Positions 1 through 62,371 of a DNA stretch of 62,371 nt are shown here, piece by piece. Position 1 is the stretch's first letter; each line of letters begins with the position of its first letter. The position numbers were made by a program, and so were the translations under genes. Origin of the DNA: Planctomycetota bacterium (GTDB taxonomy: Bacteria; Planctomycetota; PLA2); the NCBI GenBank assembly GCA_027297745.1, contig JAPUHK010000257.1, positions 1-62,371 on the forward strand, given 5' to 3'. Under the pieces are notes generated by a model. That model saw nothing but the letters and a program-made list of their open reading frames with translations. It made no database searches and was not told the DNA's origin.

Positions 1-1445
1 TCGGTCACCTCCAACAGAAGCTCGCGCGCGCGGTTGAGCGTGCGCAGCGCGGAGTCGGGCCTGCCCCAACGGACCTCGCTAGCGGCCCGCCGCATGAGCA
101 GACGGCCCGCTTCGGCGACACGGCCGCTGTTCTTGTAGAGCTCATAGGCACGCTTGAAGGCGCCGAGCGCCTCGCGCTCCTCGCTGCGCACGCTGTGCAC
201 GACGGCGAGTCCGGCCCAGGCGTCGGCAACCTTGTCGTCCTCTTCCAGGACCTGCGTGAACAGCCGCTGCGCCCCGCGGAAGTCGGCCATGAGCGTCAGG
301 ACCTGCGCCAATTGCGTGCGCAGCGCGCCCAGTTCCGGCTCCGCCGCGCGGGAGATCAGCTCCTCATACGCCTTGCGCGCCTCGCAGAGCATGCCGGCGC
401 GCATCAGCACGTAGGCGCGCTCCCGCGCGACGTAGGCGGCCAGCTCCTCGTTGCGCCCGGCCTCGTCGAGCGTCCGCAACGCTTCGCCGTAGCGCGCCAG
501 GTCACGCAACGCGACGGCTTTGTTGAGCAACAGCTTGTCCAACTGTGTGCGCGTTTTCTTGCCGTCGCGCGAGGCGTGCTCACGCCATTCCGTCTCGGCC
601 GTCTCGTAGAGCATCAAGGCACGGCCGGGCTTGCCTTCCACCTGCCAGCTCTCCGCGATCTTCGTGTAGAGCAGGGTGGCCTGCACGGCGTTCAGCTTCA
701 GGGCGAGCTTGTGCGCTTCCTCCAGGTCTTTGCGCTCTTCCACGAACTCCCCGGCTGCGCGCCTCAGCGCCGCGCGTTGCACGAGCGCCTGCCCCTGCAG
801 TCTCGTGTCCCTCGCCCGGACCGCCAACGCCAGACGCGCGTCCGCCGCTTGCAAGGCTCCCTTCGCATCGCCGGCCCGCTGCGCGGCCGCGATCAGATGG
901 GCGTAGGAGCGCAACTCTTCTTGCGTCCACCCCGCGTCCGCCGCGGCCTCGACCGCGTCCGCCCACGCCTCGCGCTGCTGCTGCGCCGGAGTCGCCTGCG
1001 CACGCAAGTGCATGTACTGGGCGCGCTCCAGGGAACCCTCCGGCGGCGCGACGACACCGTTGATCACGGTGCGCGCGGCTGCAAGGTTTCCCTTCTTGAA
1101 GTACTTCCCGGCGTCGTCGATCGCCAGCCGTTGCGCATCCGTCGTGATCACGCGCGCGCGCACCAGGTCGACCTGGCGGCGCAGGCCGGGGCCGTCCACC
1201 TCTTTGGCGCGCAGTGCGGCCAGCGCCGCCGCGGCGCCGATCTCGTTGCTGCGCAGCAGCTCGTGGACCACGACCGCGTACTCCACGCCGGGGCGCGCGG
1301 CGAGGGTGCGTTGCTGCCGCGCGTCGCCCGCCATGAACGCCTTGCCGAAATCGAGCGCGACGTCGGCCGTATCCACGGACTGACCCCGAGCCGTGGATGC
1401 GACGGCGAGGCACAAGAGCACGAGGCCCAAGCGGAGCGGCGGCAT
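1..1445 (-). CDS. Secreted TPR-like repeat protein (3' end runs off the window)
   Basis: The reverse-strand frame is open from ATG at 1445 (MPPLRLGLVLLCLAVASTARGQS, signal-peptide-like) to the window edge. Translation contains repeated A-x-x-Y/L-x-x-A helical repeats (e.g. GAFKRAYELYKNSGRVAEAG). It is missing from the ORF track because no stop lies inside the window. Confidence 0.6.
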   Translation of the reverse strand, partial: MPPLRLGLVLLCLAVASTARGQSVDTADVALDFGKAFMAGDARQQRTLAARPGVEYAVVVHELLRSNEIGAAAALAALRAKEVDGPGLRRQVDLVRARVITTDAQRLAIDDAGKYFKKGNLAAARTVINGVVAPPEGSLERAQYMHLRAQATPAQQQREAWADAVEAAADAGWTQEELRSYAHLIAAAQRAGDAKGALQAADARLALAVRARDTRLQGQALVQRAALRRAAGEFVEERKDLEEAHKLALKLNAVQATLLYTKIAESWQVEGKPGRALMLYETAETEWREHASRDGKKTRTQLDKLLLNKAVALRDLARYGEALRTLDEAGRNEELAAYVARERAYVLMRAGMLCEARKAYEELISRAAEPELGALRTQLAQVLTLMADFRGAQRLFTQVLEEDDKVADAWAGLAVVHSVRSEEREALGAFKRAYELYKNSGRVAEAGRLLMRRAASEVRWGRPDSALRTLNRARELLLEVT

Positions 1446-1479
1446 CACGGAAACAGGCACGCGCAGGTCATGGCGCCGG

Positions 1480-2082
1480 TCAACGGTACCCGCCGTACCC
1501 AACGCCCACGCGCGTGCCGCCGGAACCGTACCCGAAGCCGATGGACCAGGCGCCGCGGCTCTCCACGATCGGCGGGGACAGGGCCACGATCAGGTCCTCG
1601 GCCCCTTCCACCGGCGGCAAAGAGGAGCGCATCAGGCCCGCCTCCGCCGGCGCGGTCAGGTCGGGGTAGTGCAGGCGCAGGTCGCGCTGGACGAGTTGCC
1701 ATTCGTCGTGGACGGCAACGGCGATGTTGCCGACCGCGTCGCGCACCGGATAGAGCGTTCCGATGTAGCGCACCCTGCCCGGCTCCGCGTGGAAGCTGAG
1801 CGTGTCGTTGATCGTCGCACGGTCGGAGATGCGCCGGATCGTGTACGGACCGGCCGGCACCACGCCGATCCACAAGTCGCTCTCGGTCTTCAGGTTGAGC
1901 GTTCTCTTGTTCGGGCCGTTCAGCACGAGCTTGCGCTCGAGCGGTCCGGTGCCGAAGGGCAGGCCGACCACGATCACGGCCGAGCCTTCAGGCGGCCGCT
2001 TGCCGGGTTGCAACTCGGGCGCCGTCGCGGTACAGGCCGCCGCGAAGGCACAGATCAGAAAAAGGGCCGGGGACGCGCGCAC
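1480..2082 (-). CDS. Lipoprotein of unknown function
   Basis: 200-aa ORF. The N-terminus MRASPALFLICAFAAAC has a lipobox-like FAAAC. The C-terminus is Gly/Tyr-rich. Confidence 0.6.
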   Translation of the reverse strand: MRASPALFLICAFAAACTATAPELQPGKRPPEGSAVIVVGLPFGTGPLERKLVLNGPNKRTLNLKTESDLWIGVVPAGPYTIRRISDRATINDTLSFHAEPGRVRYIGTLYPVRDAVGNIAVAVHDEWQLVQRDLRLHYPDLTAPAEAGLMRSSLPPVEGAEDLIVALSPPIVESRGAWSIGFGYGSGGTRVGVGYGGYR

Positions 2083-2136
2083 ACCGTCATTCTAGACGCC
2101 CCGTCGGGCGGCGCCGGAGCTGTGGCGTAGAGTGTC

Positions 2137-3723
2137 TCAGCGCGAACCGCGCAGCGCCAAGGGCGCGCCGTCCAGGTCCGCAGGCGGCTCCAGGCCCAGC
2201 AACACGGCCAGGGTCGGACCCAGGTCGATCGTGCGCGCGGCGCCGCCCGGGCCGGGCTCGATGCCGGGCCCGATGAACAGGAGCGGCACCTCACGGTCGT
2301 ATGCGTACGGCGAGCCGTGGCTCGTGCCGGGCCCGGTGCGGTACAGCACGCCGGGCTTGGTCAGGAACACGAGATCGCCCGTCCGGCCCGGCGCATAGGA
2401 GTTGCGCGCCAACGCGAGCAGCAGGTCGTCCGTGGCCTCGGTTCCGCTGAGCTGCGCGCGGTCGTAGACCGCCGCCACCTCGGGGCGGGCGCTCAGGACC
2501 TGCTTGAGTGCGCGCAGCACGCGCTCAGGGGCCACGCCCCGTTCCGCGCACAGAGCGCGGTCCAGATACAGGTTCGGCGCGGGCGATCCGCCGTGCTTGT
2601 GCAGCGAGGTCCACAACCCCGCGCCGAGCCGCTCCTGCAGGGCGGCTTTCACTTCCCGGCCCGCCTCTGTCCCGTTCACGGCCTTCAGATCGTCGAGCGC
2701 AAGCACGCCGTGATCCGCGCAGAGCGCCACCACGTACGGGGCGCCGCGCGCGTCGAGGAAGGCGAAGAACTCGCCGAGCCCGCGGTCGAGATGCAGGACC
2801 ACGTCGCGGATCTCCTGGCTGCGCGGGCCGTACAGGTGCCCGACGGTGTCCGTGGCGGACAAGCCTATGCACAGCAGGTCGGGGGCCTCGTCGCCGCCGA
2901 GGTCGTGCCGCTCCACGAGCGCGCGCGCGAAACGCAGCGTCCACTCGTCCAGGTAGGGCGAGCCGTAGATGTTGGACAGCGTGCGCATCAGCATGCCCGT
3001 GCGCAGCGGGTGCGGCGAGGCGCGGTTGTTGCGCGGCGACTCGCGCGGATCGTCGTCCCTGCGCAGGTGCGGCGAAGGCTCGTAGGTCCAGGCCGCGGGC
3101 AACGAACGCAGCCAACCGTCGTTGCGGAACGCGTCCACCCAGTCCGGAAGCCCGTACGGGAAGTAGTACGTGCTGGACGTGAAACCGCCGCGCACGTGGT
3201 CGTACCAGAGGGCGGCGCCCGGGTGCTGCCCGCCCATGAGCACGGCCGAACGATCCTTGCCCGCCACGCTGTACACCTTCGAACGTGGGTTGCGCCGGCG
3301 CATCCAGTCACCGAGAGCGTCGCAGCGCAACAGGCGTGGCGAGGCCGTGCGCCGCGGGTCACCGAAGACGCGGTGCTCCGCATCCTCCACGCAATACACC
3401 GTGCGCAGCGTGGCGGGATCGCGCCAATGGTTCAGGGCGATCCCGGTGCGGCGCGGGTGCAATCCGGTCAACAGCACCGAGTGGCCCGGGCCGGTGAACG
3501 TGATCGCGTGATCGTGCACGCAGTCGAAGCTGCGCGCGTGCTTCAGCAAGCGGCCGAGTCCGCCCTGGTACTCGTCGCGGTAGGCGGCCAGAGTGTCGGG
3601 CCGCAGTTGGTCGACGGAGACCACCACGACGAGCCGCACGGGCTCCGCGGCAGGGGCCACCGCCGGCAGCAAGAGCAGGCAGAAAAGCAGGGCCGGAATC
3701 GGGCTCATAGCGGGTCTTCGCAT
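2137..3723 (-). CDS. Alkaline-phosphatase-superfamily enzyme (type I phosphodiesterase / nucleotide pyrophosphatase-like)
   Basis: 528 aa with a signal peptide. The VVSVDQLRPD and FTGPGHSVLLTG motifs are typical of the AP/NPP metal-site core, and a later DHG motif (ADHGV) is present. Confidence 0.75.
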   Translation of the reverse strand: MRRPAMSPIPALLFCLLLLPAVAPAAEPVRLVVVVSVDQLRPDTLAAYRDEYQGGLGRLLKHARSFDCVHDHAITFTGPGHSVLLTGLHPRRTGIALNHWRDPATLRTVYCVEDAEHRVFGDPRRTASPRLLRCDALGDWMRRRNPRSKVYSVAGKDRSAVLMGGQHPGAALWYDHVRGGFTSSTYYFPYGLPDWVDAFRNDGWLRSLPAAWTYEPSPHLRRDDDPRESPRNNRASPHPLRTGMLMRTLSNIYGSPYLDEWTLRFARALVERHDLGGDEAPDLLCIGLSATDTVGHLYGPRSQEIRDVVLHLDRGLGEFFAFLDARGAPYVVALCADHGVLALDDLKAVNGTEAGREVKAALQERLGAGLWTSLHKHGGSPAPNLYLDRALCAERGVAPERVLRALKQVLSARPEVAAVYDRAQLSGTEATDDLLLALARNSYAPGRTGDLVFLTKPGVLYRTGPGTSHGSPYAYDREVPLLFIGPGIEPGPGGAARTIDLGPTLAVLLGLEPPADLDGAPLALRGSR

Positions 3724-3808
3724 GCTTTTGCGATGGACCGCGCCAGGGTATCCCGGACGCCACCCGGATCCGCGCTAAAATGCCCGGCTCTTGAGGGAGG
3801 GAACCTGC

Positions 3809-5245
3809 ATGCGCACGATCGTGGTGCTGATTTGCTCTGCGCTGGCCGGCTGTACGGGCGGCGGCGACGGCGGTCTGGGCGCGGCCACTATGGCCGTGGG
3901 GGCCGCGGCGGGGCCCGCCGGGCCGGTTGCGTCCACCGGCCTGGTCTTCGAGCCGCAGATGCCGGCGCTGCAAGGTGAGTTGGTCGGCATGCCGGGCACG
4001 CCCGCCCCCGGACTCGGCGCCAGCTACGTCACGACGGGACCGGGCTGGCTCGGACCGGACGGCGACGTCATCTTCGAAGGCATCATCCGCTGGCACTCGA
4101 ACCTCGAGATCGGCTGCGGCATCTTCCGCCAGGCGCCGGACGGCACCGTCAACATCGTGCTGATCCAGGGGCAGTCGCTCGCCGGAACCGGCGGCGGCCA
4201 CGTGCGCCACCCGTCTTTGCCCCTGCATGCTTCGGGCGACACGCTGGTGCTGACGGCGCTCGTCGAAGGCGGCACGGTCGAGCACGGACTCTTCGCCGTG
4301 CCGAAGGAGGGCGGCGACCCCGTGCTCGTGCTCAGCACGCCGACGGGCGTGATCACGAGCGCGGTGATCACGGAGTCGGGCACGGTCGTGGCCGAGGTGC
4401 GCGAGCCCACCGGGTCGTCGATCGTCAAGGTCGACCCCGGACAGGCGCCCGTCACGCTCTGCGATGCGTGCGAGAGCGGATTCACGACGGACGGCCGGTC
4501 CGTGCTGGTCGAGCTCGGAGGCGGGGCCTGGCAGATCGACCTGGACGACGGGTCGAGCGTCCCCCTGGTGCTGCCGGGCGACCCCGCGCCGGGTCAGAGC
4601 GGCACGGTGCTGAGCGTGCTCGATGCGCGCATCACGCCGAACGGCGACGTGCACGTCCTGCTGCAAACCGACGACCCTGCGCACCGGGAGGTGCTGGTGC
4701 GCATCGACGACGCGGTGGAGGTGTTGGCCGCTTGCGGCGCTCCGGCCCCCGGCCTCCCCGGCTCGGTGATCGAGTCGATCTATCCCGCGCACGGCCGCGG
4801 GGACGACGCCGTCTTCGGCGCTTCCTTGTCCGGCGACCCGGTGATCGAGGCGGCCGTGTTCCTGGCCCCGCCCGCGCAACCTGCGCAGCCGGTCGCGGTC
4901 ACGGGCGAGATCTCCGTCGAGCTGCAGGCGCTGCTCGACGTCATGGAAGCGGAGACGCTGAGCGGCGCCGGCGGCTACAGCGTCTACGCAGCGACCATCC
5001 ATAAGAACGGCGTCCAGGCCGCCGAAGGCATTTTCCGCCGCGATCCTTCGGGTGCGATCAAGCTCATCGCGACGACGGACGCGCGCGTGAACATGCCCGG
5101 CGAGGATGCGACCGTGGTCCGCTTCGGCGACCCGCTCGCCCCGACGCTCGACGTCGCGGCCGACGGGCGTGTGCTCACCATGGTGGGCGTGCGGCTCGAC
5201 CGCCACCCCACGGCGACCTACTGGGCGTTGTACGTCGGGCGCTAG
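3809..5245 (+). CDS. Lipoprotein of unknown function
   Basis: ATG at 3809 lies 8 nt after GGAGG (3796-3800). MRTIVVLICSALAGC is a lipobox. The rest is beta-rich and repetitive with no recognised domain. Confidence 0.6.
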   Translation: MRTIVVLICSALAGCTGGGDGGLGAATMAVGAAAGPAGPVASTGLVFEPQMPALQGELVGMPGTPAPGLGASYVTTGPGWLGPDGDVIFEGIIRWHSNLEIGCGIFRQAPDGTVNIVLIQGQSLAGTGGGHVRHPSLPLHASGDTLVLTALVEGGTVEHGLFAVPKEGGDPVLVLSTPTGVITSAVITESGTVVAEVREPTGSSIVKVDPGQAPVTLCDACESGFTTDGRSVLVELGGGAWQIDLDDGSSVPLVLPGDPAPGQSGTVLSVLDARITPNGDVHVLLQTDDPAHREVLVRIDDAVEVLAACGAPAPGLPGSVIESIYPAHGRGDDAVFGASLSGDPVIEAAVFLAPPAQPAQPVAVTGEISVELQALLDVMEAETLSGAGGYSVYAATIHKNGVQAAEGIFRRDPSGAIKLIATTDARVNMPGEDATVVRFGDPLAPTLDVAADGRVLTMVGVRLDRHPTATYWALYVGR

Positions 5246-5257
5246 GCTCGGGTTCGT

Positions 5258-5342
5258 CCCCTACCCTCACCTCTTCACGCCTGACCCTGCTTGTAGAAAG
5301 AGGCCAAGAGACAAGGGTAGGGGGCAGAGGTACGGGTAGAGG
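5258..5342. repeat. Polypyrimidine/polypurine palindromic intergenic element (CCCCTACCC ... AGGGTAGGGG)
   Basis: CCCCTACCCT (5258-5267) is the exact reverse complement of AGGGTAGGGG (5313-5322). The left arm is C/T-rich and the right arm G/A-rich. It lies between convergent gene ends (5245 and 5361). Confidence 0.6.
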
Positions 5343-5360
5343 AAAAGCAAGGGAGAAGCG

Positions 5361-6662
5361 TTAGACCGCGGTCACGACCTCGTTGACCACATCGACCATC
5401 GCCGACGCGATGCGCGCGCATTCGGCGTCCGTCGTGCACGCAGGCGGCATTCCGTAGAGCACGTTGCCGAGCGGCCGCAGCAGGACGTCGTGCGGCAGGC
5501 GGCGGCAGGCTTCACGCAGGCGGGGCCCCCAGTCGGAGAGGTAGCCACCCGATGCGCCGCCCAACTCCACCGCGGCGATGCCACCGATGCGGCGCACGTC
5601 CTGCACGGCGGGTTCCGAGCGCAGCGCGGCCAAGCCGCTCTCGATGCGCTCTCCGATCTGCTCAAAGCGCGCCGGCACGCGCTCCTCCTCCACCATGCGC
5701 AGCGACTCCAGGCCGACGGCGCACCCCATCGCGTGCGCGGTGAACGTGTGTCCGTGAAAGAACGTCCGCATCCGGTCCTCGCTCAGGAAGGCGCTGTAGA
5801 TCTCCTCGGTCGCCAGCGTTGCGGCCAGCGGTAGCATGCCGCCGCTGAGCCCCTTGGAGAGACAGAGAAGATCGGGCGCGATCTCCGCGCGCTCGCAGGC
5901 GAAGAGCGTCCCGGTGCGCCCGAAGCCGGTCATGACCTCGTCCGCGATCAGGAACAGGCCGTCGGCGTCGCACAGACGCCGCGCCTCGCGCACGAAAGAC
6001 GCGGGGACGGGCTTCATGCCGGCCGCGCCCTGCACGCCCGGCTCCAAGATCACCGCCGCCACCTCACCCCTCCGTCTGCGCAACAACTCCTCCAGCCGCC
6101 CGGCGTCCGCCGGCACGCGCTCGGCTTCGAACAGAAACGGCGCCAGGTCCAAAAAGAAGGGATCCGGGTCCCCTACGGACATCGCTCCGAACGTGTCGCC
6201 GTGATAGCCGCCCTCAAGCGCGACGAAACACGTGCGCCGCTTCTCTCCCCGCCGCAGCCAGGTCATGCAGGCGGCCTTGAGCGCGACCTCGACGGCGGTG
6301 CTGCCGTCGTCGCTGTAGAAGACACGGGTCAGGCCCGGCGGCGTGACTTCCACCAGGCGTTCCGCCAGACGCACGGCCGGTTCGTGCGTGCAGCCGGCGA
6401 ACATGACGTGATCGAGCCGGGACGCTTGCTCGGACAGGGCGCGCACCAGGCGCGGGTGCCCATGGCCGTGCAGACAGGCCCACCAGGACGAAATGGCGTC
6501 CAGCAACTTGCGGCCGTCGTGCAGCTCCAACCAGGCGCCCGATGCGCGCGCCACCGGCAACGGCTCCGGATCGATGGCGTGCTGCGTGTACGGGTGCCAG
6601 CAGACGCGGCGGTCGCCGGCCAGCCAGGAGGGCCCATGGGAATCCTGCGACGGTCCGTTCAT
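5361..6662 (-). CDS. bioA: Adenosylmethionine-8-amino-7-oxononanoate aminotransferase
   Basis: From MNGPSQ...: WHPYTQH, SSWWACLHGHGHP, YSDDGSTAVEVALK and LCLSKGLSGGMLPLAAT (PLP Lys) match BioA. ATG at 6662 overlaps the upstream stop (ATGA). Confidence 0.93.
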   Translation of the reverse strand: MNGPSQDSHGPSWLAGDRRVCWHPYTQHAIDPEPLPVARASGAWLELHDGRKLLDAISSWWACLHGHGHPRLVRALSEQASRLDHVMFAGCTHEPAVRLAERLVEVTPPGLTRVFYSDDGSTAVEVALKAACMTWLRRGEKRRTCFVALEGGYHGDTFGAMSVGDPDPFFLDLAPFLFEAERVPADAGRLEELLRRRRGEVAAVILEPGVQGAAGMKPVPASFVREARRLCDADGLFLIADEVMTGFGRTGTLFACERAEIAPDLLCLSKGLSGGMLPLAATLATEEIYSAFLSEDRMRTFFHGHTFTAHAMGCAVGLESLRMVEEERVPARFEQIGERIESGLAALRSEPAVQDVRRIGGIAAVELGGASGGYLSDWGPRLREACRRLPHDVLLRPLGNVLYGMPPACTTDAECARIASAMVDVVNEVVTAV

Positions 6663-8470
6663 CGCAACACCTCGCTCACGTCGTTTTGCCCGAGCCACGT
6701 GTCGAGACTTTGCGTGGACAGCGGCTGGAGGGGCGGCAGGACGAAGATCGGGAGGGCGGGCAGGCGCGCCTGCAGCGTGCGCCGGTTGTCCGCGTGCGGC
6801 TCCCCCACCAGGAACAGTGCGCGCACGGCGAGCCCGCGCCGGAAACACGCTTCCAGGCTGAGCAGCGTGTGGTTGAGCGTTCCGAGCCCGCTACGCGCCA
6901 CCAGCACGAGCGGCGCGCCAAGCTCCGCAAGCCAGTCGGCCTGATCCTCCACGGCGTTCAGCGGCACGCGCAAGCCACCCGCGCACTCGAGCACCCAAGC
7001 GGCGTCCGGCTCCGCGTTCAGACGTTCCGCGCAGGCGCCCTGGATTGCTTCCGCGGTCACTTCCACGCCTTCCGCACCGGCCGCCTGGTCGATAGAGGCC
7101 GGCAACTCCAAGCTCATCGCCGGCGGGAGCACGCTGGACGCGTCGAGTCCGGCTAGTTGCATGACGGCGTGGGAGTCCGACTCGCTTCCGGTCTGCACCG
7201 GCTTGAGGTAGCGCACGGCCTTGCCGGTACGCGCGACGGAGCGCACGAGCAACGCCGACACCACGGTCTTGCCCACGCCGGTATCGGTGCCGGCGACGAC
7301 CAGCGGCCGCGGCGCAGGAGGGGCCACGGGCGCGGCCGGGTAGGCGTGCGCGGCTTCGGCGACGACGCGCGCCAGACGCAAGATCTGATCCGGCGTGTGG
7401 TCGGCGTGGCAGACGATGCGCAGGCGGCTGGTGCCGGCGGGCACCGAGGGCGGGCGCACGGCCCTCACGTCGAAGCCGGCCTCCTGCGCGGCCGCGGCAA
7501 CGCGCAGCGCCCGCTCCGGGTCCCCGAGCACTACGGGCACGATCGGACTGTGGCCGCCCGCCTCCACACCGGCCTCGCGCAGCGCCGCGCGCAACCGCCC
7601 GGCGGCGGCGTGGGCCTGCTCCCTGCGCTCGGGCTCGGCACGCACGATCTCGATGGCGCGCTCGAGCGCGGCGGCGGTGGAGGGCGGCGGCGCCGTGGTG
7701 AACACGAACGAGCGCCCCCACTGCAGCAGCGCCTCGATCACAGTGGCGCGCCCGGCGACGAAGGCTCCGCAGACGCCCAACGCCTTGCCCCCCGTCACCA
7801 TGCGCCCGAGGATGCGCGTCTCGGGATCCTCGCGCACGCCGAGCCCGGCGCCGCCCGGTCCGTACAAGCCGGCCGCGTGCGCCTCGTCCACCAGCAGCCA
7901 TGCGTCGTGCTCGCGCGCGAGACGCTCGAAGTCCTCCAGCGGAGCAAGGTCCCCCGTCATGGAGTAGACCGACTCGACGGCGATCAGCCGGCGCCGCGCC
8001 CCGCGCGACGCGGCCAGGCAGCGCTCGAGGTCTGTGGCGTCGTTGTGCTCGAAGACCGACACGCGGGCACGCGCCAGGCGCGACGCATCGATCAACGACG
8101 CGTGGTTGAGACGGTCGCTGAGGATCACGTCTGTGGGACCTGCAAGCACGGTCAGCAGAGCGAGGTTGGCCTGGTAGCCGCTCGGAAACAAGAGCGCGCG
8201 CTCTGCACGCAGCCATTCGGCCGCCAGCCGCTCCACGCGCTCATGCGGCGGTAGATGGCCGCGCAGCAACCGCGCCGCCCCGGCGCCGGTGCCCCACTCC
8301 TCCAACGCGGCGCGCGCGGCAGCGATCAGGCGCGGGTCGCGCGCGAGCGCCAGGTAGTCGTTGCTGCAGAAGTCGAGCCCGGCCGGGAGCTGCAGGCGCC
8401 GGCGCAGGCCGCGCTCCTCCCAGGCGCGCAGTCTCTCCTCCAGCGGGTCTTCAATCGGCGCGCGGCTCAT
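6659..8470 (-). CDS. bioFD: Fused 8-amino-7-oxononanoate synthase / dethiobiotin synthetase (BioF-BioD)
   Basis: The N-terminal ~385 aa are BioF-like ([34 protein letters not shown]). An Ala/Pro linker ([14 protein letters not shown]) follows. The C-terminal ~215 aa are BioD-like ([12 protein letters not shown]-loop, ECAGGLRVP). It is one uninterrupted frame, and ATG at 8470 overlaps the bioB stop. Confidence 0.9.
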
Positions 8471-9444
8471 CGCCCGGGCGAACGCTCCGAGCGGCTCGGC
8501 CGCAAACCGATCTTGCGCAGCATTGCAGCATCGCGGTCCGGACCCGGGTTGGGCGTCGTGAGCAACTTGTCCCCGAGGAAAATCGAGTTTGCGCCGGCCA
8601 GGAAGCAGAGCGTCTGCCCCTCCTCCGTCATCGCCGTGCGACCCGCGCTCAAGCGCACCTTCGCCGCCGGCATGAGCAGCCGCGCCACGGCCACCACGCG
8701 CACCATCTCGTCCCACGGCAGCGGCTCCAGCTCTCCCAGCGGCGTTCCCGGCACGGCTACCAGCGCGTTGATCGGGACGCTTTCCGGTTGCGGGTCCTGC
8801 CGTGCCAGCTCGTGCAAGAGCCCGATGCGGTCCTCTTCGCTCTCCCCCATGCCGAGGATGCCGCCGCAGCAAACCCGGATACCGGCGTCGCGCACCACCC
8901 GCAGCGTACGCAAGCGATCCTCATAGGTGCGGGTCGTGATGATGCGGTCGTAGAACTCCGGCGAGCTGTCCAGGTTGTGGTTGTAGAAGTCGAGGCCCGC
9001 CTCGCGCAGCCGGCGGGCGTGCCGCGGCTCGAGCATGCCTAGCGTGACGCAGGTCTCCAGGCCGAGCCCTTTCACCTCGCGCACCATCTCCAGCACGCGC
9101 TCGAAGTCCGGCCCGTCGCGCACTTCGCGCCAGGCGGCACCCATGCAAAAGCGATCCGCTCCGTTCGCACGCGCGTTGTGCGCCGCTGCGCGCACGTCGT
9201 CGAGCGCCATCAGGGGCTCCGTCTGCAGGCCGGTGTCGTAGCGCGCGGACTGCGGGCAATAGGCGCAGTCTTCGGGGCAGGCGCCGGTCTTCACGCTCAG
9301 GAGCGAAGAGCACTGGATCTCGGCCGGGTCGTGGTGCCGCCGGTGGACCGCCGCCGCCTCGAGCACGAGGTCGAGCAGGGGACGTCGAAACACCGCGGCG
9401 ACCTCTTCACGAGAGAGGGGGCGCGCTTCGGTGTGCGGGGTCAT
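8467..9444 (-). CDS. bioB: Biotin synthase (radical SAM)
   Basis: The [11 protein letters not shown] radical-SAM cluster motif plus [12 protein letters not shown] and GMGES are typical of BioB. The likely start is MTPHTEA at 9444. Confidence 0.95.
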
Positions 9445-9549
9445 CGGGGGGCCTACATGCCGGACCGGCTGAGCGTAGGAGGGGCGCTGAAAAAGCACAA
9501 GAGCCGTTCGCGGAGGGAACACGGCGCGCACCGCATTCGTTCAAGGCGC

Positions 9550-10461
9550 GTGGGGACCCGGTCGCGCAAGACGATCTTGCTCTCGCTCCTGGCCGGCGCG
9601 GTCGCCGGTGCCGGCGCCGCGATTGTGGTCCGGAGCGGCGACTCCGGTACAGACGAGATGGAGTCGTACTATCTGAGCCGGCTGTGCGACTCCGGACACG
9701 ACCCCGCGAAGCCCGGCATGTTGCTGCTGACGCCCCGCGCTGTGCTGGTGCCGCCCGCGCTGCAGGACCGTCTCAGCATCCGTGTGGCCAATGACAGCTA
9801 CGAGCGCGAGATCCGGCCCTACTTCGGGGCCCTGGGCTCGCCGGGATTCGAGGCCGCGGGCGAGCTGCTACCGGCCGTGGCCGGACACTTGGAGCAGGCT
9901 TGGGAGCTGCTGAGGGACCTGGCGCAGGGGCCGGCGGGTGACCCTCCGCTCAGGGTCCTGATCCAGCACCATCCGCGGCCCGGTCTTCCAGGCCACTGCG
10001 TCACGATCCAGACCACCTTCTACACGGTGCCCGACCCTGCGCTCGACGCGGCCTCCACACCGCTCGGCGACACCGACCGCGTGCGCGGCCAGATCCTGCA
10101 ACTGCGCAAGACCTACCAGCTCGACGCCGAGCCGCGGCGCCTGATCCAGGCGTCGGTGGAAGCGCAGCCGGAGGTCATCGTGCACGGGCCGCGCCGCAAC
10201 CTCGGCAGCCTCGCCGGCCGCGAGGACGTCGGGAGCCTCGCCGGGGACGAGGTGGGCGAGGCGTATTTCACTGCGCTGGGCGGAGGCGTGCGTTACGGGC
10301 TGGCCTGGTTCGACCTCTCCGCAGGACTCGACGAGCCCCAGGAATGGGGCGCCGCGTTCCGCATCCGCTGGCCGCGGAACGCCGCCGAGCCGAAGGTGGA
10401 GACGGAGGCCCTCGCCGGGCGCGCGATCGCGCGACTGCTCGAATTCGTGCGTCGCAGCTAA
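9550..10461 (+). CDS. Membrane-anchored hypothetical protein
   Basis: In-frame GTG at 9550 precedes a TM-like segment ILLSLLAGAVAGAGAAIVV. No domain recognised and the start is uncertain. Confidence 0.45.
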   Translation: MGTRSRKTILLSLLAGAVAGAGAAIVVRSGDSGTDEMESYYLSRLCDSGHDPAKPGMLLLTPRAVLVPPALQDRLSIRVANDSYEREIRPYFGALGSPGFEAAGELLPAVAGHLEQAWELLRDLAQGPAGDPPLRVLIQHHPRPGLPGHCVTIQTTFYTVPDPALDAASTPLGDTDRVRGQILQLRKTYQLDAEPRRLIQASVEAQPEVIVHGPRRNLGSLAGREDVGSLAGDEVGEAYFTALGGGVRYGLAWFDLSAGLDEPQEWGAAFRIRWPRNAAEPKVETEALAGRAIARLLEFVRRS

Positions 10462-10802
10462 AGGGTCTGTCTGAGAACTCATCTGGATTCGGCCGGCTGC
10501 GGCGTCGCTTGGCTGTGTCGCGCCCGCACAGGCGGTGTTTCGAAGACCACCTGGCGCCCTGCACCAAAGCCGTGATGCTCGGACGCTCCTCTCATGGAGT
10601 CGCCTGCGTCGTCGCTTGCTCGCCTGACGACTCCGGTGCCTGGGCTTGGTCCTGACGGTGGCCCTCGAAACACAGCCTGAGCGCAACTCTCCGTTGATAC
10701 GGCGTCGGGGACGCGACGCCGCCAGGCTTGTCCTCGCGCCCGTCCTCGGTCCTGACGATGAGCTGTCACACAGACCCTGGACCACGTCCAATCCGCCCTA
10801 CA

Positions 10803-11639
10803 ATGCGCGCCATGAGATTCCTGTTGTGCACGCTGCTGCTGACCGCTCCCGCGCTCTCGGCCGACAAGAAGGAATGGGCCAAGGGCATCCCCTACACGAC
10901 GGACTGGAAGGCCGCCATCAAGGAGGCCAAGAACACGGGGAAGATGATCCTCATCTACAACGGATGGCAACGGGAACGGATATGAGCTCCCTGTGATGCG
11001 TTGAAGTCCGCCGTGCGCGGGCTCACCTCCGGGAAGAAGGGTTACGAGAAGTGGCCCAAGCTGTTCCAGAAGAACTTCATCTTCCTCAGCGAGTTCACTA
11101 CCTCGGTGGCGGAGGAGCACGAGCCGCGCGGGCCTGAGGGCCCCTATCGCTTCAAGGACCGCAGCGTGCCGGTGCTCGTGATCAAGAAGTGGAACGGCGA
11201 CACGATCGTGCAGCAGCTCGGTTGGGGCGGTGCGGAGAACCGACTCGAGCAGATCTTGTCCTCGGCCATCAAGAAGAACGGCCCCGTCGCTCCGCCCAAA
11301 GCGCTGCGGCCGTTGCTCAAGTCCTACAAGAAGGGCGGCGAGCACTTGAAGAAGGGGCGCACCGCTGCGGCCATCCGCGAGTTCCAGGCCGTGCTGAGGG
11401 CGGGTGGCAAGAAGAAGGTCTTCCGTGAAGAGCCCCCGCCCGTAATGAACGACGCGACCGAGCGCCTCGAGGAGCTCGAGCAGCGTTGCCGCGAGGAGAT
11501 GGAAAAGGTGGCTGCGACGGCACAGAAAGATGCCGCCGGGGCACGCAAGGCCTATGGCAAGCTGCTCAGGGACTACGGCGGGATCAAACCGCTCAAGACC
11601 GAGCTGCGGAAGATCATCAAGGAACTCCCAAAGGAATAG
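10803..11639 (+). CDS. Secreted thioredoxin-fold protein with in-frame TGA (candidate Sec at residue 61, U-A-P-C motif) and a helical Lys-rich C-terminal region
   Basis: Track ORFs 10728..10985 and 11001..11639 share one frame and are separated only by TGA at 10983-10985. The fused sequence reads ...KMILIYNGWQRERI-U-APCDALK.... A signal peptide MRFLLCTLLLTAPALSA is present. SVPVLVIKKWNG fits the cis-Pro/beta3 region of the Trx fold. Confidence 0.6.
10983..11025 (+). promoter_or_regulatory. Candidate bacterial SECIS-like hairpin starting at the UGA
   Basis: UGAGC(10983-87)/GCUCA(11021-25) pair, followed by a bulged U and CC/GG. The inner helix could be GCGU/GCGC or alternatively CCGC(11008-11)/GCGG(11017-20) with a CGUGC loop. 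Folded by eye only. Confidence 0.3.
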
Positions 11640-11642
11640 CTG

Positions 11643-11690
11643 TCAGCTATCAGCCGTCACAAGGGGCTGATAGCTGATGGCTTCTTATAA
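11643..11690 (+). terminator. Intrinsic terminator-like hairpin
   Basis: Perfect 12-bp stem CAGCTATCAGCC (11644-55) / GGCTGATAGCTG (11665-76) with a 9-nt loop, followed by ATGGCTTCTTATAAA. Confidence 0.5.
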
Positions 11691-11699
11691 ACTCGCCGC

Positions 11700-13217
11700 G
11701 TGAGCGCTAAGCGCAGCACCGCCGAGAGCTACCACGAGCTGACCAACTACACGCACGAGACGTTGCGCCGTGTCAGCGCCCCCGACCCGGGGCAACAACC
11801 CGCGCCGTTCAAGGAGGTCGTCAGTAGCCAGCGCGTTCCGCTGCGCGCCTACCTCCCCTTCGGGAAGGACCCGTTCACGGGCGAGCGGCTGGACCCCGCG
11901 CCGCCCAGCGACGAAGGCGATCTGGGCCTGGCGGTCTTGTCGCGCCTCCTGTTTCACACCTACGGCATCACGGGAGTCGTGCAGTTCGAGGGAGGCGGTG
12001 GACATATGTTGCGCGCGGCGCCCTCCGCAGGCGCGCTCTACCCGTCCGAGCTGTACCTGGTTGCGCCGCCCTTGCCGGAGCTGGAGGCGGGCATCTACCA
12101 CTATCAGGTGGCGCAGCACGAGCTCGTGCGTCTGTGGGAAGGAGACCACACGGACGCCGTGCAGCGCGCGCTGGGCGGCCAGGCCTTTCCCGACACGCGC
12201 GCGTTCCTGCTCTTGAGCGGCGTCTTCTGGCGCAGCGCGTGGCGCTACGGGGAACGTGGCTACCGCCGCGTGCTGCTCGACGCCGGACACGTGCTCGGCA
12301 ATCTGGCCGCCTACGCACCGGCCGAGGGCTGGACGGCGGTGCCCGCCGCGGGATTCAACGACGCCGCGCTGAACGGCCTGCTCTTCTTGGACGACGCGCA
12401 GGAGGCGGTGCTCCTGTGCATGCCCATCCTGCGCGAGGAGTCCGTGCCGCGCCCTTCGCGCCTGCTGCGCTCGTCCGTGACGTTGGGCAAGGCGGACGGC
12501 TCGCCCAACGTATCCGGGCCGGAAGCGCTCGCCGCGAGCGCCACCGTCGCCCTGCACCGCGCCTCGTGCTGCGAGGCGGACGCCGCGTTGGTCGAGGCCG
12601 GGGTCGGGGCCGCCCCCTCCGATCGCGCGCTGCCGCTCACGCCGCCCACACGCCGCCCGCCGGTGCACGCGGGACGGGCCATCCTGCGCCGGCGGTCCGC
12701 GCGCAGCTACTCGGGAGAAGCCATCGGGCTTCAGCCCCTCGCCCTATGCCTCGACTCGACCTTTTGCCGCAGCGCTCCGGACGCGGCCGAGTGCTGGTTC
12801 CCGGTCCGGCGCTCCGGTCTGCTGGACTCCAGGCTCGTGGCGCTGCGCGTCGAGGGTCTCGCGCCCGGCATCTATGGCATCGAGGGTGCCGGCGAGGCGC
12901 TCCTGCCTTTGAGCCTGGGCGATTTCGGCGAGCGTTTCTTCGAGGCCACGCTGGCGCAGGAGATCGCGCGCGACTGTGCCGCGGCCGTGGCCTTCACCGC
13001 GCCGCTCCATGCCGCGGTCGAACGCTGGGGCGAACGCGCCTACCGCTACCTGCACCTCGAAGCGGGCCATCTGGGCGAGCGCCTGCAGATCGCCGCCACG
13101 AGCGCGCGCTTGAGCTGCTGCGGGATCGCAGGCTTCCTGGACGAGGAGGCGGCCAGCCTGCTCGCGCTCGAGCCCGACGAGATCACGCTCTACTTCGTGA
13201 CGCTCGGGAAGGAATAG
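11700..13217 (+). CDS. SagB/ThcOx-type dehydrogenase, tandem nitroreductase-like domains
   Basis: GTG start. ESYHELTNYTHET resembles the SagB-type N-terminus, with RAAPSAGALYPSELY and YRRVLLDAGH. The second half restarts with ILRRRSARSYSG and ends HLEAGHLGERL ... GIAGF. Confidence 0.8.
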   Translation: MSAKRSTAESYHELTNYTHETLRRVSAPDPGQQPAPFKEVVSSQRVPLRAYLPFGKDPFTGERLDPAPPSDEGDLGLAVLSRLLFHTYGITGVVQFEGGGGHMLRAAPSAGALYPSELYLVAPPLPELEAGIYHYQVAQHELVRLWEGDHTDAVQRALGGQAFPDTRAFLLLSGVFWRSAWRYGERGYRRVLLDAGHVLGNLAAYAPAEGWTAVPAAGFNDAALNGLLFLDDAQEAVLLCMPILREESVPRPSRLLRSSVTLGKADGSPNVSGPEALAASATVALHRASCCEADAALVEAGVGAAPSDRALPLTPPTRRPPVHAGRAILRRRSARSYSGEAIGLQPLALCLDSTFCRSAPDAAECWFPVRRSGLLDSRLVALRVEGLAPGIYGIEGAGEALLPLSLGDFGERFFEATLAQEIARDCAAAVAFTAPLHAAVERWGERAYRYLHLEAGHLGERLQIAATSARLSCCGIAGFLDEEAASLLALEPDEITLYFVTLGKE

Positions 13218-13242
13218 GTCTTAGGCTTCGCCTGATCCTCCA

Positions 13243-13328
13243 CCCCTACCTTTACCCCCACCTCTACCTTTGATCCCTTCCCCTTCCTCGAGAGGAGAGG
13301 CAAGGTGCAAGCGTAGAGGCAAGGAGAG
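13243..13328. repeat. Polypyrimidine/polypurine palindromic intergenic element
   Basis: CCCCTACCTTTACCCCCACCTCTACCTTTGATCCCTTCCCCTTCCTC is followed by GAGAGGAGAGGCAAGG...GTAGAGGCAAGGAGAG. CCTCTAC (13261-67) pairs with GTAGAGG (13313-19). It lies between convergent gene ends (13217 and 13333). Confidence 0.55.
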
Positions 13329-13332
13329 CAAC

Positions 13333-14691
13333 TCAGAGCAGCCCGACCCAGTGCGCGACCAGGAACAGCAAACCAGCGCCGAGCACGTCGTTTGCCGTGG
13401 TCACGAACGGGCTGGTCGCGATGGCCGGATCGATCTTGAAGCGGTTCAGGGTCAGCGGCACGACCATGCCCATCGTGGCGCCCACCGTCATCGCCGTCAG
13501 GATCGAGAGACCGGCCGTCACCGCGTAGAGCGCCACGCGCGGATCGTCGGGATACGCGCCCAAGGTGTAGAGGTACAAGAGCCCGCCGAACAGGACGCCC
13601 AGGCTGAGCCCTGTCAGGGCCTCCATGGAGACAGCCCTCCAGGGTGCACGCAGGTTGCTGCGGCCGAGCGCCAACCCGCGCACGGTGAGCGTCGCCGTCT
13701 GCATGCTCGCGTTGCCGGCCATGCCCAGCACGACGGGAATGAACACGATCAGGAGCTCCGCGCTCTTCAGGCGGCCTTCCATGGATCCGATGATCATCGC
13801 GGCCAGAATGCCGCCCCCGAACGCCGGGATCAGCCACGGCGCACGGGAGCGGATCGAGAGCAACACCGAGCGGCCGTACAGCTCGTCCGGGTTGACGCCG
13901 GCCAGGTGCGCGATGTCCTCCGTGGCCTCCTCCTCGATCACGTCGAGCACGTCGTCGACCATCACCTGGCCCACGAGGCGGCCCTCCGCGTCGATCACGG
14001 GCACATCGGTGAGGTCGTACTCCTTGACGATCTCCGCCAACTCCTCCTGGTCGATCGTCACGGGCACCGCGACGGGCTCGCGCTCCATGATCGACTCGAT
14101 GCTCGCGTCCGGCCGGGCGAGCAAGAGCGCCGTCGCACCCACGCGCCCGACGAGACGATCGCGGTCGTCGACCACGAAGATCTCGTGCACCTCGCCGAGC
14201 TCGTCCGCCATGGAACGGATCTCGTCCACCGCTTGGGAGACCGTGGAGGATGCGCGGAGCTTGACCAGCTCCGTCTGCATGATGCCGCCCGCGCTGTCGT
14301 CCGGGTATTCGAGCAGCTCGCGCAGCTCTTCCTGCTCGGGGCGATCGAGGTGTTCGAGCGTTTCCTCCGCCTTTTGCGTCTCCAGCTCGCCGAGCAGGTC
14401 CGCCGCGTCGTCCGTGCGGGACTCGCGCACGATCTCGGCGATCTCCTCCGCCGGCAGGTCCTCGAGAATCTCCTCGCGCTCGGGCGGCTCGACCTCGCGC
14501 AGCACCTCCGAGGCGAGCGGCGTCTCCATGGCGCGGATGGCGCGCAGGCGATCCTCCTCATCGGGCAGCGCCTCCACGAGGTCGGCCAGCTCCTGGGGGC
14601 GCAGGAGCAGGAAGAAGCGGCCAAGATCCTCCTCGGATCCGAAGCGGATCAAGCGCTGCAGCGCGGAGAGCTTGGCCTCTTCACCCGCCAT
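13333..14691 (-). CDS. mgtE: Magnesium transporter MgtE
   Basis: N-terminal MgtE domain, tandem CBS region (IFVVDDRDRLVGRV, VPVIDAEGRLVGQV) and a C-terminal TM domain with VLGMAGNASMQTATL and PFVTTANDV. Confidence 0.93.
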   Translation of the reverse strand: MAGEEAKLSALQRLIRFGSEEDLGRFFLLLRPQELADLVEALPDEEDRLRAIRAMETPLASEVLREVEPPEREEILEDLPAEEIAEIVRESRTDDAADLLGELETQKAEETLEHLDRPEQEELRELLEYPDDSAGGIMQTELVKLRASSTVSQAVDEIRSMADELGEVHEIFVVDDRDRLVGRVGATALLLARPDASIESIMEREPVAVPVTIDQEELAEIVKEYDLTDVPVIDAEGRLVGQVMVDDVLDVIEEEATEDIAHLAGVNPDELYGRSVLLSIRSRAPWLIPAFGGGILAAMIIGSMEGRLKSAELLIVFIPVVLGMAGNASMQTATLTVRGLALGRSNLRAPWRAVSMEALTGLSLGVLFGGLLYLYTLGAYPDDPRVALYAVTAGLSILTAMTVGATMGMVVPLTLNRFKIDPAIATSPFVTTANDVLGAGLLFLVAHWVGLL

Positions 14692-14803
14692 AGGCCGGGA
14701 GTATAGGCCCTGCGCGGACTTTTCCCGCCCGCGCATCGCCGTATGTCAAGCGGCCGAACGCGCCACCGCGCAGGAAGGCGTCGCCGCAGCGGAACGAGTA
14801 TAA

Positions 14804-14824
14804 TAAGTGTCTCTTCTACACTTA
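14804..14824. promoter_or_regulatory. Predicted NrtR operator (21-bp palindrome TAAGTGT-CTCTTCT-ACACTTA) overlapping a TATAAT -10 box upstream of nadA
   Basis: Perfect 7-bp arms with a GT-N7-AC core. TATAAT lies at 14799-14804. A near-identical site occurs at 23463-23483, and an NrtR-like gene lies at 21195-21872. Confidence 0.6.
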
Positions 14825-14843
14825 CTCTCTGGAGAGTTGAAAC

Positions 14844-15935
14844 GTGCAGATAGCCTCCCCGGTCTTGGCCGAAAAGCGGCCGACAACGCCCCACGACCTG
14901 GAAGAGAGCGAGATCGTCGAACGCATCCGCTCCATTCTGGCGGCTCACGGCTCTACCACGGTTCTGCTGGCGCATCACTACCAACGGCGCGAGATCGTCG
15001 ACCTCGCGGACTTCCGCGGAGACAGCTTCGAGCTGTGCATGGCGGCGAGCCGCCAACGCGAGGCCGAGCGCATCGTCTTCTGCGGCGTGCGCTTCATGGT
15101 CGAGTCCGCCTCGATCCTGGCGCGCGAGGACCAGAGCGTCTTCCATCCGAACGAGCGGGCGGGCTGCCCGATGGCCGACATGGCCAGCTGCAGCCTGGTC
15201 GAGGACGCCTGGGCCGACCTGGAGGCGCGGGGCCTCGCGAGCACGACCATCCCCGTGACCTACATGAACTCCGATGCCGACCTGAAGGCGTTCACGGGGC
15301 GCAACGGCGGCATCGTCTGCACGTCTTCCAACGCCACGCGGGTCTTCGACTGGGCCTTCGAGCGCGGCGAGCGCATCATTTTCTACCCGGACGAGCACCT
15401 GGGCCGCAACGTGGCCAACTGGGCCGGCATCCCGCGCGACCTCCAGTTCATCTACGACCCGCGCCTGCCGCTCGGCGGGCTGAGCGAAGAGGATTTCCGG
15501 CGCAGCCGGGTCCTGCTGTGGAAGGGCTATTGCCACGTTCACACGCACTTCACGGCCGACCACATCGAGCATGCGCGCAGCAAGTGGCCGGGCGTGTACG
15601 TGATGGCGCACCCCGAGTGCACCGAAGAGGTCGTGGCCGAGGCGGACTTCTCGGGCTCAACCTCGCAGATGTGCCGCAAGGTGGCCGAGGCGCCGGCCGG
15701 GGCGATCTTCGCGATCGCCACCGAAGTGAACATGATCCACCGCCTGGCCTACGAGCACCCGGACAAGCAGGTGCACACGCTGTCCCGCTCGCTGTGCCCG
15801 AACATGTACCGCATCAACCTGTACAACCTCTACGACCTGGTACGCGACATCGAGAACGCGGAGCCCGTCGTGCTGTCCGCACAGGTCCAGCACGACGCGC
15901 GGCTGGCGCTCGATCGCATGCTGGCCGTCCCGTAG
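14844..15935 (+). CDS. nadA: Quinolinate synthase
   Basis: GTG start 8 nt after GGAGAG. LLAHHYQRREIVDLADFRGDSFEL, IVFCGVRFMVESASIL and the VTYMNSDADLKAF/HPEC motifs match NadA. Confidence 0.9.
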   Translation: MQIASPVLAEKRPTTPHDLEESEIVERIRSILAAHGSTTVLLAHHYQRREIVDLADFRGDSFELCMAASRQREAERIVFCGVRFMVESASILAREDQSVFHPNERAGCPMADMASCSLVEDAWADLEARGLASTTIPVTYMNSDADLKAFTGRNGGIVCTSSNATRVFDWAFERGERIIFYPDEHLGRNVANWAGIPRDLQFIYDPRLPLGGLSEEDFRRSRVLLWKGYCHVHTHFTADHIEHARSKWPGVYVMAHPECTEEVVAEADFSGSTSQMCRKVAEAPAGAIFAIATEVNMIHRLAYEHPDKQVHTLSRSLCPNMYRINLYNLYDLVRDIENAEPVVLSAQVQHDARLALDRMLAVP

Positions 15936-15948
15936 GTCCGCGCCGGAC

Positions 15949-16965
15949 ATGGGGGCGCCGGTAACAGACCAGTTCGAGCGGCGGCTGCGCGACCTGCGCG
16001 TCTCGGTCACGGACCGCTGCAACTTCCGCTGCCCCTACTGCATGCCCGCGGAGGTCTTCAACGAGAGCTACGGGTTCCTGCCGAAGCAGGAGATCCTGAG
16101 CTTCGAGGAGATCGAACGCCTGGCGCGCGCCTTCGTGGCGCTCGGCGTGCGCAAGCTGCGTCTGACGGGCGGCGAGCCCCTGCTGCGCCGGGAGCTGCCA
16201 AAGCTGATCGAGCGCCTGGCACGCATCGAGGGCGTGGAAGACCTCAGCCTGACGACGAACGGCTCCAAGCTGGCCGAGTGGGCGCAAGCGCTGAAAGACG
16301 CCGGCCTGCGGCGCGTGACCGTCAGCCTGGACAGCCTCGACCCGGAGGTCTTCAGGCGCATGAACGACCGGGGCCTGCCGGTGGAGCGCGTGCTGGAGGG
16401 CATCGCCGCGGCCGAGCGGGCCGGCTTGAGCCCCATCAAGCTCAACTGCGTCGTGCGGCGTGGCATCAACGACCACACGATCGCCGGCCTGGCCTCCCAC
16501 TTCCGCGGAACGGGTCACATCGTGCGCTTCATCGAGTTCATGGACGTGGGCACGATGAACGGCTGGGACCTGAAGCACGTGGTCCCCAAGCGCGAGATCC
16601 TGCAGCTGCTGTCGCGCGAGGCAGCGTTGGAACCCGTGCCTCCGGGCTACCCCGGCGAAGTGGCCACGCGCTGGCGCTACGCCGACGGCAGCGGCGAGGT
16701 CGGCATCATCGCCTCGGTTTCGGAGCCGTTCTGCAAGGGGTGCACGCGCGCGCGTCTCACGGCGGACGGCCGCTTCGTCACGTGCCTGTTCGCGAACGGC
16801 GGCCCGAGCCTGCGCGACCCGCTGCGGGCCGGCGCGACGGACGAGGAGTTGCGCGCGCGCATCAGCGCGATCTGGACGGGGCGCACGGACCGTTACTCCG
16901 AGCAGCGCTCGGAAAACACCGACCTGCGCTCGTCCAAGATCGAGATGTATCAAATCGGCGGCTGA
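15949..16965 (+). CDS. moaA: GTP 3',8-cyclase (molybdenum cofactor biosynthesis protein A)
   Basis: LRVSVTDRCNFRCPYCMP radical-SAM motif, TGGEPLLR, and C-terminal CKGCTRARLTADG with terminal GG. Confidence 0.93.
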   Translation: MGAPVTDQFERRLRDLRVSVTDRCNFRCPYCMPAEVFNESYGFLPKQEILSFEEIERLARAFVALGVRKLRLTGGEPLLRRELPKLIERLARIEGVEDLSLTTNGSKLAEWAQALKDAGLRRVTVSLDSLDPEVFRRMNDRGLPVERVLEGIAAAERAGLSPIKLNCVVRRGINDHTIAGLASHFRGTGHIVRFIEFMDVGTMNGWDLKHVVPKREILQLLSREAALEPVPPGYPGEVATRWRYADGSGEVGIIASVSEPFCKGCTRARLTADGRFVTCLFANGGPSLRDPLRAGATDEELRARISAIWTGRTDRYSEQRSENTDLRSSKIEMYQIGG

Positions 16966-16968
16966 CCG

Positions 16969-19572
16969 ATGGCCCGGCCGGGGCGTCAGAACGGTGGATC
17001 CATGCGCCGTGTCGCCGTTGGTCTCCTACTCGTCAGCCTCGTCGTGGCGGCGCTGCTGCTGCTGAACCACGAAGATCCCGGGCGCCGGCGCAGCACCGCG
17101 CGCGAAGGCAGTGCGCCGGGGACCGATGCACGGGACCCGTCGGATGCACGCTCGCAATCAGGCGCTAAAGCCGCCGCGACCAGCGCGGCGACGAAGGAGC
17201 CCACGAGAGCCAAGGTGCTGGGCGTCGTCAGCACGTGGGATGAGCACACCGGCGAGGAGCGCCTCCTGCCCGGTGCGCGCGTCCGGGTGTTCCGCGGACC
17301 GCTGGGTCTGCCCAACGACGACGAGCTAGTGACCCACAATCCCCTCGAGCTCCACGCGAGCGCGACCACCGATGCCAAAGGGGAGTTCAGCTTCGACCTG
17401 GCACCCGAGCCGGAGTGGGCGTTTCGAGCCGACGCGGAGGGCTTCGCACCGGTATGGGAATCCATCCAGGGCGCGGGAGAGCACGACTTCGGGCTGCAAT
17501 TGGTTCGGGCGCCGGTACGCGCGGTGCGTGTCGTCGACCAGGAGGACCGGCCGGTCGCCGGCGCCGAGGTGTTTGTGTACCACGAGGAGGCCCTACCCAT
17601 GAGCCGCCATGTATCCGCGGACGACGGTTCCGTGGCGTTGCCGCTGCCCAAGGACGACGTGGCCCTGTTCGTGCGGGCACCCGGCTACGCACTGAGCTAC
17701 ATCGAAGACGTGCAAGACATGCTCGAGGAGCAGCACGGACGCATCGTCCTGAAGCCCGCCTTCGCTTTGCGCGGCCTCGTTACGGACGAAGCCGGTGTCC
17801 CGCTCGCCGGCGTGCGCGCCTCAATCCGGGAGCGCACGCATCCGCCGCGAACCACGACGGAGGATGGGCGCTTCAGCTTCGAGGCACTCGAATTGAAGGA
17901 GTACAGCATCCGTCTCGAGCTCCAGGGCTACGCGTTCGCGGGCAGCGCCTCGGCGTGGCCGGACGAACGCGAGCACACCTTCGCTCTGTACAGTCTGGTT
18001 CCCCTGAGCGGCGTAGTCTTGTTTCCCGACGGGACTCCCGCGCCGGGCGTCAGCGTGCGCGCCATACACCCGATCACGACCACCGACGAGGACGGACGCT
18101 TCCACTTCGCGCAAGTCACGCCGCGCGGCCTGCCACTGATCGCCTGGCGCGACCAATACCTCGGCTACGGAGACAACGCGGGGTCGTTCTACCGCTACTG
18201 GGGACGGGCACACTTCAAGGTCGAGCGGGGGCGCGAACCCGAGGATGTGACGATTCAGCTGAAAGAGCGAGGCCTGTCCTACATGCGCGCGCGGGTCTTC
18301 GACGTCAACGGGGCGCCGCTGGCCAAAGTGTCGGTGAACGTAACCAGCACGCACGGCATGGGGTACTCCAGCGCCTATACCGACACGGAGGGGCGTGTCA
18401 CGGTCGCTTGCCCCGTGTTTCCCGGCGCCGAGGTCCTCGTGAACGTTCCCTGGAGCAAGCAGGACCGGCGCACGGCCTTGCGCACGCGCCGGCGCACGGC
18501 GGCCACGCATCGCGAGGACGAGGTCGCGCTGCGCCTGCCCCCACCGATCATGTTCACGGTCATCGCGCGCGGCGCCGCCGGAGAGCCGCTGCCGGCCGGC
18601 ACGCATGCCGGCATCCAACTCTGGATGGGCAACCACTGGGTCGAGCACAGCGCGCACGACCGGGTCACTTTTGCTTGTGAAGCCGGGTTGGCAGGCCCCT
18701 ACGGCCTGAAGATCACTGCGCCGGGCTACCTGGAGTTCAGCAAGTGGCCCTGGAAGCCGCCGGAGCCGGGTGGCACGGCCGAGATCCGGCTGCGCCCAGC
18801 GGGCAGCATCACCGGCACGCTGCGGCACGCGAGCGGCGACGCGGTCGAAGACGTGGGGATCGTCGCCGTCCCGCAGGAGGGCAGGCGACGGATCTACGGC
18901 GAGCTACGCAAAGATGGGAACTTCATCATCAGGGGGGTCGACGCCGGCACCTATTCGCTGTGGGTCGTGCACCGGCACCAGGCCACCGAGCGCATCGGCG
19001 CGGCGGAGGTTGCGCCGGGCGGCGTCAGCGACGTCGGCATACTGCGCGCGACGGCCACGCGGCCGTTGAAGATCGTCGTCACGGACCATGCGGGGAGCCG
19101 TGTGACGGGCGCGCGCGTATCCTTGTTCACGGGCCCGGGCAAGCTCGAGGAACAGAGCGAAGTGGCCGTGACCGGCCGCGACGGCACGGCGCGCATCGAG
19201 GTCGTCCCGGGAGCGGAAGCGGCGGTACTGATCGTCAAGCGCGGCCACGGGTCGGTCGCCTTCCGCGTGGACTCCGAAACGCACAAGGCCATCACGCTGC
19301 CGCAACCGGGCGAGGTGCGCTGCGTCGCGCAAATCACGGAGCGGAAGGGGCCTCGGAGCTACTCCTTCGCGCTGCGCCACCCCCGCGTGGGCATCACCTG
19401 GCAACCGGACTCCAGGGCCCGGCACATCGAAAACGGGATGGAGTGGACGTTTGCGGACGTGGCGCCCGGGGAGGTCGAGGCGCTCTTCCACGCCGGGGGC
19501 GAGACGCACGTGCGCAAGGTGACCGTGGTCGCCGGACAGACGGTCGCAGTCGGCTTTCGGTGGCCGCCGTAG
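16969..19572 (+). CDS. Membrane-anchored protein with multiple carboxypeptidase-regulatory-like (CarboxypepD_reg) beta-sandwich repeats
   Basis: N-terminal TM (VAVGLLLVSLVVAALLLL). Repeats of the form GA.V.V...TD..G.F.F (TDAKGEFSFDL, TTEDGRFSFEAL, TTDEDGRFHFAQV, TGRDGTARIEV). Confidence 0.7.
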   Translation: MARPGRQNGGSMRRVAVGLLLVSLVVAALLLLNHEDPGRRRSTAREGSAPGTDARDPSDARSQSGAKAAATSAATKEPTRAKVLGVVSTWDEHTGEERLLPGARVRVFRGPLGLPNDDELVTHNPLELHASATTDAKGEFSFDLAPEPEWAFRADAEGFAPVWESIQGAGEHDFGLQLVRAPVRAVRVVDQEDRPVAGAEVFVYHEEALPMSRHVSADDGSVALPLPKDDVALFVRAPGYALSYIEDVQDMLEEQHGRIVLKPAFALRGLVTDEAGVPLAGVRASIRERTHPPRTTTEDGRFSFEALELKEYSIRLELQGYAFAGSASAWPDEREHTFALYSLVPLSGVVLFPDGTPAPGVSVRAIHPITTTDEDGRFHFAQVTPRGLPLIAWRDQYLGYGDNAGSFYRYWGRAHFKVERGREPEDVTIQLKERGLSYMRARVFDVNGAPLAKVSVNVTSTHGMGYSSAYTDTEGRVTVACPVFPGAEVLVNVPWSKQDRRTALRTRRRTAATHREDEVALRLPPPIMFTVIARGAAGEPLPAGTHAGIQLWMGNHWVEHSAHDRVTFACEAGLAGPYGLKITAPGYLEFSKWPWKPPEPGGTAEIRLRPAGSITGTLRHASGDAVEDVGIVAVPQEGRRRIYGELRKDGNFIIRGVDAGTYSLWVVHRHQATERIGAAEVAPGGVSDVGILRATATRPLKIVVTDHAGSRVTGARVSLFTGPGKLEEQSEVAVTGRDGTARIEVVPGAEAAVLIVKRGHGSVAFRVDSETHKAITLPQPGEVRCVAQITERKGPRSYSFALRHPRVGITWQPDSRARHIENGMEWTFADVAPGEVEALFHAGGETHVRKVTVVAGQTVAVGFRWPP

Positions 19573-19700
19573 CAGGGCGAGGCAATGCCAGGCTTCACGA
19601 ACGACCAAGACAGGACAGGCCTAGGGATCAACGCCAACACCCGCATTTTCTTGCTTCTTTCTTGGTCTTTCTTGTCCCCTACTGGCCGCACAATCCTTCT

Positions 19701-20327
19701 GTGGCTGACACTACCGACCAAACTCGCAACCGCCTGAAGAACACTGCAGAGAAGACTGACGAAAACACTCGGATCCCGACGAGACAAACGAGTGAAGATA
19801 CTGATCAGCGCACGCTGTTCGGCACTGCCGCACAAAGCAGCAACGGACACAGCGAAGAGCTAACTGCAGCATCTGAGAAGCAGGCAAGGCGCGATTCTCA
19901 CCTGCTGAAGATCAGCAAGATGTTCGCCGAATTCTCAACCTGCCTGTCGCGCAAGGTGGGCTGCATCATCGCCTCCGACGCGGGGCACATCATCTCGACC
20001 GGCTACAACGGCGCGCCGAAGAAGACCTGCCATTCGGAAGAGGCGGGCTGCTACTGCCAGGAGCCGGGGCGCGTCTCAGGCACCTACCAGGAACGCTTGC
20101 GCTGCTCGCACGCCGAGCTCAACGCCATCGCCCAGGCGGCGTACGAGGGTGTGTCTACCAAAGACGCGCGCATCTACTGCGTGACCTTCCCCTGCTCTTT
20201 TTGCTGCAAGGCGATCATCCAGTCCGGCATCCGCAGCGTGACCTACGAAGAGGACTACAACGACGACCTGAGCAAGACGCTCTTCGAAGAGGCGGGCATC
20301 GATTTCCGTCAGATCATTCCGACTTGA
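19701..20327 (+). CDS. dCMP (deoxycytidylate) deaminase; start uncertain (GTG 19701 or ATG 19920)
   Basis: The core has FSTCLSRKVGCIIA, CSHAELNAI and PCSFCCKAI (zinc ligands HAE/PCxxC). ATG 19920 leaves only 5 aa before the conserved STC motif, so an upstream start is likely. The only canonical in-frame one is GTG 19701. Confidence 0.75.
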   Translation: MADTTDQTRNRLKNTAEKTDENTRIPTRQTSEDTDQRTLFGTAAQSSNGHSEELTAASEKQARRDSHLLKISKMFAEFSTCLSRKVGCIIASDAGHIISTGYNGAPKKTCHSEEAGCYCQEPGRVSGTYQERLRCSHAELNAIAQAAYEGVSTKDARIYCVTFPCSFCCKAIIQSGIRSVTYEEDYNDDLSKTLFEEAGIDFRQIIPT

Positions 20328-20367
20328 CCTGGGCCCCTCCTCTGGGCAGGATGCCGCGTCCCCGACC

Positions 20368-21198
20368 GTGCGCATCTTGCTGAGCCTCCTTCTCCTGGCC
20401 GGTGTGGCAGCAGCCCGGCCCCCCGCGTGGGCGTTGCGGGAATACCTGGAGCAAGCGGCCCAGAAGCCGCCCCCCGCTCCGGCGGACAGGAGCCCCTGGG
20501 AAGTCGGCGGGTCGCTCGGCCTGACCTTATCCAGCGGCGAGGAGCAGAGCATCACGCTGGCCTTCGGCTTCGACATCGCGAAGGAGTGGAAACCGAAACG
20601 CCTCAAGCTGACCCTGAGGCTCGCGAGCCTGCTCGAGATCACGGACGGCGTCCGCACGACGGAGTTCTACCGCTTTACTGAGCGGCTGACGAAGGCCCTC
20701 GACGAAGACGGAGAGCGGTCGCTGTTCGAGGACCTGCTGCTCGAGCACGACATCGACGAGGACCTGGATCTGCGCGTTCAGGTCACGGTCGGCTTGCGCC
20801 AACGGCTCATCAACAGCGGGAGCTTCAAGCTCTGGGGCGAGGCCGGCGGCGGCGCGCTCTACGAGGACTACGGCACCGGACAGGAGGACACCGACGCGAT
20901 CGCGGACCTGGGCTTCGAGTTCGAGTGGAAGATCGGCAAGAAGGTGCTCTACAAGCAGACGGCAAAGGCCTTCCCCACGCTCGGAGGCGGAGCGGAATCC
21001 GGCGAGTTCCGGATCGTCGCCCAGTCGACCATCACGACACCCATCAGCTCGACCGTCTCGCTCAACCTCTCCGTCCTCTACAAGTACAACTCGAACCCCG
21101 TCGGGGGTATACCCCCCGGCGACCTCAAGATCACTCTGACGCTGAACTTCAAGTTCACCGCGCCGCCCGAAGAGGATCCCGAAGAGAAGGCCTCCTAG
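20368..21198 (+). CDS. Putative outer-membrane beta-barrel protein (DUF481/YdiY-like)
   Basis: GTG start and signal peptide MRILLSLLLLAGVAAA. Alternating beta-strand pattern, and the C-terminal strand ends ...LTLNFKF before an acidic tail. Confidence 0.5.
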   Translation: MRILLSLLLLAGVAAARPPAWALREYLEQAAQKPPPAPADRSPWEVGGSLGLTLSSGEEQSITLAFGFDIAKEWKPKRLKLTLRLASLLEITDGVRTTEFYRFTERLTKALDEDGERSLFEDLLLEHDIDEDLDLRVQVTVGLRQRLINSGSFKLWGEAGGGALYEDYGTGQEDTDAIADLGFEFEWKIGKKVLYKQTAKAFPTLGGGAESGEFRIVAQSTITTPISSTVSLNLSVLYKYNSNPVGGIPPGDLKITLTLNFKFTAPPEEDPEEKAS

Positions 21199-21872
21199 AA
21201 CGGGAACAGGATGCCCCGCTCCTTGAGCAGGTAGGGGCGGGAGGCGGACAGGCGGAACGTGCGGGCCGGTCGGTGCGCTCCGTCGCGGCGCATCACGTCG
21301 GTCTCCTCGAGCGCGTCCAGCGCCAGGATCTTGCGGCGGAAGTTGCGCTTGTCCAGGTCGCGGCCCAGGAGCACCTCGTAGACCTCCTGCACCTCGGACA
21401 GCGTGAAGGGCTCCTTCAGCAGATGCAGCGGCAGCGTGGAGTACTCCGCCTTGGTGCCGAGCCGCTCGACGGCGCGGGCCACGATGACGGCATGGTCGAA
21501 CGCGAGCCGGGGCGGCTGGCGCGCCGGCTGGAAGGCGGCGTGCGCGGCGTCCGAGCCCGCCTTCACGCGCGCACGCGCCGCTGGGACAAGCGCCAGGTAG
21601 GCGACGGTGACCACGCGGCCGCGCGGGTCGCGCTTGGGCTCGCCCCACGTGTAAAGCTGCTCGATGTAGACGCCCTTGAGCCCGGTCTCCTCCGCGAGCT
21701 CGCGGCGCGCCGCCGCCTCCAGCGACTCCTGCGTGGTGACAAAGCCCCCGGGCAGCGCCCATTGGCCGCGGTACGGCTGGATCCCGCGCCGCACGAGCAA
21801 CACCTCGAGAGTGTGCGCGCGCACGGTGAACACGACCAGGTCTACGGCGACCGAGAGCTCGGGCCGTTTCAC
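21195..21872 (-). CDS. nrtR: Nudix-related transcriptional regulator of NAD metabolism (NrtR-like)
   Basis: The GTG start overlaps the nadE stop (GTGA). The Nudix box is intact (GGFVTTQESLEAAARRELAEETGL). The C-terminal part (FTLSEVQEVYEVLLGRDLDKRNFRRKI) resembles the NrtR winged-helix domain. Confidence 0.8.
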   Translation of the reverse strand: MKRPELSVAVDLVVFTVRAHTLEVLLVRRGIQPYRGQWALPGGFVTTQESLEAAARRELAEETGLKGVYIEQLYTWGEPKRDPRGRVVTVAYLALVPAARARVKAGSDAAHAAFQPARQPPRLAFDHAVIVARAVERLGTKAEYSTLPLHLLKEPFTLSEVQEVYEVLLGRDLDKRNFRRKILALDALEETDVMRRDGAHRPARTFRLSASRPYLLKERGILFPF

Positions 21873-23458
21873 GGCGCACGCCGTTCGAAGCGTTCGGCGA
21901 TCGGAAAGCGGCGACCGATCCCGAAGGCCCTGTCCGTCAGCTTGAGCACCGGCGCTACCTGGTGCCGCTTGTATTCGGAACGCTTCACGCCGCTGAGCAC
22001 TTGCGTGACCACGCGTGGGTCGAATCCCGCGGCCTCGATCTGGCGCGCGGTGCGCCGCCCCTCCAGGTGCAAGCGCAGCACGGCGTCCAGCACGTCGTAG
22101 GGCGGCAGCGTATCCTGGTCGGTCTGATCGGGCCTGAGCTCCGCGCTGGGCGCACGCTCCATCACGCGCGCCGGGATGTGCTCGGCGAAGCGCGCGGCCA
22201 ACCGGTAGACCTCGCCCTTGTACAAGTCCGCGATCGGCGCCAGCGCCCCCACCATGTCCCCGTAAAGGGTGCAGTACCCCATGGCGAGCTCGCTCTTGTT
22301 CGACGGCACCAGCACCAGCGCGTTCCACTTGTTCGCCAGCGCCATCAGTACCAGGCCGCGCAGCCGCGCCTGCAGGTTCTCCTCGGCCTCGCCGAACGAC
22401 GTGTCCTTCCAGACACCGCTCAGCTGCTCGACCAGCAGTTCGTACGCGCTCGAGACGGGCACCTGCTCGAACGCGATGCCGAGCGACTCCGCCAGCGTGC
22501 GCGCATCCTCCAGGCTGGCCGGGGAGCTGAACGGACCCGGCATAGCCACGCCGCACACTCGCTCGGGGCCCAGGGCGCGCGCCGCAAGGCAGCTGAGAAG
22601 CGAGGAGTCGATGCCGCCGCTCATGCCGATCAAGGCGCGCTCGAAGCCCGTCTTGGCGAAGTAGTCACGGATGCCGAGCTCGATGGCCGCCACGGGGTCA
22701 TCCGCCTCGAGCGGAACCGGTACCCGCCCTGCGAAGTCGGTCACGATGAGGTCCTCACGGAACGAGGCCGCGTGCGCACAGAGCTCGCCCGCCGCGTTCA
22801 CGGCGAACGAGTTCCCGTCGAACACCAGGCAGTCGTTGGCGCCCACGAGATTGCACAGAGCCATCGGGATCCCGTGGCGGCGCGCATGGCCCGCAAGCAG
22901 GTCGCGCAGGTAGTGCGGCTTGCCCTGGCGATAGGGCGAGGCGCTGAGGTTGAGGATCAGCTCGGCGCCCTGCTGCGCGAGCTCGGCCACGGGATCGCGG
23001 TCGTACGCCGGTCCCGTCCACACGTCCTCACAGATCGTGACGCCGACGCGCGTCCCGTCGATCTCGACCAGCGAGCCGCTGGGAGCCGGCGCGAAGTAGC
23101 GGTGCTCGTCGTAGACGTCGTAGGTGGGCAGGAGCGACTTGGAGAGGGGCGTGCAAGTCCCGTCGCGCACGAGCACGGCGGCGTTCAAGAGCGGCTTGCA
23201 GCCGGGGCCCGCAGGCCACGGCGCGCCGACCAGCAACACGGGCAGCGACCGGTCGGCGGCCAACTCCTCGAGCGCCTCGCGGCAACGCTCGAGGAACGCG
23301 GGCTCTTCGAGCAGGTCGCGCGGCATGTACCCGCACAGGCACAACTCGGGGAAGACCACGAGCGGCGCCTCCGCTTGCGCCGCGCGCTCGCGAATGCGGG
23401 CCAGGTTGCCGTCGAAGTCGCCGACGGTGGGGTTGATCTGCGCGAGCGCGATCCGCAT
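21869..23458 (-). CDS. nadE: Glutamine-dependent NAD+ synthetase
   Basis: N-terminal CN-hydrolase domain (MRIALAQINP, VVFPELCLCGY, VTICED) plus C-terminal NAD synthase domain (GMSGGIDSS, PSAELRPDQTDQD). Confidence 0.95.
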   Translation of the reverse strand: MRIALAQINPTVGDFDGNLARIRERAAQAEAPLVVFPELCLCGYMPRDLLEEPAFLERCREALEELAADRSLPVLLVGAPWPAGPGCKPLLNAAVLVRDGTCTPLSKSLLPTYDVYDEHRYFAPAPSGSLVEIDGTRVGVTICEDVWTGPAYDRDPVAELAQQGAELILNLSASPYRQGKPHYLRDLLAGHARRHGIPMALCNLVGANDCLVFDGNSFAVNAAGELCAHAASFREDLIVTDFAGRVPVPLEADDPVAAIELGIRDYFAKTGFERALIGMSGGIDSSLLSCLAARALGPERVCGVAMPGPFSSPASLEDARTLAESLGIAFEQVPVSSAYELLVEQLSGVWKDTSFGEAEENLQARLRGLVLMALANKWNALVLVPSNKSELAMGYCTLYGDMVGALAPIADLYKGEVYRLAARFAEHIPARVMERAPSAELRPDQTDQDTLPPYDVLDAVLRLHLEGRRTARQIEAAGFDPRVVTQVLSGVKRSEYKRHQVAPVLKLTDRAFGIGRRFPIAERFERRAP

Positions 23459-23462
23459 CGAT

Positions 23463-23483
23463 ATAGTGTCTATTCTACACGAA
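23463..23483. promoter_or_regulatory. Predicted NrtR operator (ATAGTGT-CTATTCT-ACACGAA) in the divergent nadE / yjbQ promoter region
   Basis: 17 of 21 positions are identical to the nadA site, with the same GTGT-N7-ACAC core. It overlaps -10-like hexamers on both strands (TATAGT at 23462-67 on plus; TAGAAT as the complement of 23472-77). Confidence 0.55.
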
Positions 23484-23504
23484 CTGCCGGGCTACCATGA
23501 ACCC

Positions 23505-23924
23505 ATGGCCCAGCATCGCGATCAAGTTCTGCTGAAGACGCGGGGAGAGACCGATGTGGTCGACATCACGCCGCAGGCGCGCGAATCACTGCAACGCTCC
23601 GGCGTGCGCCAGGGGATGCTGCACTTGTTCGTTCCCGGCGCCACGGCCGGTTTGACGACGATCGAGTACGAGCCCGGCTGCGTGCGCGACCTGCAGGAGG
23701 CGCTGGAACGCATGGCGCCCCGCCACGGCACCTACCACCACAACGAACGCTGGGGCGACGGCAACGGCTTCAGCCACGTGCGCGCGGCGCTGCTGGGCCC
23801 TTCGCTGAGCGTGCCGGTGCAGGCCGGCGAGCTGCTGCTGGGCACGTGGCAGCAGATCGTGCTCGTGGACTTCGACAACCACCCGCGCGAACGGCGCCTG
23901 GTGATTACCGTGACGGCGGTCTGA
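23505..23924 (+). CDS. YjbQ/UPF0047 family protein (secondary thiamine-phosphate synthase family)
   Basis: 139 aa. DITPQ, GMLHLFVPGATAGLTTIEYEPG, GNGFSHVRAALLGPS and GTWQQIVLVDFD match the UPF0047 pattern. Confidence 0.85.
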   Translation: MAQHRDQVLLKTRGETDVVDITPQARESLQRSGVRQGMLHLFVPGATAGLTTIEYEPGCVRDLQEALERMAPRHGTYHHNERWGDGNGFSHVRAALLGPSLSVPVQAGELLLGTWQQIVLVDFDNHPRERRLVITVTAV

Positions 23925-23940
23925 AGAACCCCGCGAGCCG

Positions 23941-24663
23941 ATGCGAATCCTCAGCTGGGTGCGGGGCCTGTGTCTGTGGACGTTCTGGCTCGTGTGGACC
24001 GCACTTGCGTGGTTGGTCATCACGCTCACCTGGCCGTTCGCCCCGCACGGTCACTTCGCCGGCTGGTGGGGGCGCATCTGGGCGCGCGGCATCTTGCTCT
24101 CTTCCGGTGTCCGCCTGACAGTGGATGGACGCCACAACGTTCGCGGCGGCCCGTTCGTCGTGCTCGGCAACCACTCCTCGATGCTGGACATCGCCGTCTG
24201 CTACGCGGCCCTCCCGATCCAACTGCGCTTCGTCTCGCGCCCGTTCTTCTTCAAGGTGCCCTTCTTGGGCTGGGGCATGTGGTTGGCGCGCCACGTCTCC
24301 ATGGATCCCAAACGGCCGCGCGAGGCGGCCGCAGTCCTGCGCTCTCTCGACCGCCGCTTCCGCCGCGGCGTCTCGATCGTCATGTTTCCGGAAGGCACCC
24401 GTTCACGGGACGGACAAGTGCAGCGCTACAAGCGGGGGCCGATCCTGCTGGGGGTCCGCAGCGACGTCACCCTGCTGCCGATCTGCATCTGCGGCACGTT
24501 CGAGGCGCTGCCCAAGGGCAGGTTCCTGCCGAAGCCCGGCCGCGTGCGCGTTGTGATCGGCGAGCCGGTACCCACGAGCGGCGTCGACCCGGGTGACGCC
24601 CGGCGGCTGGCTTCGGAGATCGAGGCCTGGACCCGCGCCGCGAAGTCGGAGCCCGCAAGCTAG
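23941..24663 (+). CDS. plsC: 1-acyl-sn-glycerol-3-phosphate acyltransferase (LPLAT family)
   Basis: N-terminal TM, NHSSMLD (HX4D motif) and FPEGTRS motif. Confidence 0.85.
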   Translation: MRILSWVRGLCLWTFWLVWTALAWLVITLTWPFAPHGHFAGWWGRIWARGILLSSGVRLTVDGRHNVRGGPFVVLGNHSSMLDIAVCYAALPIQLRFVSRPFFFKVPFLGWGMWLARHVSMDPKRPREAAAVLRSLDRRFRRGVSIVMFPEGTRSRDGQVQRYKRGPILLGVRSDVTLLPICICGTFEALPKGRFLPKPGRVRVVIGEPVPTSGVDPGDARRLASEIEAWTRAAKSEPAS

Positions 24664-24698
24664 CCGCAATGGACGGCCGGCGAGCCGCGACGCGGCCG

Positions 24699-25430
24699 TT
24701 AGCCGTCCTCGAGGGCGCTCAGCACCTGCAGCGGCGTGAGCTCCAGGGCGTTCGACTCGCCCTGGTCGATGCGGCGCTGGTTCTCGTCGAGACGCCGCAA
24801 CCCCTCGAACAGCATGCGCGTGGGATCGAAGCTGAAACGGCTGAACGCGTCGGTCGGCACGCAGTCCGGCAGGAAGAAGTACGTCCCCACGGGGAAGTTC
24901 ACGAGCGAGCAGCTGATGCCCACCACCTGGATCTTGAGCGCGTTCCAGAGCTGCTCCTTGGTGATGAAGCCCATGTCGTGGGCGCGCACACCGAAACGGC
25001 GCGTCCCCTGGTCGCCCTCGGCGACCTCTTCCAGCTGCTCCTCGTTCAAGTAGCCGAGCTTCAAGAGGACGTTGCCGATGCGGTCTCGGGCGTCGGTGCT
25101 GCCGCCGAACACTATGCGGCCCTTCTTGAAGAACACGGACTTGGTGAACGGGCCGGTGGTAACCGAGAGGATCCCGTTCTGCCGGTTGTTGGAGAGGTAC
25201 AGGAACAGGTTGTTCAAGAGCTCGTTGTGGAACGTGCCCATCATCGAGAGCGGCAGGCGCAGGATGCCGTCCTCGGTCTCGCCTTTGAAGAGCAGGCTGC
25301 CGTGCTCGATCGTGATGAACGAAAACGACCCTGCCTTGAGACCAAGGGTCTTGCGCACGATCTTCGGCGTCATCACCGTGATCGAGTTGGGGTCCGGGTT
25401 CACTGGATAGGCCTTCCCGCACAGCGGCAA
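24699..25430 (-). CDS. DUF4388-like domain protein
   Basis: Segment LLNNLFLYLSNNRQNGILSVTTGPFTKSVFFKKGRIVFGGS fits the DUF4388 pattern. The start is ambiguous (25430 or MTPKIV at 25373). Confidence 0.5.
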   Translation of the reverse strand: MPLCGKAYPVNPDPNSITVMTPKIVRKTLGLKAGSFSFITIEHGSLLFKGETEDGILRLPLSMMGTFHNELLNNLFLYLSNNRQNGILSVTTGPFTKSVFFKKGRIVFGGSTDARDRIGNVLLKLGYLNEEQLEEVAEGDQGTRRFGVRAHDMGFITKEQLWNALKIQVVGISCSLVNFPVGTYFFLPDCVPTDAFSRFSFDPTRMLFEGLRRLDENQRRIDQGESNALELTPLQVLSALEDG

Positions 25431-25445
25431 CAGAGTGCCGACTCC

Positions 25446-25510
25446 CCTATCGGCCGCCGTGGAAAGGGGACTTGAGGGGGCTCAGGCCCCCCTGCCGGAT
25501 GGCCGATAGG
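25446..25510. promoter_or_regulatory. 10-bp inverted repeat CCTATCGGCC / GGCCGATAGG; each arm reads GCCGATAG (sigma-28-type -10-like) toward its flanking gene
   Basis: Arms lie at 25446-25455 and 25501-25510 in a divergent intergenic region. GCCGATAG compares with the FliA -10 consensus GCCGATAA. TCAA/TCAG lies 16-17 nt upstream of each arm. Confidence 0.3.
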
Positions 25511-25515
25511 ACGAC

Positions 25516-27867
25516 ATGCTGCGTTTTCTCGCACCCCTGACGATGCTCGCGGTCGCCTGCGGGGACCTGACCCAGGTGCCCGCGCCGCCGGTGCCGCTGT
25601 CCATGCTGGAAGCAGGCGCGGTCGGCATGGTCAGGCGTCCGACCCCGCTCAAGAAGGAGGCCGACTTCAAGGGCTCCCTCTTGAACGCGGTCTCCCCGAA
25701 TGCCCTGGTTTCGCTGCACTTGCCCGACCTGAAGGGGGCCATGCAGCGCTTCCCGAAGACGTCTATGGCCAAGCTGTTGCGCGACCTCGGACTGGACCAG
25801 GCGTTCTCGGCGGGCATGAGCGCGTCCTTGGCCGGGACCAGCAAGCAGTGGAAGCTGACGAAGGGCGAGGTGCTGCTGGCGCTCGAGGACGTGAGCCCCC
25901 CCATGGACGGCAAGCCCGGCAGCATCAGCCTGCTGTTGGCGGTGCGGGCCCCGGGACTGGGCGACAAGGCCCAGGCCGCGTTCGAGCTGGCGGGGATGGC
26001 GGCGGCCAGCAACGGCATCAAGGTGGAGAAGGGCGTCAGCAGCTACGGCGACTTCCTGCGCCTGCACCCGCCCGGTGACTCGCCGCCCATCGAGCTCGCG
26101 GCGCAGGGCAACACCCTGCTCGTGGGCCTGGGCAAGAACACGGTAATGTCGGCCCTGACGCGCATGGAGGGCGGCGAGACGCTCAGCCAGAGCCCCGCCT
26201 ACCTGCGCGCGAAGTCGCGCATCTTCCACGAGGACGACGTGGCCCGCGTGCACGTAAACCTGGGCCGCGTGCTGCAGAAGATCCAGGACAGCCTCGACGC
26301 CCCGCTCCCCTTCCCCGTGCGCGCCATCCAGCTCGACAAGTTGTCCACCGTGGTCGGGGCGATCCGCACGGAGGGGAAGAACCTGGTCGTATCGTGGCGC
26401 CTGGACTCCCCCGGCGGCTCGGACCTGATCACCCGTGTGCTGAGCGGCGCCGCGGCGGACCGCGGCATGGTCGACCTGTTGCCCAGCGACGCGAATTCGT
26501 TCACGCTCTTCTCGCTCGACCTCGAAGCGCTCCTGGACGGCGTACGCCGTCGCGCGCTCGAGACCGAGGATCCGTGGTTCGACCGTGAGACGAAGCGCCT
26601 GCGCGAAAGCGGCGTCGACCTGCGCAAGGACATCGCCGAAGTCTTCGGGCCGCGCGGCGCGCTGGCCAACGTCTCGTCCATCACCGGAACCGACACGAAG
26701 GCGCTCAGCGATAACTTCAAGGGCACGATCTGGATCCTCGAGGTGCGCGATCGCGAGCGCGCCCGCGCGCTGCTGGCGCGCCTCCCGGAACAGATCGGCA
26801 CCCTGGCGCTGCACCACACCCGGATCAACGGCGCCGACGTCGGTGCGTACCGCTTTCCGGACTCCGACAGTCCGCGCGACCTGTCGCTCGTCTGGACCCT
26901 GCGCGACGGCTATCTGGTGGTCGCGCTGAGCGAGTTCGCGTTGAAACGCGTGCTCGGCGTGGATCCGCTGACTCCGAACCGGACGCTGCGCGAGGCGATC
27001 GAGAAAGCGCCCCACAACGCGTCCTCCATCGGCTACGAGGATCTGCAGCGCACGCTCCCGGTCTCGCTCAGCATCCTGCTCGACGGCCTGGCCGCGGTCA
27101 GCAAGGACCTTCCGTTCATCCCCGTCAACGGGGCCCAGAGCGTGCGTGGCTCCGTGCGCAGCTTCGATCCCGAGCTCAGCTACATGGTCGCCGACGAAGG
27201 CGGCATCCTGCACGTCACGCGCTCGCCCACCGCAGGCATCGGCGGTCTGGGCGGTCTGGTCGGCTTCCTGCAGGTGGCCTCGGTGGTGCTGCCGGAGTAT
27301 CTCGCGGAACGCCGCAATGCCAGCGAAATGGGCGCCCTGCGCACGTTGCGCCGCATCCTGGACGCCCAGCGCGCCTACCGGGCCGCAGGCGTCCGCGATC
27401 AGGACCGCGACGGCGACGGTGAATACGGGTATCTGGCGGAGCTGATGGGTGAGGTCAGCGGGCGCAAGGGGCCGGCGGCGGGAACCGTGTTCCTGCGCCG
27501 CAAGCTGGAGCGCGTGGACGGCGGCGACCTCGAGCTGCTGGGCTACCGCTTCCGCGTCTACCTGCCCGCGGACGACGGCGCGCCCATCGGCGGACACGAG
27601 TCCCCCGAGCGCCAGGAGCAGGTGGACGGCGACCTGGCCGAGGACGTGATGATCGTAGTGGCTTGGCCGGCCGTGCGCGGCGCCGTCAACAAGCGCGCCT
27701 TCCTTGCGGAGGGCGGCGGCGCCATCTACGCCTGCGACGGTCCGTACGAGGGCGACAAGCCGCCTGCGCCCGACGTGCTCAGCTCGCAGCAGGACAACCT
27801 GGCTTGCGCACTGCAGTCCCTGGATCGCCCGGCGCGCGATGGCTTGCGCTGGGAGCGCGTGCGCTAG
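25516..27867 (+). CDS. Large lipoprotein of unknown function with an internal pilin-like helix
   Basis: MLRFLAPLTMLAVAC is a lipobox. Around residue 575, FLQVASVVLPEYLAERRNASEMGALRTLRRILDAQRAY resembles the alpha1 helix of type IV pilin/pseudopilin-like proteins, followed by DRDGDGEYGYLAEL. Confidence 0.65.
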   Translation: MLRFLAPLTMLAVACGDLTQVPAPPVPLSMLEAGAVGMVRRPTPLKKEADFKGSLLNAVSPNALVSLHLPDLKGAMQRFPKTSMAKLLRDLGLDQAFSAGMSASLAGTSKQWKLTKGEVLLALEDVSPPMDGKPGSISLLLAVRAPGLGDKAQAAFELAGMAAASNGIKVEKGVSSYGDFLRLHPPGDSPPIELAAQGNTLLVGLGKNTVMSALTRMEGGETLSQSPAYLRAKSRIFHEDDVARVHVNLGRVLQKIQDSLDAPLPFPVRAIQLDKLSTVVGAIRTEGKNLVVSWRLDSPGGSDLITRVLSGAAADRGMVDLLPSDANSFTLFSLDLEALLDGVRRRALETEDPWFDRETKRLRESGVDLRKDIAEVFGPRGALANVSSITGTDTKALSDNFKGTIWILEVRDRERARALLARLPEQIGTLALHHTRINGADVGAYRFPDSDSPRDLSLVWTLRDGYLVVALSEFALKRVLGVDPLTPNRTLREAIEKAPHNASSIGYEDLQRTLPVSLSILLDGLAAVSKDLPFIPVNGAQSVRGSVRSFDPELSYMVADEGGILHVTRSPTAGIGGLGGLVGFLQVASVVLPEYLAERRNASEMGALRTLRRILDAQRAYRAAGVRDQDRDGDGEYGYLAELMGEVSGRKGPAAGTVFLRRKLERVDGGDLELLGYRFRVYLPADDGAPIGGHESPERQEQVDGDLAEDVMIVVAWPAVRGAVNKRAFLAEGGGAIYACDGPYEGDKPPAPDVLSSQQDNLACALQSLDRPARDGLRWERVR

Positions 27868-27874
27868 CGCAGCT

Positions 27875-27934
27875 CCCCTACCCCTGCCTTGGCCCCCGCC
27901 TCTGCCTTTGGCGGGGCAAGGGAAGAGGGGCAAC
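27875..27934. repeat. Polypyrimidine/polypurine palindromic intergenic element with strong central hairpin
   Basis: CCCCTACCCCTGCCTTGGCCCCCGCC tctgccttt GGCGGGGCAAGGGAAGAGGGG. GCCCCGCC/GGCGGGGC form an 8-bp perfect core flanked by CCTTG/CAAGG. It lies between convergent gene ends. Confidence 0.6.
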
Positions 27935-28021
27935 CAGGAACACACCGGCGGCCTCGGGAGAGGCGTGCCTCTCCGAGCAAACCCTGTCGTCAGGGTGCGG
28001 GCCGCAAGTCGATGGCGTGCA

Positions 28022-28249
28022 CTAACTGGAAGATTTGGACCCGGTGCGGATCCCGCCGTTCAAGCTCCCGTGCGTGTGTCCGTTGGCGCTACCGTTCGCG
28101 CTTCCGTTCAGGGGAGGTTGAGCGATCACATCGAGACGGCGGCCGCACTCGACGCAGTACAGGTACTTGTGCTCTTCCATCTTCACGCACAGGTGGACGG
28201 TCGTCCGCCGGCAGTGAAGGCTGGCACAGTAGTAATTGGTGCGCGTCAC
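28022..28249 (-). CDS. Small zinc-ribbon-like protein
   Basis: 75 aa with YCASLHC...(18 aa)...YCVECG (CX4C + CX2C) and a low-complexity NGSANGSANG tail. Local GC is lower than the surroundings. Confidence 0.4.
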   Translation of the reverse strand: MTRTNYYCASLHCRRTTVHLCVKMEEHKYLYCVECGRRLDVIAQPPLNGSANGSANGHTHGSLNGGIRTGSKSSS

Positions 28250-28306
28250 GGTGCTGGTCGTCTCCTGGTCTCCTATCGACCATCCGAGAGGGGCCGATTG
28301 AGGCCG

Positions 28307-28963
28307 TTACGAGCCCGCTCCACTCGAATGCCGTGCCGACGAGGCGATGCGGCGCTCCGGCGAGGGGTACAGGCTGAGCCAGCCGGTCTGCTGATCCGCC
28401 ACAAGCTCTTTGATAGCGCAGGGATAGGTCGGAACGGCGGCTGCGGCGGCGCGATCCGCTCTAAGCTCGGTGGCGCGCGCCAGGGGCAGTCCCAGCACCA
28501 GGAAGGGCAGGCCGGCGACCACCACGGGAGGCACCAGGTGCCTCAGCCGCAGGACAAGACGCGCGGGCCCGTCCGTGAACGGCTCCCAGGCGAGATCGCC
28601 GTAGCGCACGTGGGCCAACTCGTGGGCGGTCACCGGGACCAGGTGCTCGGGCTTCAGCTCCCGGCCGAGGAGCAGGCCGTACCCGGCCCGACGACGCACG
28701 ACCGCGGCGCTGCGTCCTCCGATGAGCTCGATGAAGCCCGGCGCCGCGACCCCCATGCGCGCGCATACGAGATGGACCTGCTCCTGCACGAGCGGCTCGG
28801 CACGCTCGCCCCGCGGCGCGCGGCCGCACAGGATCCAGCTGGCCCACGCCGCCGTCAGCAGCGCCGCGCCCGCCCCCCACCACGGGGCGCCGAGCACCAA
28901 CGGGATGCCGGCGACGACAGCCACGTTGACCAGCAACGCACCCAGACGAAGGACGCCGATCAA
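28307..28963 (-). CDS. M48-family (HtpX-like) membrane zinc metalloprotease
   Basis: TM segments, HELAH (HExxH) and a downstream ELRADR motif. The start overlaps the pcm stop (ATGA). Confidence 0.7.
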   Translation of the reverse strand: MIGVLRLGALLVNVAVVAGIPLVLGAPWWGAGAALLTAAWASWILCGRAPRGERAEPLVQEQVHLVCARMGVAAPGFIELIGGRSAAVVRRRAGYGLLLGRELKPEHLVPVTAHELAHVRYGDLAWEPFTDGPARLVLRLRHLVPPVVVAGLPFLVLGLPLARATELRADRAAAAAVPTYPCAIKELVADQQTGWLSLYPSPERRIASSARHSSGAGS

Positions 28964-29616
28964 AGGCCGGCCTCGCCGGTCATAGGCACGAAACGCACAG
29001 CCATGAGGTCACGCTTGCGCAGACGCCGGCCGCGCCGTTCGAAGACACGCAGCCGTTGCCGGCCCCGGCCGACCGGCGCGACGAGGCGGCCCCCCTCCCT
29101 CAGTTGCCGGCCGAGCGCGGGAGGGACTTCGGCCGGCGCCGCCGTGAGCACGATCGCGTCGAACGGCCCGGCCTCGGCCCACCCCCCGCTGCCGTCGCCG
29201 AAGCGCGGGACGATGTTGTGGTACTGCAACCGGTGGAGCGCGGCCGCTGCCGTGCGCAGCAGCGGCTCCAGGATCTCCATCGTGTAGACGCGCGCCGCGA
29301 TCTCGGCCAGCACGGCGGCCTGGTATCCCGAACCGGTGCCGATCTCCAACACGTGCTCGCCGCCCTTCAAGGCGCACAGCTCGGTCATGCAGGCCACCAT
29401 GTACGGCTGGCTGATGGTCTGGCCCCCCGCCAGGGGCAAAGGCCGGTCCGCGTAGGCCTCCGCCCACGCCGCGCGGTCGACGAACTCGTGCCGGGGCACC
29501 GTGCGCATGGCGGACAGCACGAGCGGATCGCGCACTCCGCGCGCCGCGATCTGAGTGCGCACCATCTCGAGGCGGGCCAGCGCCAAGTCTTCAGGGTGGA
29601 ACGCGTCGGGCACCAT
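28960..29616 (-). CDS. pcm: Protein-L-isoaspartate O-methyltransferase
   Basis: From MVPDAF: VPRHEFV, GQTISQPYMVA and VLEIGTGSGYQAAVLA (SAM motif) match Pcm. The upstream part of the track ORF is not Pcm-like. Confidence 0.9.
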   Translation of the reverse strand: MVPDAFHPEDLALARLEMVRTQIAARGVRDPLVLSAMRTVPRHEFVDRAAWAEAYADRPLPLAGGQTISQPYMVACMTELCALKGGEHVLEIGTGSGYQAAVLAEIAARVYTMEILEPLLRTAAAALHRLQYHNIVPRFGDGSGGWAEAGPFDAIVLTAAPAEVPPALGRQLREGGRLVAPVGRGRQRLRVFERRGRRLRKRDLMAVRFVPMTGEAGL

Positions 29617-29636
29617 TGCGCGAGGCCATGTTAAGC

Positions 29637-29803
29637 GGGGATGGGGAAAGGGAGCCGGTACGTGGCCCAACCGAGCGGGAGTGGACGGGGAAGCGGGAAC
29701 GGCGCTGCCAGGAGGGACCCACGACCCTGAGCCAGGAGTCCGCGTGCGCCCACGCGCCTCGACGTCATCAGAAAGCGCCGCTCCCGATCCCCCTCCCCCT
29801 CCC
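29637..29803. repeat. G-tract / C-tract imperfect inverted repeat bracketing a divergent promoter region
   Basis: GGGGATGGGGAAAGGGAGC (29637-55) versus GCTCCCGATCCCCCTCCCCCTCCC (29780-803), about 125 nt apart, between pcm (start 29616, minus) and the glycosyltransferase gene (start 29849, plus). Confidence 0.4.
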
Positions 29804-29848
29804 GTGGCGAGCTTGCGAGCCATGTAGACTCGGCCCTCCAGGAACTGC

Positions 29849-30979
29849 ATGCAAGTGCTCGAGATCGCGGCGCTCATAGCCGGAGGCTTCACCCTTCTGC
29901 GCTTCGCGGTGAGCCTGCCGCTCGTCGTGCGCTATTTCCGGCGCGCCCGCGTGCACACCATCCCGCGCGGCGAGACGCCGCCGATGTCGGTGCTGGTGCC
30001 GCTCTATGGCGCCGACCCCGGGCTGGAACAAAACCTCGAAGGGCTCTTGCGCCAGAACTATCCCGACTTCGAAGTATTGTTCCTGCACGAAGTTCCCGAC
30101 GACCCGGCACTGGCGGCGGCGCGGGCCGCCGCAGAACGGGTTCCGGACGTGCCCGTGCGCTACGTTCAGGGGCGCACCGACGCCGTCAATCCAAAGGTCG
30201 CCGTGCTTGCGCGCGGGCAACAGGAGGCGCGCCACGACATCCTGGTCTCGGTCGATGCCGACGTGCGGCCGGACGCGCTCTACTTGCGCGACGTGGCGAA
30301 CGGACTGATGGAGCGCGACATCGTCGGCTTCCCTCCGGTGCTGTTCGGCATGCAGACCGCCGGCGCGCGCATGTTGGCCCTGTTCGTCAACATCGAGGGG
30401 TTCACGGCGCTGTTGGTGGGACGGGGACTCTGGATCCCGGGCGCGACGATCGGCGTACGCCGCGCGGCGCTCCAGAGCATCGGCGGCTACCAGGCCGTCG
30501 GCGACCGCATGGCCGACGACGCCGACCTGGCTGCGGCACTGCGCCGGGCGGGACACCCCGCGGTGCTCTCCCGCCGTGCCGCACGCTGCTACACGCCGGG
30601 CGGTTCGCTGCGCGAGACGGCGGTCCTGATGGCGCGCTGGGCGCGCACGGTGCGCGGGGCGGCGCCCGTGCTGTACGCGGTGGGCTTCCTGCCCGCCTTC
30701 GCCCCTCTGCTTCTGCTGGCGACGGCGCTGTTGAGCCCGCACGGCGTCCTGGCGCTCGCGGCCTTCGCGCTCCACAACGCGATGCGCATCGGACTGTCGG
30801 TGGCGATCGACCTGCGCTTTTGCTGGGACCGGTCCATGCTGCGCTCGCTGCGCATGCTGCCGCTCATGTGGTTCGCGGAACCGCTCGTGTGGCTCGCGGG
30901 CCTATGGGGACGCACGGTCGTCTGGCGCGGGCGGACGTACCGGTTGCGCGGGGGCCGTGTTAGTCTCGCGGCACCTTGA
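29849..30979 (+). CDS. Membrane glycosyltransferase, GT2/GT21 (ceramide glucosyltransferase / HpnI-like)
   Basis: N-terminal TM, VSVLVPLYGADPGLEQNL, DADV (DxD) and ATIGVRRAAL are present, with C-terminal TM helices. Confidence 0.75.
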   Translation: MQVLEIAALIAGGFTLLRFAVSLPLVVRYFRRARVHTIPRGETPPMSVLVPLYGADPGLEQNLEGLLRQNYPDFEVLFLHEVPDDPALAAARAAAERVPDVPVRYVQGRTDAVNPKVAVLARGQQEARHDILVSVDADVRPDALYLRDVANGLMERDIVGFPPVLFGMQTAGARMLALFVNIEGFTALLVGRGLWIPGATIGVRRAALQSIGGYQAVGDRMADDADLAAALRRAGHPAVLSRRAARCYTPGGSLRETAVLMARWARTVRGAAPVLYAVGFLPAFAPLLLLATALLSPHGVLALAAFALHNAMRIGLSVAIDLRFCWDRSMLRSLRMLPLMWFAEPLVWLAGLWGRTVVWRGRTYRLRGGRVSLAAP

Positions 30980-31956
30980 CGGAACGGAAGGTTGTCTTGT
31001 CCTTGGTGCGGGCCACGGGCCGACTGCACCTCGGCAACTACCTGGGCGCGGCGCGCGACTTCGCGGAACTCAGCCGCGACGAGACGAAGGAGTGCTACTT
31101 CGGCGTCGCCGACCTGCACGCGCTGACGACGCTGCCCGACCCGCAAGAGCTGGCGGCATCCTCCCGCGCCGTAGCGCGCGACTACCTGGCCGCCGGCATC
31201 GACCCGGAGCGGGCGTCCCTCTTCCTTCAGTCGGCCGTTCCGGAGACCTCGGAGCTGTTTTGGCTGCTGACCAACGTCACGGCCGCCGGCGAGCTGCAGC
31301 GCTCCAAGACATTCAAGGAGATGAGCGCCAAGCAGGCCGACAACGTCAACGCGGGCCTGCTCAACTACCCGATTCTGATGGCGGCCGACATCCTCGGTCC
31401 CGAAGCGGACCTGGTGCCCGTCGGCGAAGACCAGCTGGCGCACCTCGAGATGGCGCGCAACATCGCGCAGCGCTTCAACCACCGCTACGGCGAGCTGCTC
31501 AAGACGCCCGAGGGCTACCGCAAGAAGGCGATCCGCATCCCCGGCCTCGACGGCAAGGGCAAGATGAGCAAGAGCGACGGGAACGGCTTCGGGATCGCGG
31601 ATTCGCCCGAAGACATCTGGAAGGTGCTGCAGCCGGCCTACACGGACCCGGCCCGCAAGCGGCGCACGGACCCCGGCAATCCCGAGATCTGCCCCATCGG
31701 CCAGATCCACCGCTTCGTGTCGCCGCCCGCGGACGTGGAGACGATCGAGACGGGCTGCCGCACGGCGGGCATCGGGTGCGTGGACTGCAAGAAGATCCTC
31801 CTGGGAAACGTGACGGAGCTACTGGCGCCGGTGCGGGAACGCGCGCAGGCGCTCGACGACGCCGCCGTCGACGACGCGCTGCGGCAGGGGGCCGCGCGCG
31901 CCCGGAAGCGCATCCAGCCCACGTTGGCGAAGGTACGCAAGGCGATGGGCCTGTAA
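30976..31956 (+). CDS. trpS: Tryptophan--tRNA ligase
   Basis: TGRLHLGNYLGA (HIGH-type), VPVGEDQLAHLEMARNIAQRFN and KMSKS. The TTG start is taken from the track and overlaps the previous stop; the exact start is uncertain. Confidence 0.93.
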   Translation: MTERKVVLSLVRATGRLHLGNYLGAARDFAELSRDETKECYFGVADLHALTTLPDPQELAASSRAVARDYLAAGIDPERASLFLQSAVPETSELFWLLTNVTAAGELQRSKTFKEMSAKQADNVNAGLLNYPILMAADILGPEADLVPVGEDQLAHLEMARNIAQRFNHRYGELLKTPEGYRKKAIRIPGLDGKGKMSKSDGNGFGIADSPEDIWKVLQPAYTDPARKRRTDPGNPEICPIGQIHRFVSPPADVETIETGCRTAGIGCVDCKKILLGNVTELLAPVRERAQALDDAAVDDALRQGAARARKRIQPTLAKVRKAMGL

Positions 31957-31958
31957 CC

Positions 31959-32912
31959 ATGCGCTACGGCGACTACCTCAACCTGGACCGGCTGTTGGGC
32001 GCGCAGGAACCGCCGGGCGACGACGGCAAGCCGCGCGCTTTCGCGCACCACGACGAGCTGTTGTTCGTCGTCGTGCACCAGGTGTTCGAGCTGTGGTTCA
32101 AGCAGACGCTGCACGAGCTGCGGCGCGCGCGCGACCTGCTGGCGGTGGACGAGGTGCCCGAGAGCGACATCCCGCGCATCGTGGCCGCGCTGCTGCGCAT
32201 TCACGAGATCCAGCAGCTTTGCGTGCACCAGTTCGACGTGCTGGAGACCATGCAGCCGTTGCATTTCCTGTCGTTCCGCGAGCGGCTCGGCTCGGCGTCG
32301 GGCTTCCAGTCCAGCCAGTTCCGCGAGCTCGAAGCCCTATCCGGGCTGCAGCCGGCGCAGGACGGGCGGCCCAACTTCAAGCAAGCGGTCTACGCCTGGC
32401 TCGCGCGCACGCCCGTCGAGGAGGGTTTCGCGCAGCGCTACCTGGCCGCCTTCGAGACCTACGTCGAGCGGCAGCGCGGACTGCAGCGGCAAAACCCCGA
32501 CCTGGACGCGAAGGGGCAGGCCGCGGTGCAGGCGAGGCTCGACGCCTACCTGGCTTCGTGCCACGAGTTCCTCGCGGGCGAGAGCGCGACGCTGAACACA
32601 GCCTGCCTGTTCCTCACGGCCTATAGCGGCGAGCCCCTGCTGCATCTTCCGTGCAGCCTCGTGGAAGCCGTGACCGCCTTCGACGAGTGGTTCCGCATCT
32701 GGCGCTTCCGCCATGCGCGCATGGTCGAGCGCATCATCGGCCCGCGCGTGGGCACGGGCGGGTCGAGTGGGGTGGACTACCTGGATTCGACCGTGCGCGC
32801 CAGCATCTTTCCCGAGCTGCTGCGATCCCGCGCCTTCCTGGTGCCCGCGGATCTGCTGCCGCCGCTGAGCGACCCGGACCGCTACGGGTTCGCGAAGGAC
32901 CTCCAGGGCTAG
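31959..32912 (+). CDS. kynA: Tryptophan 2,3-dioxygenase
   Basis: YGDYLNLDRLLGAQ, HHDELLFVVVHQVFELWFK, SGFQSSQFRELE and WRFRHARMVERIIGPRVGTGGSSGVDYL closely match bacterial TDO. Confidence 0.93.
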   Translation: MRYGDYLNLDRLLGAQEPPGDDGKPRAFAHHDELLFVVVHQVFELWFKQTLHELRRARDLLAVDEVPESDIPRIVAALLRIHEIQQLCVHQFDVLETMQPLHFLSFRERLGSASGFQSSQFRELEALSGLQPAQDGRPNFKQAVYAWLARTPVEEGFAQRYLAAFETYVERQRGLQRQNPDLDAKGQAAVQARLDAYLASCHEFLAGESATLNTACLFLTAYSGEPLLHLPCSLVEAVTAFDEWFRIWRFRHARMVERIIGPRVGTGGSSGVDYLDSTVRASIFPELLRSRAFLVPADLLPPLSDPDRYGFAKDLQG

Positions 32913-33143
32913 GCGCCGGCAGCTTCCGGGTGTCTCAATCCGGGGCACCGCTTTTCGAGCCGCGGGTCGCCGCCGCCGCGGGCCTCTGGGATCATGCAGC
33001 CTCGATCCCGGGCCGGTCGGAACGGGGGCCGCCGACGTGAGGACGTCTGCCGCGGCCTGCCGATTTAGGGCAGCCGTGCCGATCTCTGGGAGAGCGGGCC
33101 CATCCCCGGGGTGGTTCCGGACCAGCATGAGGAGGACCGAATC

Positions 33144-33866
33144 ATGAACCGAATCGCTGCACTAGCGACGCTCTGCGGCGTGCTTCTGGCGACCGGCTGC
33201 TGGGCGCCGCGCGCTCCCGCGGAGAAAAACGCAATTCTCACGGCGGCCAAGGCCAAGCAGGCCGCTCCGGAATACCGCATCGGAGCCGGCGACAGCGTGA
33301 CCATAAGCGTTATCGGCAGTCCCGAGCACGCCGTGTCCGCCGTGGTACGCCCGGACGGAAAGGTCTCCTTCCCCGGCTACGGCGACATCAAGGTCGAAGG
33401 CAAGTCCGCACCGGAGTTGCGCAAGGAGCTGGAGCGCTCCTTCCGCAAGTCGCTCGGCCTCAAGGACCCGACGGTCTACGTCGCGATCAACAGCTTCGGC
33501 TCGAGTGCGATCACAGTGCTCGGCGAGGTCTCCGTCCCGGGCGTCTTTCCCTACACGAGCAACATGCGCATGGTCGACCTGCTCGGCGCCACGCGCGGTT
33601 TCACGCTGCGCTCGGCCGCAGACAACACGATCCTGATGCGCGAGGTCGACGGGGCCGTCAAAGTCTACAAGGTGCGCCTGAAGCGCTTCCTCAAGCACGC
33701 CGACTGGACAACGAACTTCTATCTGCGTCCGGGCGACATCGTGCTCGTGCCGCGCAACAATGTGACGAAGTGGGCGGACGGCATCCGGCTGGCGGTGTCT
33801 CCCCTCGCGGCGTTGTTCAGCTTCATCACGCTCACCGAGAGCACAGTCACGCTGTTCGTTCCCTAA
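33144..33866 (+). CDS. Polysaccharide export lipoprotein (Wza-like: Poly_export + SLBB)
   Basis: MNRIAALATLCGVLLATGC lipobox, YRIGAGDSVTISV, and GDIKVEGKSAPELRKELE. Confidence 0.8.
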   Translation: MNRIAALATLCGVLLATGCWAPRAPAEKNAILTAAKAKQAAPEYRIGAGDSVTISVIGSPEHAVSAVVRPDGKVSFPGYGDIKVEGKSAPELRKELERSFRKSLGLKDPTVYVAINSFGSSAITVLGEVSVPGVFPYTSNMRMVDLLGATRGFTLRSAADNTILMREVDGAVKVYKVRLKRFLKHADWTTNFYLRPGDIVLVPRNNVTKWADGIRLAVSPLAALFSFITLTESTVTLFVP

Positions 33867-33883
33867 CCGATACGGCATCCTCT

Positions 33884-33911
33884 CGCGGGGGCGGGTCTTC
33901 CTGCCCCCGCG
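33884..33911 (+). terminator. Hairpin immediately after the wza-like gene
   Basis: Perfect 9-bp stem CGCGGGGGC / GCCCCCGCG with a 10-nt loop, followed by TTCGTCT. Confidence 0.5.
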
Positions 33912-34226
33912 TTCGTCTAGGGGCCCGCGTGCTAGGGAAGGAAGTGCCGAACGGGCAAAGCCACAGCCCCCAGGCAGCGGGCAGCCCGAAGGTGTAGTCC
34001 AGCGGAGACACTGTGCAGAGATTGCGTGAGCATTTAGCACGCAGACGGGGAATGCACCCCCCTTCACGGACTCTCGACGTAGGTCGAGTGCGGGACCGGG
34101 GTTGCGCGCAACACGGAAAGTCCCTAATCTCTGTGTGTATCGAGTAGGGCCGCCTCCACTTTCGGGTGGAGGCAGGTGGATGGAGACGGGAGGCGGCGCC
34201 AGAGGGCAGCTGCCTCCCACTTTTCC
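33912..34226 (+). ncRNA. Candidate structured non-coding RNA of unknown family (boundaries approximate)
   Basis: A 370-nt gap between convergent genes has no credible ORF. At least six local hairpins are visible: 34023-43, 34047-60, 34073-88 (6 bp with GUAG loop), 34101-12, 34152-73 (8 bp with UUCG-type loop), and 34188-218 followed by ACUUUUCC, which looks like a plus-strand intrinsic terminator. Confidence 0.3.
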
Positions 34227-34235
34227 AGCTGCGGA

Positions 34236-34895
34236 TCAGGCGAGCGCGGCGGCGAGCACGGCGGCGCTCGCTGTCGCCATCAGGTTGACCCAATCGTTTC
34301 CGCGTGGCCCCAGGTGCGGCTGCAGGGTTGCGCCGGCCAGACTGTCGAGCAGGTTGCCCGCCATTGCGGCGCCGGCGATGACGAGCGCCGGACGCAACGC
34401 GAACGATCCGAACGCAAACGCGGTTGCCGGCAGGAGTGCAGCGGCGAACAGGCCGGTGAGGGTCCCGAACCAGGTCATCCCCCCATCGCGCCCGGCGGGC
34501 ACCTCGGGTCCGAAGAGCAAGAGACGCGTGCGGCCTCCGCGGCGGCCGAGCTCCCCGGAGACGGTGTCCGACAACGCTGCGCCCAACGCACCCGTGGCTG
34601 CCGCCATGCCCCAGCTGATCCCCCACCCATAGGCCAGCGCGGCAACTGCGCCCACGCCACCGTTGCACAGGACCTGAATCGGACGCCGTTGCCGCTGGCC
34701 GCGCCGCGAAGTCGCCGTACCGACCGCCACCAGGAGGAAGATCAGAACGAAACCCGTCCAGCCCGCACCCGCCGCCAGGCAGGCCGCGACGACGAAACCG
34801 ACCACGGCTCCCGGCCGGTCGACGGCGCGCATGTAGAGGGCCAGCAACGCCACCGCCGCTGCGGCAGCAAGGGGGGTTCCGCCGTCGGGCAGCAC
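34236..34895 (-). CDS. DUF92/TMEM19-family membrane protein (VTE6-type polyprenyl-phosphate kinase family)
   Basis: Multi-TM with SDTVSGELG and GGMTWFGTLTG motifs typical of DUF92. The start is uncertain (in-frame GTG at 34895, just after the upstream gene's stop). Confidence 0.65.
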   Translation of the reverse strand: MLPDGGTPLAAAAAVALLALYMRAVDRPGAVVGFVVAACLAAGAGWTGFVLIFLLVAVGTATSRRGQRQRRPIQVLCNGGVGAVAALAYGWGISWGMAAATGALGAALSDTVSGELGRRGGRTRLLLFGPEVPAGRDGGMTWFGTLTGLFAAALLPATAFAFGSFALRPALVIAGAAMAGNLLDSLAGATLQPHLGPRGNDWVNLMATASAAVLAAALA

Positions 34896-34917
34896 GTCCG
34901 TCCGTCCGAGCGTCAGC

Positions 34918-35496
34918 CTATCCCAGGCAGAAGTACAGCGCAGCGCCGGCCGCAAACGCCACCGCCAGATTATCCTCCGGAAGCGGTAGGGTCTCCGCCA
35001 GCGCGCCCGCAGCGGCCGCAGCCAGCGCAGAGGGGAACGGGGCGACGACATCCGCCGCAGCCAGGTAGGCGTAACAAGCGAGGCCGCCGGCGGCGAAGCC
35101 GGTCGCGGCGCCCACTAACGACTTGCGCCGGTTCCAAGGCACACGGGGACGCGGTCGCAGGGTGCCCGCCATGCCCGCCATGGGATCCGCCACAGCCAGC
35201 ACGATCCACGCGCCTCCGGCCGCGCGCCAGGGCAACAGCAGAGCCAGAAGCAGTACGGCCAGCGGGTACGTGACGAGGCCGCTCAAGCGGGGCTCGCCGG
35301 GGCGGCGGTAGGCGCGGTCGAGTCGCAGGTGCGGCGCGACGAAACCGTTGTACAGAACCGCCGCAAGCGCCAACACGCACACGACGAGCGCGTCAACGAA
35401 GAAAAGCAGGAACGCGCCGGAGCCGAACGCGATGTGCACGGCACGGCGGACTGCCTCCAAGTCCTTCTTACTTGACAAGGTCGTCGTGCCGTTCAA
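34918..35496 (-). CDS. Dolichol kinase / phytol kinase-like membrane protein (CTP-dependent polyprenol kinase family)
   Basis: Multi-TM. AVADPMAGMAGTLRPRPRVPWNRRKSLVGAATGF fits the D..A..G......KS..G signature of this family. Confidence 0.6.
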   Translation of the reverse strand: MNGTTTLSSKKDLEAVRRAVHIAFGSGAFLLFFVDALVVCVLALAAVLYNGFVAPHLRLDRAYRRPGEPRLSGLVTYPLAVLLLALLLPWRAAGGAWIVLAVADPMAGMAGTLRPRPRVPWNRRKSLVGAATGFAAGGLACYAYLAAADVVAPFPSALAAAAAGALAETLPLPEDNLAVAFAAGAALYFCLG

Positions 35497-35560
35497 GAAT
35501 CACGCCGTCTACGCGCAATCATAACCCTTTTGCAGCGTGTGGGTTCGGAGGACCGAAGGG

Positions 35561-36910
35561 ATGAGCAACGGCAACGGCGGAGCCCAACATACGTTCCGCG
35601 CACCGCAGGTTCCGTTCGACCTGAAGTGCGTAACGCTCGCCGCCGCCGGCGTGCTCGTTCTAGGGCTGCTGAACAAGGTGCTGGCCGGCATCTTCGACAT
35701 TCACAACCCGATCGGGCAGATGGTCAACCTGCTCGGCGCCCAGATCGGACAGATCGCCTTCCTGGGAGAGGTCTTCCTCAAGGCCATGCAAGGCGTGTGG
35801 CACTCGGCGGGCAGCGTCGGAGCGGCGAAGGCCACGTACGAGCTGAGCGGGCTCCAGGCCATCCTGACGGGAGTCGTGTTCTTCTCGGTTTGGGCGGTCT
35901 TCGGCGGGGCGCTGCTGCGCATCATCACGCTGCGCCTGACCCGCGACGAGCCCGTCTCGATGCGCGAGGCGCTCACGTTCGGCGGCCGCAACCTGCCGAC
36001 CTTCCTGCTGACGTCCGTGCTGGTCGTGGCCATCGCGGCCTTCTTCGCCTTGTGCAACGCCGTCGCCGGCGCCGTGGCCAGTATCTGGGGCATCGGGTCC
36101 TCGATCTTGATCGTGGTCCTGTTCCCTCTGGTGCTGATCTCCTCGCTGCTGATCATCCTGACGCTGCTGGGCGGCATTTTCGGGCTTCCGCTGATGTGGG
36201 CCGGCATCACCGTGGAGCGCAACGGCGCGCTCGAGGCGCTCAGCCGCGCCTTCAGCTACATCTTCGCGCGGCCGCTGCAGTTCTTCTTCGGGTACCTGCT
36301 GATCTTCGTGCTGATGAGCATCGTGATGCTGGTCAGCAACTTCTTCGAAGACACGACGAAGGACACCTTCCGGGCGCTCAGCTGGCGGTCGGACTTCCGC
36401 GAGATGGTCGCCGCAGACGAACCCGAGATGGAGGAGTTGCGCGAATCGGACGGCTACAAGACGCGCCAGGCCGGGATCTCGGATATCGACAACCTCGACG
36501 ACGCCAAGTGGTACGACTGGATCGGCTTCCTGTGGATGTTCCTGCTGCTGAAGGCGGTCATGCTGGCCTTCAAGGGATATGCGGTGCACGTGCTGCTGGC
36601 CGGTACGTCCTCGCTCTACCTGCAGTTGCGCAGGGAGGTGGACGGGACCGACGAGTCGGAGATCTTCCTGGACGAGGAGGAAACTGCGCCGCCGCCTGCC
36701 CCGCCGGGAGGCACGGCCCCCCCCGCGCCCGCCGCCGAGACGGCCGCGCCGCCCGCCGCCGCCCCCCCGGCCGCGGAAGCGTCCGCATCAGAAGCCGCGC
36801 CCGCCGCCAAGAAGAAGACGGCCAAGAAGAAGACCACCAAGAAGAAGGCGGCCAAGAAGAAGAAGACGGGCGGTACGGGCAGCGACGACGACACTTCGTC
36901 CTCGGGATAA
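35561..36910 (+). CDS. Polytopic membrane protein with Pro/Ala linker and Lys-rich (AKKK-repeat) C-terminal tail
   Basis: At least 6 predicted TM helices. The C-terminus reads ...APPPAPPGGTAPPAPAA...AAKKKTAKKKTTKKKAAKKKKTGGTGSDDDTSSSG. Confidence 0.7.
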   Translation: MSNGNGGAQHTFRAPQVPFDLKCVTLAAAGVLVLGLLNKVLAGIFDIHNPIGQMVNLLGAQIGQIAFLGEVFLKAMQGVWHSAGSVGAAKATYELSGLQAILTGVVFFSVWAVFGGALLRIITLRLTRDEPVSMREALTFGGRNLPTFLLTSVLVVAIAAFFALCNAVAGAVASIWGIGSSILIVVLFPLVLISSLLIILTLLGGIFGLPLMWAGITVERNGALEALSRAFSYIFARPLQFFFGYLLIFVLMSIVMLVSNFFEDTTKDTFRALSWRSDFREMVAADEPEMEELRESDGYKTRQAGISDIDNLDDAKWYDWIGFLWMFLLLKAVMLAFKGYAVHVLLAGTSSLYLQLRREVDGTDESEIFLDEEETAPPPAPPGGTAPPAPAAETAAPPAAAPPAAEASASEAAPAAKKKTAKKKTTKKKAAKKKKTGGTGSDDDTSSSG

Positions 36911-36988
36911 GCTAGGCGTTCGAGCATCGGGCCGGCTTCCCACGCGTAGCAGCCGCGGGTTGTACGGGGCCCGCCGGCCGCACCGCCC

Positions 36989-38317
36989 ATGAAGAAGACA
37001 CGGCCCAAACCCAAGAAGGCTCAGCCTCTGGGTCCCGACGAACTGGCGCGGGCCACAATCCGCCGCACGCAATCGGCCGAGGACGTCGAGCGCGCTCAGA
37101 GCGTGCTGAAGACCAACCGGGCAGCGAACATCCTCGAGGCGCACCCGGAGGAGCGCGGTTCGGTGCGCATCCTCGAGGTCGACGGGGTCGTGCGCGCCGC
37201 GCTCCTGTTCGACCCTGCTCCGCTCGAGATTCGCGGGGTGGAGGTGCGCTGCGCACGCATCGTGGAAACCGACGGGGAGAACGGCCGCAAGCACTTCCGC
37301 GCAACCGGCGACCGCGAGCTCTTCGATCTGATGATCGAGGAGCTGTTCGGCTACCTGTGGGCGCGCCGCTATCCCCTGGTCTACGCCCACGGCGAGCTGG
37401 CGTTGTTCGGGACCCAGCACTTCGTTCCGTGCTTCTACCACCCCCGTGTCTCGGTGCCCGTCGCGGCCGCCCTGGCGTTGCCGGCGCGCTACCGGGTACG
37501 CCACCTCAAGGGCGACGACGCCCGGCACATCCCGAACCTGCGTACCCTCGACCGCGCACACCGGCCGGACGTGTTCGCGGCGGGCGTGCCGCCCTTCCAC
37601 CACTTCTGCGTCGAGGCGCCCGACCGTTCGGTGGTCGGGTTCTTCAGCTTCGAGGCGTCGCCCGAGGCCGCCTGGACGCCGAAGATCTTCGCGCCGGAGG
37701 TGGCGGTCCGCGACCGCGAGGCCGCCTTCACGATCCTGAACCACTGCGCCGCGAAAGCACACGAGCTGGGGCTCGAGGAGATGCACTTCCCGCTGGCGGC
37801 CGCCCATCCGTTCGCGCGCATCTGCATCGAGCTGGGCGGGACGGCCGAAGTGCGCGGGGGCGCCGAGGACGCGTCCCTGGACGAGGAGATGCTCTGCGCG
37901 GTGGACCCCGGGCGGCTGCTGACCGCGCTGATCCCCGCGCTCGAGCAGGCGGCGTGGACGCCGGAGCCGCAGGAGGAGCGCGAGGTGACGCTGTCCGACG
38001 GGCACGGCGCGTGGCGCTTGCGTCTTCGGGACGGCTCCGTCAGCGTCGAAACGTTGGACGCGGTGCCGGAGCACTGCGTGCACATGCCGGACTGGATGCT
38101 GACGCAGCTGTTGGCGGGGTACCGCGGCGGGGCGGAGATCGACGCGCCGATGAAGGACGAGGAGCGCGCGCTGTTGCAGGCGCTCTTGCCCAGGGGCTGG
38201 CCCTGGTCGATGTGCGACCTCGAGCACTGGGACGCGGAGGTCCCGCGCCGCGCCGCGTGCAAGGCCGCGCGCAAGCAGATGGAAACGCTGCGCTTGCCCT
38301 GGGCTCGAGGCTCGTAG
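36989..38317 (+). CDS. Putative GNAT-type acetyltransferase with C-terminal SCP2-like domain (Eis-like architecture)
   Basis: The length and pattern (VEVRCARIVETD..., RYPLVYAHGELALFGTQHFVPCF, C-terminal MPDWMLTQLLAGYRGG) resemble Eis-family proteins. This is recognition by eye only. Confidence 0.45.
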   Translation: MKKTRPKPKKAQPLGPDELARATIRRTQSAEDVERAQSVLKTNRAANILEAHPEERGSVRILEVDGVVRAALLFDPAPLEIRGVEVRCARIVETDGENGRKHFRATGDRELFDLMIEELFGYLWARRYPLVYAHGELALFGTQHFVPCFYHPRVSVPVAAALALPARYRVRHLKGDDARHIPNLRTLDRAHRPDVFAAGVPPFHHFCVEAPDRSVVGFFSFEASPEAAWTPKIFAPEVAVRDREAAFTILNHCAAKAHELGLEEMHFPLAAAHPFARICIELGGTAEVRGGAEDASLDEEMLCAVDPGRLLTALIPALEQAAWTPEPQEEREVTLSDGHGAWRLRLRDGSVSVETLDAVPEHCVHMPDWMLTQLLAGYRGGAEIDAPMKDEERALLQALLPRGWPWSMCDLEHWDAEVPRRAACKAARKQMETLRLPWARGS

Positions 38318-38400
38318 GATTGCACCCGAGTGCTCTCTACGGCACGTGCGAGGGGCGGGACGATGGGCGATCGGGCTGCGATCGTGATACCTTCCCCCGC

Positions 38401-39195
38401 ATGAGCACCGTAGGCTCGGATCGCGCCGATCGCCGCTTTCTGCGCCCCGTAGGCGTCGGTGACGCGGAGGCGGAGTACGAGCGCTTCGTCGCGGACGTCG
38501 CGGCCGCGCTGGACGATCCGGCGCAGGACCGCAACGACGTCGTGCGCGACGTGCTACGCGGCATCTACGGCATCGAGCCAGACCCGCAGGACCCCGGACG
38601 CCGAGCCCTGCTGCTGTCGCTCGACCCGCGCCACGCAACGCTCGAGCCCGAGTACTACAAGGACATCGACGGCGCCCGCTACGAGCCGTTGAAGCCGCTG
38701 CACTGGCTGTGGATCCAGTTCGACCTGAGTCCGCTTGGACGCAACCTGCACCTGGGCGTGCTGTTCCGGCGCATGCTGGCCGAGCGCGTGTTCTCGAGCT
38801 GCGGCCACAACGTGAAGATCTTCCACGGCGTGGAGATCACCTACGGCTACAACCTGGAGGTCGGCGACGACGTGGTCATCCACCGCTGCGTGCTGCTCGA
38901 CGACCGCGGGGGGCTCAAGATCGGCAACCGTGTCTCGATCAGCGACTACGCCAACATCTACACGCACGACCACCACGTGCTGGATATCGCCCACATCGCC
39001 ATGAAGCCGACCACGATCGGAGACGGCGCCCGCATCACCTATCACGCCACCGTGCTGGCCGGAGCGCACGTCGGCGAGGACGCGATCGTGGGCGCGCACG
39101 GGCTCTTGCGCAAGCCGCTCGAGGCGCATGGGATCGCCGGAGGCGTGCCCGCCAAGCCGCTCGGGGTGAAACACCACCCCGGCAAGAGCGTCTGA
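38401..39195 (+). CDS. Left-handed beta-helix (hexapeptide repeat) acyltransferase
   Basis: Hexapeptide repeats (VEVGDDVVIHRCVLLDDRGGLKIGNRVSISDYANIY..., IGDGARITYHATVLAGAHVGEDAIVGAH) with a GVPAKPL tail. Confidence 0.75.
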   Translation: MSTVGSDRADRRFLRPVGVGDAEAEYERFVADVAAALDDPAQDRNDVVRDVLRGIYGIEPDPQDPGRRALLLSLDPRHATLEPEYYKDIDGARYEPLKPLHWLWIQFDLSPLGRNLHLGVLFRRMLAERVFSSCGHNVKIFHGVEITYGYNLEVGDDVVIHRCVLLDDRGGLKIGNRVSISDYANIYTHDHHVLDIAHIAMKPTTIGDGARITYHATVLAGAHVGEDAIVGAHGLLRKPLEAHGIAGGVPAKPLGVKHHPGKSV

Positions 39196-39202
39196 GCGCA
39201 GA

Positions 39203-39286
39203 AGACGCAGAGGGCCGCGCCGTCGCACAACCGCGACACCCCCGTTCACTCCGCGCCCTCCGCCTCCCACTGCGTCCTCTGCGTCT
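39203..39286. repeat. 11-bp perfect inverted repeat bracketing the promoter region of the first HEAT/VWA gene
   Basis: AGACGCAGAGG (39203-13) and CCTCTGCGTCT (39276-86) are 62 nt apart. The right arm ends 4 nt before ATG 39290. Confidence 0.45.
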
Positions 39287-39289
39287 AGA

Positions 39290-41515
39290 ATGCTGCCCAT
39301 GCGCCGAGCCCTCTTGCTGCTTCTGGTCACGCTGCCCGCCGCCGCCAAGGGCCTGCCGCCCCCGAGCCGCATCGACGTCTGGAAGTCGATCAACAACCAG
39401 CAGCGGCTGCGCATGGAGTGGGACGGGCTGCCGGACGCAACGCCCATCAAGCTGCCCGACGGCTCGACGGAGCCCGCGCGCGCGCCGTGGCCGTTCCTGC
39501 TGCACATCGTGGAGGAAGACAGCCCGGGAAACGACAAGATCAAGCGCAACATCTTCGTCGACACGCGTTTCGCGCTGCTCACCCGGGCCGTCAAGCCCGT
39601 GAAGATCTCCCCCGTCAAGGCGGCCGAGCTCCAGTACATGTTTTCCGTGAAGGTGAAGGACCCCTGCATCGTGGTCTTCAAGCGCGACTTCTCGGTCGTC
39701 GGCGCGCTGAGCACCAAGAAGGACTTCACGGCGGACCGCTGCCTGAAGCTGATGGTCAAGGCGGGGGACGACGCGTACGTGGAATCGGTGGGCAAGTACG
39801 TGTCGCAGTACGTGAAGATCCTGGCACAGGAAGAGAAGCTCTGGAAGCAGGAGGCGAAGATCGAGGACCTGACCGACCGGGCGGCCAAGAAGTCCCCGGC
39901 GGACATGAAGAAGATTCTGAAGGAGGTCGAGCAGCTCGACAAACAGCTGGAGGCCGACCGGGAGACGCTGAGCGAGAAGGAACAGGAGCTCAAGGACTCC
40001 CTGCGGATCAAGCCGGACGAGGAAGAGGCGTTGCCCACGACGGTGGGCAAGGGACGCAAGAAGCGCAAGGTGACGCCGGAGGAAAAGGAGGCCATCAAGG
40101 CCTACCGCGAGTTCGGGCGCGACAAGAACCCGTTCGTGCGGGCGGCGGCCGTTGAAGACCTCGGCACCCTCGACTCGCCGGTGATCGTCGACGTGATCCT
40201 CAAGGGCGCCAACGACACCGACCCACGGGTCGTGACGGCGGCGGGCAAGGCGCTCAGCCGGATGAAGTCGGCCGAGTCGCTCGAGGCCAACGTCGGCGGC
40301 CTCGTCTCGGGTAACGAGCGCGCGAAGACGGCCTGCGCCGTCGCCCTGACGGAGATCAAGCACCCTGCCGCCGTCACGGGCCTGATGGCGCTGGCGTCCA
40401 GCGGCAACGACGCGCTGCGGGGCGCCGTGTACGAGGCGCTCGGCAAGCAGGGCGACAAGGCCGCCGTGGCACTGCTCGCGCGCGGGATGTCGGACCGGGT
40501 CCCGGCGCTGCGGGTCGTGGCCGCCACCGCGCTCGGTGAGATCCGCTCGCCCGAAGGCGCGGAGCCCTTGCTGCAAGCACTGGACTCGCCCGACTGGTCG
40601 CTGCAGAAGGCCTCGATCGAAGCGCTCGGCAAGGTGCGCGTGAAGAAGTCGATCGAGCCCCTGCTGGTCCTGTTCGAGAAGCAGGAGGGGCTGCTCAAGG
40701 AGGTGCTGTACAAGTCGCTCGTCTCGATCACGGGCCAGGACTACAAGTATCGCGAGACGCACTGGCGCAGCTGGTGGGACAAGTACGGCAAAGGCTTCAC
40801 GCTTCCCACCGAGCGGGACCTCGAGAAGCAGCGGCTGCTGGCAGAGAAGGCGCTGGAGGGCTACGCCAAGGCGCGCAAGTATCACAAGATCGTGACGCTC
40901 AGCCGCAAGATGGTCTTCGTGATCGACATCTCCGCGAGCATGAAGGACAAGATCGTGATCCCCCCCAGTGCGCCGGAGTCCGTGCGCGAGGAGTTCCCCG
41001 ACCGCGTCAAGATGGAGATCGCGAAGAAGGAGATGATCGAGCTGATCGCGACGCTCGACAAGCACGTCTGGTTCAACATCATCACGTTCGCCGGCAAGGT
41101 GAAGCCGTGGAAGGGGGACCTCGTACGTGCCACGGGCGGATCGCGCAACGGCGCGATCAAGTTCGTGTCCAAGCTCAAGCCGCTCGAGGCGAGCGGCGGC
41201 GGCAGGAAGCGCAGCGGCGGTGACGTGCAGAAGACCAACACGTACGCGGCGATGATGGCTGCTTTCGGGCTGGCCGATCAGAAGATTCCGGACTGGAAGG
41301 CGCGCTCGCGCGTGGACACCATCTTCCTGGTCACCGACGGCGTGCCCACGAGCGGAGAGATCACCGAGACGCCCAAGCTGATCGCGGCACTGACCGAGCT
41401 GAACCGGACGCGCGGCATCGTGATCCACGTGATCTGCTTCGACAAGGAAACCGGGAAGCAGATGTCGCGTCTGGCCACGCTGAACGGCGGCAAGTACGTG
41501 CTGCGGGGGTTCTAG
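39290..41515 (+). CDS. Secreted multidomain protein: N-terminal Trx-fold-like region without Cys motif, coiled coil, HEAT repeats, C-terminal VWA domain
   Basis: Signal peptide. HEAT-like repeats (NPFVRAAAVEDLG, DPRVVTAAGKALS, ALRVVAATALGEI, WSLQKASIEALG). A THWRSWWDKYG linker. VWA domain (VFVIDISASM MIDAS-like, FNIITFAG, TNTYAAM, IFLVTDGVPT). Confidence 0.8.
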   Translation: MLPMRRALLLLLVTLPAAAKGLPPPSRIDVWKSINNQQRLRMEWDGLPDATPIKLPDGSTEPARAPWPFLLHIVEEDSPGNDKIKRNIFVDTRFALLTRAVKPVKISPVKAAELQYMFSVKVKDPCIVVFKRDFSVVGALSTKKDFTADRCLKLMVKAGDDAYVESVGKYVSQYVKILAQEEKLWKQEAKIEDLTDRAAKKSPADMKKILKEVEQLDKQLEADRETLSEKEQELKDSLRIKPDEEEALPTTVGKGRKKRKVTPEEKEAIKAYREFGRDKNPFVRAAAVEDLGTLDSPVIVDVILKGANDTDPRVVTAAGKALSRMKSAESLEANVGGLVSGNERAKTACAVALTEIKHPAAVTGLMALASSGNDALRGAVYEALGKQGDKAAVALLARGMSDRVPALRVVAATALGEIRSPEGAEPLLQALDSPDWSLQKASIEALGKVRVKKSIEPLLVLFEKQEGLLKEVLYKSLVSITGQDYKYRETHWRSWWDKYGKGFTLPTERDLEKQRLLAEKALEGYAKARKYHKIVTLSRKMVFVIDISASMKDKIVIPPSAPESVREEFPDRVKMEIAKKEMIELIATLDKHVWFNIITFAGKVKPWKGDLVRATGGSRNGAIKFVSKLKPLEASGGGRKRSGGDVQKTNTYAAMMAAFGLADQKIPDWKARSRVDTIFLVTDGVPTSGEITETPKLIAALTELNRTRGIVIHVICFDKETGKQMSRLATLNGGKYVLRGF

Positions 41516-41521
41516 GGCCGC

Positions 41522-42706
41522 CTACCGGTCCTTGAGGGGGTAGGTCTCGAGCACCCACGCGCGCCAGCGCTCGTGCAGCGTGTTGGGCGTCACCCCGAAG
41601 GCGTAATGGATGGCCTCGGCCGCCGTCGGTTTGTTCTTGCGGTCCTGGTTCTTCTCGAGCAGTCGCGTGAAGCGGATCGGATCCGTCTCGATCATCCACT
41701 GCATGATGCTCCAGCTGAGCCCCTGCTCGATCCCGTTCAGCTCGCCCGGGCGCAGCTTCTCGCACCAGGACCCGAGCGGCGGGTCCTTCTTGCGCAGCAC
41801 GAGGTTGCGGATCGTCTTCGACCACTTGGCCTTGTTGAACAGCGTGGGCGACGTGCCCTCCGCCCAGCAGAAGGTGTTCGGCGCCGCCGCCTCGCGGCGC
41901 TCGTAGTAGTGCGCCACGCCCTCCTCTATGAAAGCCCAGGTCTGGCGGTAGTAGTTGCCGAAGCCGTCGCACAGGTTGTGCGCAATGTTGTGGATCACGT
42001 GGTTGTTGAAGGCGCGCTCGCTGCCCTGAATCAGACTGTCGGCGGTCGTGTAGACCATGAAGTTGGGGTCTTCCTTCTCGTGATGCTGAAGCCCCGCTTT
42101 GTCGTTCTGCCGGCCGATCAGCGCGTCGGTGACGCCATGATGCTGGGAGTAGTCGTCCCACAGGAGCAGTTGGTAAGGAGCCAGCATGCCGAGCCAGCGC
42201 GTCTGCTTGAAGGGGCCGCCGCTCTTGGGCTTGTCGCTGCCTGTGAGCGCCGAGAAGTGCGCGAAGATGCGCTCCGCCCGGATGTGATACAGGTGCGCGC
42301 GCTGGTGAGCGTTCACGCTGAACCCCTGGAGTCCGATCTTGAGGCGCGGGAAGATCTCCTTGAGCCGGTAGGCGTCCGCCTTGGCGAAGCGGGTGTCCCA
42401 CTTGATCCTGTCCCGCTTGAGGGTGCTCAGAATGCGGAAGTGCGGCGTCTCGATCACGTAGTAGTTCTTGCTCACCTCCGCCAGCTTGAGCACTTCCGCG
42501 ACCGGCAAGCGCAGGATCGTGATGTCCTTCTTCTCGCCCTCGATGCGCTTCTCCTCCAGGCAGGTGGCGCAGTACCAGGGCGTGAAGACGATCTCTAGGG
42601 GCTTGTCCGCCACCCGCGGGTGCATCTCGTCCTCGAAGCCCCCCTTCTTGGCGCGCGCTGAGGAGACCACCAACAGCAGGGCGACGAGGATCAAGGCGCG
42701 GGGCAT
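41522..42706 (-). CDS. Secreted hypothetical protein
   Basis: 394 aa with signal peptide MPRALILVALLLVVSSARA. Normal amino-acid composition (Lys/Trp/His-rich) unlike artefact ORFs. No domain recognised. Confidence 0.65.
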   Translation of the reverse strand: MPRALILVALLLVVSSARAKKGGFEDEMHPRVADKPLEIVFTPWYCATCLEEKRIEGEKKDITILRLPVAEVLKLAEVSKNYYVIETPHFRILSTLKRDRIKWDTRFAKADAYRLKEIFPRLKIGLQGFSVNAHQRAHLYHIRAERIFAHFSALTGSDKPKSGGPFKQTRWLGMLAPYQLLLWDDYSQHHGVTDALIGRQNDKAGLQHHEKEDPNFMVYTTADSLIQGSERAFNNHVIHNIAHNLCDGFGNYYRQTWAFIEEGVAHYYERREAAAPNTFCWAEGTSPTLFNKAKWSKTIRNLVLRKKDPPLGSWCEKLRPGELNGIEQGLSWSIMQWMIETDPIRFTRLLEKNQDRKNKPTAAEAIHYAFGVTPNTLHERWRAWVLETYPLKDR

Positions 42707-42788
42707 AGGCGAGTATTAGAACACCGGCTTGAGGTCGTGCCTTAGCCTCAGCCTTGGCCTTGCGAGTGCGAGGTCAACATCCGTACGC

Positions 42789-42842
42789 GTGCCCCTGCCC
42801 GCATCCTGCAGAGCGCCGGGCATAGGGCAGGGGCAGGGGCAC
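42789..42842. repeat. 12-bp perfect inverted repeat GTGCCCCTGCCC / GGGCAGGGGCAC
   Basis: Arms lie at 42789-42800 and 42831-42842 with a 30-nt loop. The C-tract/G-tract composition resembles the other intergenic elements. Confidence 0.5.
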
Positions 42843-42895
42843 GTTTACGGGAAACCTCGACGCCTGCTCGCCAGCCTGTCACGTCTGAACCAAGG

Positions 42896-42933
42896 CCTTA
42901 AACAAGAGCGGGGCTCCCCACACGAGGAGCCCC
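42896..42933 (-). terminator. Intrinsic terminator downstream of the FliA/WhiG-type sigma gene
   Basis: On the minus strand, GGGGCUCC UCGUGUGG GGAGCCCC (8-bp stem) is followed by GCUCUUGUUUAAGG. Confidence 0.55.
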
Positions 42934-42963
42934 TGTAAGCCCTATCGCCCTCGGAGGGGCGGA

Positions 42964-43767
42964 TCAAGCAAGGAAGAGGTCGCAGCGCAGCTCGGTAAGA
43001 GCCTTGCGCAGCTTCTCGATCACCTTGGAGTGGATCTGGCAGATGCGCGACTCCGTCAAGCCCAACACCTTGGCGATCTCCTTCATCGAAAGCTGATCGA
43101 AGTAGTAGAGCGACACGACGATCTGCTCCTTCTCGTTCAGGTGCTTCTTGGCCAGCTCCCGGATGTCGCGCAGGTGCACGTGGGTGAACGGGTTGTCGCC
43201 CCGCTCATCCTTGACCAGGTCCAGGATGCGGCTGGAGCTCTCCGCGGAGCCCTCGGGGGACTCGTCGCTGAGACTCAGCATGGCCGTCGGCTTGGCCTCA
43301 CGCTCCATCTTCTGGTACTCCTCCACCGTGATCTCGAGCTCCTGGGCCATCTCGAAAACGGTGGCCTCGCGGCCGAAGCGGCCCTTGAGGCGGCCCCCCA
43401 CCTTGTCCACGGTGGAGGACTTGTAGCGCACGAGGCGCGGTACCCAGTCCTGGGAACGCAACTCGTCCAGGATGGCGCCGCGAATGCGGTTGACGCAGTA
43501 GGTCTTGAACAGGACTCCGCGGTCGGGATCGAAGCGCTCGATGGCCTCGATCAGGCCGAAGGTGCCCATGCTGATCAGATCGTTGAGCTCGACCGACGCG
43601 GGCAGGGTCATGAGCATGCGGTCGGCGATGTGGCGAACGAGAGGAAAGTAAGTCTCGATCAGCTTGTTCTTGTAGATCTTGCGATGGGTACGCCCGTACT
43701 TGAGCCAGACGTCGCGGACCTTCCGATCGTCGATCCTCATGCGCCACTCCTCCTCAAATGCGACCAA
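42964..43767 (-). CDS. RNA polymerase sigma factor, FliA/WhiG (sigma-28) family
   Basis: Region 2 (LISMGTFGLIEAIERFDPDRGVLFKTYCVNRIRGAILDELR), region 3, and region 4 (LYYFDQLSMKEIAKVLGLTESRICQIHSK). An alternative start lies at 43740. Confidence 0.85.
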   Translation of the reverse strand: MVAFEEEWRMRIDDRKVRDVWLKYGRTHRKIYKNKLIETYFPLVRHIADRMLMTLPASVELNDLISMGTFGLIEAIERFDPDRGVLFKTYCVNRIRGAILDELRSQDWVPRLVRYKSSTVDKVGGRLKGRFGREATVFEMAQELEITVEEYQKMEREAKPTAMLSLSDESPEGSAESSSRILDLVKDERGDNPFTHVHLRDIRELAKKHLNEKEQIVVSLYYFDQLSMKEIAKVLGLTESRICQIHSKVIEKLRKALTELRCDLFLA

Positions 43768-44148
43768 CGCTTCGTTGGTGCACCCCGCCGGGCGGTTCGT
43801 CTGAGAAGGTGCCGGTCCCCGAACGCAAGCGCGCCCGGAGGGCCGACCGCCATCCGGGCGCGAGGTTTTTCGCGATCCGGACTCGTGTGGCAGCTGGCTG
43901 CCCTGTCGCGCCGCAGCGCGAGTTAGGCCCTTAAGCTTTGCGCCACCAGCTTTCGCTGGCTTTGCCCTTTCAGCCGAGTTCCGAACTGACTAGGTGCCGA
44001 AAAAGAACAACATCCCGTGTGGGACGCGAGAAGACTAGCCCTGGAATGTCGTCGGGCAAGCACAACCTCGTTTTTTTTCGACGTTTCCATAAGAAGTTTT
44101 TCAACAACGACTTACAACCGAGATCTAGCTTGAGGTGGGGCGCATGTC

Positions 44149-45741
44149 CTACTTTTTCCCAGGCTTCGGCGGCTGCCAGCCGCGAGCCACTCGGAAGCCC
44201 AGGTCGTCGGCCACGTACTCACGCGCCTCGTGGCGGCGCGCCTGCAGCGCGAGATCTTCGAGCGGCGTCTTGAAGGAGCCGCCGCGCACGACCACGTGTC
44301 TCCCCAGGGGCGGGCCGCTCGGGTTGACGCGGGAGCTGCGGCGCAGCCAGCGCGGGTCGTAGCGGTCTCCGCACCACTCGCGCACGTTGCCGCTCATGTT
44401 CAGCACGCCGGACGGGCTCTGCCCCTCGAGCAGTGAGGCGGCGGGCAGCGGACCGGACGCGTTGTGCCGGCAGCGGTCGACCCACATCTCGTCGCCCCAC
44501 GGATAGGTCAGCCCCTCCGGCCCGGCCGCGGCGCGCTCCCACTCCGCCTCCTTGGGCAGCCGGCCGCCCACCCACTTGGCGTAGGCGAAGGCCGCATACC
44601 ACGAGATCCCGACCACGGGCAGGTCCTCGGTTCCCGGCCGCGGGACGGCGGCCACCCAGGAGACCGGCTTGAGGTCCACGCCCGGGTCCTCCGGGTGGCG
44701 AAAGACCTGCGTGCGTGCACTGGCCGACCCGCCGCGGCGGTTCGCGAACTGCAGGAAGGCCGCGTACTGGCGGTTCGTAACCTCGGTGCGGTCGATGTAG
44801 AAGGCGCGCGTGAACATCAGGTGCTCGGGCCCGTCGGGCGCCTCCTGCCCTCTGCCGCGGCGGGCTAGCCCGGCGGGCACCAGCACCATCTCCACGCCAT
44901 CCTTGACACGCAGGAAGGTGTAGTGCCCTTGCGGGTTGATGCGCAAGACCACTAGTCCCTTGGGAGTGCGATAGAGCGTCAAATTGAGCCCTGGCCGCTG
45001 AATCCGGTTGCGCAAGGCGGGGAGCGCGACCGACTCAATACGCAGACCGCGACGCAGCTTGGGCGAGCTCCAGCGCACGCGCACGATGGGTTTGTGCAGG
45101 CTCTGGCCCTCGACCAGGCCGACCACCTGCGCGTACTCCTCCGGGATCTCGCCGGGGTGGATCGGAGGCGCGGCCAGCTTGCTGGCGGTGGTGCCGTCCA
45201 CGCCGAGCACGATCACCTCGAGGTCGCTCTTTGGGCGCGGCACGACGGCCCAGAAGCGGTTGCCTTCGGGCGAAAGCACGGCCGGGTCTCCGTTCACGAG
45301 CACGCCGACGGCGCTGTGCGGCGACACGGCGCCTTCGATCAGCAGCCCCTCGCCGGTCCACTTCATGGCGGTCACATCGAAGCCTTCGAGCAATTCGCCC
45401 GCGACCAGGGCGGTGGGGACACGAGGTCCTCGCTTCGGAGTGCGCGCGCCCGTCCCGTGACGCCTGTGCGGCTGCGTGATCTGCGTGTCGGAGCCGGCGC
45501 CCGGGAAGCCCAGGGTGAGCATCACGGTGCCAACGCCCAACAGGACCGCGACGCCGATCAGCAACAGACTCTTCTTGCGGCTGAGGCTGGTCTTCCGAAG
45601 CGGGACTACGTCCCCGGGCAGCCCGGCGGGGCCGAGCTCGCCCGAGGCCATCTCGTCATGGCCATGCTGGTACTCCCCGCAGCGCGGACAGCGCCGCAGA
45701 CTCTCGTCGTACTCAGCGAGACAAGCGGTGCACTTGTTCAT
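44149..45741 (-). CDS. Membrane-anchored protein with N-terminal zinc ribbon and C-terminal FGE-sulfatase (SUMF1-like) domain
   Basis: CTACLAEYDESLRRCPRCG, a TM segment (LLLIGVAVLLGVGTVMLTL), then FYIDRTEVTNRQYAAF, VVGISWYAAFAYAKWVGGRLPKEAEWERAA, GNVREW and VVRGGSF. Confidence 0.85.
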   Translation of the reverse strand: MNKCTACLAEYDESLRRCPRCGEYQHGHDEMASGELGPAGLPGDVVPLRKTSLSRKKSLLLIGVAVLLGVGTVMLTLGFPGAGSDTQITQPHRRHGTGARTPKRGPRVPTALVAGELLEGFDVTAMKWTGEGLLIEGAVSPHSAVGVLVNGDPAVLSPEGNRFWAVVPRPKSDLEVIVLGVDGTTASKLAAPPIHPGEIPEEYAQVVGLVEGQSLHKPIVRVRWSSPKLRRGLRIESVALPALRNRIQRPGLNLTLYRTPKGLVVLRINPQGHYTFLRVKDGVEMVLVPAGLARRGRGQEAPDGPEHLMFTRAFYIDRTEVTNRQYAAFLQFANRRGGSASARTQVFRHPEDPGVDLKPVSWVAAVPRPGTEDLPVVGISWYAAFAYAKWVGGRLPKEAEWERAAAGPEGLTYPWGDEMWVDRCRHNASGPLPAASLLEGQSPSGVLNMSGNVREWCGDRYDPRWLRRSSRVNPSGPPLGRHVVVRGGSFKTPLEDLALQARRHEAREYVADDLGFRVARGWQPPKPGKK

Positions 45742-45862
45742 TCCCTACGCCTGAGACGGGCCGGGCGGACCGGTTCGGTCCTGGGACCCACCGGTTCTCC
45801 ATCGGCAAGATCGGGCCTGAGGGTTTATGCGGGCGTGGCTCCTGCTAGCGGCCGCATGGGCC

Positions 45863-46939
45863 CTAGTCGTCCTGGTCGCTCTTGTCGCCCTTGCTGGGCT
45901 GCCGCTTGCGGCCCTGCGCCCGGGCCCTACGACCGTGGGCTGCTCCGCGTAGGCCCGCCAGGAGCTCGGCGGCATCGGTGCTAGAGGCCAGCCCCAGGGC
46001 GCCCTCAGAGGCCATGCGGCACTGTGAGAGCAACTCCAGGCGGGCCAGGACCTCGAAGTCCCGCTGCCACTGGGGCAGGGCCTCCGGATCCTCGGGCAAC
46101 GGGCCGGCTATGCGCTCGGGGTCCAGCAGGGGGCAGTCCCCCGGCATCAGCGCATAGCGGATCAGCTCCCGCTCCCGCGGCGATGCGCGCAGCTTGTTGC
46201 GCGCCAGCACGTGCGGAAGGAGCGACCCGCGTCGCGGCGCGTCCGCACCGAACCAGCGGTCCAGCTCCTCGACCAGACGCCTCACCCTGCGCGTCTCCTC
46301 CGCATGCTTCTCCTTCTTCATCAGCTCGCGCGCGATGCGGTCCTGCAGCTTCTTACGGTCGGCGCCCTCCAGCACGGCGCCGCGCTTCTGCTCCACCTCG
46401 GCGATGGCGGCGTCCACGTGCGGACGCAGCCCCATGGCGACTTGCCGCGCCATGAACTTGCGCAGGTTGTGGTTGGCCTCTCGGGCGGCGCGCGGATCGA
46501 AAGGCTCGGGGAAGAGCCTGTCAAACCACTGCCAGCGTGCGTCGAACGGAATGCGCCGCAACGCGTCGTCGATCTCCATGTGGCGCCAGCGCATCATCAG
46601 GAAGCGCTCCGCAACCATGCGCTGCCGGCGGTCCATCCCTTCGAGGCGCTCCACGAGCGGACGAGGCAAGTGCGGCCGGTCGCGCCGCAGCAGGAAGCGC
46701 TTGGGGGACTTGCCTTCCCGCTTCTCGGCGGGCAGCCGCTGCCACTGGCGGTAGCGCATGACGGTTACGCGCTTTTGCGAATCGGACATGGCCTCCCAGG
46801 CCTTGGCCCCGATGGCCTCCTGGATGGCCTGCACCTCTTCGGGCTTCACTGGCATCTGCCCCCGCTTCTCTCCCGCGCGTACGGGTGCGGCCAGGGCGAA
46901 GCAGGCGATCAAGAGCGCAAGACCGGTGCAGCGCGGCAT
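45863..46939 (-). CDS. Secreted helical protein of unknown function, third gene of the ECF sigma operon
   Basis: Signal peptide MPRCTGLALLIACFALAAPVRA. Arg/Trp-rich helical repeats (RYRQWQRLPAEKR ... RWQWFDRLF). It starts 3 nt after the anti-sigma stop. Confidence 0.6.
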   Translation of the reverse strand: MPRCTGLALLIACFALAAPVRAGEKRGQMPVKPEEVQAIQEAIGAKAWEAMSDSQKRVTVMRYRQWQRLPAEKREGKSPKRFLLRRDRPHLPRPLVERLEGMDRRQRMVAERFLMMRWRHMEIDDALRRIPFDARWQWFDRLFPEPFDPRAAREANHNLRKFMARQVAMGLRPHVDAAIAEVEQKRGAVLEGADRKKLQDRIARELMKKEKHAEETRRVRRLVEELDRWFGADAPRRGSLLPHVLARNKLRASPRERELIRYALMPGDCPLLDPERIAGPLPEDPEALPQWQRDFEVLARLELLSQCRMASEGALGLASSTDAAELLAGLRGAAHGRRARAQGRKRQPSKGDKSDQDD

Positions 46940-46941
46940 GG

Positions 46942-47367
46942 CTAGGTCGTTCCCAACTCCTCGAGCACGGCCTCCTCGATCGCATCGAGGCCCATGCACT
47001 GGTACAGATCCTCGTCGAACTCCCACTCGTACTCGGTCGCAACCGGGACTTCGGGCAGACCGCCCGTCTGCTCCGCGCCGCCCTGTGTGAGCAACACGGC
47101 CACCAGGATCGCAGCCGCTGCGGCGGCCGCCGAAACCAGCATGATGAGGCGCCCGCGGCGGCGCGTCGCGAGCGCCGCGCGTACGCGCTGCTCGAGATCG
47201 TCCGGTGCCTCGCAGCCCGGCAACACGTCGAGCGCGCGGTCGACGGCGCGCAACGTCGTCAGCTCCGCCTCCAGCGCGGGATCGGCGCGCAGCGCCTGCT
47301 CCACCCGGGCGGCCTCTTCCGGCGACAACTCGCCGTCCAGATAGGCGGAAAGCGTCTCGGGCTTCAT
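46942..47367 (-). CDS. Anti-sigma factor (single-pass membrane)
   Basis: N-terminal LSAYLDGELSPEEAARVEQAL is typical of ECF anti-sigma N-terminal domains. There is a central TM (LIMLVSAAAAAAAILVAVLL). The start overlaps the sigma gene stop. Confidence 0.7.
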   Translation of the reverse strand: MKPETLSAYLDGELSPEEAARVEQALRADPALEAELTTLRAVDRALDVLPGCEAPDDLEQRVRAALATRRRGRLIMLVSAAAAAAAILVAVLLTQGGAEQTGGLPEVPVATEYEWEFDEDLYQCMGLDAIEEAVLEELGTT

Positions 47368-47984
47368 GCGGACTCCTTTTGTCCGGGCGCCGGCGCGGCG
47401 TTCGGATTCAGGTGGGGCTCGATCATGCGGCGCACGTTCTGGCGCGCGCGGGTGAGCAGGCTCTTGACGGCCTGCACCGACAACTCGAAGGTCTCCGCCA
47501 GCTCCTCGTAGCTCAAGCCATGGAACTTGTTGAGCAGCAGCGCCAGGCGCTGGCGCTCCGGCAGCGCGTCGACTGCGCGGCGCACTTCGCGGTGCAGCTC
47601 GCTTTGCTCGAGGGCCTCGAGCGGCGACGCGGAGTCGACGTCTTCCACTACCGGAAGAGCCGCTTCGCCGTCGGGCGCTGCGTGCAGCGACGCGGCGCGG
47701 AAGGTGGGTCGGTGCTTGCGGTTGCGCACTTCATTGAGGCTGGCGTTGACCGCCACCCGGTAGAGCCAGGTGGTGAACTTGGCAGCCGGCTGATACCGGT
47801 CCCGCGCACGGTAGACCTTGATGAAGATCTCCTGCGCGAGGTCCTCGGCGTCCTGCCGGTTCCCCACATAGCGGTATGCCAGGTTGACCACGGTGTTGCG
47901 ATGCCTCTCGATCAGTGCCGAGAAGGCCGACTCGTCGCCTTTCTGGAAGGCGAGCATCAGATCTACGTCGGTCCGCTCGGCCAT
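47364..47984 (-). CDS. ECF (sigma-24 family) RNA polymerase sigma factor
   Basis: From MAERTDV: region 2 (DAEDLAQEIFIKVYR, FTTWLYRVAVNASLNEVR) and region 4 (LPERQRLALLLNKFHGLSYEELAETFELSVQAVKSLLTRAR). Confidence 0.9.
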   Translation of the reverse strand: MAERTDVDLMLAFQKGDESAFSALIERHRNTVVNLAYRYVGNRQDAEDLAQEIFIKVYRARDRYQPAAKFTTWLYRVAVNASLNEVRNRKHRPTFRAASLHAAPDGEAALPVVEDVDSASPLEALEQSELHREVRRAVDALPERQRLALLLNKFHGLSYEELAETFELSVQAVKSLLTRARQNVRRMIEPHLNPNAAPAPGQKESA

Positions 47985-48161
47985 ATCAGATGGACCGCTA
48001 GTTGGAACCCGGCGGCGCCGGGCCGGTTTCGCCGGTGTAACCAGATGAGACACAACATCTTATCGACAGACTGCCCCCCCATGGAACGCGGAAGCGGCCG
48101 CCGAGGCTCACTGCGGAGCGCTCTCGGCGATCCTCCGCGCCTCTGCCTTGAGCCGCGGCGG

Positions 48162-49694
48162 TCAGCGCACCCAGCGCAGGCGGCTCCAGGGCCAGACGAC
48201 GGCGAAGACGCGGCCCTCCAGCGCTGTGACGGGGACCGGGCCGTAATGCCGCGAGTCGCGGCTCTGGCCGCTGTTGTCGCCCAGCATGAAGACCTCGTCG
48301 GGCTCGAGCTTCCAGATGCGCGCCTCCTCGGTGCCGGCGTGATAGAGGTCGCGGGCCACCTCGAGCTGCTCGAGGATGGGCGGATTGTCGAACCAGCGCA
48401 GGCGCACGGACAGAAAGGTCCCGTAGCGCCGGACCGGAGTGCGCACCACCTCGACCCCGTCGATCTCCACCCGGAACGAGCGGTCTGCATTCGTGATCCA
48501 GATCTCTCGCGAGCGGTCCGTGCGGATGCGCAGCAGCGAGTGCTGCTCATCTTTCGGATCGCGCGCCATGACGTGGATCACGTGGCCCTCCACCACGATG
48601 CGGCCGCGGTCCGTACCGAGCGTGACGGTGTTGGGCGGGGTGAAGCCCTGCTCCAGGCGAATCGTGAGCGTGCACGGCTCGCTGCTGGCACGCACGACGA
48701 GGCGCAAGACGACTTCGCGGCAGGCGAGATCTCCGCGTTCGATGGTCCCGTCGGGCAAGCGGAAGCCCGTGTGCAACGGCTGCTTCAGGTTCCAACCCGC
48801 GGGAATCTCCTCCAGCTCCTCGAAATCCTCGAGCCCGTAGAGCGGCACCCGCATGCGGTCGAGCAGGGGGCGCTCCTTGAGCAGCCGCTCTCCGTCGATG
48901 AAGAGGTCACCGCCCACCAGGCGCACCTCCTCGCCCGGCAGCGCCGCGATGCGTTTGACGAACAGGTCGTCGGCGGGCCGGCGGCGGAAGACGGCCACGT
49001 CCCCGCGCTGCGGAGACCCGAACAAGTATGCCAGGCGGTTGACGAGGATGCGCGCGTCGCCCCCCTCGTCGGCCGCCATGAGCGTAGGCGCCATCGAGTT
49101 GGTGGGGACGGTGTGCACGCCGAGCACCGTGACGCGCACGATCACCAACGCCAGGATGGCGGCGGCCAGCACGATCCAGCGCGCGCGCAGGCGCGGCCGC
49201 AGGGGGGCGGGACGGCCCCGCGCAGCGGCGCGCAGCACGCGGCGCACGGCGGAAGGCGGGCCGAGGTCAACGAGCGCGTCGCGCGTGGCGCGCGACGCAG
49301 GCATGCCTTCGGACACGCGGCGGTCCGCGGCCACCACGACCGCGTGCCGCAATTCGTGAAAGAAGTGCTCCGGCAGACCGCGCGTCACGCGGTGCAACAC
49401 GCGATCCACTTGGATCAGCTGCTTGGGCCCGAGACCGAAGGTGTTGGGCGGTCCGGGAGGGCGCGGAACCTGAGCCCGCGCCCCCGCCACGCCGTAGACG
49501 CGCTCCCCCGGACCTTCCGCAAGCAGGACCACGTCACCCCGGGCCACCAGCCGCGCGAGCTGCGCATACGTACTCGCCGCACGCCTCTGCAGCAACGCGG
49601 GCCGGGCGGCCTGCACCCGTTCGATCAACGCTCCACCTGAAGCCGGAGCCTCCTGCAGCAAGGAGAGGACGAACGCGCTCAGATCGTCTTTCAC
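48162..49694 (-). CDS. lepB: Signal peptidase I (S26) with N-terminal PadR-like wHTH and DUF1700/HAAS-like cytoplasmic extension
   Basis: The GTG start overlaps the upstream stop (GTGA). N-terminus: FVLSLLQEAPASGGALIERV...STYAQLARLVARGDVVLL...GERVYGV (PadR-like). Next: LPEHFFHELRHAV...GMPASRATRDALVDLGPPSAV (DUF1700-like). A TM follows (WIVLAAAILALVIV). S26 boxes are present: SMAPTL, VKRIAALPGE, GDNSGQSRDSRHYGPV. Confidence 0.8.
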   Translation of the reverse strand: MKDDLSAFVLSLLQEAPASGGALIERVQAARPALLQRRAASTYAQLARLVARGDVVLLAEGPGERVYGVAGARAQVPRPPGPPNTFGLGPKQLIQVDRVLHRVTRGLPEHFFHELRHAVVVAADRRVSEGMPASRATRDALVDLGPPSAVRRVLRAAARGRPAPLRPRLRARWIVLAAAILALVIVRVTVLGVHTVPTNSMAPTLMAADEGGDARILVNRLAYLFGSPQRGDVAVFRRRPADDLFVKRIAALPGEEVRLVGGDLFIDGERLLKERPLLDRMRVPLYGLEDFEELEEIPAGWNLKQPLHTGFRLPDGTIERGDLACREVVLRLVVRASSEPCTLTIRLEQGFTPPNTVTLGTDRGRIVVEGHVIHVMARDPKDEQHSLLRIRTDRSREIWITNADRSFRVEIDGVEVVRTPVRRYGTFLSVRLRWFDNPPILEQLEVARDLYHAGTEEARIWKLEPDEVFMLGDNSGQSRDSRHYGPVPVTALEGRVFAVVWPWSRLRWVR

Positions 49695-50143
49695 GGCGTG
49701 CGCGCAAGGTACGCAGGAAGCAGGACCAACTTGTCTCCCAGCGAGGCGCTCGTGGCGAACGCCAGAGCCAGCAGCAGGGCGTAGCCCAGCCAGGCGAGCC
49801 CGACGACCGTCAGCAACTGCACCCCGCGCACGCGGAACGAGCGCCACGCACAGGGAATGGAAATCAGCGCGCTGCCGCCCAGATGCACCCACGCGAACAA
49901 GCGGCTCTGCGGGTCGCGGGGCTCCAGGTTGAGGGTGCGCAGCACCACGAGGATCACGAGCAGGCACACGGAGTAGAAGAACCAGCGCATCGAGCAGGCC
50001 AGAGCGCTCAGCAGGCGCCGGTATTCCGCGCGTGCCAGGGTGGCGGCCACCCACCAGGAGAAGGTGGAGAGGAGCGTCAGCACCAACAGCAGGCCGACGT
50101 ATTCCAGGACGCGCGGAATCGGGTCGGCGGGCATCGGAGCCAT
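49691..50143 (-). CDS. Small polytopic membrane protein (4 TM)
   Basis: 150 aa with four hydrophobic helices. Its stop overlaps the lepB-fusion start. Confidence 0.6.
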   Translation of the reverse strand: MAPMPADPIPRVLEYVGLLLVLTLLSTFSWWVAATLARAEYRRLLSALACSMRWFFYSVCLLVILVVLRTLNLEPRDPQSRLFAWVHLGGSALISIPCAWRSFRVRGVQLLTVVGLAWLGYALLLALAFATSASLGDKLVLLPAYLARTP

Positions 50144-50203
50144 GCTACCTGCAGCCCACCGCCCGAAACGGGAACGGGCCGGCCACCGGCGACACCACGA
50201 GCA

Positions 50204-50310
50204 CCCCTACCCTTGCCGTTACGCCTACCCCTGCCTTTGCCCCCTTCCCGCGCCGGCCCGCAGCGGCAGGGGTGCAGAGGCAGAGGTAAGGGTAGGGGGG
50301 GAGGTGAGGG
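50204..50310. repeat. Polypyrimidine/polypurine palindromic intergenic element (best example)
   Basis: CCCCTACCCTT (50204-14) is the exact reverse complement of AAGGGTAGGGG (50288-98). The inner arms CCTACCCCTGCCTTTGCCCC and GGGGTGCAGAGGCAGAGG pair imperfectly. The G-rich arm contains at least 4 G-runs. Confidence 0.65.
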
Positions 50311-50331
50311 AGCTCTTCGCGAAGCCGCGAG

Positions 50332-50940
50332 CTAGTCCTTCAGCTCGACGTTCCAGTAGCGGTCGGAGATGAAGGAGTCCCACGAGGCCCGGCGGTGGCC
50401 GAGCAGCAGCGCGGTGTCGCTGGACCAGCGGGGCGCGCGCGGATGCTTGAGCAGCCGCATGCCCGCTTCGGACAACGTGCGGCTCGACTTGCGCTTGTTG
50501 CACTCGACGCAGGCGAGCACGCAGTTGGTCCAGTTCGTGCGCCCTCCGCGCGAACGCGGAACAACGTGGTCGATGGTCAGCTCTTCGGTACCGGGCCGGA
50601 TGCCGCAGTACTGGCACATGTGCTTGTCGCGCCGGTAGAGGTTGCGGCGGCTGAAGGCCACGCCCCGGTTCGGGAACCCGTCGTAGACGGCGAGCGTGAT
50701 GATCTCGGGGATGCGCAGGCGCAGGGCGACCGTGCGGATGCAGGGTTCGTCTCGCGAAGCCGATGCGTTGACCCAGGACTCGAAGTCGTGGGCCTGGTAG
50801 GTCTGCGGGCAGATGACCCTGGCGACGTTCGCGTAGAGCATCGTCATGGCGTGGCGCACCGTGGTGGTCGAGATGGCCACCCACGAACGGTTCAGCACCA
50901 GGGTGCGCTGATCGAGGACGCCCGCTTGTCCGTTCATCAT
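50332..50940 (-). CDS. HNH endonuclease family protein
   Basis: CQYCGIRPGTEELTIDHVVPRSRGGRTNWTNCVLACVECNKRK is a canonical HNH/zinc-finger motif. Confidence 0.8.
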   Translation of the reverse strand: MMNGQAGVLDQRTLVLNRSWVAISTTTVRHAMTMLYANVARVICPQTYQAHDFESWVNASASRDEPCIRTVALRLRIPEIITLAVYDGFPNRGVAFSRRNLYRRDKHMCQYCGIRPGTEELTIDHVVPRSRGGRTNWTNCVLACVECNKRKSSRTLSEAGMRLLKHPRAPRWSSDTALLLGHRRASWDSFISDRYWNVELKD

Positions 50941-51055
50941 CTTGCCGACTCTGCGGAGGATTCTAGCGGGAGGCCGGAAGTTGTGCAGTACGAGCCTGCT
51001 TTCGGGCCCGCCCCCGGGAACTCTCTACGGAAGCCTACCCCACGACCGGGGGCGG

Positions 51056-51700
51056 CTAGTCGAGCGGGATGAAGGCGATCAGCGAGTCGCCCCCGGCCTT
51101 CGCGCGCGCGGCCTGCAGCGCGCGGTACTCGAGCTTCGCGGCGGCCAGCACGGGCAGGGGCACGTCCGACCCGGGGAAGCGCGCCGCGTCGAAGACGACA
51201 CCGAACGCGGTTCCCTCCGGCCACGGGTCACGCTCGCTCAGCACCGGCACGATCGCAGGGCCGCGCTCCTTCAACGGGCGCAGGTCCTGAGCCAGCCGCA
51301 CCGCGTTCGGCCCGTAAACGTAGAGCCCGTCCAGCGGCACTGCGCGCAGGATCTCGCGCAGGCGGACGGCGCCGATGTCCGTGCGCACCCAGCCCCATAC
51401 CGGGAAGTGCGCGCCGCGGACCTGCGCCAGGTGCTTGCGCCACAAGGCGTCCGGGCCCAGGTCGCTACCGCCGAGGTCGACGGCGAGGAAGTTGTAGCCG
51501 TCGTTCGCACGCACTTGCGCGAGCGAGTAGGAGAGGCTGCCGACCCCGATCAGGGCGCCGCTGCGTGCGGCGGTGGCGTCCGTGCGGATGGCCGTCGCGG
51601 GCAACGAGACGCCGATCACGGTCAGGAACACGAGGGCCAGAAGCGTCACGAGCCGGGCGCTGCGAATCTCGCCCTGCAACCGGTCCCGGGACACCAACAT
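51056..51700 (-). CDS. Membrane-anchored hypothetical protein
   Basis: Starts at MLVSRDRL, with a TM (LVTLLALVFLTVIGVSL). No domain recognised. Confidence 0.5.
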   Translation of the reverse strand: MLVSRDRLQGEIRSARLVTLLALVFLTVIGVSLPATAIRTDATAARSGALIGVGSLSYSLAQVRANDGYNFLAVDLGGSDLGPDALWRKHLAQVRGAHFPVWGWVRTDIGAVRLREILRAVPLDGLYVYGPNAVRLAQDLRPLKERGPAIVPVLSERDPWPEGTAFGVVFDAARFPGSDVPLPVLAAAKLEYRALQAARAKAGGDSLIAFIPLD

Positions 51701-51752
51701 GCCGCGAATTCTAACCAGCGGGGCAAGCGCCCCCGCGGCGCGGGGCGGATCT

Positions 51753-54176
51753 TCAGCGCTCCCGCCGGGCACCGACCCAGGCGGTCCACAGCAGCGTGGG
51801 CTCGCGCTCCGCCCCCTCCGGGGCGTCCTTGCCGGCCAGTCGCCCGAACCGGGCGTGCGTCAGGCCCAGGATCCCGTCCGGATCGTCCAGGGCGTACTGA
51901 CTGCAAGCCGCGATCACGAGGTGGTCCATCCACCAACGCTCCAGCTCCGGCGTGCGCAGGCGCTTCTCGATGGCGTCCAACACGCGCCCCAGCTCCGCAG
52001 GAGGAATGCCGCGCCCCGGGTCCGTGGCCCCGAGCAGGTGGTGGATCAGTTGGCGCACCATCTTGTCGGGCACCGTGCCGTCCGCCACGACCTGGGTGTA
52101 GTGCGCGACCCACTTCTGCGGCGTAACCCGGTCACGCCCCAGCCACAGCTCGGCGTGGTCGCGGCGCTCCTTCACGACCGTGCTCGGGTCCCGAATGGCA
52201 TTGAGGACCCACTTCCCGAAGTCCGCCCACAAGGCTCCGTCCTTCTTCGTGATCGCGCCCGCGGCGGCTTGCAGGACCTCGTCCTCGACGGGGCCCTGCT
52301 TCAGCTTCACGCGCAGCGGGCCGGCAAGACGCGTGAGGCGCAGGGACAGCGCGCAGCCGCTTGCGCGGTCGTACACGCTCTTGCGTTGCAGAAGCGCCTG
52401 GACCCCCGTCGAATCGCCAGCCTCCAAAAGGGCTTCGGCCGTGAGCGCCGCCACGTCGGAGGGCGCCGTCCTACAAACGCGTTGCAGCGCGAGGCGGTGC
52501 TTTGGATAGCGCCCATGCAGGGCGCTCACGAGCACCCGTTCGCGCGTGCGCAAGTCCAGCTCGACGAAGTGCTCCATCAAGCGCTCGAGCGCGGAGTCCA
52601 CTCCGCCTTCGGCCAGCGGCACCAGCTCCGCGGCGACCGGGGCGCGATGGGCGTGGCGTACCGCCGCGTCCCGCGCGCGGCGCGTGGGAACGCCCACCAA
52701 CAGACGCACGAGATCGCGCCGTTCATCGACACTGCTCGTCAAGCGCAAGCGCGCCTCGATCAGGTCCAACACGTGGCCCAGGTTGCCGCCCGCGAGCGGC
52801 ACGGGATCGCTCGCGTCCGCCGGCAGGGCCAGACACAGCTCCACGCGCTCCCGCTTCGGCCCATAGGTCTGGATTGAGATGCGTTCCCCGCGCAGGACGC
52901 GCCGGACCAAGCGGTTGTCCCGCCCGCCGGCGGAGGGGGGCATGCCCAGGAACTCGAGCGCCTCGCCGTCGGCCGCGGGCAGCAGCACGCCGACGAAGCG
53001 CGCACGCGTCCCGTCCCCGACGTACAGCGACGTGTACAGAGGGAGGTCGGCGCGCGTCACCTCGGCCAGTACCGGGGGGCCTCCCGCCGGCGACGAGGCC
53101 AGCACGACGCGCAGGAAACGCAGCGCCCGGTCCGAGCGCGGCGGCGGCAGGGATGCCGGACGGTCGCGGCGCAGCCGCGCGTACTCCTCGAAGGTCCGCG
53201 CCGGACCGCCGAACGCGGCCGAGAGCAGCTCGCGGGCCGTGCCGCGCAAGGGCTCCATGCGGCGCGGAAGCTCCAACACCACATCCACAAGCCGGCCGCG
53301 CTGCCGATCGCTCAAACGGGGATCGCACAACAGCTCCAGCAGCAGAGGAGCGGAGCTCGCGGCAAAGGCCGCGTCGTCCGTGATCTTGCCCTCGACGGCG
53401 CGCACCAGCGCGCTCAAGCCCCCGCCGGTCAGGCGCCCGCGACCGTAGGCGCGCAGCAGCAAGTTGAGGGCATGGGTCCCGCGCGTGAGTGGGGCGAGCT
53501 GTGCCTGCGCCTCCTCATCCAGCAGCGTCGGCAGGTAGAGCAGCGACGCGGCCTCGCTGAGCGCGTCCGCCGTGCGCGCGTCCGCGCCGCGCCGCACGGA
53601 CAGCGAGAGCAAGGACGGAAGCAACCGCTCGCGGATCAACCAGCGCGTGAGAGCGTCCGGTTCGACGCGCTCGACCACGACCTGCACGGTCTTCACGGTC
53701 TCGGCAAAAAACCGCAGGCGTTCCTCCGGTGGGAGCACCCGGCGCGTTAGACACTCGTCCGCGTAAAGCAGCAGGAGATTCAGGTTCGCGGCGGAAACCG
53801 GCTGCGGCGGCGCGTAGGCGGCGCGCAGCTTCTGCAGCGCGGAGAGCGCCGTCAGGTGCACTTCGCCCGGCACCGGGCCGGACGGGCCTGGAGACAGCGG
53901 CACGTTCAAGGCCGGCTCGAGGATCTCCTGGTCCAGACTGCGAAGGCTGAGCCGGCGCCCGTCCAGCTCGATCAGCACGGGAGCGGCTTGCGCCAACAGC
54001 GCACGATGGCCCGTGGTCGCCAGACGCCGTTGGAAGCGGCGGCGCTCGGCGGCGTCCGCCCGCTGCCAGCGATCGAGCACCGACCGCGGGCGGTCGGCGG
54101 CGCGGGCCTCGGGCGCGCCGGCAGCGGCCGCGAGACCCGCGGCACACACGAGCAGCAGGGCCGGACGGCGTCTCAC
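51753..54176 (-). CDS. Large secreted hypothetical protein (807 aa)
   Basis: Signal peptide MRRRPALLLVCAAGLAAAAGAPEARA. The rest is long, Leu/Arg-rich and helical with no recognised domain. It is the only long stop-free frame here with a sensible N-terminus. Confidence 0.6.
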   Translation of the reverse strand: MRRRPALLLVCAAGLAAAAGAPEARAADRPRSVLDRWQRADAAERRRFQRRLATTGHRALLAQAAPVLIELDGRRLSLRSLDQEILEPALNVPLSPGPSGPVPGEVHLTALSALQKLRAAYAPPQPVSAANLNLLLLYADECLTRRVLPPEERLRFFAETVKTVQVVVERVEPDALTRWLIRERLLPSLLSLSVRRGADARTADALSEAASLLYLPTLLDEEAQAQLAPLTRGTHALNLLLRAYGRGRLTGGGLSALVRAVEGKITDDAAFAASSAPLLLELLCDPRLSDRQRGRLVDVVLELPRRMEPLRGTARELLSAAFGGPARTFEEYARLRRDRPASLPPPRSDRALRFLRVVLASSPAGGPPVLAEVTRADLPLYTSLYVGDGTRARFVGVLLPAADGEALEFLGMPPSAGGRDNRLVRRVLRGERISIQTYGPKRERVELCLALPADASDPVPLAGGNLGHVLDLIEARLRLTSSVDERRDLVRLLVGVPTRRARDAAVRHAHRAPVAAELVPLAEGGVDSALERLMEHFVELDLRTRERVLVSALHGRYPKHRLALQRVCRTAPSDVAALTAEALLEAGDSTGVQALLQRKSVYDRASGCALSLRLTRLAGPLRVKLKQGPVEDEVLQAAAGAITKKDGALWADFGKWVLNAIRDPSTVVKERRDHAELWLGRDRVTPQKWVAHYTQVVADGTVPDKMVRQLIHHLLGATDPGRGIPPAELGRVLDAIEKRLRTPELERWWMDHLVIAACSQYALDDPDGILGLTHARFGRLAGKDAPEGAEREPTLLWTAWVGARRER

Positions 54177-54281
54177 GAAGCGCTCAGTCTAGCGGCGCGG
54201 GGCTGGAAAAAGGCGGTTCCCCCGGAGTGCCTTCCTCACCGTCATAGCGTCCGGCGAAGGGGGTTTAAGTCCAAGGGTCCA

Positions 54282-54752
54282 GTGGCCGACGCTGAAGGTG
54301 TGGTTCGCCTTCTGACATCCCTGCTCGGGCTGGGCATCCTGATCGGCGGCATCTTCCTCTTCGTGCGCCCCTTCATCACGAAGGAGGAGCCGACGAAAAA
54401 AGAAGACAGCGTGCTGACCGGGTTGCAGGAGCCGCAACTGCATCGCGTCGCCGTGCTGGAGGACAGCGAGCTGCCTGAGGGAGTGAGCCTGCCCGACGTG
54501 GACGAGGACCTGATGTATCTCTCCGTCGTGGTCTTCTACCCGGGCGCGGCGCGTGTTCCCGGCGTAGGCAGCTTCCGGCTGGAGCGCGTCAACGGCCAGC
54601 CAAGAGCTGAGCTGGGCGCGATCGCCACGTTCCCCGAGATCGACGACGACGGAGCGTACGTGGAAGCGGTCTTCAAGGTCAGCGCCGACTTCCAGTACGC
54701 GCAGATCTTCCGCGGGCCGAGCCTGCTGGCGAAGAAGGTCTCGCTGGACTAG
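54282..54752 (+). CDS. Small membrane-anchored hypothetical protein
   Basis: GTG start candidates at 54282/54299. A TM (LLTSLLGLGILIGGIFLFV) is followed by an acidic soluble domain. Confidence 0.5.
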   Translation: MADAEGVVRLLTSLLGLGILIGGIFLFVRPFITKEEPTKKEDSVLTGLQEPQLHRVAVLEDSELPEGVSLPDVDEDLMYLSVVVFYPGAARVPGVGSFRLERVNGQPRAELGAIATFPEIDDDGAYVEAVFKVSADFQYAQIFRGPSLLAKKVSLD

Positions 54753-55003
54753 GCGTCGCCCCTCCCACCGCCCGCCGTCTTCGAGCCCGAGCCCGCCACC
54801 CGCGGCACCGCGACCGGGAGCACCACCGACCCGCCGCGCTCCCTCTACGAGCACCCCGAGCCCCGCCGAGAGACTGGTCCGTTTCGCGTCTTGCAGGACG
54901 TGGAAACCCTGCGCAGCGCGGGCGAACGGCTGGGCGTCGCACACTGACGCTCACAGCGGTGTCTCGTTCTCGGCCGTCGGGGCCGCGACAAGAAGTTGCA
55001 CTT

Positions 55004-55022
55004 GAGAATGAGTCTCATAATC
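55004..55022. promoter_or_regulatory. Fur-box-like site upstream of bfd-bfr
   Basis: GAGAATGAGTCTCATAATC matches 14 of 19 positions of GATAATGATAATCATTATC and contains the palindrome ATGAG-T-CTCAT. It lies 24 nt upstream of the bfd ATG. Confidence 0.45.
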
Positions 55023-55045
55023 TTGCGAGCGTGGAGACCAAGCCC

Positions 55046-55249
55046 ATGTCGCGGTGCGAGTGCGCCGCGTTGTCCTTCCAACAGATCGCGGCCCTCGCCG
55101 AGCGCGACGGAATCACCGAGTTCGAGCTCTTGTGCCGCAAGACCGGTTGCGCCTCCACCTGCACCGCCTGCCTGCCCGACCTGCAGGCCTTCCTCGCGGC
55201 GCGCGCGCGGACTTCGCCCACCACTTGTGCGACCGGTTCGGTAAGCTGA
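55046..55249 (+). CDS. bfd: Bacterioferritin-associated ferredoxin (BFD-like [2Fe-2S] domain)
   Basis: MSRCECAALSF...GCASTCTACLPDL gives a C-x-C ... C-x-x-C ligand pattern. It sits immediately upstream of bfr. Confidence 0.7.
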   Translation: MSRCECAALSFQQIAALAERDGITEFELLCRKTGCASTCTACLPDLQAFLAARARTSPTTCATGSVS

Positions 55250-55295
55250 ACCGCGTGAACCGGCTCAGTGCCGGTGCAGCGACAAGGAGCGAATC

Positions 55296-55772
55296 ATGAA
55301 GGGCGACCCCGCAATCACCGACGTGCTCAACGAGGTGCTGTGCGCCGAGTTGAGCGCCGTGAACCAGTACTTCGTCCACGCCAAGATGTGCGCCGACTGG
55401 GGCTACAACTCGCTGGCCTCCCACACGCGCTCCGAGGCGATCGACGAGATGAAGCACGCGGAGATGATGATCGATCGCATCCTGTTCCTCGAGGGTGTGC
55501 CCAACATGCAGAAGTACCTGAAGATCAACATCGGGCCGACCGTGAAGGAGCAGTTCGAGTTCGACGTGAAGCTGGAGTATGAAGCCGTCGACCGCCTGAA
55601 CCGCGGGATCGCGCTCTGCCGCGACAAGGGCGACAACGCGACACGTGAGATCCTCGAAAAGCTCTTGAATGACGAGGAGCAGCACGTCGACTGGCTGGAG
55701 ACGCAGCTGCACCTGATCGACAGCATCGGCTCGGAGCGTTACCTCTCCCAGAAGCTGGGCGAGGGCTCCTGA
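55296..55772 (+). CDS. bfr: Bacterioferritin
   Basis: LNEVLCAELSAVNQYFVHAKM, EAIDEMKHAEMMIDRILFLEG (haem Met) and EEQHVDWLETQL match Bfr. Confidence 0.95.
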   Translation: MKGDPAITDVLNEVLCAELSAVNQYFVHAKMCADWGYNSLASHTRSEAIDEMKHAEMMIDRILFLEGVPNMQKYLKINIGPTVKEQFEFDVKLEYEAVDRLNRGIALCRDKGDNATREILEKLLNDEEQHVDWLETQLHLIDSIGSERYLSQKLGEGS

Positions 55773-55790
55773 GGCGGCCACCAGGCGATA

Positions 55791-55813
55791 GCTGTCAGCT
55801 GACGGCTGACAGC
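55791..55813. terminator. Bidirectional terminator-like hairpin between convergent genes
   Basis: Perfect 9-bp stem GCTGTCAGC / GCTGACAGC with loop TGACG. It shares the leading TAGCTGTCAGCT string with the hairpin at 11638. Confidence 0.5.
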
Positions 55814-55818
55814 CCGGC

Positions 55819-57396
55819 CTACGGAGGAGCGCTGCGGATCTCGATGAAGGTCCCGCCGTTCTGCTCGGCCAGGCGGCGCATGAAATCCGTCATGTCCGCC
55901 GTCTCCCCCACTCCACCCCGCTCCTCGTCGGGCGGCGCGCCGAGCAGCAGCGCGATCGTGTGAATGCGGACGCGGCGCAGGCGGTTCAGGTCGCGCACGC
56001 GCGCCAGGATCTGTTCGGGCACCGTGGCCTTGCCGGCCGTCGGCAGGCCGTCGCTGAGCAGGTAGAGCGTATCCAGCTCCGGATTTTCGTGCAGGGCGCG
56101 CAGCAGAGTGTCGTACGTGTTCGTTCCGCCGCGCGGCAGGAGTTGCTTCGACACCCAGCGAGCCGCCCGGCGCCGGTGGGTCTCCGTCGCGGGCTTCAAG
56201 CCCTTCTCCCAGAAGTTGGGTGAGCCCGCGAATGTGATCACGTTGAACTGGGTGGGCTCGCGCAGCTCCCCGATCGTCTTGAGCAGCTGCCGTCCCGCCA
56301 CGTCGATGCGCGTCACCCGGCCGTCGCCGATCTTCATCGACTCGGAAACGTCCACCACGAACAGCAACCGGTCGCTGAAGACCTTGAAGTCATAGTACTT
56401 GGGCACGCTGAAGCCCGATCCGTCGGCCAGGTTCCCAGCCGCGTCGAGCCGGCCCTCGCTGCGAGCCTTCCACCACTGCCGCCACGTCTCGGGGACGTAC
56501 CCGAGGTCGCGCCCCGTGATCGCGCGCAGCGACTTCTGGGCCTCGTGCTTGACGCGCAGCCGGCCGTTCTCGAGCAGCGCGATCAGCTCGGGAACGAGCT
56601 CCATCAGGCGCGCCTCGCCTACGCTGCGCGCCGCCTGCTCATGCACGAGCACGTCGGGATCCCCGAGCAGGACGCGCATGGCCGCGAGCGTCCGTTCGTC
56701 GCGCTCGCACGTGAGCAGCATCTCCGCGGCCGCCAGCCGGCGCGCCTTCTGCTTGCTCCGGGCGGCCAGGAGCAGGACGCGGCAGGCCGTCCGGCCGCCG
56801 ATGCGGCCCAGCGCGCGCAGGCACTCGTAGCGCAGCGCCGGGCTCCCCAGCGCCCGCGGACCGACCTCGAGCGCCAACAGCGCCGGTTCAGCCTCGCGCA
56901 CTCGCAGGCTGCCGAGCGCTTCCACCACGGCCAGGCGCACGCCCGCATCGCGAATGCGCGGCAGCTGCAGCGCCAGCCAGCGCGCCGCTTCCGGGTCCGC
57001 GCAGCGCGCGACCGCCCCGGCGAACGTGCTGCCCAACAGCTCCTCGTCGGAGCGCACGACGAGCGTCAGCAGCTTCTTCATGGCGTCCAGGTCCGCGATC
57101 GTCCCGAGCGCCGTCATGGCTGCGATGCGCACGCGCGGGCCAGGGTCGTCCTTCACGATGCGCAGCAGCTGCTTGCGCGAGGTGGGTGTCGGCAGCGCAC
57201 CGAGGCGGTGAGCCACAGCCCGGCGCCGGCGGCGGTGCGCCGCGTCCTGGTTGGAAGCGTTTTCGTCGTAGACGCGGATCAGCGCCCGCACTTCCCGTTC
57301 GATGGGCTCCAGATCGGGAGTGTCGGCCCGTGCCGAACCGGAACCCGAACCCGATCCCGCGAGCAGGATCGCGACGCCCACGCTGAGGACTCTCAC
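55819..57396 (-). CDS. Secreted HEAT-repeat + VWA domain protein (paralog 2)
   Basis: GTG start (VRVLSVGVAILLAGSGSGSGSARA). HEAT-like repeats (PRVRIAAMTALG, AGVRLAVVEALG, LVHEQAARSVGE). ETWRQWWKARSEG linker. VWA domain (LFVVDVSESM, FNVITFAG, GGTNTYDTL, LYLLSDGLPT). Confidence 0.8.
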   Translation of the reverse strand: MRVLSVGVAILLAGSGSGSGSARADTPDLEPIEREVRALIRVYDENASNQDAAHRRRRRAVAHRLGALPTPTSRKQLLRIVKDDPGPRVRIAAMTALGTIADLDAMKKLLTLVVRSDEELLGSTFAGAVARCADPEAARWLALQLPRIRDAGVRLAVVEALGSLRVREAEPALLALEVGPRALGSPALRYECLRALGRIGGRTACRVLLLAARSKQKARRLAAAEMLLTCERDERTLAAMRVLLGDPDVLVHEQAARSVGEARLMELVPELIALLENGRLRVKHEAQKSLRAITGRDLGYVPETWRQWWKARSEGRLDAAGNLADGSGFSVPKYYDFKVFSDRLLFVVDVSESMKIGDGRVTRIDVAGRQLLKTIGELREPTQFNVITFAGSPNFWEKGLKPATETHRRRAARWVSKQLLPRGGTNTYDTLLRALHENPELDTLYLLSDGLPTAGKATVPEQILARVRDLNRLRRVRIHTIALLLGAPPDEERGGVGETADMTDFMRRLAEQNGGTFIEIRSAPP

Positions 57397-57457
57397 GCAC
57401 GCGCCAGTGTAGCCGCCGGCGCGGCGCCCGGGCCGCCGCACGGCTATACTCGGACCG

Positions 57458-58222
57458 ATGAGCGGGTCCCTGCGCGTAGCGCTCTGCGAATTGGACACGG
57501 CGTGGGAGGACGCGGCGCTGAACCGTGAGCGCATCGACGCGCTGCTCGACGGCGCCGAGCGCGAGCAGGCGCACGTGGCGGTGCTGCCGGAGCTGGCCTT
57601 CAGCGGCTTCACGATGACGCCGCCGGCCGACGACAGGGCGGAACCGTTCCTGCGGGAACAGGCGCGGCGGCGCAAGCTGGCGTTGGTGGCCGGCCTGGTC
57701 GGCGGTCGCGGGGAGCAGCCGACGAACGACGCCCTCGCCGTGGGCACCGACGGCGCCGTCCTGGCGCGCTACTCGAAGCTGCATCCGTTCTCCTTCGCGG
57801 GCGAGCACAAGCACTACCGGGCCGGCGACAGCCTGCCGCTGTTCGAGCTGGCCGGGTTCCGCGCGGCGACGCTCGTGTGCTACGACCTGCGCTTCCCGGA
57901 GGTCTTCCGCGAGGCCGCGCTGCAGGGCGCGAACCTCTTCTTCGTAATCGCCAACTGGCCCGAGAAACGCGTCGACCACTGGCGCACGCTGCTCAGCGCG
58001 CGCGCCATCGAGAACCAGGCCTACGTGGTGGCCGTGAATCGCGTCGGGTCGGATCCGCACGAAGCCTATGCGGGCGCCTCGCGCGTAGTCGACCCGCTCG
58101 GTGAAGTGCTGCTGGAAGGACCGGGCACGGCGGATCTGGATCCCGGCCGGCCGGCGTGGCTGCGCGAGCGTTTTCCCGCCCTGCGCGACGTGCGCACGGA
58201 TCGCTACAGGTTGGTGCCATGA
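57458..58222 (+). CDS. Carbon-nitrogen hydrolase family protein (nitrilase/amidase superfamily)
   Basis: Glu-Lys-Cys triad context: AVLPELAFSG, YSKLHPF, LVCYDLRFPE. Confidence 0.85.
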   Translation: MSGSLRVALCELDTAWEDAALNRERIDALLDGAEREQAHVAVLPELAFSGFTMTPPADDRAEPFLREQARRRKLALVAGLVGGRGEQPTNDALAVGTDGAVLARYSKLHPFSFAGEHKHYRAGDSLPLFELAGFRAATLVCYDLRFPEVFREAALQGANLFFVIANWPEKRVDHWRTLLSARAIENQAYVVAVNRVGSDPHEAYAGASRVVDPLGEVLLEGPGTADLDPGRPAWLRERFPALRDVRTDRYRLVP

Positions 58223-59049
58223 CACGCATGCTGCTGATCGCCCTGCTCCTCACTCCTGCGTTCGCGCAGGACGCGCGCCCGCCCGACGGCATCGTCGAGG
58301 GAGAGCTCAAGCCCAAGAAGAAGACGGGCAACGCGCTCCTCTACGCCATCTACCTGCCGCGCAGCTTCGACCCCCAAGCGCCGTCGCCGCTCATCGTGGC
58401 CGTGCACGGCGGCCGCGGCACGGCGCTGCAGTTCGCCAAGTACCTGCGCTACTTCGCGGAATCGCAGGGCGCCATCCTGGCTTGCCCGCAGGCATACGAG
58501 GAGATCATCGGCGTAGGCGCGGACGGGACCTGGTGGCGGGGCTCGGCGAACGAGGTGAAAGCGCTGGAGCGCTTCGTCGCCTTCGTGAAGAAGGAGTACC
58601 GCATCGACCGGGACCGGGTCACGGCGATCGGCGTGGGCGACGGCGGGCAGCTAGCGGCACGCTGGGCGCTCTCCCGGGACCGCGGCCTGCAGGGGCTCGT
58701 GCTGGTCAACTCCCTGTGGAAGCTGAGCGGCACCATGCGCGCCAAGAAGACGACCAAGATCTACATCGCGGCCAGCAAGGACGGGCAGGACAAGGAGGGG
58801 CCGTTGAGCGTGTTCGCTGCTCGGGCCGCGCAGATGCTGCGCAAGCAGAGGTACCCGCTCGTGAAGAAGCTCTACCCGGGCAAGAGCAGGAGCTTCTTCC
58901 ACGGCTGGGAGGAAGACTTCGGCAAGGCGTACGAATGGTTCAACGGCAAGCGCGACTGGCCGAAGGAGCTGCGCCCGAAGAGCAACCTGCCGCCGCCTCC
59001 GCCGGGCGGGAAGAAAAGGAAGAAAGACCTGCCGCCGGCTCCCGAATAG
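58219..59049 (+). CDS. Secreted alpha/beta-hydrolase (esterase-like) with Pro/Lys-rich tail
   Basis: The ATG overlaps the upstream stop. Signal peptide MTRMLLIALLLTPAFA. LIVAVHGG is present, and the nucleophile-elbow-like GVGDGG deviates from GxSxG. The tail reads PPPPPGGKKRKKDLPPAPE. Confidence 0.6.
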   Translation: MTRMLLIALLLTPAFAQDARPPDGIVEGELKPKKKTGNALLYAIYLPRSFDPQAPSPLIVAVHGGRGTALQFAKYLRYFAESQGAILACPQAYEEIIGVGADGTWWRGSANEVKALERFVAFVKKEYRIDRDRVTAIGVGDGGQLAARWALSRDRGLQGLVLVNSLWKLSGTMRAKKTTKIYIAASKDGQDKEGPLSVFAARAAQMLRKQRYPLVKKLYPGKSRSFFHGWEEDFGKAYEWFNGKRDWPKELRPKSNLPPPPPGGKKRKKDLPPAPE

Positions 59050-59053
59050 CCGG

Positions 59054-59569
59054 CTAGCGCCGCGGGTCGCGCTCGTGGCAGTCGATGCAGCTCACCGCGT
59101 TGGCCAGGTACTTGCCGGCCTTGCGGTTGAGCCTGCTCACCCACTGCTGCATGAGATCCGCCATGAAGGCGTGGTCGTCGACCAGGATCCCCGGCCGCGG
59201 CAAGGCGGGCGCGTCCGCCAGACGGTCCAACGCGCGGATGTTCGGCTCGCTGTGACAGGACGAGCAGAGCGGCTGCCTCAGGCTCGGATTGCTCAAAAGC
59301 GGCGTCCAGTCGCGCGCAGGCTCTTTGTTCGTCAGCGGCGCTTCGCGCAGCGCGCGCAGGAAAGTGGTCATGAGGTAGGCGTATGCCTCGGCGCGCTCCG
59401 CCTGGCCCGCTCCGTCGCCCCGTATCGTGCGGGTCGCGCCCTGCTCCCGCGCCGGGCGCTCCCCATCCGGGCTGGCGCTGAAGTGGCGCCATACCAGAAC
59501 GCCGACCGGCAAACCGACCAGCAGACCGGCGATCAACCAGGGGGTACGGCGACGGGCGGCGGACGGCAT
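59054..59569 (-). CDS. Membrane-anchored dihaem c-type cytochrome
   Basis: N-terminal TM (WLIAGLLVGLPVGVLVW) and two CxxCH motifs (CSSCH, CIDCH). Confidence 0.7.
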   Translation of the reverse strand: MPSAARRRTPWLIAGLLVGLPVGVLVWRHFSASPDGERPAREQGATRTIRGDGAGQAERAEAYAYLMTTFLRALREAPLTNKEPARDWTPLLSNPSLRQPLCSSCHSEPNIRALDRLADAPALPRPGILVDDHAFMADLMQQWVSRLNRKAGKYLANAVSCIDCHERDPRR

Positions 59570-59613
59570 TGGGGCGCGACGGAGGGTTTATCATAGGGCG
59601 CCCGCAACGTCCC

Positions 59614-62115
59614 ATGGCACGTCGGCTGTCCCTCCTCTTGCTCTGCACGTTCGTGCTCGGCGCGCACGTCGCCGCCGGACCCGACGAGGCCGGGCCGCTC
59701 GCGAAAGAGAGCGCCCGGATCAAGAAACGACAAGAGCTGCGAAGCAGCTTCAACTCGGCAGAGCGCCTCGTCGCGGAAAAGATCGAGGCGTTCGCGCTGC
59801 AACCCATCCGGGATTGGGAAGGCGCGGCCGAAGGCCTCGTCGGAAAACCCGCGCAAAAGCTCGCCAATCCGCTCCGCTACTACATTCTGGACGACGATTG
59901 GGAGGTGCAGGCGTTCACCTGCTTCCTGGTCGGCCGGGCGGGGCTCGTTGATCTTCTGCCGGAGCTGGAGCAGGCTTTCGACGACGCGCGTTACCCGATC
60001 ATCCGCCGCACGGCCGTGGAGGCGGCGAACACCTTCGCGAGGGGCGCCCGGCCCGCGGCGGCGCATCCCCTCCTCCGAAAGGGAATCGTCGACGAGGAGC
60101 CGGGGGTTCGGCTCCTGGCCGTGGAAGGCCTCGAAGAGCTTGACGACCGGCCGACGCTACGCAAGGCCGCCTCCGACAAGGACCACGATACGCGCTACCG
60201 CGTGTTGGGGGCGCTCGCACGCCTCGGCGAGACGGAAGCACAGGAGCTGCTGCTCACGGAGATAGCCTCCTACGTGGCGACGAAGAGCCAGCAGCGCCGC
60301 GCCAGCCTCGAGACGCACGACGTGGGGGAGCGGTACTCCCAGTTCTTGAACGCCATTGCGCTCGGCTACTGGGGCGACACGCGGGGCCTCGACGTGCTCC
60401 GCGACGCTTTGCTTCGCAAGGGCGTCTACAAGAACAAGCTCTTTCTGTCCATCGGTGCGGCTGCGGCTCTGGGGAAGTCGCGTCCGCGGCAGGAGAGTGC
60501 GCTGGAGATCCGCCGCCGGGCCTTGCGTGACGCTTTGGGGTCGCGGAACGCTCGCATCCGCGGCATGGGAGCCTTCGCCGCGGGCTTCACCGGGGACCCG
60601 CAGTGGGTGCCGGCATTGCGCCGCCTCCTCAAGGACGCGCACTCGGACGTGCGCGACAAGGCCGTCGAGGCGCTGGGCCGAATCATCCCGAGCAAGGAGG
60701 CCGTGGAGTTGCTCGGCTCTGTGCTCGTGAGCGAACGGGACGTCCCGGTGCGGCTGGCCGCGGTGCGCGCCCTTTCACGCCACCCCGAACCGAAGGCCGT
60801 CGTCGCTCTGGCGCGCGGCCTGGGAGACAAACGGTACATGGTCCGCGTCGCGGCCGCCCGGATGCTCGGCCGGCGCGGTCAGCAGGCGGCGATCGCCGTT
60901 CCGAGGCTTTTGAAAGCCGTCCGGGATCCCGACTACGGGGTGCGGGAGGCGGCAGTGGTCGCGCTGGCGCGCATCGGCGCGGCCGAAGGGCTCCCCGGCC
61001 TCGCGCAAGCGATCAAAGATCGCGACGAGGGCGTGCGCATCCGCGCGCTTCGCTCGATCGCCCGCTCCCCTAGGGTTCAACTGCTCCGCACGAACAAGGC
61101 GGTCATGGAACGCTGCGTAAACCTGCTCATCTCGGCCAGGACCATCGGGCAGCGGCGGGCTGCGCGGGAGTGCCTCCTGGCGGTTCGGTCCCCGCACGCG
61201 GTCCCCCCGCTCCTGCACGCGCTCGAGGCCAAGCACTTCTCACGCCGTCGTGCGGCCTTCCATGTGCTGCGGGACTACTCGGGCGGCCGGGACTTCGGCT
61301 ACGGCCCGGAGACGTCCGCCAACAAGCGCCAGGAGACGGCGCGAAAGTGGGCGGATTGGTGGGCGGAGGGCGGCTCCATCGCCGCCCCGCCGCCGGCGCC
61401 GAAGAAACGCGCGAACCTGGACCTTCCCACGTTTCATCGCTACACGCGCGATCTGCGCTGGCGGGGCATCGACCTCGTCCTGGCCTACGACTCGACGGGC
61501 TCGATGATTCCTGTGATTCGCGCCGTCAAACAGCGGCTCGACCTGCTGATCGAGGAGTCGGCGCGGATCGTCCCCAACCTCCGCCTGTCTCTCTTCACCT
61601 ACCGCGACGTAGGCGAAGAGTACGTCTTTTACGGGACTCCGCTCACCTACGCGACGGAGAACCTCAAGGCGTTCGTCCAGGTCGCGGAGGCGAACCGGGG
61701 CGGCGATCTCCCGGAGGCCGTCACTGCGACGGTCAAGGCCGCCATAAAGCGGCTCGACTGGCGGAAGGACGCCCAGAAGGTGATCGTCGTAATCGGCGAC
61801 GCGCCCTACCATCCTGAGAACAGGCGCGAGCTCTTCGCGGCGGTGCGCTCCTTTTCGCGTAAGGAGAACCGGGGCGTCGTGCACGCCATCTTCACCGACC
61901 CCAACCGTCTCGGCGAGTCGGTGACGGCGCGCCGGAAGCGCGGCGGAGGCAAGGTACGCTACCCGTTCCTGGACCGACTGGAGGAGATGGCGAAGGTGGG
62001 CGGCGGCAAGGCGGTCACGATGGAGGACACCGACCGCCTGATCACCGAGATCCTCATCCTCAGCTTCGGTGAAAAGTGGCGCGCCGAGATCGAGTCCCGG
62101 CTCGATTTTGACTAG
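59614..62115 (+). CDS. Secreted HEAT-repeat + VWA domain protein (paralog 3, longest)
   Basis: Signal peptide MARRLSLLLLCTFVLGAHVAA. Many HEAT-like repeats (EPGVRLLAVEGLE, HDTRYRVLGALA, SDVRDKAVEALG, VPVRLAAVRALS, YMVRVAAARMLG, YGVREAAVVALA, EGVRIRALRSIA). ETARKWADWWAEGG linker. VWA domain (LVLAYDSTGSM, GGDLPEAV, VVIGDAPYH). Confidence 0.8.
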   Translation: MARRLSLLLLCTFVLGAHVAAGPDEAGPLAKESARIKKRQELRSSFNSAERLVAEKIEAFALQPIRDWEGAAEGLVGKPAQKLANPLRYYILDDDWEVQAFTCFLVGRAGLVDLLPELEQAFDDARYPIIRRTAVEAANTFARGARPAAAHPLLRKGIVDEEPGVRLLAVEGLEELDDRPTLRKAASDKDHDTRYRVLGALARLGETEAQELLLTEIASYVATKSQQRRASLETHDVGERYSQFLNAIALGYWGDTRGLDVLRDALLRKGVYKNKLFLSIGAAAALGKSRPRQESALEIRRRALRDALGSRNARIRGMGAFAAGFTGDPQWVPALRRLLKDAHSDVRDKAVEALGRIIPSKEAVELLGSVLVSERDVPVRLAAVRALSRHPEPKAVVALARGLGDKRYMVRVAAARMLGRRGQQAAIAVPRLLKAVRDPDYGVREAAVVALARIGAAEGLPGLAQAIKDRDEGVRIRALRSIARSPRVQLLRTNKAVMERCVNLLISARTIGQRRAARECLLAVRSPHAVPPLLHALEAKHFSRRRAAFHVLRDYSGGRDFGYGPETSANKRQETARKWADWWAEGGSIAAPPPAPKKRANLDLPTFHRYTRDLRWRGIDLVLAYDSTGSMIPVIRAVKQRLDLLIEESARIVPNLRLSLFTYRDVGEEYVFYGTPLTYATENLKAFVQVAEANRGGDLPEAVTATVKAAIKRLDWRKDAQKVIVVIGDAPYHPENRRELFAAVRSFSRKENRGVVHAIFTDPNRLGESVTARRKRGGGKVRYPFLDRLEEMAKVGGGKAVTMEDTDRLITEILILSFGEKWRAEIESRLDFD

Positions 62116-62194
62116 GGCGCCATGACGCGACTGCAAAATGGAAACAGTCCCTGAGGATTCGGGGCTGCCGGTACGATCTCTTCCTCATAGACGG

Positions 62195-62371
62195 ATGCGC
62201 GTGCTCTTCATCTACCCCAACATCGACTGCCCGCCGGGCATCAACCACGGCCTGGCGGCCATGTCGGGCGTGCTCAAGCACCATGGGCACGAGGTGGGCC
62301 TGATCCACGTCTGCGACAACCTGTGGGAGATCCCGACCACGGCGGAGGTCCTCGAGCGCGTGGACGCCTTC
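62195..62371 (+). CDS. Probable B12-binding-domain radical SAM protein (N-terminal fragment, continues beyond window)
   Basis: MRVLFIYPNIDCPPGINHGLAAMSGVLKHHGHEVGLIH resembles the N-terminal cobalamin-binding domain of class B radical SAM enzymes. Only 59 codons are visible. Confidence 0.45.
   Translation, partial: MRVLFIYPNIDCPPGINHGLAAMSGVLKHHGHEVGLIHVCDNLWEIPTTAEVLERVDAF

Follow-up and report, generated by a model that had tools for sequence, protein, structure and literature searches.

A new family of probable UxxC thioredoxin-fold selenoproteins, predicted to be exported, with an in-frame UGA conserved in Planctomycetota and one Akkermansiaceae

Introduction

About 111 families of the bacterial selenoproteome are catalogued in BSepDB (PMC13326102). 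The UxxC thioredoxin-fold selenoproteins are a well-known group, whose catalogued bacterial representatives include the PF13098 thiol:disulfide interchange proteins, the TlpA-like proteins (cd02966), the DsbA-/DsbG-like proteins and the Sec-thioredoxin (PF00085) (PMC13188914, Table 1). In the E. coli fdhF and fdnG genes and in the bSECISearch model, the bSECIS element is a stem-loop of the coding sequence located just 3' of the UGA, with a small apical loop whose first positions include G then U. [quoted passage not shown] Gene sets for Sec decoding are present in some Planctomycetes (PMC4807772).

Here we describe a gene interrupted by a single in-frame TGA in a 62,371-nucleotide window (the whole stretch of DNA that was analysed), which represents a real and new family within the UxxC thioredoxin-fold selenoproteins. 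Like the catalogued members, it combines a thioredoxin fold, Sec in place of the N-terminal Cys of CxxC, homologs that carry Cys, a bSECIS hairpin directly downstream in the coding sequence and a signal peptide that implies an extracytoplasmic location. Unlike them, it has no sequence-level membership in their Pfam or NCBIfam families, it possesses its own invariant YNGW and PRGPxGP motifs together with an extra helical C-terminal domain, and it is confined to Planctomycetota-like MAGs and one Akkermansiaceae.

Results

The ORFs 10728..10985 and 11001..11639 lie in the same frame of the + strand, and their translation showed that the TGA at 10983-10985 is the sole separator between them. When the reading starts at ATG 10803 and this TGA is read as Sec, a 278-aa product is obtained in which GKMILIYNGWQRERI precedes the TGA and APCDALKSAVRGL follows it, the segment SVPVLVIKKWNG being also found in this read-through translation. 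The stop is codon 61 and the Cys is codon 64, giving the motif U61-A-P-C64, in exact agreement with the original prediction of two same-frame ORFs split by the TGA alone. The features of the locus are as follows.

10803..11639, + strand: complete coding sequence of the probable selenoprotein, 278 aa including Sec61 (translation; full-length alignment A3 with 15 orthologs)
10812, + strand: alternative ATG start (MRFLL...) of the same coding sequence
10812..10862, + strand: predicted Sec-type signal peptide MRFLLCTLLLTAPALSA (direct sequence reading)
10983..10985, + strand: in-frame UGA, very probably read as Sec61, which opens the U-A-P-C redox motif (all 20 Sec-type loci have TGA; TGC/TGT in Cys forms; Cys in 7 full-length representatives)
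10992..10994, + strand: Cys64 (TGT), resolving residue of UxxC (invariant in A3; TGT and TGC alternate across orthologs)
11003..11024, + strand: bacterial SECIS-type hairpin GA-A-GUCCGC [CGUGC] GCGGGC-UC (consensus fit, covariation)
11124..11144, + strand: family-specific motif P-R-G-P-E-G-P, invariant or nearly so in three family alignments, between beta2/alpha2 and the cis-Pro loop
11163..11174, + strand: S-V-P-V, predicted cis-Pro loop directly before beta3 (S118, V119, P120 and V121 invariant in A3)
11295..11636, + strand: Lys-rich all-helical C-terminal domain of ~115 aa (model of the homolog P0036; weak TPR-like Pfam signals)
11637-11639, + strand: TAG, terminal stop of the coding sequence
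11632..11686, + strand: very stable hairpin beginning at the stop codon, 18-bp core 11638-11655 x 11665-11682, -34.3 kcal/mol

The N-terminus had been described as a signal peptide, and the signal-peptide-like MRFLLCTLLLTAPALSA is indeed present. In every complete ortholog, the N-terminus is basic and leads into a hydrophobic core, and an AxA-like site precedes a conserved (E/Q)W motif; judging from the sequence, cleavage probably occurs after APA or ALSA. In alignment A3, the invariant positions are W22 and Y49-N50-G51-W52 upstream of the TGA, and C61, K65, PRGPxGP and SVPV downstream of it.

When 1.84 billion representatives were searched exhaustively, only 68 members of the family were retrieved, among which ~20 are ORFs of 57-87 aa that stop right before the Sec column, ~20 are C-terminal halves and ~12 are full length. 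The same division runs through the public annotations, since in all public homologs the gene is split into an N-terminal ORF of 57-87 aa and a C-terminal ORF of ~200-215 aa. At the nucleotide level, 21 homologous loci from independent assemblies were compared. The Sec column is TGA in 20 of them, with protein identities of 40-100%, and never TAA or TAG; the 21st carries TGC. This recurrence of TGA at one column is far beyond chance. The 20 loci originate from Planctomycetota MAGs, metagenomes and one Akkermansiaceae, the TGA form being carried for example by JAUHXU01, JAJFFF01, JAJFFH01, JAJFFE01, JBGCDH01, JBLINQ01, JABDMC01, GCA_054873975.1 and GCA_020427805.1. Seven full-length homologs have Cys at this column, within CKPC in P0036 (codon TGC), CAPC in P0078, CSSC in P0085 (TGT), CLAC in P0088 and P0089 (TGC in P0088), CSAC in P0101 and CHVS in P0083, so that Cys and Sec alternate at position 61. 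No conserved synteny or operon partner was found: the tandem-nitroreductase neighbour of the gene in the window was not detected at the other loci, and gene contexts differ.

The codons that follow the TGA were compared across the loci. Codons +1 to +4 vary only at the third position, through synonymous wobble: Ala is GCT, GCG, GCA or GCC, Pro is CCC, CCG or CCT, Cys is TGT or TGC and Asp is GAT or GAC. As this variation is restricted to third positions, these codons are translated, and they sit upstream of any possible restart codon. Both halves of the gene are under purifying selection, and the family loci are free of scattered stops and frameshifts, except for one frameshift in the metagenome contig L015. 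These observations, together with the wobble at codons +1 to +4, dispose of the pseudogene that the original prediction had named as a possible outcome.

The SECIS-type hairpin has an apical loop at 11012-11016 (CGUGC), 26 nt past the UGA, in which G11013 and U11014 are invariant, and a 6+2 bp stem with a folding energy of -11.5 kcal/mol. It agrees with the consensus of PMC13188914 in all four respects, and the same holds for the local fold of each of the 19 close orthologs and of the Akkermansiaceae homolog L007; among the orthologs, the spacing is 26-27 nt and the MFE ranges from -7.8 to -16.7 kcal/mol. In the alignment, 96.7% of the cells are paired versus 34-55% in slid controls, over which the tested structure has an advantage as it was derived from the same sequences, and the covariation score was reached by 0 of 500 shuffles. 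Double-sided compensatory changes (UCC/GGG, GGC/GCC, GCU/AGC, AAC/GUU and GAC/GUU) affect four of the eight pairs, and synonymous sites within the hairpin are frozen, as AAG (19/19), GCC (17/19), GTG (18/19) and CGC (17/19). It should be noted that the hairpin overlaps the conserved codons K-x-A-V-R-x-L, whose paired variable residues are also i/i+4 neighbours in a helix, so its conservation is partly due to the protein; in the Cys forms, A-V-R is not conserved. When one automatic bSECIS test was applied uniformly, 14 of 20 Sec loci passed, compared to 0 of 3 Cys loci and ~9% of random window positions, a rate that refers to a 69%-GC window; in the six remaining Sec loci, a competing fold, a bulge or a single mismatch in the stem leads to failure of this strict test. 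Taken alone, the hairpin of the window is unremarkable: the 68-nt fold after the UGA has a z of +0.58 versus shuffles and was therefore left out of the evidence. No Rfam family matches the hairpin site at gathering threshold, and no sequence similarity links it to the E. coli bSECIS elements, nor is any expected. As for the SECIS element to be looked for downstream of the TGA, a conserved and covarying bSECIS-type hairpin is present there.

The fold was assessed on the AF2 model of the Cys homolog P0036 (pLDDT 88), which is 38% identical to the window protein. The model displays the thioredoxin topology beta-alpha-beta-alpha-beta-beta-alpha, in which Cys79, the counterpart of Sec61, caps the N-terminus of helix 1 (residues 80-94). 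S139-V142, equivalent to S-V-P-V, runs into the strand 142-146, and the C-terminal helices span residues 187-293 with pLDDT above 90. The best Foldseek matches to this model are AGR3/AGR2, thioredoxins, a DsbD-C-like domain and DsbH, and nearly all of the top 50 have a thioredoxin fold, the highest target TM being 0.69. Model and matches both bear out the thioredoxin fold of the earlier assignment and a first redox residue that opens helix 1. The predicted cis-Pro loop had also been placed at SVP, a position compatible with the invariance of S-V-P-V and with the P0036 model. The x-Pro-Cys dipeptide is similar to that of reducing thioredoxin, TlpA and ResA-type sites.

At the sequence level, none of the 16 family members scanned matched a Pfam model above threshold. 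Thioredoxin_7 (PF13899) is the sole recurrent Pfam family, over the right residues in 8 of these 16 members, its scores remaining below the gathering threshold of 27 (17.2 bits at best, for P0036, and 12.4 for the window protein), and the TPR signals in the helical C-terminal domain are sub-threshold as well. The same 16 members, scanned with Cys for Sec, gave no relevant NCBIfam match at E <= 1, selenoprotein-specific NF04xxxx models included. PDB searches with the protein sequence and with a profile gave no matches other than coiled-coil noise in the C-terminal domain. The best structural matches are Thioredoxin_7 proteins, namely AGR2/AGR3/TXNDC12 and DsbD-C-terminal-like domains (PDB 3ph9, 9i3u and 3f9u; Foldseek E 1e-4 to 2e-3, target TM 0.5-0.66). 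They share with this family a secreted or exported domain, whereas identity is only 11-16%, the AGR proteins carry CxxS and no Sec, and both the PRGPEGP loop and the helical C-terminal domain are missing from all of these matches. YbbN/CnoX (PDB 3qou and 3qdn) follows the same two-domain plan, an N-terminal thioredoxin fold and then a helical-repeat domain, and was found at Foldseek ranks 37-38 as a weak match (~280-300 aligned columns, TM 0.26-0.28, rmsd 13-16 A). The likeness is architectural only, CnoX being cytoplasmic with an SxxC motif in contrast to the UxxC and signal peptide found here. In L007, a different domain replaces the helical C-terminal domain.

With the E. coli proteins as tblastn queries, no homologs of SelA, SelB or SelD were detected in the 62-kb window or in ~300 kb of related loci, and ARAGORN found no tRNA-Sec in the window, which is devoid of any tRNA, or in 16 related loci. 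Both searches agree with the earlier remark that Sec machinery genes are absent from the window. A motif-guided scan for CxxU/UxxC around in-frame TGA codons revealed no second selenoprotein gene on the same DNA, only out-of-frame noise: the candidate GSGKTT-U-ARCC was rejected as it lies out of frame over real bioF/bioD and bioA genes, and candidates in the loci L004, L021 and L018 were discarded as noise.

Discussion

We consider it very probable that a single gene at 10803-11639 (+) encodes an exported selenoprotein, the UGA at 10983 being read as Sec. Translation would begin at ATG 10803 or 10812 and first produce the signal peptide, followed by strand beta1 (LIYNGW). At UGA 10983, the complex SelB-GTP-Sec-tRNA(Sec), docked on the hairpin 11003-11024, would insert Sec instead of allowing termination, and the ribosome would go on to the TAG at 11637. 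The 278-aa protein would then be exported by the Sec pathway, as its N-terminal sequence suggests, and removal of the signal peptide would leave a mature protein of ~260 aa with a thioredoxin-fold domain and the helical C-terminal domain, the latter probably involved in binding a partner or substrate. U61-A-P-C64 would be placed at the N-terminus of helix 1, beside the S-V-P cis-Pro loop. As for the chemistry and its direction, the Sec61 selenolate may attack a disulfide in a substrate, or else a sulfenate or a peroxide, Cys64 may resolve the intermediate as a selenenylsulfide, and a periplasmic reductant system may recycle the enzyme.

Gene callers make the same split in all homologs, and a GTG is found 10 codons past the TGA in 18 of the 19 close orthologs, which could point to two separate genes, or to a gene inactivated by a nonsense mutation, giving a ~60-aa secreted peptide and a ~208-aa protein started at GTG 11010 or TTG 11001. 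Such an arrangement is most improbable. Between the TGA and the GTG, 9 codons show protein-level conservation and synonymous wobble and hence are translated in frame, and the GTG itself is replaced by GTT in L001 and by ATC in L007. A signal peptide is lacking in the downstream half, the TGA falls between beta1 and helix 1 of one compact thioredoxin domain, and full-length Cys forms exist; moreover, 20 lineages at 40-50% identity would not all have fixed a nonsense mutation, and always as TGA. If the TGA is crossed, a near-cognate or suppressor tRNA might insert Trp, Cys, Arg or Gly instead of Sec, the hairpin acting as a generic stimulator. The lack of Sec machinery genes in the window and the ~300 kb of related loci would fit with this view, as would the looseness of the hairpin criteria, which ~9% of random sites pass. 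We nevertheless judge read-through without Sec to be very improbable: the UGA replaces the nucleophilic Cys of CxxC and redox-competent homologs have only Cys there, which is the signature of Sec rather than of Trp, Arg or Gly; the invariant G-U of the loop is positioned and spaced as in known bSECIS elements; the Cys forms are without the hairpin (none of the three passes the automatic test); and Sec decoding is documented in the phylum (PMC4807772).

A genome-wide reassignment of TGA, as in genetic codes 4 or 25, would turn the locus into an ordinary ORF, and the in-frame TGA itself is all that speaks for it. It is refuted by the normal use of TGA as a stop, at the end of 17 of the 34 long ORFs of the window and of this very family gene in 8 of the 20 loci, and BioB, MgtE and the nitroreductase encoded in the window have normal lengths and Pfam coverage. 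Furthermore, a GC content of 69% is unlike that of the known lineages that recode TGA. The chance that this reading holds is negligible, and equally slight is that of a sequencing or assembly error masking a true TGC or TGT. Even though a single base change would restore Cys, such an error, envisaged in the original prediction, is refuted because 20 independent assemblies agree on the TGA: it recurs in L008, an independent JGI contig with 100% identity, and in 19 further assemblies that stem from various projects and sequencing platforms.

The probable exported selenoprotein adds one well-supported new family to the bacterial selenoproteome, from two phyla that selenoprotein surveys cover poorly, Planctomycetota and Verrucomicrobiota, and it points to a selenium-dependent thiol redox chemistry outside the cytoplasm of the carrier organisms. 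Public records misannotate the family as two hypothetical ORFs, the false start of the second being the GUG inside the SECIS loop, which makes it well suited for testing selenoprotein gene finders and provides a correction for annotation pipelines. The natural Sec/Cys pair (UAPC versus CAPC or CKPC) can also be used to ask why Sec has been retained. More speculatively, and with rather low odds in our opinion, the protein could be the first known representative of a class of extracytoplasmic selenoenzymes that has yet to be characterised, in which a thioredoxin-fold module exported by the Sec pathway, with its own invariant PRGPEGP loop and a fused helical client-binding domain, would act as a periplasmic 'chaperedoxin'-like reductase or as a peroxide/sulfenate scavenger, Sec being needed in place of Cys to withstand over-oxidation in the oxidising periplasm. 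As a side possibility, the invariant in-frame GUG of the SECIS loop might serve as a back-up start codon, from which a signal-less C-terminal protein would be made under selenium limitation.

Finally, the hairpin at 11632..11686 was not called by a simple terminator scan of the + strand because it is followed by no clean T-run. With a z of -6.2 and none of 200 shuffles equally stable, it probably serves as a terminator or stabilises the 3' end of the transcript.

A conserved in-frame TGA in a family with Cys and putative Sec forms

Direct reading of the window confirmed that the open reading frames 10728..10985 and 11001..11639 of the + strand share one frame and are separated solely by the TGA at 10983-10985, as proposed when they were originally predicted to form a single selenoprotein gene. 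Translated from the ATG at 10803, the product is 278 residues long and the stop falls at codon 61. The sequence around this stop reads ...GKMILIYNGWQRERI-[TGA]-APCDALKSAVRGL..., with SVPVLVIKKWNG further on, and both the signal-peptide-like N-terminus (MRFLLCTLLLTAPALSA) and the Lys-rich C-terminal region ascribed to the read-through product are seen in the translation.

The fused protein, in which Cys was substituted at the stop, was searched against 5.8 billion proteins. Of the 63 matches, 62 are ~200-215 aa long and align to just the downstream 75% of the query, with identities down to ~40% and Planctomycetota MAGs as named sources. The single full-length match, P0036, reads IYNGWPEKGT-C-KPC-DALK. 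At the DNA level, 21 homologous loci collected from GTDB genomes, JGI/ENA metagenomes and individual look-ups carry TGA at the homologous codon in 20 cases, never TAA or TAG, and TGC at L017, the locus of P0036. L008 is an independent copy 100% identical to the window region. All complete loci encode a signal-peptide-like N-terminus followed by a conserved (E/Q)WxxG(V/I)P(Y/F)xT(D/N)(W/F)xxAI...GKxLxIYNGW block.

A profile covering both halves was run exhaustively with HMMER against 1.84 billion cluster representatives and returned only 68 members. About 20 of these are orphaned N-terminal halves, proteins of 57-87 aa whose match stops at profile position 59-62, just short of the Sec column; a further 20 or so consist of the C-terminal half, and about 12 are full length. 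The motif is CKPC, CAPC, CSSC, CLAC (twice), CSAC or CHVS in the aligned full-length members and is lost (DPVC or no Cys) in more divergent ones. Column 61 holds the Cys or putative Sec expected of it, with TGA in 20 loci and Cys in full-length homologs. This alternation is the classical pattern used in the field to call new selenoproteins (PMC12013277).

Translation past the TGA

The sole recurrent potential restart downstream of the TGA is a GTG ten codons past it. The nine codons in between are conserved across loci at the protein level, with synonymous wobble changes (Ala GCT/GCG/GCA/GCC, Pro CCC/CCG/CCT, Cys TGT/TGC, Asp GAT/GAC), and the GTG is replaced by GTT in locus L001 and by ATC in L007, an Akkermansiaceae MAG. 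This protein-level conservation ahead of a GTG that is not universal indicates that ribosomes past the TGA read the stretch in frame.

Three other origins of the interrupted frame were considered: genome-wide reassignment of TGA, an error in assembly, and a nonsense mutation confined to one lineage. Reassignment is ruled out because TGA is an ordinary stop here, terminating 17 of the 34 long ORFs in the window and, in 8 of the 20 loci, the family gene itself at the aligned C-terminal end. The other two are ruled out by the TGA in 20 independent, divergent assemblies.

A covarying hairpin downstream of the TGA

Decoding of the TGA as Sec is further supported by a hairpin, (G/C)A-A-G-xxx-GC [CGUGC] GC-yyy-C-U(C/G), that can form in all close orthologs between 21 and 42 nt downstream of the U of UGA and in which codon xxx (+8) pairs antiparallel with codon yyy (+12). 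The xxx/yyy combinations include UCC/GGG, GCC/GGC, GCC/GGU, GGC/GCC, GGC/GUC, GCU/AGC, GCU/AGU, AAC/GUU and GAC/GUU. Across 19 aligned sequences, 96.7% of cells are paired and 4 of 8 pairs have changed on both sides; not one of 500 shuffles of the columns reached the observed covariation score. With the 3' partners displaced by 1-3 nt, pairing fell to 34-55%, and RNAalifold found the same helix independently. Codon +8 varies at its synonymous third base in step with the first base of codon +12 (GCU is seen with AGY only), and synonymous sites in the hairpin are nearly frozen (AAG 19/19, GCC 17/19, GTG 18/19, CGC 17/19). Since A-V-R is unconserved at the protein level in Cys-form homologs, these frozen and covarying sites point to a constraint on the RNA and not on the protein alone.

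In the published bacterial SECIS (bSECIS) consensus, the loop is 3-9 nt long and has a G, usually as G[G/U], among its first positions; the stem has 4 bp or more, the spacing is 16-37 nt and the MFE is <= -7.5 kcal/mol (PMC13188914). The hairpin agrees with it throughout, with loop CGUGC, invariant G and U, 26-27 nt spacing and -7.8 to -16.7 kcal/mol in local folds across loci, and L007 carries a separate SECIS-like hairpin with loop GUGA at a spacing of 31 nt. The 68-nt window fold is no more stable than its shuffles (z = +0.58), and ~9% of random window positions satisfy the consensus (4% when a G[G/U] loop is required), so that the window hairpin says little by itself; what carries weight is its conservation and covariation. 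Against that background, 14 of 20 Sec-type loci and none of 3 Cys-type loci (L017, L024, L025) passed a uniform automatic bSECIS test.

An in-frame GUG (window 11010-11012, and equivalent homolog positions) falls in the apical loop, where gene callers systematically place the downstream start, giving products that begin MRGL...; the family is for this reason mis-annotated as two ORFs.

Consistent with the original observation on the window, no selA, selB, selD or tRNA-Sec gene was found there or in ~300 kb of related loci. Their absence there carries no information, since Sec machinery genes usually lie elsewhere in a genome. The window has no tRNA gene, and a search of the same DNA for a further selenoprotein gene found none. 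Complete Sec-insertion gene sets occur in some Planctomycetes (PMC4807772), and the Sec trait thus exists in the phylum.

The conserved TGA, the Sec/Cys alternation, the read-through codon pattern and the covarying hairpin together support the candidate, and we consider it very probable that window 10803-11639 is a genuine selenoprotein gene.

Predicted fold, function and novelty

At the sequence level the fold is scarcely detectable. Eight of 16 members have a Pfam Thioredoxin_7 hit over the correct residues, though at 12-17 bits it stays below the 27-bit threshold; sequence searches of the PDB gave coiled-coil noise only. A confident AlphaFold2 model of P0036, the Cys homolog that is 38% identical to the window protein, was obtained from a 40-row alignment (mean pLDDT 88, pTM 0.72).

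Elements of the P0036 model, in order
N-terminal: disordered signal and linker region
53-63, helix; 66-72, strand (IYNGW strand)
Loop, then 80-94, helix, with Cys79 (Sec column) as N-cap
100-109, helix; 110-116, strand; PRGPEGP region
S-V-P-V into 142-146 and 152-157, strands; 163-181, helix
187-293, separate helix bundle

The model has the thioredoxin fold originally predicted, with the Sec column at the position of the first redox residue, and S-V-P-V runs into strand 142-146 where the cis-Pro loop and beta3 were expected. Foldseek against the PDB matched AGR3/AGR2 (E ~1e-4, target TM 0.65), many thioredoxins (TM up to 0.69), a DsbD-C-like exported domain and DsbH, and YbbN/CnoX (thioredoxin-TPR proteins) weakly. 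An x-Pro-Cys is found at the reducing sites of thioredoxin, TlpA and ResA. Signal peptide, UxPC motif and extra helical domain suggest that the protein is, more likely than not, an exported thiol-disulfide oxidoreductase, with Sec61 as the presumed attacking nucleophile, Cys64 as the presumed resolving residue and a C-terminal domain that may bind a partner or substrate.

Among divergent members (alignment A6), P0084, P0095, P0099, P0122, P0137 and P0142 lack one or both redox residues and keep the fold-defining motifs and helical domain; their sequences suggest paralogs that have no redox activity and serve in structure or binding. The Verrucomicrobiota homolog L007 (JABDMC010000174.1, 7901 onward) reads U-R-G-C at the motif, and its C-terminal region is completely different and non-helical, indicating that the selenoprotein thioredoxin module is combined with various C-terminal domains.

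UxxC thioredoxin-fold selenoproteins form a well-known class, and the protein would work like them, its membership of this general class being supported on every testable criterion. Many are listed in a 2026 catalogue (PMC13188914), and BSepDB holds 111 families (PMC13326102). No NCBIfam model matched any of 16 members at E <= 1, Pfam gave nothing above threshold for members and no precomputed domain on any homolog, and all public homologs are truncated and unnamed or 'hypothetical'. By these curated models the family is outside every named family; a BSepDB entry under another name is possible. It represents a clean case of a new selenoprotein family together with a systematic annotation error, and no conceptual surprise.

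Genomic context

The gene appears monocistronic.

Features flanking the gene in the window
~5361-9531, - strand: biotin-synthesis genes (upstream)
11632-11686, + strand: very stable hairpin from the TAG stop (18-bp perfect core, -34.3 kcal/mol, z = -6.2)
11700-13217, + strand: tandem nitroreductase, 505 aa, two nitroreductase-family domains (PF00881, E = 5.6e-25); mgtE also lies downstream

BioB is Pfam-confirmed (radical SAM and BATS), and the upstream ORFs look, by eye only, like a BioF-BioD fusion and BioA. The hairpin is likely a terminator or 3'-end stabiliser, though it has no clean U-tract. The nitroreductase gene follows immediately in the window and is not kept as a neighbour at other loci. 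Neighbours differ from the window's at every other locus, and the gene therefore has no conserved operon partner.

At L015 (JGI Ga0187894_10030608), 14 different tRNA genes, none of them tRNA-Sec, occupy 1.4 kb (808-2211, - strand) directly upstream of the gene copy, which has a frameshift ~30 codons past the TGA; its sister contig L012 has tRNA-Asp alone at that position. An Rfam scan of the window at the gathering threshold gave a sole, unrelated match, a full-length c-di-GMP-I riboswitch aptamer at 43886-43976 on the - strand (RF01051, 68.5 bits against a gathering score of 35).
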